64,000 bases of DNA, from positions 2,294,001-2,358,000 of the forward strand of contig OX597827.1 in the NCBI GenBank assembly GCA_951406725.2, in the 5' to 3' direction. Numbering within the stretch: the first letter of the stretch is position 1; every line of letters begins with the position of its first letter. The translations under genes and the position numbers were made by a program. Source of the stretch: Octopus vulgaris (Eukaryota). The notes beneath the pieces were generated by a model that made no database searches, had not been told where the DNA came from, and was given only the letters and a program-made list of their open reading frames with translations. Positions 1 to 64,000 of this stretch are shown piece after piece.

Positions 1-176
1 ATTTTTTGTTTTATTTTATCTACACCTGCAAAACCGTTTGCATTTTTACATATGACACGCTCCATGCTCCTTATAACACTGGCGCAACTTTAAGCATGGC
101 TAATGTTTCTAAGATTCGTATGTGGGGAATACTGTTAAAAGGTCTTTGTTAGTCAATTATTGTTGTTGTTGTTGTC

Positions 177-207
<31 letters not shown>

Positions 208-240
208 TTGTTGTTATTAATATTGTTGTTGTCTTTAATG

Positions 241-879
241 AGACGAGCTGGTAGAATCGTTAGCACGCTGGACAAAATGCTTAGCAGTATTTCGTCCGTT
301 TTCACGTTCGGAGTTCAAATTCCGTCGAAGTTGACTTAGCGTTTCATCTTTTCGTGTTCGATGAAATAAGTACCAGTGGCGCACTAGGGTCATCGACCAG
401 CACCTCTCTCTCTCTCTCTGCAAGTTTCAGATCTTGTGCTTATAGTAGAAAGGATTATTATTGTAGTTGTTTTTGCAGCTATTGCTGCTGCTGCTGCTTC
501 TGCTCTTGTTGTTGCTATTGTTGTTAAGGCGGTAGATTGATAAAATCACTGGAGTGTTAGAAAAGATAGATTACGATTTTAGTTTCGGATCTTTGCTTTC
601 TGAGTTCAAATCTCACCGAAAGCGGTTTTCATTCTTTTGGAGTCAATAAAATAGAATATCTTCCATGTACCAGGAGGTCAATGCAATCGATTAACTCCCA
701 CCACCACCACCTAATTGCTGACCTTGTACCTAAATATGAAACCATTCTGAAAGGCGGCGGGCTGGCAGAATCGTTAGCACGTTGGGCGAAATGCTTAGCG
801 GTATTTCGTCTGTCTTTACGTTCTGAATTCAAATTCCTCCGAGGTCGACTTTGCCTTTTATCCTTTCGGAGTATGTATA

Positions 880-945
<66 letters not shown>

Positions 946-955
946 TGTATAAATG

Positions 956-988
<33 letters not shown>

Positions 989-1055
989 ACTGGGGTCAAT
1001 TTAATCGACTTACACCTCCCCAGATTTCAGGCCTTGTGCCTATAGTAGAAAGGAT
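241..1055 (+). mobile_element. Three tandem family A SINE copies
   Basis: Repeated GGCGAGCTGGCAGAATCGTTAGCACG...GAGTTCAAATTCCGCCGAGGTCGACTTTGCCTTTCATCCTTTCGG motif; the third copy is interrupted by (TA)n(TG)n at 871-988. Confidence 0.85.
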
Positions 1056-1084
1056 CATCATCATCATCATCATCATCATTATCG

Positions 1085-1116
<32 letters not shown>

Positions 1117-2024
1117 TTCGTTGTTGTTGTTGTTGTTGTTGCTGTTGTTATACACTGCTTACCTGTTCAAGAGAGTTTTGATGATGCTCTTGGATTCTAA
1201 TATGATGTAAAAAGTATGTGAAAGAGAATTTATTTATTACTATAGCGGGAGACAAGAAAAGGGATGTTTTATGAAAAGTCTTTCCTTCCTATTTTGTATG
1301 CCTACTTTTATAGTAGATCCCGGTTTAGCTCCAACTGAAACAAGAACACTTTTCAACAAAATACCTGCTCTTTGGAATGTGAATGTATTGATATTTCTGT
1401 GGAATATACTATCACTGTAGTGCTACATTCAGCTGGATGATAGCAAAAACAGCCCTGCGTACATACACATAAACAAACGTGCGAATACAAACATTGCCGG
1501 ATGAAAGTAAGTCTGGATTTCTTAATCATAAAAGTTTGAATGGAGGATTAGGTTAATCTTTTGTAAATATAACTTGCAAGAAAAACACTTTGGATATGGG
1601 AAATTTAGACGCAAGAAAGATCGCATGGCAACATCGTGTTACAAAAGAAGTATTTCTCTACTTGAAACTCTTGCACAATTTCGCGAGAGGGAAGCGACTT
1701 AGCTGTGAGTTTTCTAAGCCACAGGGGAATTTTTTTTTTGTATTTTGGAAACAACAGTAGAAACCACACCTCTCCGATACGTGAAGTGAGCTCTCCTCTG
1801 TCCACCAATGAAAGGCATGTGACCTTATAATCGTTTCTGCCTGCTCGCCGCCTTTAATAATTCTTCTACTACAGGCACAAAATCCAAAACTTTCAAGAAG
1901 GAAAGAAGTAAAATAGATGGTATTTGCACTCAGGACGTAAGCTGCCGGATTACATGCCATATAGCACTTTGATCAGCGAGCTAAAAGTTTTACCAATTTG
2001 CTGCCTTAAGCGCAAAGGTTAAAA

Positions 2025-2768
2025 ATGGTTTCAAATTGATACAAAGTCGTCAAGTTCGAAGGCGGGCTGAGTCGGTTATATTGACTCCAGTGCTCAACTG
2101 GTACTTCTGTTTTGGACCTTGAAATGCAAAGTCGACCTAGGCGGAATTTGAACACAGAACTTAAGGACTGATGAAATGCAGTCAAGCATTTTATCCAGCG
2201 GCGAAATTTTTTCCCCATGAGAGTTCCGGACCCCAGTGACGAGCTCATTTGCATACAGCCAATCAGAGATCAACTATTAAACTAATTTATGAGCGCATAA
2301 CAAGTGATGGGTGATACGATAAGGTCACTTGGGTAAGGAATGGCCATGCTTCTTTTCTCTTTTCAGAATGCTTGTTGTTCTCGTTCTTGTTTCAACCATG
2401 GCTGCTTCTGCGTAGTTGTGTTGTTTTTTACTTTCTAAAACAGTAAGGGGAGAGGGTTGCTGGCACATCACCCTCTACTCACATTTTCCCATCCACATTT
2501 TTACCATATGGGGCCCTAACCAAATCCGATAATAGGTATAGATACAAATCTAAATACTTGTCGCCTTCTAAAATCAGGCAAAACTTGACTTGCAACACCG
2601 TTCTTCATCTTGCGTTTACTTGGTAGAATGTGTTTGTTAACTTGACAACAAGGTCAAGATGAGCTCTGATTGGCTGTATGCAAATGAGTTCATTACTGGG
2701 GTCCGGAACTCTCGTGGGAAAATAATTTTGCTACCGGACGTGCTAACGACTCTGCCACTTCACCGCCT
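2025..2768 (-). mobile_element. Family A SINE split by a MITE
   Basis: AAAGTCGACCTAGGCGGAATTTGAAC...AAGCATTTTATCC | GTGCTAACGACTCTGCCACTTCACCGCC. Confidence 0.75.
2197..2735. mobile_element. MITE with ~75-bp imperfect TIRs nested in a family A SINE
   Basis: Left GAGAGTTCCGGACCCCAGTGACGAGCTCATTTGCATACAGCCAATCAGAG, right CTCTGATTGGCTGTATGCAAATGAGTTCATTACTGGGGTCCGGAACTCTC. SINE sequence resumes on both sides; no TSD resolved. Confidence 0.88.
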
Positions 2769-3158
2769 TCGCGAGATAATTATAGTAATAATTTTAATTT
2801 CAGTCTTGATAAAATGTGATTAACAATTTAACCCTAGTTTCTATTTCAAATTCTAAATGAGATCAAGGTCGCTTCAGAGTGAGGAGAATGCAATCTTCAG
2901 AAAGGCATGAATATTACAGCATCTCAGCTTTTTGTTAACTCTATGAACTTTCCAAACTTTATATGTAAATAAAGAAATGAAATATTTTAGAATATCTTAA
3001 AAGTTTACCAGACGTTTTTTCCCTTTACAATATAAACATTTTAATCGTAAATTTTGAATCAGAAACCATTTAAAGGTCAGCTTGGTGAAAAAAAAACAAA
3101 AAAACATATCACGCACTTATATATGCATGTGTGTGTTTATGTGTGTGTGTGTGTGTGT

Positions 3159-3190
<32 letters not shown>

Positions 3191-3299
3191 CTCTCTCACT
3201 CTCTTCCTCTCTCTCGCTCTCGATATACATGTGCAATGTGTTTGTGCGTGTGTATATATATATAAACACATATATACATAATACATACATATCTATACG

Positions 3300-3383
<84 letters not shown>

Positions 3384-3408
3384 TATACATATATATACAT
3401 ATATATAC

Positions 3409-3475
<67 letters not shown>

Positions 3476-3501
3476 ATGATAAATCTCAGAGCGAGTTATA
3501 T

Positions 3502-3544
<43 letters not shown>

Positions 3545-4016
3545 AATATACACACATACATGCACATATATATATACATAAATACACACACACACACATC
3601 AGACACAAGTACTTATGAATACACACTCTCCATAAATATTTCTTTCACAAACATTGGTGCATATATATCAGCACGTGTGTTAAATGTGCGTGCGTGTACG
3701 CGTACATACGTGTATGTGTGTATAGTTATACGATCTTGTTGCGCGAATTTGTGTATAAATCTATAGCAATACTGATATTATTGGCGGCATTGTGGGTTTG
3801 TTTAAGAAATGGTGTAGAGGATGGAGCTAAAAGATTTATATGTAGAAATTGTGAGGTAAAAGTGCGACGGTGGTGGAGGGGGAGAAATAGCGTCGACGAG
3901 GACAGGCAGGATGGTGGTGGTTATGATGTTGACGGTGGTGGAAGCGATGAAAGTTCCAGTGTTGTAGATGGTGGTGGTGATGGTGATGGTTGTGGAAGTA
4001 GTAGTAGTAGTAGTAT

Positions 4017-4057
<41 letters not shown>

Positions 4058-4430
4058 ATAGTAGTAGCAGTGGTGGTAGTAAGTAAGAGGAATAGTTGTG
4101 GTGGTAATGTTAGGGCTGGCAGTAACGACGGTAGTTGTAGTTAGTGGTAGAAGTGTTGTTATCAGTGATGGTGGTGGCGGTAGCAATGGTGGTGGTGGTG
4201 GTGGTGGTGGTGGTGGTGGTGGTGGTCGTCGTCGTCGTCGCGGTGTTCTCCGTCGGCGTCGTGGGTAGCGTTTGGGGGAAAGCATTGCAGACAACATTGG
4301 CATACAGTTACGATGGAAGGACCATGTTTCATCTTGCTATGATATGCTCTGACATTTACTTACAACACACACACACACACACACAAAATAAATACATATA
4401 AATTATATATAATTTATATACATTGTACAT

Positions 4431-4476
<46 letters not shown>

Positions 4477-4629
4477 TTCATATATATATATATATATTAC
4501 ATTTATATCTATATATATATAACTGTATATATAAACGGACGAACATTGAATTCTGTCGAACGAATGAGAGAAGAGTGCTCTATGCATGTCATTGAGTATG
4601 TTTTATTGGAACTGATAACGTGTGTTCCA

Positions 4630-4671
<42 letters not shown>

Positions 4672-5507
4672 ATACATACATGTATACATATATATGTCTC
4701 TGCGTGTATGAATGTATGTATATATATATGTGTGTATGTGTGTGTATACATATATACAAGCCTATATACATACATATATATATATGTATGTGTGTGTATG
4801 TGTATACGTGAGAGTGTGTGTGTATGTGTGTATGTACCACATGGTTTATAATACTTCATGTACGTGTTTTCAGTTATTTTTGTAAGGATTGTTACCTCCA
4901 ACACAACAAGTCCTTTCAGTTAAGAGGAATGAATTCTCAATAAATTCGGTCCAATAATTTGAAGGCCGAACGCAAAAAGCCGAAATTAAACACAATAGAA
5001 GGCCATTTTGTCCGCGATTGCATTCTCACTGGTGATCGTTTCAGACTAGGAAAGAACATTAAAAGGTCCTGCTTCATTAAGTAACTTTTTCCGAAACATA
5101 ACTATTTGTTCCCCATGTAAAACGAACCCTTGGAAAATTTTAACATACGCGCGCGCACACTTACACAGATTTATACATATGTTTGTGTGTCTGTGTCTGT
5201 GTGCGTTTATGCGTATGTTTGTATATATACACACATTTATACGACGGCCTTATTTCAGTTTCCGTTTACTAAATCCACTCACCGGACTGTGTTCGATCGG
5301 TCCAAGGCTATAGTAGGAGAGACTTGCCCAAGGTACTACGCTGTGAAACTGAACCCTGTACCATGTTGTTGAGAACCAAACTTCTTGAAATATCAATTTT
5401 TCAGAAAGTTATGAGGAAACAAGTAGAGCTGTGTGAATTAACCTAAATTCCTCTCAACTCCTCCGGAATAAATTTTTCGCAATAAATTTCAATATGACTG
5501 TAATCTA

Positions 5508-5829
5508 AACGATAAACGTCGCCCTTTCCGAGTCTAGCCAGGCTCATGGGCCCAGTTTCCCGGTTTCTGTGGCGTATGTGTTCCCTCCCGCTGGACGGGA
5601 CGCCAGTCCTTCACAGCGTTACCCAAGAAACAGGAAGAGAGAGTGAGAGAAAGTTGTGGCGAAAGAGTACAACAGGGGTCGCCACCCCCACCCCACCCCT
5701 ACCGGAGCCTCGTGGAACTTTTAGGTGTTTTCGCTCAATAAACACACACCACACCCGGTCTGGGAATCGAAACCGCGATCCTCCAACTGCGAGTCCGCTA
5801 CCCTAACCACTGGGCCATTGCGCCTCCAC
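5508..5829 (-). mobile_element. Family C SINE (tRNA-like head, V-domain-like box) with 14-bp TSD
   Basis: TSD ATGACTGTAATCTA at 5494-5507 and 5830-5843; GGACTGGCGTCCCGTCCAG box. Confidence 0.92.
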
Positions 5830-6412
5830 ATGACTGTAATCTACAGCATCAAAAATATGTCTCTGGAAATTTTCATTAAGAAATACGCATTTTTCAGGAA
5901 ATTACAAGAAAACTAAGTCGGTAGGAGGGGTACACATCTGTAGTTATACCACATGCATTTTGCTGAGTGTAATATCTATAAGTTATGATTCACAGCAAGA
6001 GAACCTCTTTCCTCATATCTTCACTGCGTTGTTAATATCCCCAGGGATGTCAAAGGATTTCATATCTGTAGCCATTGGCTGATCAATTAACCAGAATAAG
6101 GCATAAGGCTTGGCAATGCTGATTTTGTCCCTTAAAACAATTAAGAAGATAAAAGATTGTCAGAGCTACGTCTCAATGATCTAAAGAATTGTAAATGTTA
6201 TTTCGTTAGGCTTTCATGTTTTAATCCGTGTAAAAACCAACCAAGATATCGGGTTACCCATTCCTATTCTGCGTTAGAAAAAAGAGCCGATATCTGCAAG
6301 TATGTGTATGTATGTATGTGTGTGTGCATGTGTATACATACTCACAAACACAAACATCTATATATGTGTACGCACATGCACACATGCGTATATATATATA
6401 TATATATATATA

Positions 6413-6492
6413 GTTAATCCAAACATGAAAACAAAGAGAAAACAACAACGCTAGGACGTGGAACAAGTATAGTATTATTGGACGCTCAGGAA
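6413..6492. mobile_element. Truncated copy of the 27955 element embedded in (TA)n
   Basis: TTAATCCAAACATGAAAACAAAGAGAAAACAACAACGCTAGGACGTGGAACAAGTATAGTATTATTGGACGCTCAGGAAA matches 27956-28039; (TA)n on both sides. Confidence 0.65.
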
Positions 6493-6539
6493 ATATATAT
6501 ATATATAAATATATATATAAATATATGTATGTATATATA

Positions 6540-6643
<104 letters not shown>

Positions 6644-7077
6644 TGTATATATATATATATATGTATATAGACTCATAACTCCATACATACGCTCATGTAC
6701 ACATACATAAACGTGTATATAGTATTGTTGACTTGATACATATATATTAGCAAGATTTTAATAATTCCTTTATTTATTTTTTGTCTTTGTGGCTTAAGAA
6801 AATGGTTCCAGAGTCATTTTGCAAGGAAAAAAGCTGCGAATTGCAAGAGAATCAGATACAACACCTTTGCCGTATTTCTTGCGTCATCTTGCGATGCTGC
6901 CTTTAGATTTATCCTTTGGGGTTTGATAAACAAAGCACCTGCGCAAAGCACCTGGAGGCAAACTCACCCCTCACTCTCACTCTCTTCCTCTCTCTCACAC
7001 TCACTTTCTGTCTGTCTGTCTGTCTCTTACCCCCTCTCTATCTTACCCTCTCTCTCTCTTACTCCCTCTCTCTCTTA

Positions 7078-7130
<53 letters not shown>

Positions 7131-7633
7131 ACTCATTGTAACGAAATCGGCATGATTAAGGGATCAAGAAAAAAAACGTTGACATTGCAGTCCTACCAGT
7201 CTTTTAACTATAATTCCTGTGCGTTTTTTTTTCAAGCAATCGCACCCCCCCCCACACACGCATCTTTGCTTCGTTTTGAGCGAAGTATCGAATGGTATAA
7301 GTAAAGCTGTTCAAATATGAATACAATGTTTAGTGAAATACAAGCATGGGAGCATCAATAAAAAAGCTCAAAACACCAGCTTGCAATCTAATCTTGTAAT
7401 TGTGTATTTTGGTATCAACACCCTTTCGTCAGGAGAAAAAACTCGATACCAAAGACATATTAACCCTGATATACAGAAATATAAGGTAAAACGCAAGCTG
7501 TTGTTTTTCTTTCTTTACGTCAGTTTTCGTGTTCATATTTTGTTTCGCATTGTATACAGATTTGAATAATTTCGATTTTAAATTATATAAGGTATATAAA
7601 ATATATCAAAGAATATAAAGCTATATATATATG

Positions 7634-7682
<49 letters not shown>

Positions 7683-7686
7683 CATA

Positions 7687-7756
<70 letters not shown>

Positions 7757-7761
7757 TGTAC

Positions 7762-7844
<83 letters not shown>

Positions 7845-8259
7845 TGTATGCATACACGCACATATATGGTAATACTGGCAGCAGTAATAAGCTATCATCA
7901 CCATCATCATCATTGTCGTCGTCGTCGTCGTCGTCATCATCGTCATCATCATCATCATCATCAATCATCATCATTAATCACGATAGACATGATATAATTT
8001 CGTTTTGTGTGTCTCTACTTCGTGGGAAATTGAAAAGTTGTTAATAATAAACATGCTCAACTGCGGAGAAATAATTGCGATGATGACGAATAGTTGAATG
8101 AGATGGAATACTTGTGTGTGTGTGTGTGTGTGTGTATGCATGTATGTGCATCTCTATAGTGTATATATCTATGCGTGTATGTATACTTGTGTCGATTTTT
8201 ATTTTTGTATATGCAATATGTATATATCAGCGTGTGAACGTCTGTGCCTGATTGTACTG

Positions 8260-8301
<42 letters not shown>

Positions 8302-8302
<1 letters not shown>

Positions 8303-8628
8303 GGATCAGTGGTTAGAGCGTCGAGCTTACGATCGTGAGGTTGTGAGTTCGAATCTCGGACCGGACTGCATGTTGTGTTCTTGAGCAAGGCACTTTATTT
8401 CACGTTGCTCCAGTTCACTCAGCTGTAGAAATGAGTTGCGAAGTCACAGGTGCCAAGCTGTATCGGCCTTCGTCTTCCCTTGGATAACACTGGAGGCGTA
8501 GAGAGAGGAGGCTGGTATCCATGGGCGACTGCTGATCTTCCATAAAACAACCTTGCCCGGACTTGTGCCTGGGGGTGGGGTAACTTCCTAGGTGCAATCC
8601 CATGGTCAGTCATGAACGAAGGGTGTCT
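8302..8628 (+). mobile_element. Family D SINE (tRNA-like head, TTGAGCAAG..CACTT core, tail type 1)
   Basis: AGTGGTTAG...GAGTTCGAATC...GTGTTCTTGAGCAAGGCACTTTATTTCACGTTGCTCCAG; the tail is shared with the diverged copy at 61355-61600. Confidence 0.88.
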
Positions 8629-8630
8629 CA

Positions 8631-8835
8631 GTGGCTGTGTGGTAAGTAGCTTGCTTACCAACCACATGGTTCCGGGTTCTGTCCCACTGCGTGGCACCTT
8701 GGGCAAGTGTCTTCTACTATAGCCTCGAGCCGACCAAAGCCTTGTAAGTGGATTTGATAGACGGAAACTGAAAGAAGCATGTCGTATATATGTATATGTA
8801 TATACATATTTATGTGTGTGTTTGTGTGTCTGTGT
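8631..8835 (+). mobile_element. Family B SINE 5' half
   Basis: GTGGCTGTGTGGTAAGTAGCTTGC...GACGGAAACTGAAAGAAGC. Further partial copies at 5241-5386(-), 12175-12325, 12858-12983, 28171-28332 and 35380-35460. Confidence 0.88.
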
Positions 8836-8970
8836 CTAATGGACACAGGTTCGTGTGTCACATAGCTAGCCAGAGGTGATTGACTCTTGAAGCTAATCAA
8901 CGGCAGCATTCGTCCTATTTTTCCTGGACTGCCCTGTTAGCTTGGCGATAACTATTATATATTTATATAT

Positions 8971-9136
8971 ATGTAAAAAAAATACAAACTGGGACAAGAA
9001 CGCAAAACATTTAGAAGACGGCGAAGATGATTCGGTTCTTGACTGAAGATTGAAGGCTTCGAATGTCCCGTCCGTGTTTTTTGTATCGTCTTCTAAATGT
9101 TTTGCGTTCTTGTCCCAGTTTGTATTTTTTTTACAT
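8971..9136. repeat. Foldback element with perfect 50-bp arms in (TA)n
   Basis: 8971-9020 is the exact reverse complement of 9087-9136; 66-bp spacer. Confidence 0.95.
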
Positions 9137-9198
9137 ATATATATATATATATATACCGTCGCACGTACCTCTTTGGTCTTATATATAAGTACATATTA

Positions 9199-9247
<49 letters not shown>

Positions 9248-9406
9248 TGTATGTATATATCCTAACGTAGAAGCGGTAAAATTTGACAGGATATATTTCT
9301 GACCCTTTTCAGAATTGCTAATCGTTCAGTCTCATGCCTTGATATATTTTCCTCTTATGTTTCAATTTGTTAATAAGCTTTCTCCCAAAGTCAGTCTTGA
9401 TTTTAC

Positions 9407-9525
9407 AACGTCTACCTCCAGCGAACGTCTACCTCCAGCGAACGTCTACCTCCAGCGAACGTCTACCTCCAGCGAACGTCTACCTCCAGCGAACGTCTAC
9501 CTCCAGCGAACGTCTACCCCCAGCG
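9407..9525. repeat. Minisatellite, 7 x 17 bp (AACGTCTACCTCCAGCG)
   Basis: Six identical units plus one with a single change; no spacers. Confidence 0.97.
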
Positions 9526-9631
9526 CTTGAATATCTTATTAAAAGATTCTCTCTTCTCTCTTCTGTCATTTTCTGTTTGTCTATCTTTCTCCCTCCATCA
9601 CCTTCCTATCTTTCCCTCCTCACTTTTCCTG

Positions 9632-9725
<94 letters not shown>

Positions 9726-10014
9726 TGGAGGCGCAATGGCCCAGTGGTTAGGGCAGCGGACTCGCGGTTTCGATTCTCAGACCGTGCGTTTTATGTGTTT
9801 ATTGAGCGAAAACACCTAAAAGCTCCACGAGGCTCCGGCAGGGGGTGGTGGCGACCTCTGTTGTACTCTTTCGCCACAACTTTCTCTCACTCACTCTTCC
9901 TGCTTTTTTGAGTAATGCTGCGATTGACTGGCGTCCCGTCCAGCTGGGGGGAACATATGCGCCACAGAAACCGAGAAACCGGGCCCATAAACCTGGCTAG
10001 GCTTGAAAAGGGCG
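9726..10014 (+). mobile_element. Family C SINE
   Basis: TGGAGGCGCAATGGCCCAGTGGTTAGGGCAGCGGACTCGCGG...GCTGCGATTGACTGGCGTCCCGTCCAG...GAAAAGGGCG. Confidence 0.92.
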
Positions 10015-10020
10015 AAGAAG

Positions 10021-10056
<36 letters not shown>

Positions 10057-10574
10057 AGAGAGAGACATATATACATACATCTATATCTATCTATCTATTC
10101 ATCTCTCTCTCTCTCTCTCTCTCTGTCTGCGCGTAAGGCGTACTCTCACATACAAATAATCGCAGTCACTTTTAAATCGTGTTCTTCTCGGACATAGCTG
10201 GAAAGTAATGAAGCAGAATAATGTTTGTGACGTGGTTGGGCTACCATAATGCTTGCATCATAATGACGACTCTTGAGTCACACACTCGTAGACAACGTGT
10301 AGATTTGTCAGTCATGCGCAGACGACTCCGTTAAGGAGACAATAAGAGGGTGTTAATAATAGTAATACAGCTGTTCCTTGTGTCTTCATCTGAATAAATC
10401 CGAAATTTAGTCGATTGTCATATAATTCTCTCACTTACTCTCCCTCTTTTTCCATCTCTCCCTCTCTCTCTCTCTCTCTCTCTATCTATTTATCTATCTA
10501 TCTATCTATCTATCTATCGATCTATCTATCTGTATCTATCTGTCTTTTATTTATGTATGCGTGTGTGTATGCGT

Positions 10575-10626
<52 letters not shown>

Positions 10627-10749
10627 GTGTGTATATATATATATTTCTATATGTTTATGTGTGTGTGTGTGTGTGTGTGTATACATTTACATATACATGT
10701 GAATATATATGTATGCGTGTATGCATGTATGCATCTATGTATATGCATA

Positions 10750-10787
<38 letters not shown>

Positions 10788-12324
10788 CGTGTGTGTGAGT
10801 GTGTGCGTGTGTATGTGTGTGTGTGTGTGTTAGACCTTAACGATACTAAAACATGGATTATACCGCAAAATGCTAACTGGAATGGATCAGATTAGCGGAA
10901 GACATCTTACATAACGGCATTGCTCATCTCACTGCTTTACATGTAGAAGCAGCAGCAACAGTAATAGTTGTAGCAGTAGTAGTAGTGGTGGTGGTGGTGG
11001 TGGTGGTGGTGGTGGTGGTGGTGGTGGTGTTGGTGTTGGTGGTAGTTATAGTTGTTGTTTTGCGGTTGTTGTTAGTGTTGTTGTTGTTACTTTCGTTACT
11101 GCAGTTGTTAGTGGTACTGTTGCTGTCAATATTATTGCTATAATAATAATAATAAAATAATAATAATAATAATAATAATAATTATTATTATTATTATTAT
11201 TGTTATTGTTATTATTATTATTACTATTATTATTATCATTATTATTATTGTTATTGTTATTATTATTATTACTATTATTATTATTATTATTATTATTGTT
11301 ATTGTTATTATTATTATTACTATTATTATTATTTTTTTAAAATTATTGTTGCTGTTGTTGATGATGATGTTTTTATCATTGTTTTATTACAGCGTATTTG
11401 GCTTTCATTTCATATTGATTTCTTGTATTGGCACAGGGCCATGAATGTGCGTATATATATATATATATATGTACATATATATACATATATACGTATGTAT
11501 GATTATGTGTGTGTGTATGCGTGTGTGTGTGTGTGTATTATTTGATTTTAGAAGTGTGTATTCGATAGTGTGTGTGAGTGAATGCATATATCATGGGATG
11601 CGTCTTGATGACCGATTTCGATTCAATCGACCCCATTACGTATGTTCTGCTTGCCTGCCTGCCTGCCTGCCTGGCGGCATACAACCCACTTAGCTACCCA
11701 AGTAGGTATCCTAAATACCATGCCTTATACTCATTTTTTTCCATCGCCACCCCTCGCACCGAGTAGAAATTAAAGAAAAATATATCCTGTTTCGGTCGTG
11801 ATTTGAACCTGGAACCTAACGACACGTCACTAAATGCTGAAAAAACATACTTTCAGTTTTCTGACAACCAACCAACCAACCAGCCAAGCCAGCAATCATG
11901 TATGCCAAACCACTGCTCTAAACCCTAGCCATTAAAACACACTGTCAAAATAACCACACAATAAAATATGAGGGAAATTTGGTTGCTATATCTAAACGGT
12001 CATGTACCCCCACGAGGGACTTCTTTGTCGGTTCGAAATAATCTTTAGCTTTGTCGTATTGTTTCAGATCAGTTAAAGTGAAACAACTAAGATGGAAAAC
12101 GTTCAAGTCGACAAAATCCATTGTTTGTATTACAGGGACTATCATGTTTAATAAAATCATCCATTTAGTCTTTATGGCTGTCTAGGTAAGAAAATTACTT
12201 TGCAACTTCGAGGTTCCGTTTTCAGTTCCACTGCGTAACATCTTAGGTGCATCTCTTTTACTATAGCCGCCAGTGCCTTGTAAGTGAATTGAATTTGGCA
12301 GACCGAAACTGTGTGAAAGCCCGT

Positions 12325-12393
<69 letters not shown>

Positions 12394-12980
12394 GTATGTA
12401 TCATCTATATATCATCTGCTTGTTTAACAAAATCATCTGCAAACAAACCGTGAAAGAATATACTGACCAAAATAAGTTTAAGATCGATGCTGACAGTTCT
12501 GTTCCTTCCTTAATGCATTTTTAACAAAACTGTATAAATTTATTATTCTACTTTTCCAGTTTATGTAGAATTTTTTCTCTTTCAAATGATATAGGCGTTA
12601 TATATCTTTCTGCAATTTGAATAATTTTAATGCGCAATTAATTCAAATGATTAAAAATTGTCGGCAAAATAAATTTAAGACCATACCAACATTATTTTGT
12701 TTAAATTGAAAATTTACGTCACGAATGATCAATGAACAAAAATTTATTATTAGTATCAAATTCCGTAACCATTATTTTCAATTACGGCCTTTTGACAAAT
12801 GAGCACAAAAATCACTTGGAATGTTCTGCCATATTTCTTCAATAAAATTATATATACGAACAACATGATTCCGGGTTCAGTCCCACAGCGTGACACCTTG
12901 AGCAAGTGTCTTCTACTATAGCTTGGGGCCGACCAATGCCTTGTGAGTGGGTTTGGTAGACGGAAACTGAAAGAAGCCCG

Positions 12981-13034
<54 letters not shown>

Positions 13035-13413
13035 TTGTGTGTGTTTGCATTTTATCCTTTCGTGGTCTCTATAATAGGTACCTAAGTACCAGTTGAGCAC
13101 AAAAGTCATTGTAATCGACTATCCCACCCCATATCTTCGTGCCACAAAATTTCAAGTCTTGTACCTGTAGCAGAGAGGTTTGTTAAAAGATTCTTGTATT
13201 GCATCGAACGTCCAAGAATCTTTTAACTGTGATATGCATCTATCCGTTTATCACGGGAATTTGGTTAAAAACCCCAAAAAGCAAAGAGTGATAAATGAAT
13301 TAGTGATAAACAATTCTCCATGTATCAGTGCTATGATTTGATGTACAACACTTGCCAAAATAAGTTTAGACCGATGATAACAGTAGACGGTATTTGAACC
13401 CAATACGGAATGC

Positions 13414-13713
13414 TGGAGAAGGCGCATGGTTTAGTGGTTAGGGTGTTGGACTCCGATCGTGAGATTGATATTTCGATTCCTGGACTGGGTGAAGCTTTGT
13501 GTTCTTGAAAAAATCACTTCATTTCACGTTGCTCCAATCCACTTAGCTGTAGAAATGGGTGCCACTAGTGGAAGCAGGTCGTTTAGTGGTTAGGACGTTG
13601 GATTCACGACCGTAAGAGTGTAGATTCGATCCCTGCACCGGGCGATCCGTTGTGTTCTTGAGCAAAACACTTCATTTCACGATGCTCTAGTCCACTCAGC
13701 TGTAGAAATGAGT
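13414..13713 (+). mobile_element. Two tandem family D head+core units
   Basis: Two AGTGGTTAGG...TTCGAT...TTCACG.TGCTC.A.TCCACT.AGCTGTAGAAATG units. Confidence 0.85.
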
Positions 13714-14474
13714 CTAGCCTGGAGGGAGGTGGACTCCGCCAGGTTTTCTACATACGCTACATACACTGCAAGGCTGCGGCGCCCAACGACCCTTTAAGGG
13801 GTTAATGGACTTCTCAAAACGAAATGTTGCGAAACATTTTGTCCGGCTTACTCACGATTCTTCCAGCTCACATGTAAATGAGTAACTTATATCGTGCCCG
13901 TCTGTGAAAGAATTTATTGGTTCGTAGTGGAACGAATGGTCGATGTATCTGTTTCCCTCTTCTCCTATTTACAACAAACGGGGATATCTATCGGCCATTT
14001 TGGAACGATCGATCGATCTACGGTTGCCTGTTTTATTATTTTTTTAATGTTGCATACAGCACGCAGGATTTCTTACACCCACGCATTACACATGCGCACA
14101 TATACACATATGCACATATATACATAAGCACACACGCACACATATGTACAGTAGTGCTTTGGTTTCTTATTTTGCACACCCCACCCACACCAAAAAGAAA
14201 ATGAAATCCTCCGCCAAATTACTCTCCGCCATATTAAACAAAGAAGTGAGACATTGGATAATAACGAAGTCCTTTCAAAAGTCAAGAAGAAAGAATCTTT
14301 TTTAAAAAATGAATAAAAGAAAAAGAATGGAATGATCACAACTGGAATGCTTTTGATCATAGATCTGTACGATCAGTGTTGACCTGGGGTTAAAAACAAT
14401 GAGAATAACAATCTGTTCAATCTGTTCATCTTAAGAGCTAAACACACACACTTTCTCTTTCTCCCGTCTCCCCC

Positions 14475-14509
<35 letters not shown>

Positions 14510-14674
14510 ACACGCACACACACACACAAAACACTCTTTATTACACACTCACACACACTTGCACTCTCTCTTAACACATGCATTCTCTCACCTCTCTTTC
14601 ACACAAACTGTCTTTCCCCTTTTTCTCTCTCACTCCATCTTTCTCTCCCCTCTCTCTCCCCCACACACTTACTT

Positions 14675-14705
<31 letters not shown>

Positions 14706-14775
14706 CGCCCCCAAACTTAGTCGAAATTACTGGCCTTGTGCTAAAATCTGAAACCATTATCACAGTTGTAAGTTA

Positions 14776-15310
14776 GGCGGCGAGCTGGCAGAAATGTTAG
14801 CACGCCGGACGAAATGCGTAGCCGTATTTCGTCTGCCGTTACGCTCTGAGTTCATATTCCGCCGAGGTCGACTTTGCCTTTCATCCTTTCGGGGTCGATT
14901 AAATAAGTACCAGTTACGCACTGGGATCGATGTAATCGACTTAATCCCTTTTCTGTCCTTGTTTGTCCCCTCTGTGTTTAGCCCCTTGAGGGTAATAAAG
15001 AAATAAGAATCGTTAGCGCGCCAGGCAAAATGCTTAGTGGCATTCCGACCGTCTTTATGTTCTGAGTTCAAATTACGCCGAGGTCGACTTTGTCTTTCAT
15101 CCTTTCGGGGTCGATCAAAAAAAGTACCATTTGAGCCCTGGGGGTCAATGCAATCGACTCGTCCCCTCCCCCGGAATTGTTGTCCTTGCGCTAAAATATG
15201 AAACCATTATTACAGTTAGAAATACCAGTTGAATACTGGGGTCTATATAATCGATTAGATCCCTCTCTACAAAATTTCAGGCCTTGTGCATATAGTAGAA
15301 AGGATTATTA
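14776..15310 (+). mobile_element. Family A SINE multimer
   Basis: Full unit 14776-15007, second unit from GAATCGTTAGC, plus a 3' fragment. Confidence 0.9.
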
Positions 15311-15344
15311 GAGTTATTACAGTGTTATGGTGTCGAGGAATAAA

Positions 15345-15812
15345 GACGGGTCCACTTGTGGTTACGGTGTTGCAAGTACGATCGTAAGGTCGTGGTCTTC
15401 ATTTCCGGACGTTGTGTTCTTAAGCAAAACCCTTCATTTCACGTGGCTGAAGTCCACTGAGTTGTAACTGAGTCATTGGTTGGTGCATTGTGTTCTTGAG
15501 CAATACATATCATTTCATGTTGCTCTAATTCACTCAAATGTAAATGAGTAACTCAGCGGTGTCCCGTCCCGGAAAAATATTGTCCTCGGCCTCTTGCAGG
15601 TCATGGAAACGTGTAACTGGTGCTATAAGTCCTAAGACTTGATGCAGTAATATCGTGGAGGCGAGTGGCTTTGTGGTTAGGGTGCTGGGCTCATGAACGT
15701 AGAATTGTGGTTTCGATTCCTGAGCCGAGCGACGCGTTGTGCTCTTAAGCAAACCACTTTATTTCACGTTGCACCAGTCCACTCACCTGGCGAAAATAAG
15801 TAATCCTGCGAC
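15345..15812 (+). mobile_element. Cluster of family D SINE pieces
   Basis: Three core repeats; clearest head at 15656. Confidence 0.8.
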
Positions 15813-15958
15813 CCCAAAACCACGTAGTTGCTAAGTCACACAGCCATGCCTGTATCCAAAGTGCGTGTGGGGGTGGGGTGGGGGGGTATTTACTGTGTGA
15901 ACTTGGGGAGAAAGACATTAAGTAACAACGACTACCAGGAGGGTGACAGATATGTAGA

Positions 15959-16289
15959 GCGGCGAGCTGCCAGAACCGTTAGCGCGCCGGGCGAAATGCG
16001 GGGCCGTATTTCGTCTGCCGTTACGTTCCGTAATCGACTTAATCCCTTTGTCTGTCCTTGTTTGTCCCCTCAGTGTTTAGCCCCTTATGAGTAGTAAAGA
16101 AATAGGTATTTCGTCTGTCTTTACGTTGTGAGTTCAAATTCCGCCGAGGTCGACTTTGCCTTTCATCCTTTCGGGGTCGATAAATTAAGTACTAGTTACG
16201 CATTGGGGTCGATGTAATCGACTTAATCCCTTTGTCTGTCCTTGTTTGTCCCTTCTGTGTTTAGCCCCTTATAGGTAGTAAAGAAATAG
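15959..16289 (+). mobile_element. Family A SINE dimer
   Basis: Internally deleted unit, then a unit restarting at GGTATTTCGTC. Confidence 0.9.
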
Positions 16290-16815
16290 ATACGCAAAAA
16301 GATTAGTTCATATACGAAAGGGAAGACGGAAATTGAGGATTAAAGGAAGAGTGACTGAAAGAGAGAGAGAGAGAGATTGAGAGAGAGAGAGAGAGAGATG
16401 GATAGACTGAGCAAGAAGGAATAGCAAGAGAGACTGATGTGAAAGAAAAGAGATGAGAGACGATGGTGACATGAACAAGGAAGGAGAAAGAAAGCGAGGT
16501 GGGGATGGGGGAAGGCATTAAAAGGGAGAGAATTGAAGCTAGAGGATGAGTGAGTATGGAAATATGGGGAGATAAAAAACGTAGAAGTGAAGGAGTCATA
16601 AGGAAGTGGGGGAGCGGGAGGAGAAAGAGGTAAGAATAAGGACAAAGAGTGCACAGTGCAGGAGGGGGGGGAGGAGGTAATAGTGATGCTGAGGTTGGAG
16701 TGGTGGGGGAAATGATTCAAGAGGAAGAGATTGGGGCACGGAGGGTTCACAAGGAGGTGTGTGGGAAGGTGGGTGATTTGAAGAGAAACAACTATGATGC
16801 TCACAGTGAACAAAT

Positions 16816-16871
<56 letters not shown>

Positions 16872-17196
16872 AGATATACACACATATACACATACATATC
16901 ATAAATAGGCTGACGCACACTACAGACATCCAGAAATCTGTGTGTCTGTCTATTAATATAATATGTGTGTACATATATATATGTATTCTTTTATTTTTTT
17001 AATATTTGTTTCATTCATTTTATTGCGGCCATGCTGGAGCACCGCCTTGACGGGTTTTAGTCGAACAAATCAAGCCCAGGACTTACTTTTGAAAGCCTGT
17101 TGCTTATTCTAGCAATCTCTTTTGCTGAACTGCTAGGTGACAGGAATGACGGGAATATCAGCATCAGTATATATAAAGCCATTCGTTTTATTTTCC

Positions 17197-17256
<60 letters not shown>

Positions 17257-17434
17257 TGTATGTATATATGCATGTATGTATGTATATATACATATATATA
17301 TAGTATCCGTACATACCCATGTGTGTTTTTTATCTTCAGTGAAATTGCCTTAAGATGCTGAGGTATATCAAAAACATATTTGAACAAGCCTAAAGTTTAT
17401 TAATTGTTCATCATTACTTCAAGCTACAACTGAC

Positions 17435-17471
<37 letters not shown>

Positions 17472-17472
<1 letters not shown>

Positions 17473-17730
17473 CGAGGGTGCGATGGGTAAACCGCTGTAA
17501 CAATATATTTTTAACATCACGCATGCGCATGTTTCTTTTTGAATTTGTCCACTAAAAGTATAGTAGGGTCAGTTGGGCACCGTCTGTGAGATAAACAGCA
17601 TCACTACGCACTTTACTCTGCAAGAAATTGGGAAACAACACGCTGCACTGCTAGGCATTCGCGTCGGAAGCTCCAATAGGAACATTTCAGAGTGTTTGGG
17701 TGTCAACCCGAGAACAGTGCAATCTGAGGA
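17472..17730 (+). mobile_element. Tc1/mariner-like transposon 5' remnant (HTH N-terminus)
   Basis: Translation from about 17603 gives TTHFTLQEIGKQHAALLGIRVGSSNRNISECLGVNPRTVQ, resembling a transposase helix-turn-helix; GAGGGTG TIR-like start next to a TA/CA tract. Confidence 0.6.
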
Positions 17731-17864
17731 CATGTACTGAGAGTGATAAAAATCGAACATCCAGTCAATGGTCGTACCGTTAAGTTGCGGTGACGTAAAC
17801 AAACCAACACCGATTGCACAGTGTTTGTAGGAGACACAATCACGCACACAATTTTTATTTTTGT

Positions 17865-18170
17865 GCCCTTTTCAATCCTAGCCAGGCTTATGGGCCCAGT
17901 TTCCCGGTTTCTGTGACGCATGTGCCCCTCTCACCCCAGCTGGACGGGACGCCAGTCCATCGTAGCGTAACTCAAGAAACAGGAAGAGAGAGTGAGAGAA
18001 AGTTGTGGCGAAAGAGTACAACAGGGGTCGTTACCACCCACTGCCGGGACCTCGGGGAGCTTTTAAGTGTTTTCGCTCAATAAACACACACAACGCCCGG
18101 TCTGGGAATCGAAACCGCGATCCTCCGAATACTAGTCCGTTGCCCTAACCACTGGGCCATTGCGCCTCCA
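17865..18170 (-). mobile_element. Family C SINE
   Basis: Near-identical to 5521-5829. Confidence 0.92.
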
Positions 18171-18965
18171 GTCTCGCTCACAGTTACATGTATGTATGTA
18201 TGTATGTATGTATGTATGTATGTATGTATGTATGTACGTACGTATGTATGTATGTATGTATGTATGTATGTATGCATGTATGTATGTACGTACGTATGTA
18301 TGTATGTGTGTGTGTATGTATGAATGTATGTATGTATGTATGTATTTATGCATGAATGTACATATGTATGTATGTATGTATGTATGTGTGTATGTATGTA
18401 TGTGTGTATGTATGTATACACAAACACACACACACACACACACGTACATGTAGAGAAAGAGGGGATGTGGGAGAGGAAACTGAATCTGCATCAAAGACAA
18501 CGAAATGTTAACACACGCACATCGCCTGTGCGCCAGAATCTAATGGCGAACACACAGACAGCAATATTGATCTAGTCGCAGTGGTGCGAACACACAGACA
18601 CAGCAAAATAGAAGATATGCGAATTGAAGCACACCCGCATATTCTTAACAGACAACGGGCAAAAAGGAAGGCACACATTCACACACATACGCTGTAATAC
18701 ATTGAAACGGACACTGTGTGTGTGTGTGAGTGTGAATGTGTCTAAGTGTGTACGTGTGTGTATGTTCATGTCTAAGTGAATGTATATGTCACTATATGTG
18801 TGTGTTATTATGTGAATGTATATGTCAGTGCGTATGTGTGTGTGTGTGGTGTGCGTGTGGGTGTGTGTGTCAGTATGTGAATGTGTGTTTGTCGAAACGT
18901 CTGCATGTATGTTTGTCAATGTGTGTCTTAGTACGTGCGTGTGTATGCGCGTGTATGTGAAATGC

Positions 18966-18997
<32 letters not shown>

Positions 18998-19339
18998 TTA
19001 GTTTGGTGTGGTGCATGTGTGTATGTGTCTGAGTCAGTGTGTTTGTATAATGTGACGTGATGTGATAAGTGCGCGTGTTTGTGTGCGTGTGTACATGCAT
19101 ATTCCTGTGTGCGTATGTACGTCTGTTAGTAAGTTTTTCAACGGACGTTGACAGTGGAATCTTATATTGTGGTCTTTACCCTGGGCAGCGACCGTGATGA
19201 GGTTTTTAGCTTTATCCATATTCTCTCCTTTTAAGCATTATCGAGCCTCTGTCGAAAAGTGACAGTTTATCGTAAAGGGAGGCAACTCTATGTACCGGCT
19301 TACATCGGTAAATAATCGCAGAAACTCACGCAAAAATAT

Positions 19340-19389
19340 ACCGACAGACACGAACGCACACACCCCTACACACAGGGGCAGGGATATAA

Positions 19390-19464
<75 letters not shown>

Positions 19465-19618
19465 CGACGGGCTTCTTTAGGGTTCCGTCTACCAAATCCA
19501 CTCACAAGGCTTTAGTCGGCTCGAGGCTATAGAAGAAGTCATTTGCCCAAGGTGACACACAGTGGGACTGAACCCGGAGTCATGGAGTTGTTAAGCAAGC
19601 TACTTACCATGCAGCTAC
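19340..19618 (-). mobile_element. Family B SINE 5' half plus microsatellite
   Basis: CGACGGGCTTCTTT...CCGTCTACCAAATCCACTCACAAGGC... Confidence 0.85.
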
Positions 19619-19859
19619 TTATATACAATATATGAAAAGTTTGTTTTAATGTTAAATTTTGATAAAAGCAATTTAGCATTAAATTGAAGAATTATGCTAA
19701 TGTGTGTGTGTGGTGTCTGTTTGTCTGTCTGTGCAGCAGCCTTCTGCATAGGGTTCATCTACCAAGTTCAGCTCACGAACCCACAAGACAGTCAACTTGT
19801 AGTTATAGTATATATATATTATCTAAATTCATCTTCCACTTTTTTAAGGAACCAAAAAT

Positions 19860-20235
19860 ACGAGAGATATTAATCGCTGCTATTTCTAGGAGATCATGTC
19901 AACACATAGAGGATTTTCTCCATGACTGCTGTTTCTAGCATGCGGAGTGACCATATGGTGGTTCCCTCATTGGTTCATCTCAATACTGTTTAGCCCAAGG
20001 TCTACAACGAAAGTGTAGCAATATAATGAAAGCCCTTCTAGCCGTGACCATCATGCCTTTTAGTGGCATGTTGGACAGGACTACATTGTCTAATGATCAA
20101 TCGACCCATCTATATATTTTATTCATCGTGTATCTTGGACTTCATTATCATATCTACCCTTCAATTTTTAAAAGAGGTGCATGTAATTTTGCTGTGTTTT
20201 TCTAGCTGTTCAATGGGCAAGGAAGGAGCGGACTT
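19860..20235. repeat. Old dispersed repeat family (GCTGCTATTTCTAGCA motif)
   Basis: The motif recurs at about 19876, 19926, 27049, 27174, 45330 and 54500; longer related pieces at 14320-14410, 45180-45355 and 62020-62110. Confidence 0.55.
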
Positions 20236-21127
20236 GTTGGCACGTCTCTAAATTCTCTATTGATTGCCGACAGAATTTTAAAATAACTGAAATACAACAA
20301 AGTTCTTTAAAACTTCCGTTGCTAGAGTCGTCGTTTTAATGGTGGACCTGAAACTGTTGTCTGTTTATTTCACCTTTCAACTTAGATTTCTTTCAGCTTT
20401 CAGGAAATAATTTGGTCATAGAGTCTAGTGTTTGTATGTTGCTAAGGTACGCTGTACGCTAAGTATTTGTTGCTAAGGTACGCTATATGCTGAGTTTTTT
20501 CTTCTTCTGCTTTTGTTTATTGATATAGCTTCTATAGCCAGCTTTTATACTTCCGAGAGGAATTCTATTCAGGAGGAAGCTTGCGTTAGGAAACAATATT
20601 TTTCGATACAATCATATTTCATGCTCTTTTGTGTAAGATACATTTTTAATGACCTCGTTAAACGATAGACAGGATGCCTGCACCTTGACATCCGGCAGCC
20701 CTTCCAAACTTGTGAGATTGCTGCAGTATAGCTTACAATCATTCCTTGTTGTAAATGCATTGTTAGATGTGGAGAAAAAGTGGTAACAGTATGTCTATAC
20801 TATCAATCGTCCATATTAAGTTGAATCATCTGCAGAAAGTAGCGATGGTTTGTGGTGGTAACTAGTGAGTATAAACTGTTTTAAAATAGGATGTCTTGAT
20901 TTACTGAGAAAGAAATGAAATGTTTAACTCTCGGAGCTTAACCCTTCATTTTAAGAAGTATTCCCACTATCATTTAAGAAGCATGAAATCTGCAACAGCC
21001 GTGAATGCATCGCAATCGGTAAATGCTATTATTGGAGTTTTGTTCAGTGAATTTTCAGTATTGTAGTTTGTAGTTAATGAGAATATTTGTAATGGTTCTG
21101 TTATTGCTATTTAAAAAGAAGTTTTAG

Positions 21128-21480
21128 GTAGAGGCATGTCTGTGTGGTTAAGAAGCTTGCTTTGCAATTACTATGCGGTATCGGGTTCAGTCCTTCTGTG
21201 CAGCACCTAAGGCAATTGTCTTCCACTGAAACCCCGGATTGACCAATGCCTTGTGAGAGATTTCGGTAGACGGAACCGTGAGGAAGGCCATCGTATTCAT
21301 GTGTGTGTGTGTTATGTGTATGTATGTCTTATCTGTCTATGTTATGTTTGCCGCCCACCACCATTCCACAACCATTGTTGGTTTGTTTACGTCCATGTAA
21401 GTTAGCGTTTCGGCAAAAGCAATTTATGCAATAAGTGGTTTTAGTTCCATGACTGGAAGAAGTAAAAGGTAAAAGGTAAA
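21128..21480 (+). mobile_element. Family B SINE (diverged)
   Basis: Head, CORE-like box, microsatellite and partial 3' half. Confidence 0.8.
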
Positions 21481-22032
21481 TACTTAAATTCAAATAACGA
21501 AGGGTAGTAGCACCCATGACTCGTTTTCGTTCCTCCGAGGCTTTTGCGAAAACAGGAGAAATTCACCCTGAAGCCAGGGGCTTGATTGCACTCAAAAGTT
21601 TGCAATGAGGTAGGTCCCAAAACAGCACCCAAAAGTCAGGTGGTGAGGTTAATCCTGCCAATAGTGTCGGTATGTTAACCTAGAACAGGTCTAATTTCTT
21701 CGACAGAATTCCACGTCAGACCAAATTTCCGTCAAAGAAACTTCATAATGTTGAAGAGTTTCATCGACTCGAGGTTATACTTTGGTAGGTTGTCTAAATC
21801 TGTCAGACTTGGATTCTGTTTTAAGTACCTCTCTCCCCCTCTCCCCCTCTCTCTCTATATCACCTCTCTCCCTCCCCCTCTCTCTATATATCACCTCTCT
21901 CCCTCCCCCTCTCTCTCCTTCATACTTTTTGTCAAAAAATTAAAATGTATATATATATATTATATAGATTTTCAGAACGCCGTGGGACAGAACTCGAAAC
22001 CTCATTACGCTGAAAAGAACTTCCTATATACA

Positions 22033-22064
<32 letters not shown>

Positions 22065-22306
22065 CACATACATACACACACACACACACACACGCACATG
22101 ATTCATTGCGTCATAAGGATATTTAAAGTTTGAAAGAACATGAAACAATTCATTTTTGAAACAGCGGGTCTCGAAGCGCATATAGCTATAAATGAAAGCG
22201 TAAAATCATGTAAATATTGAGTCTAAAAAGCCCTTTGGATAGAAAAAGTCGGAAGCTGCCTGTGAGAATTGATCCCACATCTTATGCAGACAACACACAC
22301 ACACAC

Positions 22307-22339
<33 letters not shown>

Positions 22340-22866
22340 TGTATGTATGTATGTATGTATGTATGTATGTATGTATGTATATATGTATGTATGTATTTAT
22401 GTATGTATGTATGTCTGTGCATGTGTATATATATGCTCGCCTGTGATTGGTTGAAATATATGTTATATTCCGTTTCAAGAGTTTTTGACGGCGGTCATTG
22501 TGTGGTTGGTTCATAAAATTCATTCATATTTTTTTTATCCGAGTTGTTTGTTTGTTTGTTTGTTGAATGCATGGAGCCTTGTCCGTCTGTCTTTGTGGAA
22601 TATCTGCGTCTATTGTCCTGTAGTTTGCTCTAATAAATTATTACTGAACTCCTGCTTCCGTCTCGTCAAACTTGATGACAATTTTATTAATTATAGAGAA
22701 CGTTACCTTTTCAAAAGTTTCATTTTGACGTTAAGTTTATTACAAATGCACACACACAAACACATATACAAAGTATACACGCACGCACACACACACACAC
22801 ACACAAACACATACATTCAAACATACACACAAACGTACACACAAACGTACACACACACACACACAC

Positions 22867-22927
<61 letters not shown>

Positions 22928-23775
22928 AACACACACAAACATGCACAAACACACACACACACACATGCACACAAACACAAACACACACAAACATGCAAAC
23001 ATGCACACAAACGTACGCACATACACAGACAGATAGATAAATTATGCATACATACTCTCCGTCATGCGTCGGTATGGTTGTGTCTACGTATGTGTGTGTG
23101 TGCGCGTGTGTGTGCGCGTGTGTGTATGCATATGGACGATATCGTTTCAAATTTTAAGGAAACAAAGCACGTAACATTGTGTGTACATGCACACATTCAC
23201 ACGTACGCACACACACACGATATCATGGAGTTGATTTTTCAAAGTTTGAGACAAAAAAAATACATGAAAAAATGTAATGTTCGAGTCATTTCCTATATCT
23301 ATAGATAAGTATGTGTGTTTAAGGGAGATAATTTAGCTTAACTTGTTTGAGTCGTACAATTATTTTTCAGCAGTCCCGTTGTCTATCAACGATATCGAAC
23401 GTTATTAGTGCACCTGGTACTCCAGCACACCCATTAATTCTTTCATTCTCACGCACTCTTCGCCAATTTGCTTCTCCGTTCATATGTGAAATATGAAACA
23501 TTATCCTTCTGCTCCCTTGCAGTTTATTTCTCCGACTCCATTCTTTATACAGGCGAGTGCAAAAGTAGGTCTACTGTAATTATCACATCACTGTTATGAT
23601 ACTTAATTAATTAAAATTATTAGCACATTGAATTAGTTAACCTCATTTTTTATATTTTCAGTGTCATTAATCATAATAATACATTTATCATAACTATGAT
23701 AATATTTTTTTCGTAACTTTTAATTTTTTTGATAAAATTAAAATAAGTATTGTACGTGTTTCCTTTTTTTTCGTA

Positions 23776-23937
23776 GGCGCAGGAGTGGCTGTGTGGTAAG
23801 AACTTGCTTCTTAATTACATGGTTCCGAGTTCAGTACCACTGCGTGGTACCTTGGGCAAGTGTCTTCTACTATAGCCTCGGGCCGACCAAAGCCTTGTGA
23901 GTGGATTTGGCAGATGGAAGCTGAAAGAAGCCCATCG

Positions 23938-24007
<70 letters not shown>

Positions 24008-24140
24008 TTGTGTGTCTATGTTTGTTCCCCCCACCAGCAGTTCGGCAAAAGAGACCGATAGAATAAGTACTAGGCTTATAAATAATAAGCCCTGGCGTCG
24101 ATTTCATCCACCAAAGGCGATGTTCTCAGCGTGGTTGCAA
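23776..24140 (+). mobile_element. Family B SINE
   Basis: GGCGCAGGAGTGGCTGTGTGGTAAG...GAAGCCCATCG(TA)n...GAGACCGATAGAATAAGTACTAGG. Confidence 0.9.
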
Positions 24141-24184
24141 ATGAGATCTATTCCACCTCAATCGCAGATTTTTTAATTAATTAA

Positions 24185-24367
24185 TTTTTTTAACTAAACA
24201 GTTTGAAACTTGGAATACTGGTAGAATTTCTCAAGTTGAACGTTTTTTTGACAAAATTTCTTATTTTAGAAGTTATTTCATGTTAAAGTTGTCGTATTTG
24301 GGTGATTTCAACCAATCAACGACGTGTGTTCAGTTGAAGAAAGCTACAGCCATGCCGGTGCCGTATG
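24185..24367 (+). mobile_element. Internal fragment related to the 45.5-kb MITE
   Basis: Collinear motifs CTAAACA, ATACTGGTAGAAT, TTTCAACCAATCAA.GACGT and GTGCCGTATG. Confidence 0.55.
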
Positions 24368-24698
24368 GCATAATAATATAGGATTTGTTATGGTGGAGGT
24401 GGAGGTGGTGATGCTATCGATGATGGGTAATTATTTGTTACTGGTTGTAGAAGTGTGTGGCTGTGAGGAGGGAAAGAGAGTGTGGAGAGTGAGAGACTGT
24501 TGGTGTGTGTATGTGTGCTTGCGTGTATGCGTTTGCGTGTACGTGTATGTGTATATATGTGTGTGTGTGTGTGTGTATGTGTGCGTGCGTGTGTGTATGT
24601 GTGCGTGCACGCGTGCGATGTTGTGTGTGTGTGTGTGCGTGCGCGTATGTATACTCGAAGAATCGGCGTCAGTAATGACAGGAAGAAAACTTCAGAAA

Positions 24699-24699
<1 letters not shown>

Positions 24700-24780
<81 letters not shown>

Positions 24781-24841
24781 GGTGGTGGCGGTGGTGGTGG
24801 TGGTGTCGGTTGTGGTGGTGGTGGTGGAAGAAGAAAATGAA

Positions 24842-24872
<31 letters not shown>

Positions 24873-24874
24873 AA

Positions 24875-24905
<31 letters not shown>

Positions 24906-24960
24906 AAGAACAACAACAACAACAACAACAACAGCAACAACAGTAACATCAACAACAACG
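24700..24960. repeat. Compound trinucleotide array (GTA)(GTG)(AAT)(AAG)(AAC)
   Basis: Read directly; similar arrays at 1055-1150, 3960-4265, 7890-7975, 10960-11330, 47970-48100, 59932-60075 and 62464-62645. Confidence 0.95.
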
Positions 24961-25186
24961 CCGACAAGAAGAAAACAAAAAAAACGGCTAATGGGGTGGG
25001 GGTGTTGATCGACGGTCAGGCTTAGGGTATATGATAATATCATAGGTGGCGCTCCGTTGATAGGCGTATTATGAGGAATCAGATAAGGTTTAAATGCCTG
25101 GTTGGCAACGTGCGCCGGTCGCTGGGTGTTGTTTTCGCTCTTTTGAAGGGAAGAAGAAGACAGCAGTTGCGTGTTTAATATGTACG

Positions 25187-25235
<49 letters not shown>

Positions 25236-25617
25236 TGGTGGTGTTGGTGGTGGTGGTGCGTCAGTGCGAAAAGGTGAACGCGTACGAGGTGGAGCGTAAA
25301 CGCACGTGCTTGCTCGTGGCAGGGTCACTAATCTGTGCGTATGTATGTATGTATGTATGTATGGATTGATGGGCGAATGGATGGATGGATGGATGGGCGA
25401 ATGGCTACATGTATGTATAAATGTAATGTAGGTATGCAAGTATGGTTGTATATTTGTATGTATAATGTATATAAGCGTGACTGTACCTTTATACATGTGT
25501 CTGTATCTCTCTGAGTCTCTCTCACTCTCTCACACTCCCTTTCTCACTCTCACTCTTATTCTCTCTCTCACTCTCTCTCTCTCTCTCTCTTTACATATGT
25601 GTGTGTAAATATGTTAT

Positions 25618-25669
25618 GTAGATAGACAGACATACAGATAGATAGATAGATAGATACATAGATAAAGAA

Positions 25670-25732
<63 letters not shown>

Positions 25733-25747
25733 TAGAAAGATAAAGAG

Positions 25748-25792
<45 letters not shown>

Positions 25793-25809
25793 TAGATAGA
25801 AAGATAAAG

Positions 25810-25868
<59 letters not shown>

Positions 25869-25885
25869 TAGATAGAAAGATAAAG

Positions 25886-25960
<75 letters not shown>

Positions 25961-25983
25961 TAGAGAGAGAGAGATAGACAGAC

Positions 25984-26046
<63 letters not shown>

Positions 26047-26080
26047 TAGACAGATAGATAGAGAGAGAGAGCGAGAGAGA
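25618..26080. repeat. (GATA)n/(GA)n compound array with higher-order unit
   Basis: The variant GATAGAAAGATAAAGAGA recurs at about 25731, 25795 and 25871. Confidence 0.9.
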
Positions 26081-26569
26081 GTGATGTTTCTTTATTAGCC
26101 ATGTATAGGTGTGCACACACATCGAAGTGCATCTCCCTTACCTTCGTATATTTATGAATGGACATAAACACACACACACACACACACACGAACACATACA
26201 GCAAGAAACCTGCGACCTTTACAGGCATACGTAACTAAATAACACACTCACACGCACACATACACTCACACATATGCTTCCTCATTCACATATACGCACC
26301 ACGTATACACACACTCATACAATCCCATGAATGTTTATATATGCATGCACGAGTTTGTGTGTGAGTGAGTGCGTATGCATGTGTGTTTTGCGCGTGTGCG
26401 TATGTGCTGTGTGTGTATGTTAGTGGGTGTGGGAGTGTCGGTGGGTGTGGATCTGTGTGTGTGTGTGTGTGTGTGTGCGAGCGTGCCCAAGCAAATTCAT
26501 TCCTTTGAACTGCATGATAAGAAAATTGGTAAATTAAGGGTTAGAAAGATATAAAGATTAATGATGTAC

Positions 26570-26601
<32 letters not shown>

Positions 26602-27269
26602 GGGGAGGGAAAGAGAGAGAGAAATAAAGAGCGAGAGAGAGAGGAAGACAGATATATATATCTATATATATATCTATATATATATATATATTATAAAGAG
26701 AGAGACAGGGAGAGAGAGAGGAGAGGGAGTGAAGGAGAGGTGAGAGAGAGGAGAGAATGGTGCGCAAGAAGACTGGGAATGGGTTAGGAAGTATAGTAGT
26801 AGTAGTAGTTGTAGTAATAGTAGTAGTAGTAGATTAAATTTTCTTAGTAATACTAGTAACAAAAGTAATGGTAAAAGTAGCGTTAGCTGTTATAAAAGCG
26901 TTGGTTGAATCAGATTTTTTTTATACCAGATTATTGTGTGGGTCCAGCCCATCGCCAACGTAGACTTTTTTTCTAGATCTACATTGCTTTATGTATCCCG
27001 TTCTTTTAAGACGGTATATATAAAAGAATGATATATGAGAGGCATTTAGCTGCTATTTCTAGCAGACCGAGTGACCATCTGGAGTTTTCCCCTAAGGATT
27101 CAAACCCACCGATGCTTCTGGTGTTAGTGTATCGACTGCTCTCAGTCTCTTCTGAGAAATCCGAGAGACATTAAGCTGCTGTTTCTAGCAAAGCTAGTTA
27201 CCTCACAGTCTGGTGCCTTCCTTCTTGGTTTTGACCCTCCCCCCCCCCCAGTCCTAGTGGTAGTGTATT

Positions 27270-27585
27270 GCAGGCATCTGTCTATCACGAGGCGAATTTA
27301 CTATTTGCAGTTAAAGCGCCGACGTCTGCCAGCTGATTCGCCAGACACCCACGAGGTTATTCATCAGCTTTCCAGCAACAACAGCATTGGGTACCTTTTT
27401 GAATACCATTTGTCTAATACTCCAGGACATGCTTATAAAATCAAAAACAACACAGCTCTCGTGACTTTTGGAAAAAATAATTTTCACGCTCAGAATTGCT
27501 GAAACATGGAATAAACTATTCGCATCAGTGGTTCGTTGTCGAGACACTGCTTCCTTCAAAACTTCCATGCTTCCTGAAATTTTTC
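27270..27585 (+). mobile_element. CR1/L2-group LINE ORF2 C-terminal remnant
   Basis: LKRRRLPADSPDTHEVIH...SNTPGHAYKIK..., then a shifted frame FTLRIAETWNKL; matches the RRL..DL...TRGH.YKL...WN.LP pattern. Confidence 0.75.
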
Positions 27586-27637
27586 AACTGTACACCTGAT
27601 GTCCCTCTACCACTTTTTTTAGCGACTTATTCTATTC

Positions 27638-27808
27638 TACATTATTTACGTTTACACTTGACAGATATTTGTCCTCATCTTGTTTGTTGTTAGCACAACG
27701 TTTCGGCTGATATACCCTCTAGCATTCATCGGGTGTCTTGGGGAAATTTCGAACCTGGGTTCTCATTCCTAAGGTATTATTCGATGTTTATCATCATCAT
27801 CATCATCA

Positions 27809-27880
<72 letters not shown>

Positions 27881-27941
27881 TCACTGCCTGGAAACGAACT
27901 CGGAATCTTGGGGTTAGTAGCCCGGGCTTTTAACCACTACA
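27638..27941 (-). mobile_element. SINE-like element: tRNA-like head + (AAT)n/(GAT)n + hammerhead-bearing body
   Basis: Minus-strand head GTAGTGGTTAAAAGCCCGGGCTACTAACCCCAAGATTCCGAGTTCGTTTCCAGGC (A/B-box-like) at 27941-27877, microsatellite 27789-27876, HHR 27693-27736, TGTAAA-like tail. Confidence 0.6.
27693..27736 (-). ncRNA. Degenerate minimal hammerhead motif inside a tRNA-headed element
   Basis: Minus strand reads ACAC CCGATGA A tGCTa gagggtatat cAGCc GAAAC GTT GTGC: one core change (U4C), AACGTT palindrome, stem I CAC/GTG. Confidence 0.65.
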
Positions 27942-27954
27942 CTTTCTGTAGAGA

Positions 27955-28153
27955 TTTAATCCAAACACGAAAACACAAAGAGAAAACAGAATAACGCGAG
28001 GACATGGAAGAAGTACAGTGTTATTGGATGTTCATGAAAGGAAAGAAAGAAGAAGGATTTAACGTTTCGAGCGGAGTTCTTCGTCAGAAACATAGGAAAA
28101 GGAAGGGAAAACAGAGGGGGAAAAATCACCAACGATCCACACGCGGCCACATA
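27955..28153 (-). mobile_element. Small hammerhead-bearing repeat, probable PLE terminal-repeat remnant
   Basis: Contains the HHR at 28057-28091 and ends at (TA)n. Its first ~80 bp align with 6413-6492. Confidence 0.6.
28057..28091 (-). ncRNA. Minimal type I hammerhead motif
   Basis: Minus strand reads GTTT CTGACGA A GAAC tcc GCTC GAAAC GTT AAAT: intact core, palindromic AACGTT stem III, one mismatch in stem II. Confidence 0.75.
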
Positions 28154-28338
28154 ATATATATATATATATAGGCGCAGGAGTGGCAGTGTGGTAGTAGCTT
28201 GCTTCCCAACCACATGGTTCTGGATTCAGTCCCACTACATGGCATTTTGGGCAAGTGTCTTCTACTATAGCCTCGGGCCGACTAAAGCCTTGTGAGTGGA
28301 TTTAGTAGACGGAAACTGAAAAAAGCCCGTTGTAAATA

Positions 28339-28406
<68 letters not shown>

Positions 28407-28407
28407 G

Positions 28408-28678
28408 TGGGCAGCGGACTCGCGGTTGCATGATCGCGGTTTCGATTCCCTGGCCGGGTGTTGTGTGTGCTTATTGAGCGAAAACACCTAAGGTTCCACG
28501 AGGCTCCGGCAGGTGGTGGTGGCGTACTCTTTCGCCGCAACTTCTCTCACTCTTTCTTCTGTTGGCCTGCTCGCTTAGCCAGCGGGGTGGCGTCATATGA
28601 AGGCTAAAACAATGCGAAGCGCATTGTGACCAGCGATGAGTAGCAACATCTGATAGCGTGATCGGTCACGTGATCACG

Positions 28679-28682
<4 letters not shown>
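28408..28682 (+). mobile_element. Family C head with an alternative 3' tail
   Basis: Matches family C up to CTCTCACTCT, then an unrelated tail ending GGTCACGTGATCACGCGAT. Confidence 0.8.
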
Positions 28683-28723
<41 letters not shown>

Positions 28724-29227
28724 CATACAGAGACAAACAGGTGGAGAGACATTAAGAGAGGGAGGGGAGCGAACTATATAGCTATATACGTTACAAAGTA
28801 ATTGTTGGAACAAATTATTTGACCGGAAATATTTGATTGGCAGGTTAGGCGATAGGGAGGAGACTTGGAGATTATAAGTGAGAGGGTTAGCGAAGATTGC
28901 TACAATATGCTTGTGTGTACGTGTGTGAGAATGAGAGAAAGAGTGAAAGAGAGAAAGAGAGAGAAAGAGAAAAGAAAAGACAGATGTGAGGATAATTAGG
29001 GTAAGTAGTTTGAGGGTAGGTAATTACGGAGGCTGGTTGACCGGTCGGTCACTTGTTTCACTGGGAGGTTGGGTGTGGTCTAACTGAAATATAGATGCCG
29101 AGAAAATTGGGGACGGAATGCTGTTGTTGTTATTGCTGTCGTTGTTGATGATTTTAATATTTTTGTTGTTGCTGTTGTCGTTGTCATTGTTGTTTGTGTT
29201 GCTGCCGTTATTCCAGCTACACTATGC

Positions 29228-29267
29228 TTCCCTGAGGAAGTCTCATTATACCGAAACATGGCCGGAA
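29228..29267 (+). ncRNA. Possible decayed minimal hammerhead
   Basis: TTCC CTGAGGA agtctcattatacc GAAAC atg GCC GGAA: stem I and core boxes are present, but the triplet is GCC (not NUH) and stem II is poor. Confidence 0.35.
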
Positions 29268-29280
29268 TTGTCACATATAC

Positions 29281-29512
29281 CTATTTCTTTACTACCCACA
29301 AGGGGCTAAATACAGAGGGGACAAACAAGGACAAACAAACGGATTAAGTCGATTACATCGACCCCAGTACGTAACTGGTACTTATTTAATCGACCCCGAA
29401 AGGTTGAAAGGCAAAGTCGACCTCGGCGGAATTTGAACTCAGAACGTAACGACCGATGAAATACTGCTAAGCATTTCGCCTGACGTGCTAACGGTTCCGC
29501 CAGCTTGCCGCC
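29281..29512 (-). mobile_element. Family A SINE, full length
   Basis: Reverse complement of the 14776 unit. Confidence 0.9.
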
Positions 29513-29558
29513 TGGTTTAGATTTAACTCCTTACTACATTCCCTATCTACTTTTAATA

Positions 29559-29759
29559 TATCGCGTTTGGTGGTATAAATATCGCATGGGTATATTAGAT
29601 GCACCCCATTTCAGCCGCGCATGTTGAAGGAAAGAAGTTTTTAGTGCACTAAAGCATGTAATATTTAAAACAACCTCGCATTGGAGATCTGGTCGGATGG
29701 ATTTTTGGAGACTTTTTGAGTAAGGAAAAAAAGCTCAATTTGTACCATCAAATACAGTA
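29559..29759. mobile_element. Old pogo/Tc2-like MITE
   Basis: Degenerate TIRs TATCGCGTTTGGTGGTATAAAT / ATTTGTACCATCAAATACAGTA; interior similar to 46725-47060 reversed. Confidence 0.55.
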
Positions 29760-30244
29760 ATTTAAATTCCAAGATTAACTCTCCATCCTACCTATTTTAA
29801 CTATAGTTGATCATTAATACATTTTTTGATTCGTCTCTTATGTTATAATTTTCTCTAAGTAAACTCACGTGGTTTTCTACATTAAATAAATTAGTACCGA
29901 CTTTACTAAATGCCATTAGATACCCCGTCTCCTTGCTGTTACCTCGCCACCAACCCACTAACAATCAACTACATCAACATCATTACTATGACTATTATCC
30001 TCGTTGAACGTCTCGCAGGCTCCTCCGTACAAGTTTGTGAACGTAGGCGAATATAAATATGCAAAGGTCACTTTGAAGATATGAAAACTTTCTAATACTC
30101 ATAATATATAGTTTAAAGACGCGCGAATTAAGGAGGAATAGGAATAAGAGCCGCAGGTTTTAGAGATTTGTTGAGATAAATGAGCAAGAAAGGAAAGAAA
30201 GAAAGAAAGAGAGATAAAGAGAGAGAACACGGCACTTGTAAATG

Positions 30245-30530
30245 AAAGAGAACAGTATTAAAGAGACATTAGTATTGTACTCAGGACAGAACTAAACGCT
30301 AAGAACAAAGTAACTGATATTAATACATTAGCAGCGCCCGGTTAGTTATAAGCAAGAAATTTAATGCAATAAATTGGTAGGCGAACGAATGAATAATGAT
30401 AAGCTAGAAGAGGCAATAGAATTAATAAATGGATTTAGACTACACCGCCCCATAACGGACAAATGGGAGACTACATCTACCACGGTCAGACGACAGAAAG
30501 GATTGACTCCATATTACAATTAGAAAGCCA
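30245..30530 (+). mobile_element. Decayed RLE-type non-LTR (R4/Dong-like) RT thumb remnant
   Basis: Pieced frames: IVLRTELNAKNKVTDINTLAAP / VISKKFNAINW / FRLHRPITD / RLHLPRSDDRK, compared with the recalled pattern ILKSELNAKNK..AINTLAVP..NW..HHPKAD..RLYLPR..GGRGL. Confidence 0.7.
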
Positions 30531-30700
30531 CAATAAAATAAATATTATATGTTCAGATAAATATAGAGCAGAAAAACAGGAGGAGAGTAATTCGAATGAA
30601 GATGACGAGAGAATGTTCTGTATTTTCAAAGGAACTGGTAAATACAACGAAGGAGACGATAAGTATGGAGGTTGGATATAGGAAAAGAGAGAGGAGCTAA

Positions 30701-30758
<58 letters not shown>

Positions 30759-31452
30759 CTTTTTTTAATGGATAAAAATTTGGAAAAGAATATGCTAAAT
30801 ACTTGATGTGAAATGTCATTTCATAATCACTAGAATGTCATGGTTTAAAAACCAAACGTAAACCTTCAATAATCCCAGGATTGGCTTCAGAGCTTAGGCT
30901 TAAAACCTGAGACTGGATGTCTTCTTATAGCAATGAAGATCCGACCTATATGTCTGCGAAAAACTACTTAAAAATCGTCATGTAAAAAAAAAAAAATGAA
31001 ACATAAAAATGTTAACATGAAAACTGGAAGGGAATAGTAAGTGCAGACATAATAATGAGTTAAAATGAAGAAGAGTAAAGCTCGAGTATTTAAACATGGC
31101 TGGTGAAGTCAAAACGTAGGTATAAACTAAAAGTAATATGAATAAAAACTAAACTGAAGATCAAATGAACGATGCGTGTGTTCAGTTGTCCCCGCCAAGA
31201 AAATAAAAATGACTATTCCCAAGTACAACAATATTTGTTTCAACACACGATTTCACACAAAGAATCTTGTAAAACAAATATGTAGACGAAATTTCAACAA
31301 CTTCTTTTTATACAATTCCTAATAATATTTAATTATGAAAATACTAGCTGACGTACCAGGTAATTCCCGGGAAAGTGGGGCTTAACCCTTGGTTCTGTTC
31401 TCATAATTGTTTCGCTAATCCAATAACAACAATACATATACATATATATATG

Positions 31453-31574
<122 letters not shown>

Positions 31575-31581
31575 ATATATA

Positions 31582-31826
31582 CAGGGTTGGCCAAAAGTCA
31601 TCTGATAGTAAATGAAATCCCATTCAATTCCAAGATTAAAACAAAAAGTTATTTTATATGAGACTTCATTAATAAGTAGACAGGTGTAAAAACAATAAAG
31701 CAAACGTTGACCTTAACTAACAGCATTCAATTATTAAACATTCGTAATTGGAATGAATAAATAAAATTGAGTATTAAGTATTTATGGAACGTTGATTTAC
31801 TGTCGGTTGACTTGAGGCCAACACTG
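31582..31826. mobile_element. Tc1/mariner-type MITE
   Basis: TA|CAGGGTTGGCCAAAAGTCATCTGATAGTAAAT ... ATTTACTGTCGGTTGACTTGAGGCCAACACTG; sits in a TA/TG tract. Confidence 0.8.
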
Positions 31827-31893
31827 TGTGTGTATATATATATATGTATGTATATATATATACACACACATGTATATATATATATATACATAC

Positions 31894-31934
<41 letters not shown>

Positions 31935-32026
31935 TCTCTCTCTCTCTCTCCCTCTCTTTCCGACTAATACACCTGCTTGTTGTCCATGCACCTGTCTTCG
32001 TCTTTTGTTTCTGTATAAATTTCAAC

Positions 32027-32070
<44 letters not shown>

Positions 32071-32094
32071 TGCGTGTGTGTGTTTGTGTGAGTG

Positions 32095-32135
<41 letters not shown>

Positions 32136-32824
32136 CGTTAATCAAAAATATTGAATGAGAATCACAATACACTGAATATTCTTAATAAGTTGCTCTTGGT
32201 GGGGAAAATATCTAAAACATTAAAGCATACAGATATTTAATAAGAGCAATTATATATTATATTATAAAATAGGTGCAGGAAAATACATTTAAAATAATCA
32301 TCACAGAAGATATAAATCCACAATTGTATATTGTATTAATATATAAAATATGATTATTTAAGAGGTTTTAAAATTTTATATATCAAGTGGAACAACACCA
32401 ATAACACCAATAACACCAATAAGATTTTGGTCCTTGAGTGGTAACAGTTATTTCCTATTTGCTTATCTCTAGAAAGCATGAAAAATGGCTGATGTTGTCT
32501 TCAAACTTTGTTTTGTTACGATATTTATTCAAACCCCCAAAGAATCCCTCTCAACCCATGGCTATGGTGCTGTTCCACTACTCCTGCTCATGATCAGAGA
32601 TGCACATATTGTCAACCACTAAGAGACATGCTCAAGTGGTTATGGTCAAGCAAATGACAAGCAAATCTATGGTATTCAGCTGAATGTTTGCTAGAACGGT
32701 TTTTCTGTTTCAACAACTCAGCGCTAAATCTGTCTTAAATTATAATGGGAAACAGGTCAGTCTCTAAACATTGATGTCCAGGTCACAAATGCAAAACTTG
32801 AAGGGAATAGCAGTCATTCTCTTT

Positions 32825-33148
32825 GAATGGAGAGCACCACCTTTAGTCGAGCAAATCGACCCCAGGACTTATTCTTTCTAAGCCTAGTACTTATTTTATC
32901 GGACTCTTTTGCCAAACTGTTAAGTGACGGAGACGTAAACACGCCAATATCGGTTGTCAAGCGATGGGGAGGGGGAATAAACATGGACACACGAACGCAC
33001 ACACACACACATATATACAACGGGCTTCTTTCAGTTTCCGTCTACCAAATCTACTCTCAGAACTTTGGTCGACCCAAGACTACAGCAGAATAGACTTTCT
33101 GAAGGTGCCACGCAGTGGCACTGAATCCGGAACCATGTGGTTGGGAAG
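32825..33148 (-). mobile_element. Family B SINE
   Basis: Reverse-complement match to 52321-52731. Confidence 0.88.
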
Positions 33149-33565
33149 CAATAATAATAATAATAATAATAATAAAACAATAAATAATATCAGTAATAAT
33201 AAAGTGGGTTGTTTAAGAAAACATTCATTATTTTGTCGAAAAGTTATATCAGATTTTATATGCACAGAGAGGGAGATTTTATCAACTAATTACTTTGATA
33301 ATCTTAGTTGATCGAAGCCTTTCAAGACTCACACTATTACATATACGAAACCTCACTATTTGTGCCATCAAAAGTTATACTGAGGAAAATTTTTTCACGA
33401 ATTTTATAAAGTTTTGAGATTTTACTATAGCTTATTACCTGAAATATTTGACGGTTCCTCACATGACCAAGTTGCCTAGATTTCATTAAACCCAGAGGGA
33501 GATCTTGACAACTAATTACTTGGATTATTTTAGTTAATTGACGCTTTTCAAAATTCACAATATTC

Positions 33566-33993
33566 TTTTCTATTCCAGGCACAAGACCCGAAGATTTTTG
33601 AGGACGGGGCCCGTCGATTAGATCGACCCCAATACGCAACTGGTACTTAATTTATTGACCCCGAAAGGATGAAAGGCAAATTTATCGGGGTCGATCTCGG
33701 CGGAATTTGAATTCAGAACTTAAAGATAGACGAAATACCGCTAAACATTTCGCACGGCGTGCTAACGTTTTTTCTTTCTTTATTGCCCACAAGGGACAAA
33801 AATAGAGGGGACAAACAGATGGATTAAGTCGATTACATCGATCCCCGGTGCGTAAATGGTATTTAATTTATTGACCCCGAAAGGATGAAAGGCAAAGTCG
33901 ACCTCGGCGGAATTTGAACTCAGAACATGACGGCAGACGAAATACCGGTAAGCATTTTGCCCGGCGTGCTAACATTTCTGCCAGATCGCCGCC
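33566..33993 (-). mobile_element. Family A SINE dimer with probable TSD
   Basis: Two units; flanks TTTCAAAATTCACAATATT / TTTCAAGCTTCACACTATT. Confidence 0.9.
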
Positions 33994-35460
33994 TTTCAAG
34001 CTTCACACTATTACAACCTATATAAGACCAACCGTTTATGCCTGCAAAAGTTTATTCCGAAGAAGGCATTTCCCAAGAATCCAATAAGCTTCGTTTTGAG
34101 ACTGTCCAAGTAGCTTTTTGCAACAGGAAAATTTCGGCGGTTCCTGACTGGGAATGAATATATATATTTAATTATTGTTCAAGGGCCAAGGTCAAAGTAT
34201 GGTAGGAAAAAAGAAGAAAGGAAAAAGGTGAAAAGTAAAGAGGAAAAGACAGGAAAATATCAGCCACTTAAACTGTCGGATTGAGCAAAAAAAAACAAAA
34301 AAAAAACAACAACAATAATAATAATGATAATAATAATAATATTAATAATAATAATAAAACAATAAATAATATCAGTAATAATAAAGTGGGTTATTTAAGA
34401 AAACATTCATTATTTTGTCGAAAAGTTATATCTTTATTTAATTATTTGTGTTTGTTTTTGTTTTAATTGGAATTTAGCCAAACCAAATGCCAATAAAGAT
34501 CACTAGGGAAACAAGAGAAACTGCAAATGGGAGAGAGAGGGCAGAGAGAGAGAGGGAAGAGAGAGAGAGAGAATGTGTGCGTTTGTGTGTGTGAGAGAGA
34601 GAGAGAGAAAGAGAGAGTGAGAGAGAGAGAGAGAGAATTTCGAGTGTGTGAAAAAGAATGAAGAAGAGTAATGAAAAAAGAAGTATTTTGTTAGCGGTAA
34701 AACTAATTCTGAGAGTCAATATTCTTGTTTAGCTTATTATATATGGTATTCCAAGATTAATATTTATTTGTTTGTTTGTTTGTTTATTTATTTATCTATC
34801 TATTTATTTATTTATTTATTTATTTATTTACTTATTTACTCCTTATACACGACGAACGCGTGATAAATACAGTCAATTGTTTGACCTTTTGTGATCAGAG
34901 GTATCCATCAATGTGCTGGATTTCGCTCTATTGACCTCTGAATAAGTGAGTGAGTGAGAGAGTGAGTGGGTGGGTGAGTGAGTGAGTGAGTTAAAAAGAG
35001 AGGAAGGATCGAAAGTGGGTTGTGATTTTCAGGGCATTTCAACAATGCGGAATTTTGGCACAGGGAACATTCAAGAAGACCTACAACCGGGAATTGAAAC
35101 AAAATCAGAGACTCTAGTTTACCGTCAGCTTCCCAAGTGTTCAGTGAAGTCATACATAATATATGCAAGCACGCACGCACAAACACACACACACACATGC
35201 ACAGACACACACATACACACACACTCACGCACACACACATAGCAAGAAGCTTGGAATAGCCATGCGTTGCATCAATTGCCTTTTGAAGGAATTAATAATT
35301 GTATTCTTTTACATATTTTGAGTATTGATATTTCCCATTTGCAAATCTGAATAACTTGTGGTGTGTATGTGTGTATCTCACGTGGCACCTTGGGTAGCGT
35401 CTTCTGCTAAAGCCTCGGACATACCAGAGCTTTGTGAGTGGATTTCATAGACGGAAACTG

Positions 35461-36118
35461 TACGTATATATGCATGCATGTATGTATGTATGTATGTATG
35501 TATGTATGTATGTATGTATGTATGTATGTATGTATGCATGTATGTATGCGTATATGTATGTATGTATGTATGCATGTATGCATGTATGTATGTATGTATG
35601 TATGTATGTATGTATGTATGTATGTATGCAAGTATGTATGTATGTATGTATGTATGTATGTATGTATGTATGTATGTATGCATGTATGTATGTATGTATG
35701 TATGTATGTATGTATGTATGTATGTATGTATGTATGTATGTATGTATGTATGTATGTATGTATGTATGTATGTATGTATGTATGTATGTATGTATGTATG
35801 TATGTATGTATGTATGTATGTATGTATGTATGTATGTATGCATGCATGTATGTATGTATGTATGTGTATGTATGTATGTATGTATGTATGTGTGTATGTA
35901 TGTATGTATGTATGTATGTATGTATGCAAGTATGTATGTACGTATGTATGTTTGTATGTATGTATGTATGTATGTATGTATGTATGTACGTACGTATGTA
36001 TGTATGTATGTATGTATGTATGTATGTATGTATGTGTGTGTGTATGTATGTATGCATGTATGTATGTATGTATGTATGTATGTATGTATGTATGTATATA
36101 TATATATATATATATATA
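35461..36118. repeat. Long (TATG)n microsatellite at the family B internal position
   Basis: Begins right after GACGGAAACTG of a B fragment. Confidence 0.97.
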
Positions 36119-36330
36119 GTACAAAGTAAGATAAGGGTTATGAATGTAACCCACTATGGGATATCAGTTATCCAATATACTGCTGGTGAAGTACCCAAAT
36201 ACTAAATACATAAATGCTTTTAATTGCAATAATAAAATTGATATACAAAACATGCTTCACTTATTATCCAATACAAATAAATAAAATAAATAATAAGACA
36301 AATATCCAAGATACATATATACACACACAC

Positions 36331-36377
<47 letters not shown>

Positions 36378-36394
36378 TTACATATATATATACT

Positions 36395-36482
<88 letters not shown>

Positions 36483-36739
36483 AACACATATATACATATA
36501 AAAATATACAAATATACATACTTATACATACATAGGCAAATCGTACATACTATTCACATGCGCAAAATACATAAATAACAACATTGAACAATATATTATA
36601 TTACATTGGGTATATCGTGCGTCGTATAGTCAAATAAATGCATTCTAATGTATATACACTACCACGTTTAATAGTACCAACAGTACATATATATATATAC
36701 ATATATATGTATGTGTGTATGTGTGTATGTATGTGCATA

Positions 36740-37180
36740 AGGAGTGGCTGCGTGGTAAGAAGCTTACTTCCCAACCACATGCTTCTGGGTTCAGTCACAC
36801 TTCGTGGAATCTTGGGCAAGTGTGTTCTACTATAGCCTCGCGCCGACCAAAGCCTTGTGAGTGGAATTGTTTGACGGAAAACTGGAAGAAGCTTGCCGTA
36901 TACGTATATGTGTGCATGTGTGTGTGTGTGTGTGTGTGCGTGTATGTGTATATATGTATTTTGTGTATCTGTGTTTGTCCCGTTACCATCGCCTCACAAC
37001 CGATGTTGGCGTGTTTACGTCCCCGTAGCTTAGCGGCTCAGTAAAAAAGACCACCGATAGAATAAGTACTAGGCTAACAAAGAATAAGTCCTGGGGTCAA
37101 TCTATCCCCCTAAAATCAGTACTCTAGCATGGCCGCAGTCAGACGATTGAAATAGGTAAAAGAATAAAAGAATAAAAGAA
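36740..37180 (+). mobile_element. Family B SINE, near full length
   Basis: Same layout; tail AAAAGAATAAAAGAATAAAAGAA. Confidence 0.9.
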
Positions 37181-37600
37181 TATATATATATATTGTAATG
37201 AATGCGAAAACTAATTTCTGAGAGTCAGTGTTTCACACTTCGACCTCCTCTCTTACTGCTCATTAACATTTCTACTATTGCTCATGCTGGGGTGAGAGTA
37301 ATAGTTGTAGGCATAGACATGGTGAAGGCGGTGGTGAAGACAGATAGAGAGAGAGAGAGAGAGAAAGAAAAATAGAGCGAGAGAAATAGGGACTGAACAC
37401 TGGACCAACATACTGAACGAACATACTGAATACACACATTTAGCCTTTTTGTGATGGTAAAGGGGTGATAGTATGAGGTGTAGTTATAATAGAGGCGGAA
37501 GCGGTGCTGGTGATAAAGTTTAACATATACTCAATGCATGAAGTGTCATTGTTGGGCCCAAGGCCTAATGAAGAACCCTCTATCTGTTTGTCTGTCTGTC

Positions 37601-37669
<69 letters not shown>

Positions 37670-37979
37670 CATTCATCCCTACTATCCCTCACATCACTAC
37701 GTGGTCAGCTGATCCACTAAACAGAAGCTAAATCATCCTACAGGTGGCACTGCAACTAATCGCCCCCACCCCATATAAATCCGATGCTCGAACGACCTCA
37801 CCAAACTACACCAACTTGTAGGCTAAATGATAATGTTTTGTAGCAATTAGCCTCTTGCCTCCTAATACTAGGACTAAAGAAGAATGTAGAATATTATAGC
37901 ACCCCCGTGTATCTGTCGGGTGCATATTTTATCAGCCTCCAAACGATTAACAAGTATATAATAACAATGATAATGATAA

Positions 37980-38159
37980 TACTTTCTACTAAAGACAAAG
38001 GCCTGAAATTCCAGTGTGTCACTGGTACTTAATTTATCGAAGCGAAAAGATGCAAAGCAATGTCGACGTGGAAGGAATTTGAACTCAGAACGTAAAGACA
38101 GACGAAATGCTCTTAGCATTTTGCCTGGTGCGCTAACGATTCTGACATTTCGCCGCTTC

Positions 38160-38203
<44 letters not shown>

Positions 38204-38219
38204 TAACAATAACAATAGC

Positions 38220-38263
<44 letters not shown>

Positions 38264-38279
38264 TATCAATAACAATAGC

Positions 38280-38332
<53 letters not shown>

Positions 38333-38354
38333 TAACAATAACAATAATAATAAC

Positions 38355-38419
<65 letters not shown>

Positions 38420-38635
38420 TAACAATAAGAATAACAATAGCAATAATAATAATTTTTGGGGAAGGAACCAGTCGATTAGATCGACCCAGTATGCAACTGG
38501 TACTTAATTTACTGACTCCGAAAAAATGGACGGCAAAGTCGACCTCGGTGGAGTTTGAACTCATAATGTTAGGACGGACGAAATACTGGAAAGCATTTTG
38601 CCCGGGGTGCGAACGTTTCTGCCAGCTCGCCGCCT
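37980..38635 (-). mobile_element. Two family A SINEs separated by a ~300-bp (AAT/AAC)n array
   Basis: Units at 37980-38157 and 38453-38635. Confidence 0.85.
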
Positions 38636-38666
38636 CAATGATAATGATAACAATAATAATAATAAT

Positions 38667-38708
<42 letters not shown>

Positions 38709-39424
38709 AATGATAATAATAATAAGTTAAACGCAATCTTGCATGGATTCGAAATCGTAAAGTACAATAATGCAAAGTAATATTTTCACTGGTTTACCAA
38801 TTCTGCCGATCCATTAGTCTTTTGGGAATAAATAATCGTAAAATAATAATAATGGGGTGTGAACCCGCGAACTACAGTGAACTGGGAGATAGTTAAATAC
38901 TATAGCCATTCAGCCAATTCATATCCATTCTCGTATTAATTGGCGAAGGAAATGCAATTGTGTAACGAAGCACAAAGAAACGAAGCAAGCAAATGAAAAC
39001 AAGAAGAACAAGAAGAACAAAAGCAGAGAAAGAAAGAGAGGTGGGAAAGAGCGGAGAGTCTCCAAACTACATCCCTTGCTTTACGCCCAAATGCTTTTCC
39101 GATTAAACTTCCTGTCTGCTTACCAATTTCCGGTGTCTTTGATCACCTTATAAGCTTAAACACGTGACATGTACAAAGCATTTTCTCTACTTTTGTCAGA
39201 ACGAGGACACAGGGAGCTAACTGAGTGTTATCCCATTAATTCCATTTCGTGTGTACATACGGACATACATACCTGCCTACCTTGGCTCAAGGGTGTGTGT
39301 TTCTGTGTGTTTATATGTCCGTGCGTGTCGATATGTTTCTCTGCCTGTGCGTATGTCTATGCATGTGAACAATGAATGCATGTTTCATCACGCCCCCCCA
39401 CACACACACATGCATATATATCTA

Positions 39425-39480
<56 letters not shown>

Positions 39481-40067
39481 AATATATATGTGAGTGTATG
39501 AGTATTTACGTGAATATGGCTTTTCATCAATACGTATTAATTAATAAAGGTGCAGATCTCTTAGCGGCGTAGTATTGTTGGAAAAATCGTTTCCACTAAA
39601 TTTTTGTCCATCATCATATTGTGTTCATTATCTTAATTCTTCCTTACGCAGTTTATGTATGCAGGCGCGCGCATACGTGTGTGTGTGTGTGCGTGTATGT
39701 ATGTATGTATGTATGTATGTATGTATGTGTGTATGTGTGTATGCATGTATGCATGTATGCTTGTATGTATGTATGTATGTATGTATGTATGTATGTATGT
39801 ATGTATGTATGCATGCATGTATATATATATATATATATAGAAACGTGGAGTAGATGAAACAAAGGCGACTGAAGAAGGGGGATTTTCCTTGTTTTGTATG
39901 TCTTGTACTCTATTTTTTCGTTGTCTTAAAAAAATGTCCATTTCCTTGGTTTTGTGTTTATGTTCGACATTTTTTTGGTGTCCTGTACCCATATATGCAT
40001 ATATATATACATGTAGAGGTAGGTGCGTATATACATGTATGTATATATGCATATGTTTTATTTATTA

Positions 40068-40111
<44 letters not shown>

Positions 40112-40113
<2 letters not shown>

Positions 40114-40356
40114 GGAAGAAGGTTTGAAAATGCAATTTAAAAGATGTTTATTTACTTAACCGGTTTCACTCTTTGGAAAAAGATTGTCAAAAGTAACATG
40201 TAGAAGTTTGTAGGACCAAACTTCTACATGTTACTTTTGACAATCTTTTTCCAAAGAGTGAAACCGGTAAAGTAAATAAACATCTTTTAAATTGCATTTT
40301 CCAACATTCTTTCGTTTATAATTCCACTCGTGCGGTACCCCACAACTCCACTTTGT
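40112..40356. repeat. Foldback element with 99-bp arms, 6-nt loop and one-sided extension
   Basis: 40112-40210 is the reverse complement of 40217-40315 with about 4 mismatches; (TA)n on both flanks. Confidence 0.95.
40231..40275 (+). ncRNA. Hammerhead-like motif with U3-A8 core (mirror copy on the minus strand at about 40152-40196)
   Basis: TTACTT TTGACAA TCTTT ttcc AAAGA gt GAAAC CG GTA AAGTAA: 6-bp stem I, 5-bp stem II, ACCGGT palindrome. Confidence 0.65.
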
Positions 40357-40403
40357 TATATATATATATTTATATATATATGCATATATATATATATATA
40401 TAT

Positions 40404-40590
40404 TCTTTTATTCTTTTACTTCTTTCAGTCAATTTTTACTCCAGCCATGCTGGAGAACAGCCTTTTATTTGAAGAAATCGACCCCTAGACTTATTCTTTG
40501 TAAGCTAGGTACTTATTCTATCCTTGTCTTTTGCCGAACCGCTAAGTTACCGGGACGTAAACACACCAACATCGCCTGTCAAGCAATGTG
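40404..40590 (-). mobile_element. Family B SINE 3' half
   Basis: GCCATGCTGGAG...ACTTATTCTTTGTAAGC...GGGACGTAAACACACCAAC. Other 3' halves at 17005-17165(-), 41880-42070(+) and 42170-42360(+). Confidence 0.8.
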
Positions 40591-40609
40591 TGTGTATGTA
40601 TTTTTAAAG

Positions 40610-40927
40610 ACTCCGCCGGTTACGACGACGAGGGTCCCAGCTGATACGATCAACGGAACAGCTTGCTCGTGAAATTAACGTGCAAATGGCTGAGCATTCC
40701 ACAGACACGTGTACCCTTAACGTAGTTCTCGGGGATAATCAGCGTGACACAGAGAGTGACAAGGCTGTCCCTTTGAAATACAAGTACAACTCATTTTTGC
40801 CAGCTGAGTGGACTGGAGCAACGTGAAATAAAGTGTCTTGCTCAAGGACACAACGCGTCGCCGGGAATCGAACTCACAACCTTACGATCATGAGCCGAAT
40901 GCCCTAACCACTAAGCCACGCGCCCTC
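40610..40927 (-). mobile_element. Family D SINE with tail type 2
   Basis: Clean head GAGGGCGCGTGGCTTAGTGGTTAGG...GAGTTCGATTCCC, then core, then tail ending CCCTCGTCGTCGTAACCGGCGGAGTC. Confidence 0.9.
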
Positions 40928-41239
40928 ACTATCCAGTGTGTATGTATACATGTGGTATGGCTCCAAAAAGTAGAATAGCACTCGATCAGCTAAGGGAGTA
41001 AATATAATGTTTATAATAAAATCCACAAGTCTTGATAACCCAGGCTAGAAATACTCAGCAATATCAAATGGAAGATCCTCTCCAAAGCCTGACCCTGCAT
41101 TAACGCTTCCAAAAGATGTTCAGTATGTTCTTTGGAAAACTATATATCTTGAACCTGAGAGCCTCCAGTGACTACGTAAATTCGAGGAACGAGATTTGGT
41201 TTTGCATGTCCACATTTTTAGAAATATATCTTGGTGGAA

Positions 41240-41492
41240 TTTTAAAATAGGCCACCAGACACATAGTAAACTATTGATATCCTGTCTACATCTTTTTGAC
41301 ATTGGTTTATTTGTAACGTTGGTTATCTCCCTTGTGTTTGGTTTGTCGTCTTCCTTCTCAGCGTCCCTTGTTTAAACGTTCTCACCTTAAAAAAGAAATT
41401 GACAAACCGTCTTGTACTCAGCTTGAAAATTGAGGAAACAAATTAATGTTTAGACTAGGAAACTCTGAGTAACCGTATTTACAAAGAATTTT
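41240..41492 (+). mobile_element. Possible very old PLE GIY-YIG remnant
   Basis: Pieces IGHQTHSKLL...HLFDI and LKIEE/KLMFRLG/IYKEF resemble PLE endonuclease C-termini; requires several frameshifts. Confidence 0.3.
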
Positions 41493-41608
41493 GGTTTTCA
41501 TTACATTATATACATGCATATATTGCACATTATCCTCACATTTAGTGACAATTATAGCTTTCCTTTTTTGGTAAAACATTGCAAACTACTGTATGTTTTA
41601 AGTATAAC

Positions 41609-41690
<82 letters not shown>

Positions 41691-41691
41691 A

Positions 41692-41740
<49 letters not shown>

Positions 41741-41801
41741 TTATATATATATACATGTATATGTGAATATGTGTGTGTATGTATGTATGTATGTGTGAAT
41801 A

Positions 41802-41836
<35 letters not shown>

Positions 41837-42761
41837 GAATATGTGTGTGTGTGTATGTGTGCATCTATTTGTGTGTATCTTTCTGTTTGTGTCCGTCCCT
41901 GACCACTGATGGACATCTTCGGTTGGGCTGTTTACGTTCTCTTAGCTTAGCGGTTCGTCAAGTATCAGGCTTCGAAAATTTGATTAGTACTGGGGTTGAT
42001 TCGGTAGACTAAAATTCTTGAAGGTAGTACTCAGTATCGCGGCAGTCAAATGGCTGACACAAGTAAAATATAAAAGATGTATATGTGTGTGTATGGGGTG
42101 TGTGTGTGTGTTTGTGTAGCGCGCACGTGTGTTATGTTTATTGTGTGCGTGTGTGTTGTGTTTGCGCATGTCACTCTCCAGTCGCTTGACATCCGGTCTT
42201 GGTCTTTCTTACGGTTCTCGTAACTTAGCATTTTCAGCAAGAGATCGATAGAACAAGTACCAAACTTAAAAGAATAAATAAGTTCTGAGGTCGATTTCTT
42301 CGACTTAAGCTCGCCAAGATTGTGCCCCACCTTGGCCGCAGTCCACTGACTGAAACAAGTAATCAGATAACATTAAAAAAAACCCAAAACAACAATAACA
42401 TCAACAATAAGAGAAAGAGTAGCAGCAGCAGCTGCGATTGTTTGTTCTGTCAGCCAGTTTCCGGTTTCAATGAATGTCACTTTACTTGGTAGGTTCAAAT
42501 GTTTGTTTAAATATGGTGGAAATCTGCACCTAAACACAACAGATTTATCCATCTTTTCTTTGACGTCCGCCATGACTACCACAGTACATTGAAACCACCA
42601 ACTATTTCTCTATCTTCATCTCTTTCTTTTTTTTTCTCTCTCTCTCTCTTTTATCTCTCCCTATCCTTCATCTACCTTACTCTCTTTCTTCTCATTACCT
42701 TCTACCGCTTCCTTTCGTTTCTCTCAATCTCTGTCTCTCCTCCAATTTACCTAACTGTTTG

Positions 42762-42800
<39 letters not shown>

Positions 42801-43471
42801 TTCTTTCTCTCTCTCTCTCTTTCTTCTCTCTCTCTCTCTCTCTGCGTCTTTCCACTACTTCACTCGCTCACTCCTTTCTTATATATATCACTCTCATTTT
42901 CACTCATTATCTCAGGCTCTCTTTCTCTCTCGATCTCACCCCCTCTCTCTCTCGATCATTCCACTTCTTTACTCTCACTACTCTCCTTTCACATCATGTG
43001 TTCCTTTTACTTTCACTTTCACTCCCCCTCCCTCTCTCTCTTCCGTTCGTTTCTGTGTTTTGAAGTTAATCCTCTGCGCTTAAAATTTTTTAATGGATTA
43101 CATTGGGAAGATAATTATTTCTAAGCTTACATCTCTTCCATTTAATCTTCCAGCTAACTTCTCCTTCAATTCCACAATTTTCAACTCACATCTTCATTCT
43201 CGTTCCCATCTTCACTTTTCTTTTTTTTCAGTTTAATGCTTGCATTTGTGTTTGTGTGTTTATTTTTATCCATTTATATTTTCTTTATTAATATTTTTGT
43301 TAAGGATTAGTTACCGCAATATTTGTGTATTTCCAGTCCAACCTTAATTTTCTTTAGCTTCTACAAACATTTTCCCTCCTTCACTTTCTCTCTCTTCTCC
43401 TCCCGCTTTCACTTTATCTATCTCTCGCTACTTCTCCCTCTCTCTCTCTCTCTTTTTATATATATATATAG

Positions 43472-43505
<34 letters not shown>

Positions 43506-43567
43506 ATAGAGAGAGAGAGAGAGAGAGAGAAGGAGGGAGAGAGAGAGGTACATATATACATACATAC

Positions 43568-43598
<31 letters not shown>

Positions 43599-43837
43599 AA
43601 CTTGCTCCCACTTACAGTATCCACACCTCTCTACCTCAGTCTTCTCCTCCTCCTACTCCTCCTGTTCTTGTATACACTTTTCTTCTATTCCCCTCTCTTA
43701 TAAACTAATACACACTTTACTTTTCTCTTCCTCAGGCTACTTCACGACACCTCAGAGTAACACCAATGTACTCCAGTGTAATACAGTCTAAACCAGACTA
43801 CTCCGGTTTACTTCTGTTTACAACATTAATCAAGTTA

Positions 43838-44459
43838 GGTGCGAGTGTGGCTGTGTGGTAAGAAGCTTGCATTCCAGCCACACGGTTCCGGGTTCAATCC
43901 CACTGCGTTGCACTTTGGGCACGTGTCTTCTACAATAGCCTCAGGCCGACCAAAGCAACGTGGTTGGATATGGTAGACGTAAACTGAAGGAAGCCCATAT
44001 ATATATATATATACAGGGATGACAGAACATATGACAGTAAATCAAAATTCCATAAATACTTAATATTCAGTTTTATTTATTCATTTGGAGAAAATGGTGT
44101 CAGTTTAAACAATTTTCGTGATGCTTCATATTTGGATGCTTTTATTAAATTCATTCACTTGTTAAACATAAATAAACCTTGGAATTAATGATTTTGATTT
44201 ACTGTCAGATGTCTTTTGGACAACCCTCTCTATGTATGTATGTATGTATGTATGTATGTATGTATGTATGTATGTATGTATGTATGTATGTATGTATGTA
44301 TGTATGTATGTATGTATGTATGTATGTATGTATGTATGTATGTATGTATGTATGTATGTATGTATGTATGTATGTATGTATGTATGTATGTATGTATGTA
44401 TGTATGTATGTATGTATGTATGTATGTATGTATGTATGTATGTGTGTGTGTGTGTGTGT

Positions 44460-44555
<96 letters not shown>

Positions 44556-44825
44556 ATGTATGTATGTATGTATGTATGTATGTATGTATGTATGTAGGTG
44601 CGTATGTTTTTGTGTCTGTGTTTGTCCTCCACCATCGCTTGATAAACAGTGTTGGTGTGTTTAGGTCCCCGTACATAGCTGTCCGGCAAAGGAACCAATG
44701 GAATAAGTAACTAGCCTTTTAAAAATAAACCCTGGCTTGGAGCTGTTCGACTAAAATCCCTTCAAGGCGGTGCCCCAGCATGGCCACGGCCAAATGACTG
44801 AAACAAGTAGAGAATAAAGAGTGAA
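43838..44825 (+). mobile_element. Family B SINE expanded by a nested MITE and (TATG)n/(TG)n
   Basis: 5' half 43838-43996, 3' half 44605-44825. Confidence 0.9.
44014..44228. mobile_element. Tc1/mariner-type MITE, same family as 31582, inverted, nested in a SINE B microsatellite
   Basis: Right end reverse complement GAGGGTTGTCCAAAAGACATCTGACAGTAAATC...AATTCCAAG matches the left end of the 31582 copy. Confidence 0.8.
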
Positions 44826-45463
44826 AGATTTATTCTGACGATCTCTATTTATTTAAAAGTAAATCTGTATTATCTCCCTTTTCAGTAGAAATGACTCTCT
44901 TCGTGGCTTACCTCTCGTTCTTTTTCTTTCTTTTCTTTGTCTGTCTTTCTCTCTCTCTCTCCCTTTCTACCTCTTTCTTTCACCCCCTCTCTCTCTCTCT
45001 CTCTTTCTTCCTCTCTCAATCGTTTCTAGGAATCTGAGCTGTTGGAGTTGGGGTAGGACATATAGATCGAGGGAGTGGGAGAGGGTTTGATATAGAGAAA
45101 GAAAGAGCTAACGAAAGAGAGAGTGAGAGAGAAAGAGTATAAGAGAGAAACGATGTGGGATAATAAGTCTGTTTGCTAGCTGTTATTTAACCCAAGGTCA
45201 ACCCTGGTCTCGCAGACTTACAATCAATGACATCTCTACCATAACTTTTTTACCATCTCGTGTATCAGTGTTTACACTATCAAATGTGTCGCTCCCTTCA
45301 GAAGACAGTTATTACATGAAGATGATTAACTGCTATTTCTAACAAGTTATGTGAGCGTTTGGTTTCTATCTTAAATTTTTTTTTATATAAAATGAATGAT
45401 ATTTTGTCTATCAGTTATATGGCGTCTTACATGCGTGTAGTCAAGAAAGATTGCTACAATTTC

Positions 45464-45886
45464 GGATCTTTCCGGTTTGAACGGCAGTTTTTTAAAATAA
45501 TTTCCACGTAGCTAAACACTTTTAAAATTCGTATACTGGTAGAATGTGTTTATAAAACATCTTTTTCTCTTGGCTTTATTGAGAAAATTCTATAGTTTGT
45601 AAGATATTTGTTGTTCTTTTTCTTTAATTTTTGCAATTTCAACCAATCAATGACGTCTATTGAGGTGAAAACATTCTGTGCCGTATGAATACTCCCTCGT
45701 TTAAGAAACAGATTGGGTTTATTTACATTTGTGAAGAAAAAAAGATACCCTTCCCCCCACCCCTAACCCTAACCCTAACCCTAAAACAGATTGAAATGCA
45801 ATAGCTCGATACTAGGGTCATAATTATGGGTGACAATTTCATATGACACCGCTAGAAAAAAACTGCCGTTCAAACCGAAAAGATCC
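45464..45886. mobile_element. MITE with ~30-bp TIRs, 8-bp TSD and internal (CCCTAA)4
   Basis: GGATCTTTCCGGTTTGAACGGCAGTTTTTT ... AAAAAACTGCCGTTCAAACCGAAAAGATCC; flanks ACAATTTC / ACAAATTC; telomeric units at 45761-45784. Confidence 0.92.
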
Positions 45887-45933
45887 ACAAATTCATCTTA
45901 GAATATTTAAGAGTATTACTATAAAGCAGGGAG

Positions 45934-46125
45934 AGGCGACGAGCTGGCTGAATCGTTAGCGCGCCGGATAAAATGCTTAGCGGCATTCCATCCATTTAAA
46001 TGTTCTGATTTCGAATTCTACTGTGTTCAACTTCGCTTTTAATTCTTTCGGAGTTGATGAAAAAAGTCCAAGTCGAACACTGGGTACGATGTAATCGATT
46101 ATCCTCTTCCCGCCCAAATTTCAGG
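45934..46125 (+). mobile_element. Family A SINE (diverged)
   Basis: GGCGACGAGCTGGCTGAATCGTTAGCGCGCCGG...AAATTTCAGGC. Confidence 0.8.
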
Positions 46126-46724
46126 CAATCTAGGCATTATGTCAGAGCTGGATTAAGACCCAAAGAAGCCCTGAGCTTAAAAAAGATTTTGGTTCCTCCA
46201 TACATATGTAATTCAAAAATATAAACCACAAAATTATTAATTTTTTTAAAAATAAAAGTGAACGATGTTTACTTTTGTATACTTACACTTCATTTATATT
46301 TGAAAACTTTTCTTCTACTTTAATTGCAAAGTCATTGAGCATATCCTCGAAATTAATCTTATATAACACGTCTGTTTCTACACTTAGAGGAGATAAGGTA
46401 TTCTGAGTATTCTTTTAGCAAGTTTAAACTGATTTCTTTTGTGCCGTAAACCATTTACCATTTTTGTGGTGTCCCCGCTTCCCTTGATGCTATAAGCACA
46501 TGCTTATTTTGCTTAATGGTGAATTCAGTGTTGCATTATGCAGAGAACAGGGTTCAAGATATTGGACATTACGGTTGTTAATGACTATCTCTGTCACATT
46601 TGTTGTTCGTTCTTACACGTGAGAGCGTTAGGCTGAGAGTTGGTGAGAGCCAGAAGAGTTGTCTGTCTTGGAAAAAGCGGAAACATTGTTGCGTGGTTTA
46701 TAGGATTATGAATTATACCTTAGA

Positions 46725-47060
46725 TATTATATTTGATGGCATATAAAGACTCGCTTATTTTCCCCAAAATTACATCTCAAAAAGTCACTTCCAGTCCTCT
46801 ATTAAAAATATTGTTACTTCAACCTTATAGGATATCGTGATTTCTTGCTTTATGTTCAACTCTACTGCTAACTTTTTATTTACGGCAATGTTTTCTGCTA
46901 TAGCTAAGGTATTTCTGCAATGTTTTGTTATGTACTACAAGATTGCTTTAAATGTTGCTTATTTTAATGCAGTAAAACCATTTTTTCTTGAAATTCTCGC
47001 TACTTAAATTGGGATGCGTCTGGTATGCTTGCGCATCTTTTTATACCATCAAATATAGTA
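46725..47060. mobile_element. Old pogo/Tc2-like MITE
   Basis: TATTATATTTGATGGCATATAAAGA ... TCTTTTTATACCATCAAATATAGTA. Confidence 0.6.
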
Positions 47061-47484
47061 AAGAAAAATGGAAGACTTTTGCGAAAAGAGAAGCTTACTG
47101 GAGCTTGTATTGTTTGAAGGTAATGGAAGGGAGTGTCACGGGTCAGGTGAAATATTCAAAGAATGTTTCTGCATTTGGCATCTCTAAGTCCAAGATGGTG
47201 AATCTAGTGAGTAGAGGAGGGCAGTTTTGGAGGAAATCTTATATAGTGTAATATTGACCAGAGATGGGTGACCAACAAGCAGCAGGAAAAGAGTTTATAG
47301 AACAATGATGTTTGTGAAGGGGAGAAAAGGACCATTCGTACGAACATACACAGATACATACATACGGACGTAGATTTACAATATATACACACACACATAC
47401 ACTTGCATACATACATATACACATACATATATACTTATAAAATATCTTTGTGTGTGTGCGTGTGTGCATATGTATGTATCTCTC

Positions 47485-47574
<90 letters not shown>

Positions 47575-47965
47575 CGATCTGGTTTTCATCGTCGTGTTTT
47601 GGTAAGCGTAGTATTACAATTTCGGTGGAAACACGTTTTATAATGTAGTCGTAGATATGCTACATCGAAAATAAATGACGGATGGTCATAGCTTGCTAAA
47701 CAGAATGACGGATGGTCAAGGTTGGCTAAACAAAGCAACACCATTAATGAGAACGTCATCAAATCAATAGCAATGATGACGAAAGAAAAAGTGGACAGAA
47801 AATATGACAATAGAAAGGCAGGGAGATAAACTAATGGAGAAACAGAGGAAGGAGGAGGAGAGAAATTAAAGGGAAGTTGGTTTTATGGGAAAGCTTAGTA
47901 AATATTACAATAACAACTGCTTCTGCAGCCTTCACCACCATCACTCCCACTCCACCACCCCACAT

Positions 47966-47996
<31 letters not shown>

Positions 47997-47998
47997 TG

Positions 47999-48057
<59 letters not shown>

Positions 48058-48757
48058 GCTACTACTACTACTACTACTTCTGCCACCACCACTACTACTA
48101 GCAGCTGGTGCTGTTGCAATTCCTAAATAAAAAATTTACAAGAAGAAGAAGAAGAAGAAGAAGAAGAATGGGAGATAATGCTATTTGAATGGGAGAGGAA
48201 GCCAGAGGATTAAGTCGAGAGAGAAGAAAAATAAATAGAGAGCGTTTGGTGGTAGAGATAGAAGCGGCGACGGTAGCAAGATTGGTGTGTGTGGGGGGTG
48301 TAATATGAAAGTGAAAGTAAAGTAGAACCACAAACAGAAGTTCTAGCGCTACAACAACAGCAACAAGGCAACCATTTTTTTAAAGAGGTAAAAATAAAGA
48401 TAAACTAGAAAAAATGATGGGGGATTTTAAAAAATGTTTCAATTGAAGTGAAAAAGGATTAAATGGAAGAGAAATAAGCTTAAAACAATATCTCTCTTAA
48501 AGAAATCCATTAAAAAGTATAAGGGCGAGGGGATTATCTGGGAAAATAAACAAGTATTGGGGTTTAACTGTACTCTGGTAGTAATGGCATAGGTATAAAG
48601 AAAAACGTGTTTGTAGTTCGGTGCACACTTCAACCATATTTAAACAAACATTTGAACCTTGCATGTAACTAGCTGACATCGAGTGAAATCGGAAGTCAGC
48701 TGACAGAGTAAACAGTGGTTACTTACATAGGAATAATGGTGACTAATACAGGCATAT

Positions 48758-49055
48758 GGTGGCGAGCTGGTAGAGTGGCTAACACGTCGGACGACAATAT
48801 ATTTAGTAGTATTTCTTCCAGATGCCTACCTTCTAAGTTCAAATCCCGACATGGTCAACATTGCCTTTTATCTCTTTGAACATAGATAAAATGAAGTAGC
48901 AGACAAGTACTGAGATCGATGTAAACGACTTGCCCCCTCCCCTCAAAAATTTCAAGCCTTGATCCCTGCGACGGATCGGCATCCCGTTCAGGAGAATGTT
49001 CTGAAGCCGGTTACTTATACGCCACGGAAAGCCGAGTAACGGCCTTATGAAACCT
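48758..49055 (+). mobile_element. Diverged family A SINE fused to a V-domain-like SINE 3' fragment
   Basis: A unit runs to about 48960, then CCTGCGACGGATCGGCATCCCGTTCAGG...TATACGCCACGGAAA, like the family C 3' half. Confidence 0.65.
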
Positions 49056-49817
49056 TTGGTTCGAGAAGAAAAAAAAGTTTGAATACTGGACGGGTGGAGT
49101 GAGGTATAGTCGATCATATTTGCTCCAGTACTTGACTGGAACTTATGTATCTCGGAATGGCATGACAACGAGGGTTCAGTCCCTGCATTATCGCTAGGCC
49201 TGTTAGATTTAATGACCAAATTAGCATCAAATAATGTGATAACGTGTGGAGGCGCGTGGCCTAGTCTGTTGCACCCCCGACTATAAGGTCGCGGTTTCGA
49301 TTACCGTCCAGGCGGCACGTTGTGTTCGTAAGTAAAACGCTTCATTTTGCGCTACCCCACAGTCCACTCAGCTGCAAATGAGTTCCAGAAATGGCTGGGA
49401 ACCTTCGAGAAACTGGAAGTGTTGTAATTACTGTTGAAATACCTTTGATTTTTTGGGTCAGGTTGATCCGGGGCCAAACAGCAGCAACAAATAGATAAAA
49501 GATCAAATGAAAAGTTGATTTGAGTGGAATTTGAACCGAAAACCAGAACCTTTGGACTGAAAACGTAAGGAGTAAATTTTACGGATCGCGAAAATGAGTC
49601 TGTTAATCAACTCATCGCTATTAGAAAGGAATTCGTTTCAGCAGCCAGCATAATTAGGCATTGTGGCATACAGACGTACCTCATGATACGGAACTGTGGT
49701 ATTCTTGAAAGACTCGCGGTAACATAGAATTGAATTGCGTAATGAAAAATGTATTTCTTACTAGTTATTCTATCAATCAACATATTTTCATTACATGGAG
49801 AAAATGAAAGAAAAATT

Positions 49818-50420
49818 TTCGGGGTCGATTAAATAAGTACCAGTTACACACTGGGGTCGATATAATCGACTTAATCCGTTTGTCTGACCTTATTCGTCCC
49901 CTCTGTGTTTAGCCCCTTGTGGGTAGTAAAGAAATAGGTATTTCATCTGTCGCTACGTTCTGAGTTCAAATTCCGCCGAGGTCGACTTTGCCTTTCATCC
50001 TTTCAGAGTCGATTAAACAAGTACCAGTTACGCACTGGGGTCGATATAATCGACTTAATCCGTTTGTCTGTCCTTGTTTGTACCCTCTGTGTTTAGCCCC
50101 TTGTGGTCAATAAAAAAATAAGAAGCGGGGGTGAAGAATGATGGCATGTTGTAGTATTAATGGCATTTTGTTAAGATCATCAACAATATGAATGAACTGA
50201 TGAGGATCTTTAACCTAGAACGGTTTCAAATTTTAGTAGAAGGCCTGTAATTACATCGAACCCCAGTACTCAACAGTGACTTAGTTTATCAATCCCAGAA
50301 GGATGAAAAGAAAAGTCAACCTTTGTGCAATTTGAACCCAAAATATTTTTTAAAAGCCGGAAGCAATGTCGCTAAGCATACTGTCTGATGCGCTAACGAT
50401 TCTGCCTCTTCACCTCCATC
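49818..50420. mobile_element. Family A SINE cluster (plus-strand dimer 49818-50120; minus copy 50222-50420)
   Basis: Matches to the family A motif. Confidence 0.85.
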
Positions 50421-51074
50421 TTTAACCTAGAATAAAGACTAAGTCTGTCCAGTTGACTTGCTGGGTGCGTTTGCTTCACTGAACAGCCGGCCTCGCTTAA
50501 TTAAACCGGCATAATGACGATATAAATTAGTTACCTGACGAGTTCCTGGAACCGTATTTTATAACGAGCTTCAGCCAACTACGGATTCTTTTAAAGAATT
50601 AATGAAGTCATGACGCAAAATTTAATCACGATGATGACGAGGCGCTGTTGTTTTCTACGTTTTATTATTATTGATTGTTGTTTTTTTTTAGTTGGCGGTT
50701 CCTTTCTTCCTCCCTTTCTTTCTTTCCTTCTTCCTTTCTTTCTTTCTTTTTTCTTTGCTTTTCGTTTCGTTTATTTAATTATTTAATTCAGTTAAAATGC
50801 TTTATTGCTTTATGTGATGGTTTTATATTTCATCGTTTAATAGAATGAGGAAAACGGGGTGGGCGAGGTTGGAGGGTCGGGGTAGAATCGAGGTGTTGTT
50901 GGAATGAGTCTCAATGGTTACGACATCACTAAAAATACACTTTAAAATCAAATACACACAAGCACAAAATAAGCAAATAAATAAATAAAACAATTATGTC
51001 TTAATTATTTTACACTAATTATATTTTAAGAGCATTAATTCACTTAAGAATAATAATATTAATGATAATTTCAT

Positions 51075-51750
51075 ACTTTGGCACAAGAGCAGGAAATTTG
51101 GATGGAGGAGATAACATTACATTACTTTTATCCCAGTATTGGACTGGTACTTCATTTTATCGACTCAAGAAGGGTGAATGGTAAAACTGAACTCGGTGCG
51201 ATTCGAACGCAGTACGTAAAGTACCGCCACAAATACCTCAAAGCATTTGAGTAGCTCTAACGATCCATCCAATTCAACATCCGTTAAATAGGCACAAGGC
51301 CTGAGATTTTGGGGGAGGGAGATAGTCGATTACATCAGCCCCAGTGTTTCACTGGTACTTATTTGTCGATCCCGAAAGGATGCAAGATGAAATCGATCCC
51401 GGTGGAAATTGAACTCAGAACGTAAGGTCGGACGAAATGCCGCTAGGCATTTTGCCCAGCGCGCTAACGATTCTGCCATTTCGCCGCCTTCGTCGCCTTA
51501 ATAAAATTAGTAATAATGATTTTTACTGTAGGCACAAGGCCTGAAATTTTGGGGACGGGGTGCTAGTCGATTACATCGACCCCAGACGACATTCCTAGCT
51601 TTACAGTTTGTTTGGGAGCTAAACCTACATGCGATGGAGTTCTTATCAGTACACAGGGTTCTACTAAAAGGGTAGGTTCTACCGATTAGGGATTTTATAG
51701 GTACTCATTTCATTGACCCCGAAAGGGTGAAAGGCAAAGTCGGCCTCGGA
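51075..51750 (-). mobile_element. Three family A SINE copies
   Basis: GGCACAAG...GTCGATTACATC...GAACTCAGAACGTAA units at about 51075, 51289 and 51528. Confidence 0.85.
51586..51699 (-). mobile_element. Short PLE coding fragment inserted inside a family A SINE
   Basis: Aligns with 53478-53585 (about 13 substitutions plus a 7-bp indel by eye); translates PIKSLIGRTYPFSRTLCTDKNSIACRFSSQTNCKARNV. Confidence 0.85.
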
Positions 51751-51754
51751 GGAG

Positions 51755-51984
<230 letters not shown>

Positions 51985-52155
51985 GTTAGGCAGAAGACAA
52001 GAAGATCCCGAAAGGTGTTTGATTTATGGTTCTAGACATTGACCACCATATTTGATAATACTAATTGTTTCAAATATTAGCATGAGGTCAGCAATGTTTA
52101 AAAACAGATGCTTAATCTATTATATCGTCTCAGCACTTCACTGAGTGAAAGTGAA

Positions 52156-52193
52156 CTGTCTGATGAACGGCAACGAGAAACTCAGAGTAACAG
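52156..52193 (+). ncRNA. Minimal type I hammerhead motif with palindromic stem III
   Basis: CTGT CTGATGA aCG gcaa CGa GAAA CTCAGAG TA ACAG: intact core, stem I CTGT/ACAG, near-palindromic ACTCAGAGT, GUA triplet. Stem II is only 2 bp. Confidence 0.75.
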
Positions 52194-52320
52194 ATTTTGT
52201 TGAATTTTCTGCTGCTTAAAATAAAGTATATATATATATATATATATTGTTGTATTTGGGGATGGTCATGTTGCCAGTTTAGCCAATGAAAATACACGCC
52301 CTATACATTTGGTGTTCACT

Positions 52321-52731
52321 TACTCTGTTTTACTCTTTTACTTGTTTCAGGCATTTGACTGCGGCCATGCTGGAGCACCGCCTTTAGCCGAGCAAATCGA
52401 CCCCTGGACTTATTCTTTGTAAGCCCAGTACTTATTCTATCGGTCTCTTTTGCCGAACCGCTAAGTGACGGGGACGTAAACACACCAGCATCGTTGTCAA
52501 GCAATGCTAGGGGAACAAACACAGACACACAAACCCACACACACACATACATATATATATACATATATACGACAGGCTTCTTTCAGTTTCCGTCTACCAA
52601 ATCCACTCACAAGGCATTGGTCGGCCCGGGGCTATAGTAGAAGACACTTGCCCAAGATGCCACGCAGTGGGACTGAACCCGGAACCATGTGATTGGTTAG
52701 CAAGCTACTTACCACACAGCCACTCCTGCGC
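52321..52731 (-). mobile_element. Family B SINE, full length (tRNA-like head, CORE-like box, internal microsatellite)
   Basis: GCGCAGGAGTGGCTGTGTGGTAAG...GGTTCAGTCCC...TTGGGCAAGTGTCTTCTACTATAGCC...(TA/TG)n...GGCGGTGCTCCAGCATGGCCGCAGTC...(GAGTAAAA) tail. Confidence 0.92.
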
Positions 52732-52765
52732 TTGTTTCACCTTTATTTTATATTAATTGTATTTC

Positions 52766-52810
52766 GGCCAGAGTCTCTTTCGTCTTCCTTCTGTGACTTC
52801 AACAGTGGCC
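52766..52810 (-). ncRNA. Minimal type I hammerhead motif in the PLE 3' region (A6U core change)
   Basis: Minus strand reads GGCCA CTGTTGA A GTC acagaaggaa GAC GAAA G aga CTC TGGCC: 5-bp stem I, 3-bp stem II, CUC cleavage triplet. Same strand as the GIY-YIG frame and about 350 bp past its stop. Confidence 0.75.
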
Positions 52811-53161
52811 CTTTGCTTTCTTCTTTCTTTTTGTGTCTCCCCTTAATAACGAGCTGCCATTTTGTATTCCTATTGTATGTGTCTTTATTTGCGCATGTGT
52901 ATATCCTTGTGTGTGTTTAGAGAGTGTGTGTGTGCGAATGTATATGGTAGCTACTTCATCAGTATCCTTTGTTTATTCACGTTCGTTTAATTTAATTTTA
53001 TTTATTGTATTCATGTGTTTTTATCTACTTACTTTTTCATTTCTTTCTTTTTTGTATTAATTTAATTTAATATATTTTATTTATATATATATAATTATTT
53101 TATTCCATTCATTTACCTGTGTATTGTATTAGTTTCATATTATTATCAGTTTATGGGGATC

Positions 53162-53880
53162 TTATTTTGCCATAGGTTGTGATGTGTGTGGTGTGTGTGT
53201 GCTAGTGTTCCATTCTTGTTTTCTATTTAAGCTAGGTTTATCTTCTATTATTTGTGTAGCTTCCATAATTTGTCTAAGCGTTGCGTCTGTTCTATTTGTG
53301 GACAAGATTTTAACGTCCATGTTGCTGAGTGAGCTCCGGTATAGAACCGATGAGCTCTTCTCTTCTTTAAGTTCCCTCCAATGCTCATTTACCCGCTCTC
53401 CTATGCTCCGTGCTGTCTCCCCTACGTACGTCGTTGTCTTGTTTTTGCACCGTCCCTCTGTACATCTTATACTATAGACAACATTCCTAGATTTACAGTT
53501 TGTTTGTGGGCTAAATCCACCTACAATACAGTACTTATCAATACACAGGGTTCTACTAAAAGGGTAGGTTCTACGGATTTTATAGGGTAACCTGGCATTT
53601 GTACAACCTTAATTATTAGCTTAAGTTTGTATAGGGCCCCTCTCAAGCGGTAGTTCGCCTCTAGGGTTGGTGTCGACGAACATGACACTCTGGTATTTGT
53701 GGCTATCATACCATGATTTGGCCTTCCCTATTTTCTTCTTTGTTTTTACCATGGTTTTCCATGACTTGCTCCTATAGAGTGGGCAAATCCCATTCCTATC
53801 ATTACGTATGATAGTTTCAAACTTCCTCGTGGCTCCTTTATAGACTCTGATCCTTTCTCTATGGCTGTTCTGGTCAGTAA
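53162..53880 (-). mobile_element. Penelope-like retroelement 3' fragment: linker, Cys-rich knuckle and GIY-YIG endonuclease (frameshifted pseudogene)
   Basis: Manual minus-strand translation of the open frame 53608->53162 (no early start codon, so absent from the ORF track) gives RTYPFSRTLCIDKYCIVGGFSPQTNCKSRNVVYSIRCTEGRCKNKTTTYVGETARSIGERVNEHW...LRQIMEATQIIEDKPSLNRKQEW, with VVY at 53474-53482 and YVG at 53420-53428. Upstream frames give KVVQMPGYPIKS and GICPLYRSKSW...KSWY...YQSVMFVDTNPRGEL, a PLE-type linker. Two frameshifts, near 53575 and 53650. Confidence 0.92.
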
Positions 53881-53894
53881 GCAACTAACAAACA

Positions 53895-54207
53895 CACGCA
53901 TGCGTAAGCAAGCTACTTGCCACACAGCCACTGCTGCGCCTTTCACTGGAGCAACGTGAAATGAAGTGTTTTGCTCAAGAACACAGCGCGTTGTCCGGTC
54001 TGGGAATCGAAACCACAATCCTACGGTCATGAGTCCAACACCTAGTTATGTCCTTGAGCAAAAAATAAAAAAAAACACTTCATTTCACGTTGCTCCAACC
54101 GACTCAGCTTGCAAAAAGGAGTAACGCTGCGACGGACCGGCGTCGCGCCCACGTGCGGAATATATATGGCTCTGAAATCGGGAAACCAGCCCACATGAGG
54201 CTTGACA
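53895..54207. mobile_element. SINE pile at the PLE truncation point: B head (-), D head+core (-), D core+V-like tail (+)
   Basis: Segments 53895-53940, 53941-54043 and 54044-54207. Confidence 0.8.
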
Positions 54208-54358
54208 TGTATACACACACACACACACACACTCACACATATATATCTTTAGTACATACGTATACATGCACACACGCATGCATATGTATGTACGTATTTA
54301 TGCATGAATGTATGTGGATGTATTTGTGTATGTATGTATATCTCTCCGTCTGTCTGTC

Positions 54359-54389
<31 letters not shown>

Positions 54390-54893
54390 ATCTCTTTCTC
54401 CTTTTATCTCGCTCCGTCTAAATGCGGTCCCTATTTAGTGAGATAACACAAAGGGAGGAAACAGAAACGTTTGGTATAAATGAGATTTGGCATTACCTAT
54501 TATTTCTAGCATGCTACAATCCCAAATAAAGACAACCTCGTTAGATTATCTCCCTTACCTAACTGTCGACTATAACCAGCATTTTACATTCAATCTGAAC
54601 GAAACTACATTGATTTTTTTCGCCCATCTCAAGGGAACTGTGATGGACATGGACCCCACCGTGTCTCCCACCTAAGGCATAATTAAGAGCATTTTCTCTA
54701 TCTGTCTACCAAGTCCACCATCCGATTCCGTAATGAAATAGCGAAGCGTCTGGTAGATTTCCATGGAGTTTCATCAATATTTGATGAGGGATATCATATT
54801 GCCAGACACCGTTCACACCTACGTTGTGGCTTGCATTTGCTTTTGTATTATTAAATACTTACTCTGATGCATAGATTTATGTATGGAGATACA

Positions 54894-54958
<65 letters not shown>

Positions 54959-55437
54959 ATATATATATGTATATGTATGCAGGTATATGGCTGATGGTAG
55001 TTTCATGTAAGTATGAATATATGCATACATACATGTATGTGTGTGTGCAGATATATGGCTGTATATATTTGTCCATACATGTATGTATGAAAATATGTAT
55101 ATGTATGTGTGTGTGTGTGCGCGTGCGCAGATATATGTCAGTGTGAATGAATGTTCATATACGCATGCGTGCGCGTTTGTGTTTATGCGTGTATGTGCAC
55201 AAGTATGTGTATATACATGTGAGTATATAAATAAGATATATAATTGTGTTTATATAAGTATATTTATTTGGGTACATACATACATGTGTATATATATATG
55301 TATCCTTGTGTACTTCTATATGCATGTGTATGTATTCATATATGTATGTGTACGATTTATTTCTGCAAGTATGCATACTCACTTACGCACACTCATTCAC
55401 ACACACACACACATTTTACGTGTGTGTGTGTATGTTA

Positions 55438-55479
<42 letters not shown>

Positions 55480-55538
55480 ATCTGTGTGCATGTCTTTACG
55501 TATGCATTTTTGTACACGCAAGCGCGTGCGCTCGCTCA

Positions 55539-55598
<60 letters not shown>

Positions 55599-56216
55599 TA
55601 CACATGCATACCATATATACACACCCGCGCGTGCACATAAAGGATACACACATGCACGCAGTTTCCGGTTCCTAATTTCCCCTCAGAACATATTCGACAA
55701 TCGACTCAGCAACGAAATCCCATTTGCCCTTAATGTCCCGTACTGCTACAGAACCCAATTCCCTATGGTTGCGAAACAATTTTCTTTACCGCGCAGCCAT
55801 GCTTACGAGCATATCCGTTTGCGTGCATCTGTAACTTTCTATATGTATTTGTGTGTGTGCACGTGTGCCTGTGTGTGTGTGTGTCTGCGTGTGTGCACAT
55901 GCTAATGTGTAGATGTGTGTGTACGACTGTCCGTGTATGCAGAGTATGCGCGCGTGAACCAGTGAAAACTTGTACCTAGGAAGACTGGTTTGGCTGTCAA
56001 CCAACTGGTCTTGTGTATAATTTAGTAAGGGAAACGGATCGGACGGAGCCTTGCGGCAGAAACACGCTTTCTGCAGAAATCGGAGACATGCAGACTTCAT
56101 TCATTAACAGCCTATTATGTATATATATGTACATATATATATACATACTTATATATATATATCTGTATATACATGCATATATACACACGTATACATGCAT
56201 ATACACACATATATTC

Positions 56217-56255
<39 letters not shown>

Positions 56256-56293
56256 TACACATATATGTATGTTTGTGTATATATATGTATGTT

Positions 56294-56332
<39 letters not shown>

Positions 56333-57116
56333 GTACATACATGCATCAGTATGTATGCACCTATTTACACACACTCACATATATATATATATACATACAA
56401 ACATACATACAAATATATATACATATACGCATATATATATGTGGTGTGTGTGCACATGTAGTGTGTATATGTATGTGTGTGTATCTGTGTGTGCGTGTAT
56501 GTGTGCGTGTATGTGTGTGTATGCGTGTGTGTCGATGATGATGATGATGCAAGTGGACAATGTTGTTAAAGTAATAAGATCGCTAACGAAAGGTAAGTGT
56601 GATAATTAGAATGAGCCGCCTCAAGTTGTTTGGCGACATTTTACAAAAACACTCTTGGAATCGCTAATCTTACAATTAGTACTCTGTACCTCACCTTCCA
56701 CCAGCCATCCACAAATACACACACACACACACACACATACACACACTCCCACACATACACAGGGAGACATACGCACAAAAACAGATACGTACGTGTATGC
56801 GCATGAGCACCCACAGCTGACACACGCATATATATACACATATGCATATATTTATATGTACATACACACACACATACATATACACACCACATACACACTA
56901 CATGTGCACACTACATGTGCACACACACCACATAGATATATGCGTATATGTATATATATTTGTATGTATATATATATATATATATATACACACACTCATA
57001 TACACATAGACACATAGATACGCGCACACACAAACACACACACACACACACACATAGATACACATATACGTACATGTACTTGTAGTGAAAACAATTATGT
57101 GTATGTACGTGTGTGT

Positions 57117-57159
<43 letters not shown>

Positions 57160-57753
57160 TGTTTGAATAATATGAAGCAATAATTGTTGTCTTTAGATAT
57201 ACTAGTTTAACTACCCAGAAAAACATAAGTTTTTTTTTTGGGGGGGGGGAGGCGTATATATTTTGTATTCAAATTCTAATTTGAACCAAAACTCATTGCA
57301 TAGAATTCTAGAATATACAAAAGAGAAGAAAGAGAATAAAATCCGAAAAACAAGTCGAAGAAAATCGAAACTTATTACATTATAGTACTTGTGATGTCAT
57401 AAGTAGCATAAAACGTACTGTTACCATTATGGAAGCAAGTGGGTTTGTTAGAAATGTACTTTAAGAACATTCACTCACCCAAGTGATACAAAAAAAAATA
57501 CCAGACAAACATACACACACATACAAAGCACATTCATGTGCGTGCGTGTAGGTGTGTGTTTGAGTATGTGTGCGCGTGTGTGTATGTATATATATATATA
57601 TAGATAGAGAGAGAGAGAAAGAGAAACAGAGATGGAGACAGGGAGATTGAGAGACAGAGAGATAGAGAGGGTGATTTCAAACTTTGGCACAAGGCTATCA
57701 ATTTCAGGTGAGGGATAAGTCAATAAGATCGACTGCAGTGAGTGTGTGTTTGT

Positions 57754-58040
57754 GTGAAAATAAGGATGAACACAGTTTCATATTAAAGTCCCTACGCGCA
57801 TTTCACCATTATGGTCGTTTAGAACCCTGCGATAGATGTTATTGTATCAAGTTAGAAAAAAGTATGTCCCGTGACATAAATACCTGTAACTTGATGCGAT
57901 GAAGTATTTCTTGTAGACCTGTGGCGGTTGGGCGGCAGCTCTAACCATTTTTGAACATCTATCGCATAGCTGCAAATAGCTGCAGTGTTGAAAGGCGTGT
58001 TGGAACATTAAGGAGAGAATGCGTTCATCCTTATTTTACC
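57754..58040. mobile_element. Degenerate MITE with ~55-bp TIRs
   Basis: AAAATAAGGATGAACACA...GCATTTCACCA versus TGTTGAAAGGCG...TGCGTTCATCCTTATTTTACC. Confidence 0.6.
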
Positions 58041-58080
58041 AACGTTTGCTCTGTAGGTCATAACAAGTAATACCACAAGG

Positions 58081-58541
58081 TATGATCGGCTCTAGCTCGT
58101 ATTCGATCATTGGGTTCGTCAGTTTCCATTCACTCTCCTCGGCTGATGTTTGTGTCGAAAGTGACTTTGGAGTCCAAGTCGGTGGTGAAAGTGTCATGGG
58201 CAGAACTCGCACGGGATGGTCAGAGCAGGTCGAGGATGTTGAAGACTCTCCTTTCTTCTCCTGCTTTTTCCCTCCTCATTCTGTTGTCCGTTCTGCTCGA
58301 AGGAGCTGGCCCATTTGCGGATGTCCTATCCATGGCAATCTGTTCCCATGGGGATGGCTGGATGTTAGCTAGAGCCAAGGTCCATTTGAGCTGGTCTTTC
58401 AAACGGAATTTCGAACCTCCTCTGGGTCTTGTTCCGATTGCAAGTTCTCTGTAGAGCATGATCCTTAGGAGACAAGAGGGCTCCATATGCTGGACGTGAC
58501 CCGCCCAGCGGAGGCGACGGTGTACACTCAGTATAGAAGTT
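58081..58541 (-). mobile_element. RTE-clade LINE 3' end (decayed ORF)
   Basis: VHRRLRWAGHVQHMEPSCLLRIMLYRELAIGTRPRGGSKFRLKDQLK...WEQIAMDR, then a frameshifted C-terminal finger CEFCP*HFHHRLGLQSHFRHKH. Confidence 0.9.
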
Positions 58542-59704
58542 ACTTAACGACTATAGAGGAAGCTGAGTGGATTATGGAAATCTACGTGGAGCTCTGAATA
58601 TATAACAACAGCAGTCATTCAATTACTTGTGTGCACACAATGTCTACATTATATGTGTGTGTGAGTGTGTGAAGATGTATGTGTGAAGATGTGTGTGTGT
58701 GCGTGTTTGTGTGTGTATGTGTGCGTGTGTGCGGATATGTATGCGTGTGCGTGTATGTGTGTGGGTGTTTGTGTGGATGTGTTTGTGCGTGTGTGCGTGT
58801 GTATGTATATGTGGATGTGTGTTTGTATCGATGTGTATATGTGCATGCCTGTGTGTGTGTGGAAGTGTGTCTGTGCATGTAGATGTGCGTGTGTGCGGAT
58901 GTGTGTGCGTGCGTGTATGTGTGTAGATGTGTATGTATGGATGTGGACGTGTACGTGTGTGTGTGTATGTGTGTGTGTGAGTGTGTTGTGTGTGTGTGGG
59001 TGAGTGTGATTATGTCAATCCAATACTAATAACCGACAATATATCAACCACAGTTATGTGGCCTTCTTCAAATGATGCAAATAAATACTTAATATTTCAT
59101 TTTGTTTTATCCTTTACCTCAACACCAAAATATTATTTAATATATTTTCCTTTCATTTATGTTTCTTTTTCTCTTAATCTTTTCGTTCTTTTCTTTGTCT
59201 TATTATTTCAGAGAACGCGCTACTGTTTGCCTTCTATTTTTTCCTTCCTTTTTTTTCTTTTCTTAGTTTCTTTCTCAGATTCTCTCATTTTTCAGCTCCA
59301 CCCAACCTTACAACATATTTCGTAAATTAAGCGCCAAGTTGTGGTACTAATTTTCCTCTAACTACACCTAGATTAATTCGGCAAATTCTGCAGGCAATCA
59401 AATAAGACGAGAAATAAAAGCAACAACAAACGAGAACAATAACAAGAACAACAGCAAAAACACCAACACTACCACCGCCAACAACAACAACAACAAAAAC
59501 AACAACAACAACGTCAACAGCCACAAGAACAAAAATCAATAGCAATAGTCTTCTATGTAATAAAGCTTTCGCTTCTTGCAGTGATGGAAGGAGATTCCAA
59601 GTTGCTCCAGTGTGCTGAAAGAGGTGTGACCGTATTCGATCAATTACTTCGTTTTCAATATTATTATTTTTTGAAGAAAATAATTAAACAAAAGATTCAT
59701 TATT

Positions 59705-59927
59705 ATTGGTTTCAGATTTTTGGTATAAGTCCAGGAATTTGCGGGGGAGGAAGTGGGGGGTAAGTCGATTACATCGATTCCAATGTTCAATTGGAACTTA
59801 TTTTATCGACTCCCAAAAGGATGACAGGCAAAGTCGTACACAGCAAAATTTGAACTCAGAACGTAAAGATGGACGAAATGTTGCTAAGCATTTTTACCGA
59901 CTCGCTAACGATTCTGCCAGCTCACCT
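59705..59927 (-). mobile_element. Family A SINE
   Basis: GTCGATTACATCGA...GAACTCAGAACGTAAAG...GCTAACGATTCTGCCAGCTC. Confidence 0.85.
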
Positions 59928-59931
59928 TACG

Positions 59932-60047
<116 letters not shown>

Positions 60048-60163
60048 AAGAAGAAGAAGAAGAAGAAGAAGAAGGAACGAACGAACGTACGAATTTCTGA
60101 CATCACATCAAACAGTTTGGTATGAATTACAATAAGAATAACACAGACGCAGACACACACACA

Positions 60164-60222
<59 letters not shown>

Positions 60223-60639
60223 CAACATACACGTTCTTCCAAGCAAAAACTATGCAGAGCATTTGAATTGGGAAACAAAGTTGGCTTTTCCGGCCTTCCG
60301 TTTTTTTCTGGAGCTACTTCAAACAGATGAGCCCTAGATTCCTATTCTCTGGCGGTAAAAAAAGTCTGCTTGATAGAGTTGAGTTACAAACAGCAGTGCA
60401 TCCATAACTCAGTTCCTTATAGAACAACAGATGCTGAAAGAGTAACGGCAAGTAATATTTGTCGGTACTAATCAATAAATTCAGTACCAGTGATATGCTA
60501 AAGTACATACCCATCCCTATCTCTCACTCTCTCGCTTTCTCTTTTAATACATTGGCGCGTTACGTTTCAAGAAACTCCATACTTTAGTTGTCGTATTCCC
60601 CATCAACCACTAAATCATATGAAGAATACCATGCTGCAG

Positions 60640-60800
60640 AACTCATTCAAAGTGTTCGTTGCTCCAGAAAGAGAGAAGAAGAGTTGAACGAGAATCTAGC
60701 AACTTCTCTTTCAATCACATCATCCACTACTGGAACCGCCCAGAGACACGTCGATGCGCTCTACAACAAGAAAAAGGAATTCAGAAGACGCGCACTTATG
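60640..60800 (+). mobile_element. Possible CR1-like LINE C-terminal remnant
   Basis: LLQKERRRVERESSNFSFNHIIHYWNRP resembles ..R.NFF.NR.I..WN.LP; short and decayed. Confidence 0.35.
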
Positions 60801-60834
60801 TATTGCCAAAGTTCTTGAAGTTCAACAGGTGTTA

Positions 60835-61237
<403 letters not shown>

Positions 61238-63915
61238 CAAGTCAATTGAATTTGAAAACGAGACTTGTTCATATCGTTACAAATTTTGATCGTGTATGTT
61301 GGTAAGTGGAACTTCATTTGAGGTTGTTGTTATTGTTGCTGTTGTTTAAGTTGTATGTTGTGTTCTTGGGCAAAACACTTTTATTTCACGTCGCTTCAGT
61401 TCATGGAGCTGTAGAAACTAGTTGCGACGCCATTGGTGCTAAATCGTATCAACCTCTGCTGTGTCTTTGGCTAACATCAGTGGAAAAGGAAGACTTCTAT
61501 GCGTGGGAAACCGCTGGTCTTCCACAAGCAGCCTGTTCATGCCTTGGAGAGGAACTTTCTAGATGCAATTCCATGGTCAATCCCGGCTGAAAGAAGTCTT
61601 TACACTTTTACTCTTTATATATGAACAGACAATTTCTTACATTCAGGAGAGGGATTGTTTCTGAGAAAACAAGATTTCTTTTATTTTTCTTAGAAAAACA
61701 AAAAGAAGCTTATATTTTATGAATTCAAATCCACTGAGGCCATGATGTTATGCCTATAGGTAAAGGTGTGCTTTAACGTCGTAAAGCAGACGGAACCATC
61801 GGATGAAAATAGCCCACCTGTATATATTAGAAACTCGACAAACCAATGTAGGAGTGTCTATGTTGTCAACCAATTAAGCGGAAATAGCAGTCAAATGATA
61901 CATTACTGTCTTAGGAAAAGGAAGGATACACTGTGTAACTTACTCCTTGCTACGTTTCTATTTTGGTGGATAAAAGACGAGACAGTCACTTCTCTAATAT
62001 ATACAACGTCTAAAAATGCAGAGGGGATGGTCATGAGTGGAACGCTTTTGGTTATAAGATTGCTGGATCACAGAAGTGCTGTGTTAACATGGAAATAAAC
62101 AACAACAAACATGTATATAAAATATCCCATCTTCTACAGTTAAGTAATAAAAACAAAACTTACAACAAAACATTCCCCTCTTCCCCCATACATTATAATG
62201 ATAATCCGCGTAATTACTACCACAGCAGCCACCACAAATACAAACACCGCTAATGCCATTACCGCAAACACCATCATCGCCACAATCATAACTACATTCA
62301 TCACCACCACCACCACCACCAACAACAACAACATCCCGATAAGAACAACAGCTAAAACAAGCATCACTACCACCATCACTACCATCGCCTCTACCACGAG
62401 AAAAAACGATAACGAGAACAAATTTCAAATCCTTTCCTCTAATCTTAAACAAAACAAGCGCTAGATGATGATGATGATGACGACAATGATGATGATGATG
62501 ATGAAGGAGAAGAGGAGGAGAGAGGGAGGAGGAGAGGAGGGAGAAGAAGAAGAAGAAGAAGAAGAAGAAGAAGAAGAAGAAGAAGAAGAAGAAGAAGAAG
62601 AAGAAGAAGAAGAAGAAGAAGAAGGAAGAAGAAGAAGAAGAAGAGAGAGAGAGGATGGAGGTGCAAAGTAACCAAAACCTAAACAAATAGAAAATATATT
62701 CTCAGAAAAAAAAATAAACGAAACCGATAAATAAAAAATAGAAACAAAGAAAATAAAGCAATAATGTAACAAATAAACAAATAAATTACAAAAAAAAAAA
62801 ACGAAACCGAAAACGGAACGGAACGAAAAATCGACTCCCACTACCACCTACCCACCCCACCCCATCTGTCCCATGTCTTCACATCCTCTGTTCTAACCCG
62901 TACCCTCATCCACCACTCATACACCAATTCTTTCTCCTTTCGTCCTTTGTCACAACAAATGAACTCATCAGATTGTCGAAGAAATGGAATAAAATAGACA
63001 GTTTTATCATGAAAATATAATTAGGGTCTTGTTGAAAATTGAGAGTTAATTCATGAGAATAGAGGGCTACAGAAAGGAAAACACACACAAATTTTGTATA
63101 GATTTCACCTCCAACGGCCGACCAAAAGCATTTTTTCCCCTTTCTTCCTTTATTTATTTATTTATTTATCTATTTATTTATTTATTTATTTTCACTTCTT
63201 GCCAACCTCTATTTTATTTATCGCCAATAATAAAACAGAGAAAATTGCAGAGAGAAAGCCAAAATAACAAACAAACAAACACACAAAAAAAACGTTAACA
63301 AGAAGGAATAAACGAATATAAAGAGGAAGAGATACAAGAAGAATAGGAAGAATGAGAAGTGAGAGAGAGAGAGAGCGAATAAAATATAAAGAGGGAAAAT
63401 GCAGGAAGAAAAAGAAAGTGGGTGTTGTTGCATGCACGAGGGAATGTAAGACGGTTCTTTAAAGAAATTCTAATGGCATGTCGTTAAAAATCTTCCCCCC
63501 AGGCTAAACTGGTCATCATTAGCATGTTATGGAAGGGAGTCAACTAAACGAGGATCGTTTCTATGTATGTGTTGTGTACGTGGGTAGGGGAGGTCAGAGT
63601 GTGAGGAAGGCGGTATTTAGATATGTGTGTGTATGTGCTTGTGTGTGTATGTGTGTGTGTGCTTGTGTGTAATATGTGTGCATGCATGAATGTATGCATT
63701 TAGGTATGTACGTATGAATGTGTACCTGTATGTCCCCCATCCCTCTCTCTCTCTATATATATATATATATGTGTGTATATATATGTATGTATGTATATAT
63801 ATATATGCGTATATATATATACATATATAGAAGAGAGTGTGTGTGTGTATATATACATACACATATACATGCACTTGTATAAGCGTATAAAGAAGTACAT
63901 ATAAATGCATCTATA

Positions 63916-63966
<51 letters not shown>

Positions 63967-64000
63967 TTCTCTTTCTATATATATATAGAGAGAGAGATAG

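Follow-up and report, generated by a model that had tools for sequence, protein, structure and literature searches.

A foldback in the Octopus vulgaris genome as the probable inverted footprint of a Penelope-like retrotransposon with U3-A8 hammerhead-like motifs

The locus lies within a 64,000-nucleotide stretch of Octopus vulgaris DNA (contig OX597827.1, positions 2,294,001 to 2,358,000; hereafter the window, whose own numbering is used throughout). It consists of an inverted repeat (40107–40210 and 40217–40320) with 104-nt arms that are 95% complementary and separated by a spacer of 6 nt. An earlier sequence-only reading had described a foldback with 99-bp arms, which is the same repeat minus its overlap into the neighbouring (TA)n tract. 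Folding of the region as a whole gives −149.2 kcal/mol (z = −26), and 0 of 200 shuffled sequences were equally stable. The arms differ at 5 of 104 positions; all five are unpaired in the hairpin and none is compensated. At three of the five, the other letter is carried by the entire aligned contig depth or almost all of it, so that these three are private changes (the depth at 40217–41350 comes from 4 of 20 runs, from contigs only, with no contig spanning the whole stretch). Next to the foldback, positions 40445–40930 hold very high-copy SINE-like repeats with a weak tRNA-like match (40854–40923, minus strand). When the 150 longest complex open frames of the window were surveyed, none was recognised as a host exon, and only one of the 150 had a Pfam match, to a GIY-YIG fragment. 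The features of the locus are listed in Table 1.

Table 1. Features of the foldback and its flanks, in window coordinates.
Feature	Position	Strand	Basis
(TA)n microsatellite, left side of the target	40071..40112	.	sequence; displayed tailed ends of copies also enter (TA)n
Inverted tail-less copy of the PLE 3' end, inner end point ...CTTCCGTATATA	40112..40210	-	inverted repeat and comparison of 30 loci
Minimal type I hammerhead motif with a U3-A8 core; cleavage predicted after U17 (40158)	40152..40196	-	
TAGG, 4-nt filler at the inversion junction, no match to family sequence	40211..40214	.	comparison with copies
AC matching family sequence, next to the filler	40215-40216		
5'-truncated PLE 3' end, sense relative to the element ORF	40215..40320	+	in long copies the same sequence follows the RT-EN ORF at ~2.0-2.2 kb
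Minimal type I hammerhead motif, U3-A8 core	40231..40275	+	
Stem I of the plus-strand motif	40231-36/40270-75	+	
Core of the plus-strand motif	U3 40237, A8 40242, U10.1 40244, U11.1 40259	+	
Stem II of the plus-strand motif	40245-49/40254-58	+	
GAA, palindrome ACCGGT and A17 of the plus-strand motif	40260-62, 40263-68, 40269	+	
36-nt PLE 'tail', one end only	40321..40356	+	copy comparison; described in PMC8557442 and PMC11167929
(TA)n microsatellite, right side of the target	40357..40403	.	sequence

The right arm and the adjoining 36 nt correspond to the 3' end of a high-copy repeat, with 1870 first-look candidates; the 40 copies that were scored are 97–100% identical. Exact matches to the motif number 2417 genome-wide (control 0), and the 5' truncation point differs from copy to copy. 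Long copies encode an ORF1 and a protein with the order RT, CX4CxxC and C-terminal GIY-YIG, which bears out a Penelope-like element (PLE) as the origin, as the sequence-only reading had supposed. Pfam finds RVT_1 in the element ORF (E 1.5e-7), and its direct scan of this ORF gave no GIY-YIG match; the GIY-YIG region was assigned by eye and through homologues annotated with PF01541. At E<=1e-50 there are 1691 protein homologues, and those among the matches listed carry RT annotation, many with GIY-YIG. The linker that joins RT to EN is CGRPNCKTC or a close variant in 19 of 19 rows, within the CX2-5CxxC form common to Neptune and Nematis. The motif lies on the sense strand, ~2.0–2.2 kb 3' of the RT-EN ORF, and in one tandem (L072) directly 5' of ORF1. 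This upstream ORF1 overlaps the following frame in long copies, which we take to be a Neptune trait.

Judged by these sequence features, together with 5' truncation, partial tandems, an inverted 5'-truncated copy and a tail at one end, the element is an EN+ PLE of the Neptune/Nematis type as defined by Craig et al. (2021; PMC8557442), and its clade is likely Neptune. The foldback would very probably be a 5'-truncated insertion of this element, an ordinary inverted stub. Other traces of PLEs were seen in passing. A second, older mini-foldback from a sister subfamily of the same PLE occupies 60940–61140 of the window; its arms are ~85% alike, carry C17, are truncated through the hammerhead core and are flanked by microsatellites. 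At 53165–53608 (minus strand) lies a GIY-YIG fragment of another PLE-like element (Pfam E 7e-4, below the cut-off), with no tblastn match to the studied family at E<=1e-4. A chimeric tandem (L080:4459-4555, minus strand) has the terminal motifs of two PLE families 96 nt apart, which suggests that one family inserted into the end of another. PLEs were also found within bacterial MAG or symbiont assemblies (L224-L226; P0015, P0032, P0045), where they are probably host contamination.

An inverted partner lies at most 1.5 kb upstream in 10 of the 30 copies examined, the studied locus included, and the tail is absent from all ten partners. With a spacing of 96 nt, the studied locus is the shortest of the ten (208–710 nt in the others); longer inverted pairs reach up to 9 kb and up to 99.6% identity. 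The expectation that PLEs often leave inverted terminal copies is borne out here: within (TA)n, a tailed 3' end is joined to a copy that is inverted and has no tail. The same traits are described for Neptune/Nematis PLEs, which combine a C-terminal GIY-YIG, a CX2-5CxxC linker and 5' truncation with an adjacent inverted 5'-truncated copy, a 30–40-bp tail at one end and a preference for (TA)n targets (PMC8557442). For the Poseidon element PAc of Anolis, the PLE protein cuts and extends both target strands in vitro, the sequence separating two RT start sites makes up the tail, and cleavage needs a 3-8 pair (PMC11167929). PAc differs from the octopus element in its clade, its C3-G8 core and a hammerhead that overlaps the ORF start.

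Very probably, the 245 bp consist of the 3'-terminal ~100–140 nt of a high-copy PLE, present twice and back to back; we infer by analogy that a single abortive insertion into a (TA)n tract produced both copies. Following the route reported in PMC11167929, the PLE protein would cut both target strands, and reverse transcription primed at two nearby RNA sites would give one tailed and one tail-less cDNA. Both cDNAs would stop after ~100 nt and then be joined head to head with the 4-nt filler. The hammerhead-like motif would be the normal terminal motif of the element, carried along, and the hairpin at this locus a by-product of insertion.

Each arm carries the motif claimed for it, TTACTT TTGACAA ...GT GAAACCGGT(A/T) AAGTAA, on its own sense strand, and GAAACCGGT occurs three times in the window against 0.18 expected. 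The 5-bp stem II first proposed (TCTTT/AAAGA) proved to be in the wrong register, as 2 nt remain between it and G12. Across subfamilies, the register that is maintained opens with U10.1·U11.1 and continues with CTTTT/AAGAG (C-G, then U-A and U·G pairs). Its first four pairs form in 30, 27, 28 and 29 of 30 distinct motifs, compared with 27, 11, 28 and 25 in the earlier register; 20 of the loci compared had been chosen by hand because their stems vary, and the search pattern itself dictated the 3' GT. The core N3UGANN8A...GAAA keeps a Watson-Crick 3-8 pair as U3-A8. Position 7 varies freely (C/U/A). At position 17 the subfamilies have A, U or C, with G17 in 168 of 11,654 U3-A8 matches. As in the minimal PLE hammerhead, stems I and II form pairs that covary between families, and the palindromic 15-16 segment of that class is present as ACCGGU, with a self-duplex of −8.3 kcal/mol.

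The motif is a weak folder. A single arm folds at the level of shuffled sequences (z +0.2 and +0.6), the monomer hammerhead fold of the isolated motif is barely stable at −1.3 kcal/mol, and the minimum-energy fold predicted for two molecules differs from the double hammerhead. At E<=10 there are 55 Rfam matches, and no hammerhead family is among them. On the hairpin, Rfam gave only miRNA-type and sRNA models, all below threshold, and the miRNA matches are generic hairpins.

Within the studied PLE family, 2173 of 2223 copies have U3-A8 (controls 0). Genome-wide, the patterns preceding GAAACCGGT gave 11,654 matches for U3-A8 (control 134), 455 for C3-G8 (control 56), 369 for C3·A8 (control 95) and 436 for U3·G8 (control 84). 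When any two central stem III bases are allowed, U3-A8 reaches 22,786 (control 3,266) and C3-G8 6,418 (control 1,580). After subtraction of the controls, ~19,500 excess U3-A8 matches stand against ~4,800 for C3-G8, about 4:1 across unrelated families; these are pattern matches without a stem filter in which a few large families dominate, and copies are not independent events. The proposal that U3-A8 reflects covariation and not decay is upheld by its family-wide presence and by single changes being far rarer than double ones. The sequence-only reading had staked this proposal on most copies having neither CTGANGA nor unlinked changes at 3 and 8. Most copies are indeed U3-A8, but unlinked states do exist, as small minority lineages that have spread.

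Three further PLE lineages, with endonucleases 53–58% identical to that of the studied family, have kept U3, while their stems I and II have been wholly replaced and yet still pair. A young PLE subfamily with U3·G8 (L079-L082, e.g. G000:C1:90096587) stands beside a U3-A8 subfamily; it has a 2-bp stem II and inverted pairs, and one alignment of its L079 copy with the RT-EN protein extends over 754 aa. A CTGATAATTGATGTAAGG...GAAACCGGT repeat, which makes up a large part of the C3·A8 matches, was rejected as a hammerhead since the 2 copies examined have no stem I. The EN tree contains no C3-G8 lineage from this genome and so cannot date the core switch. Other U3-A8 families have the palindrome ACATGT or ACTAGT. 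A separate C3-G8 hammerhead-like family (L043, L051-L055, L085) has a long, bulged stem II closed by A·A, and the stretches examined for it gave no RT match.

In 82 related loci from other organisms, 37 motifs were found in 32 loci (reversed control 2): 32 are C3-G8, 5 are U3-A8 and none is mixed. Three of the five U3-A8 motifs are in sense orientation in distant PLEs, and two are weak antisense matches. Relatives with at least 40% protein identity and a sense motif have C3-G8 in 8 of 8 cases, with ACCGGT in 5/8 and a U·U closure in 5/8.

The same genome holds a 359-bp retrozyme-like tandem family (L036-L060, L096-L124, e.g. G000:C1:20002279) with C3-G8, U3-A8 and C3·A8 subfamilies and no sequence similarity to the 3' end of the window's PLE. 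Among the first 100 of its 337 matches, 70 are U-A, 21 C-G, 9 C·A and 0 U·G. With positions 3 and 8 masked, the C-G and C·A rows group together (98/99) as a single clade nested in the U-A rows, in a tree of 34 rows that has a divergent U3-A8 subfamily as outgroup and leaves out the truncated L112. From this sequence tree, C3-G8 appears to be derived in the family. The C3·A8 lineage has spread to several loci. A role for C3·A8 as an intermediate, allowed by a 39-row tree, was set aside: the outgroup tree is compatible with either order of C·A and C-G, and CpG decay from C-G also fits. Another tandem of ~360 bp (G000:C1:8134351-8135463) has a U3-A8 core, stem II GGGG/CCCC and the palindrome ACGCGT.

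Several other accounts of the locus were weighed against a PLE insertion. Inverted arms with TA flanks superficially resemble Tc1/mariner MITEs, and C>T and G>A changes, which are favoured in an AT-rich genome, could have turned CTGANGA into TTGACAA by decay. Both readings, a MITE or other TIR DNA transposon and a decayed core, are extremely improbable. An element of the MITE kind would have a fixed length, symmetric terminal inverted repeats and no RT partner, whereas the copies here show variable 5' truncation, a tail at one end only and a link to an RT-EN ORF, the last of which refutes the transposon reading; decay is contradicted by double changes that exceed each single change more than 25-fold. 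Scarcely more credible is the idea that the locus is a functional RNA switch, alternating between a long dsRNA (a substrate for ADAR or Dicer) and an active ribozyme. Long, near-perfect hairpins are dsRNA substrates, and the 104-bp hairpin would be one if transcribed. The alternation put forward from the sequence is not supported: there is a penalty of +72 kcal/mol for imposing the hammerhead fold, and the antisense arm, being 5' of the ribozyme arm, is transcribed first whichever strand is read. Any transcript of the locus is predicted by folding to zip into the dsRNA hairpin, leaving the ribozyme unable to fold. The uncompensated arm differences and the absence of a recognised host exon among the frames surveyed also speak against a switch, and since the same inverted layout recurs in a third of the copies examined, no local selection is needed to explain the hairpin.

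With insertion of a PLE as the preferred reading, the motif would likely work as a ribozyme in active elements. There it would act slowly as a minimal hammerhead, two copies pairing by way of the self-complementary ACCGGU; the paired motif would cut after GUH and process tandem transcripts, and U3-A8 would keep the core Watson-Crick pair. The competing view accepts the PLE insertion and holds that the U3-A8 motif is no longer a catalyst: it would be a structural or protein-binding signal whose 3-8 pair is kept for folding only. We regard this as possible and the less probable of the two. It is favoured by the weak stems and by reports that minimal PLE hammerheads are weakly active (PMC4209133) and that ribozyme mutants of Anolis PAc insert unaffected in vitro, with no reads ending at the cut site (PMC11167929). 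Lineages with mismatched cores have also transposed, and catalysis may be dispensable for mobility because the mixed cores U3·G8 and C3·A8 have spread. Against it stand the avoidance of G17, a free N7 and the retention of the other core letters, all expected of a catalyst, although the search patterns also fixed the retained letters. Moreover, U3-A8 is reported to be active in vitro, and of the mismatches U10.1-U11.1 is the best tolerated (Perreault et al., 2011; PMC3088659).

Among the closest published counterparts are the minimal hammerheads of Cercyon-type PLEs in Schistosoma mansoni (Cervera and de la Peña, 2014; PMC4209133). Like the octopus motif, they are type I, lack a true stem III, have a palindrome at 15-16, lie in PLE terminal repeats and include a U3-A8 core; opposite-strand pairs 100–700 bp apart are described, and monomers are inactive while dimers have low activity. 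The Schistosoma consensus differs in an extra nucleotide after A9 and in G10.1-C11.1, in place of which the octopus motif has U10.1·U11.1 followed by C-G. U3-A8 is the minority form in Schistosoma (~1,300 matches versus ~2,000 canonical) and the majority form (~4:1) in octopus. Among natural core variants, U3-A8 covariation and a stem II starting with U10.1-U11.1 are both described, as in the octopus motif; the two together in a PLE terminus were not found in the parts of that paper available (PMC3088659). The searches in PMC8557442 used a CUGANGA-based descriptor or core string, and the available portions do not contain an octopus U3-A8 family. Further context is provided by PMC6765202, PMC7229834 and bioRxiv 10.64898/2026.07.22.740005. 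U3-A8 PLE hammerheads, opposite-strand pairs and the U·U closure are already published. The literature consulted gave no report of U3-A8 dominance in a cephalopod genome, and Lunse et al. (2017) may already cover such variants; the ~4:1 ratio of U3-A8 over C3-G8 across unrelated families and the spread of small mismatched-core lineages were not found in print.

The studied locus is an ordinary, likely dead PLE footprint, and the survey of its family matters modestly. Most of the PLE-type hammerhead motifs present would escape a search of this genome with standard CUGANGA descriptors, and the genome's homologous natural C-G, U-A, U·G and C·A cores could be used to probe the role of PLE hammerheads. 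A broader proposal is tentative: that the core switched between C3-G8 and U3-A8 in several independent mobile lineages (a Neptune-type PLE radiation, the 359-bp retrozymes with C3-G8 looking re-derived from U3-A8, and others), that U3-A8 is now dominant with ~20,000 copies missed by CUGANGA surveys, and that mismatched cores stayed mobile. If this is true, the families would offer a natural series in which to ask whether the mobility of PLEs and retrozymes needs cleavage or only the fold.
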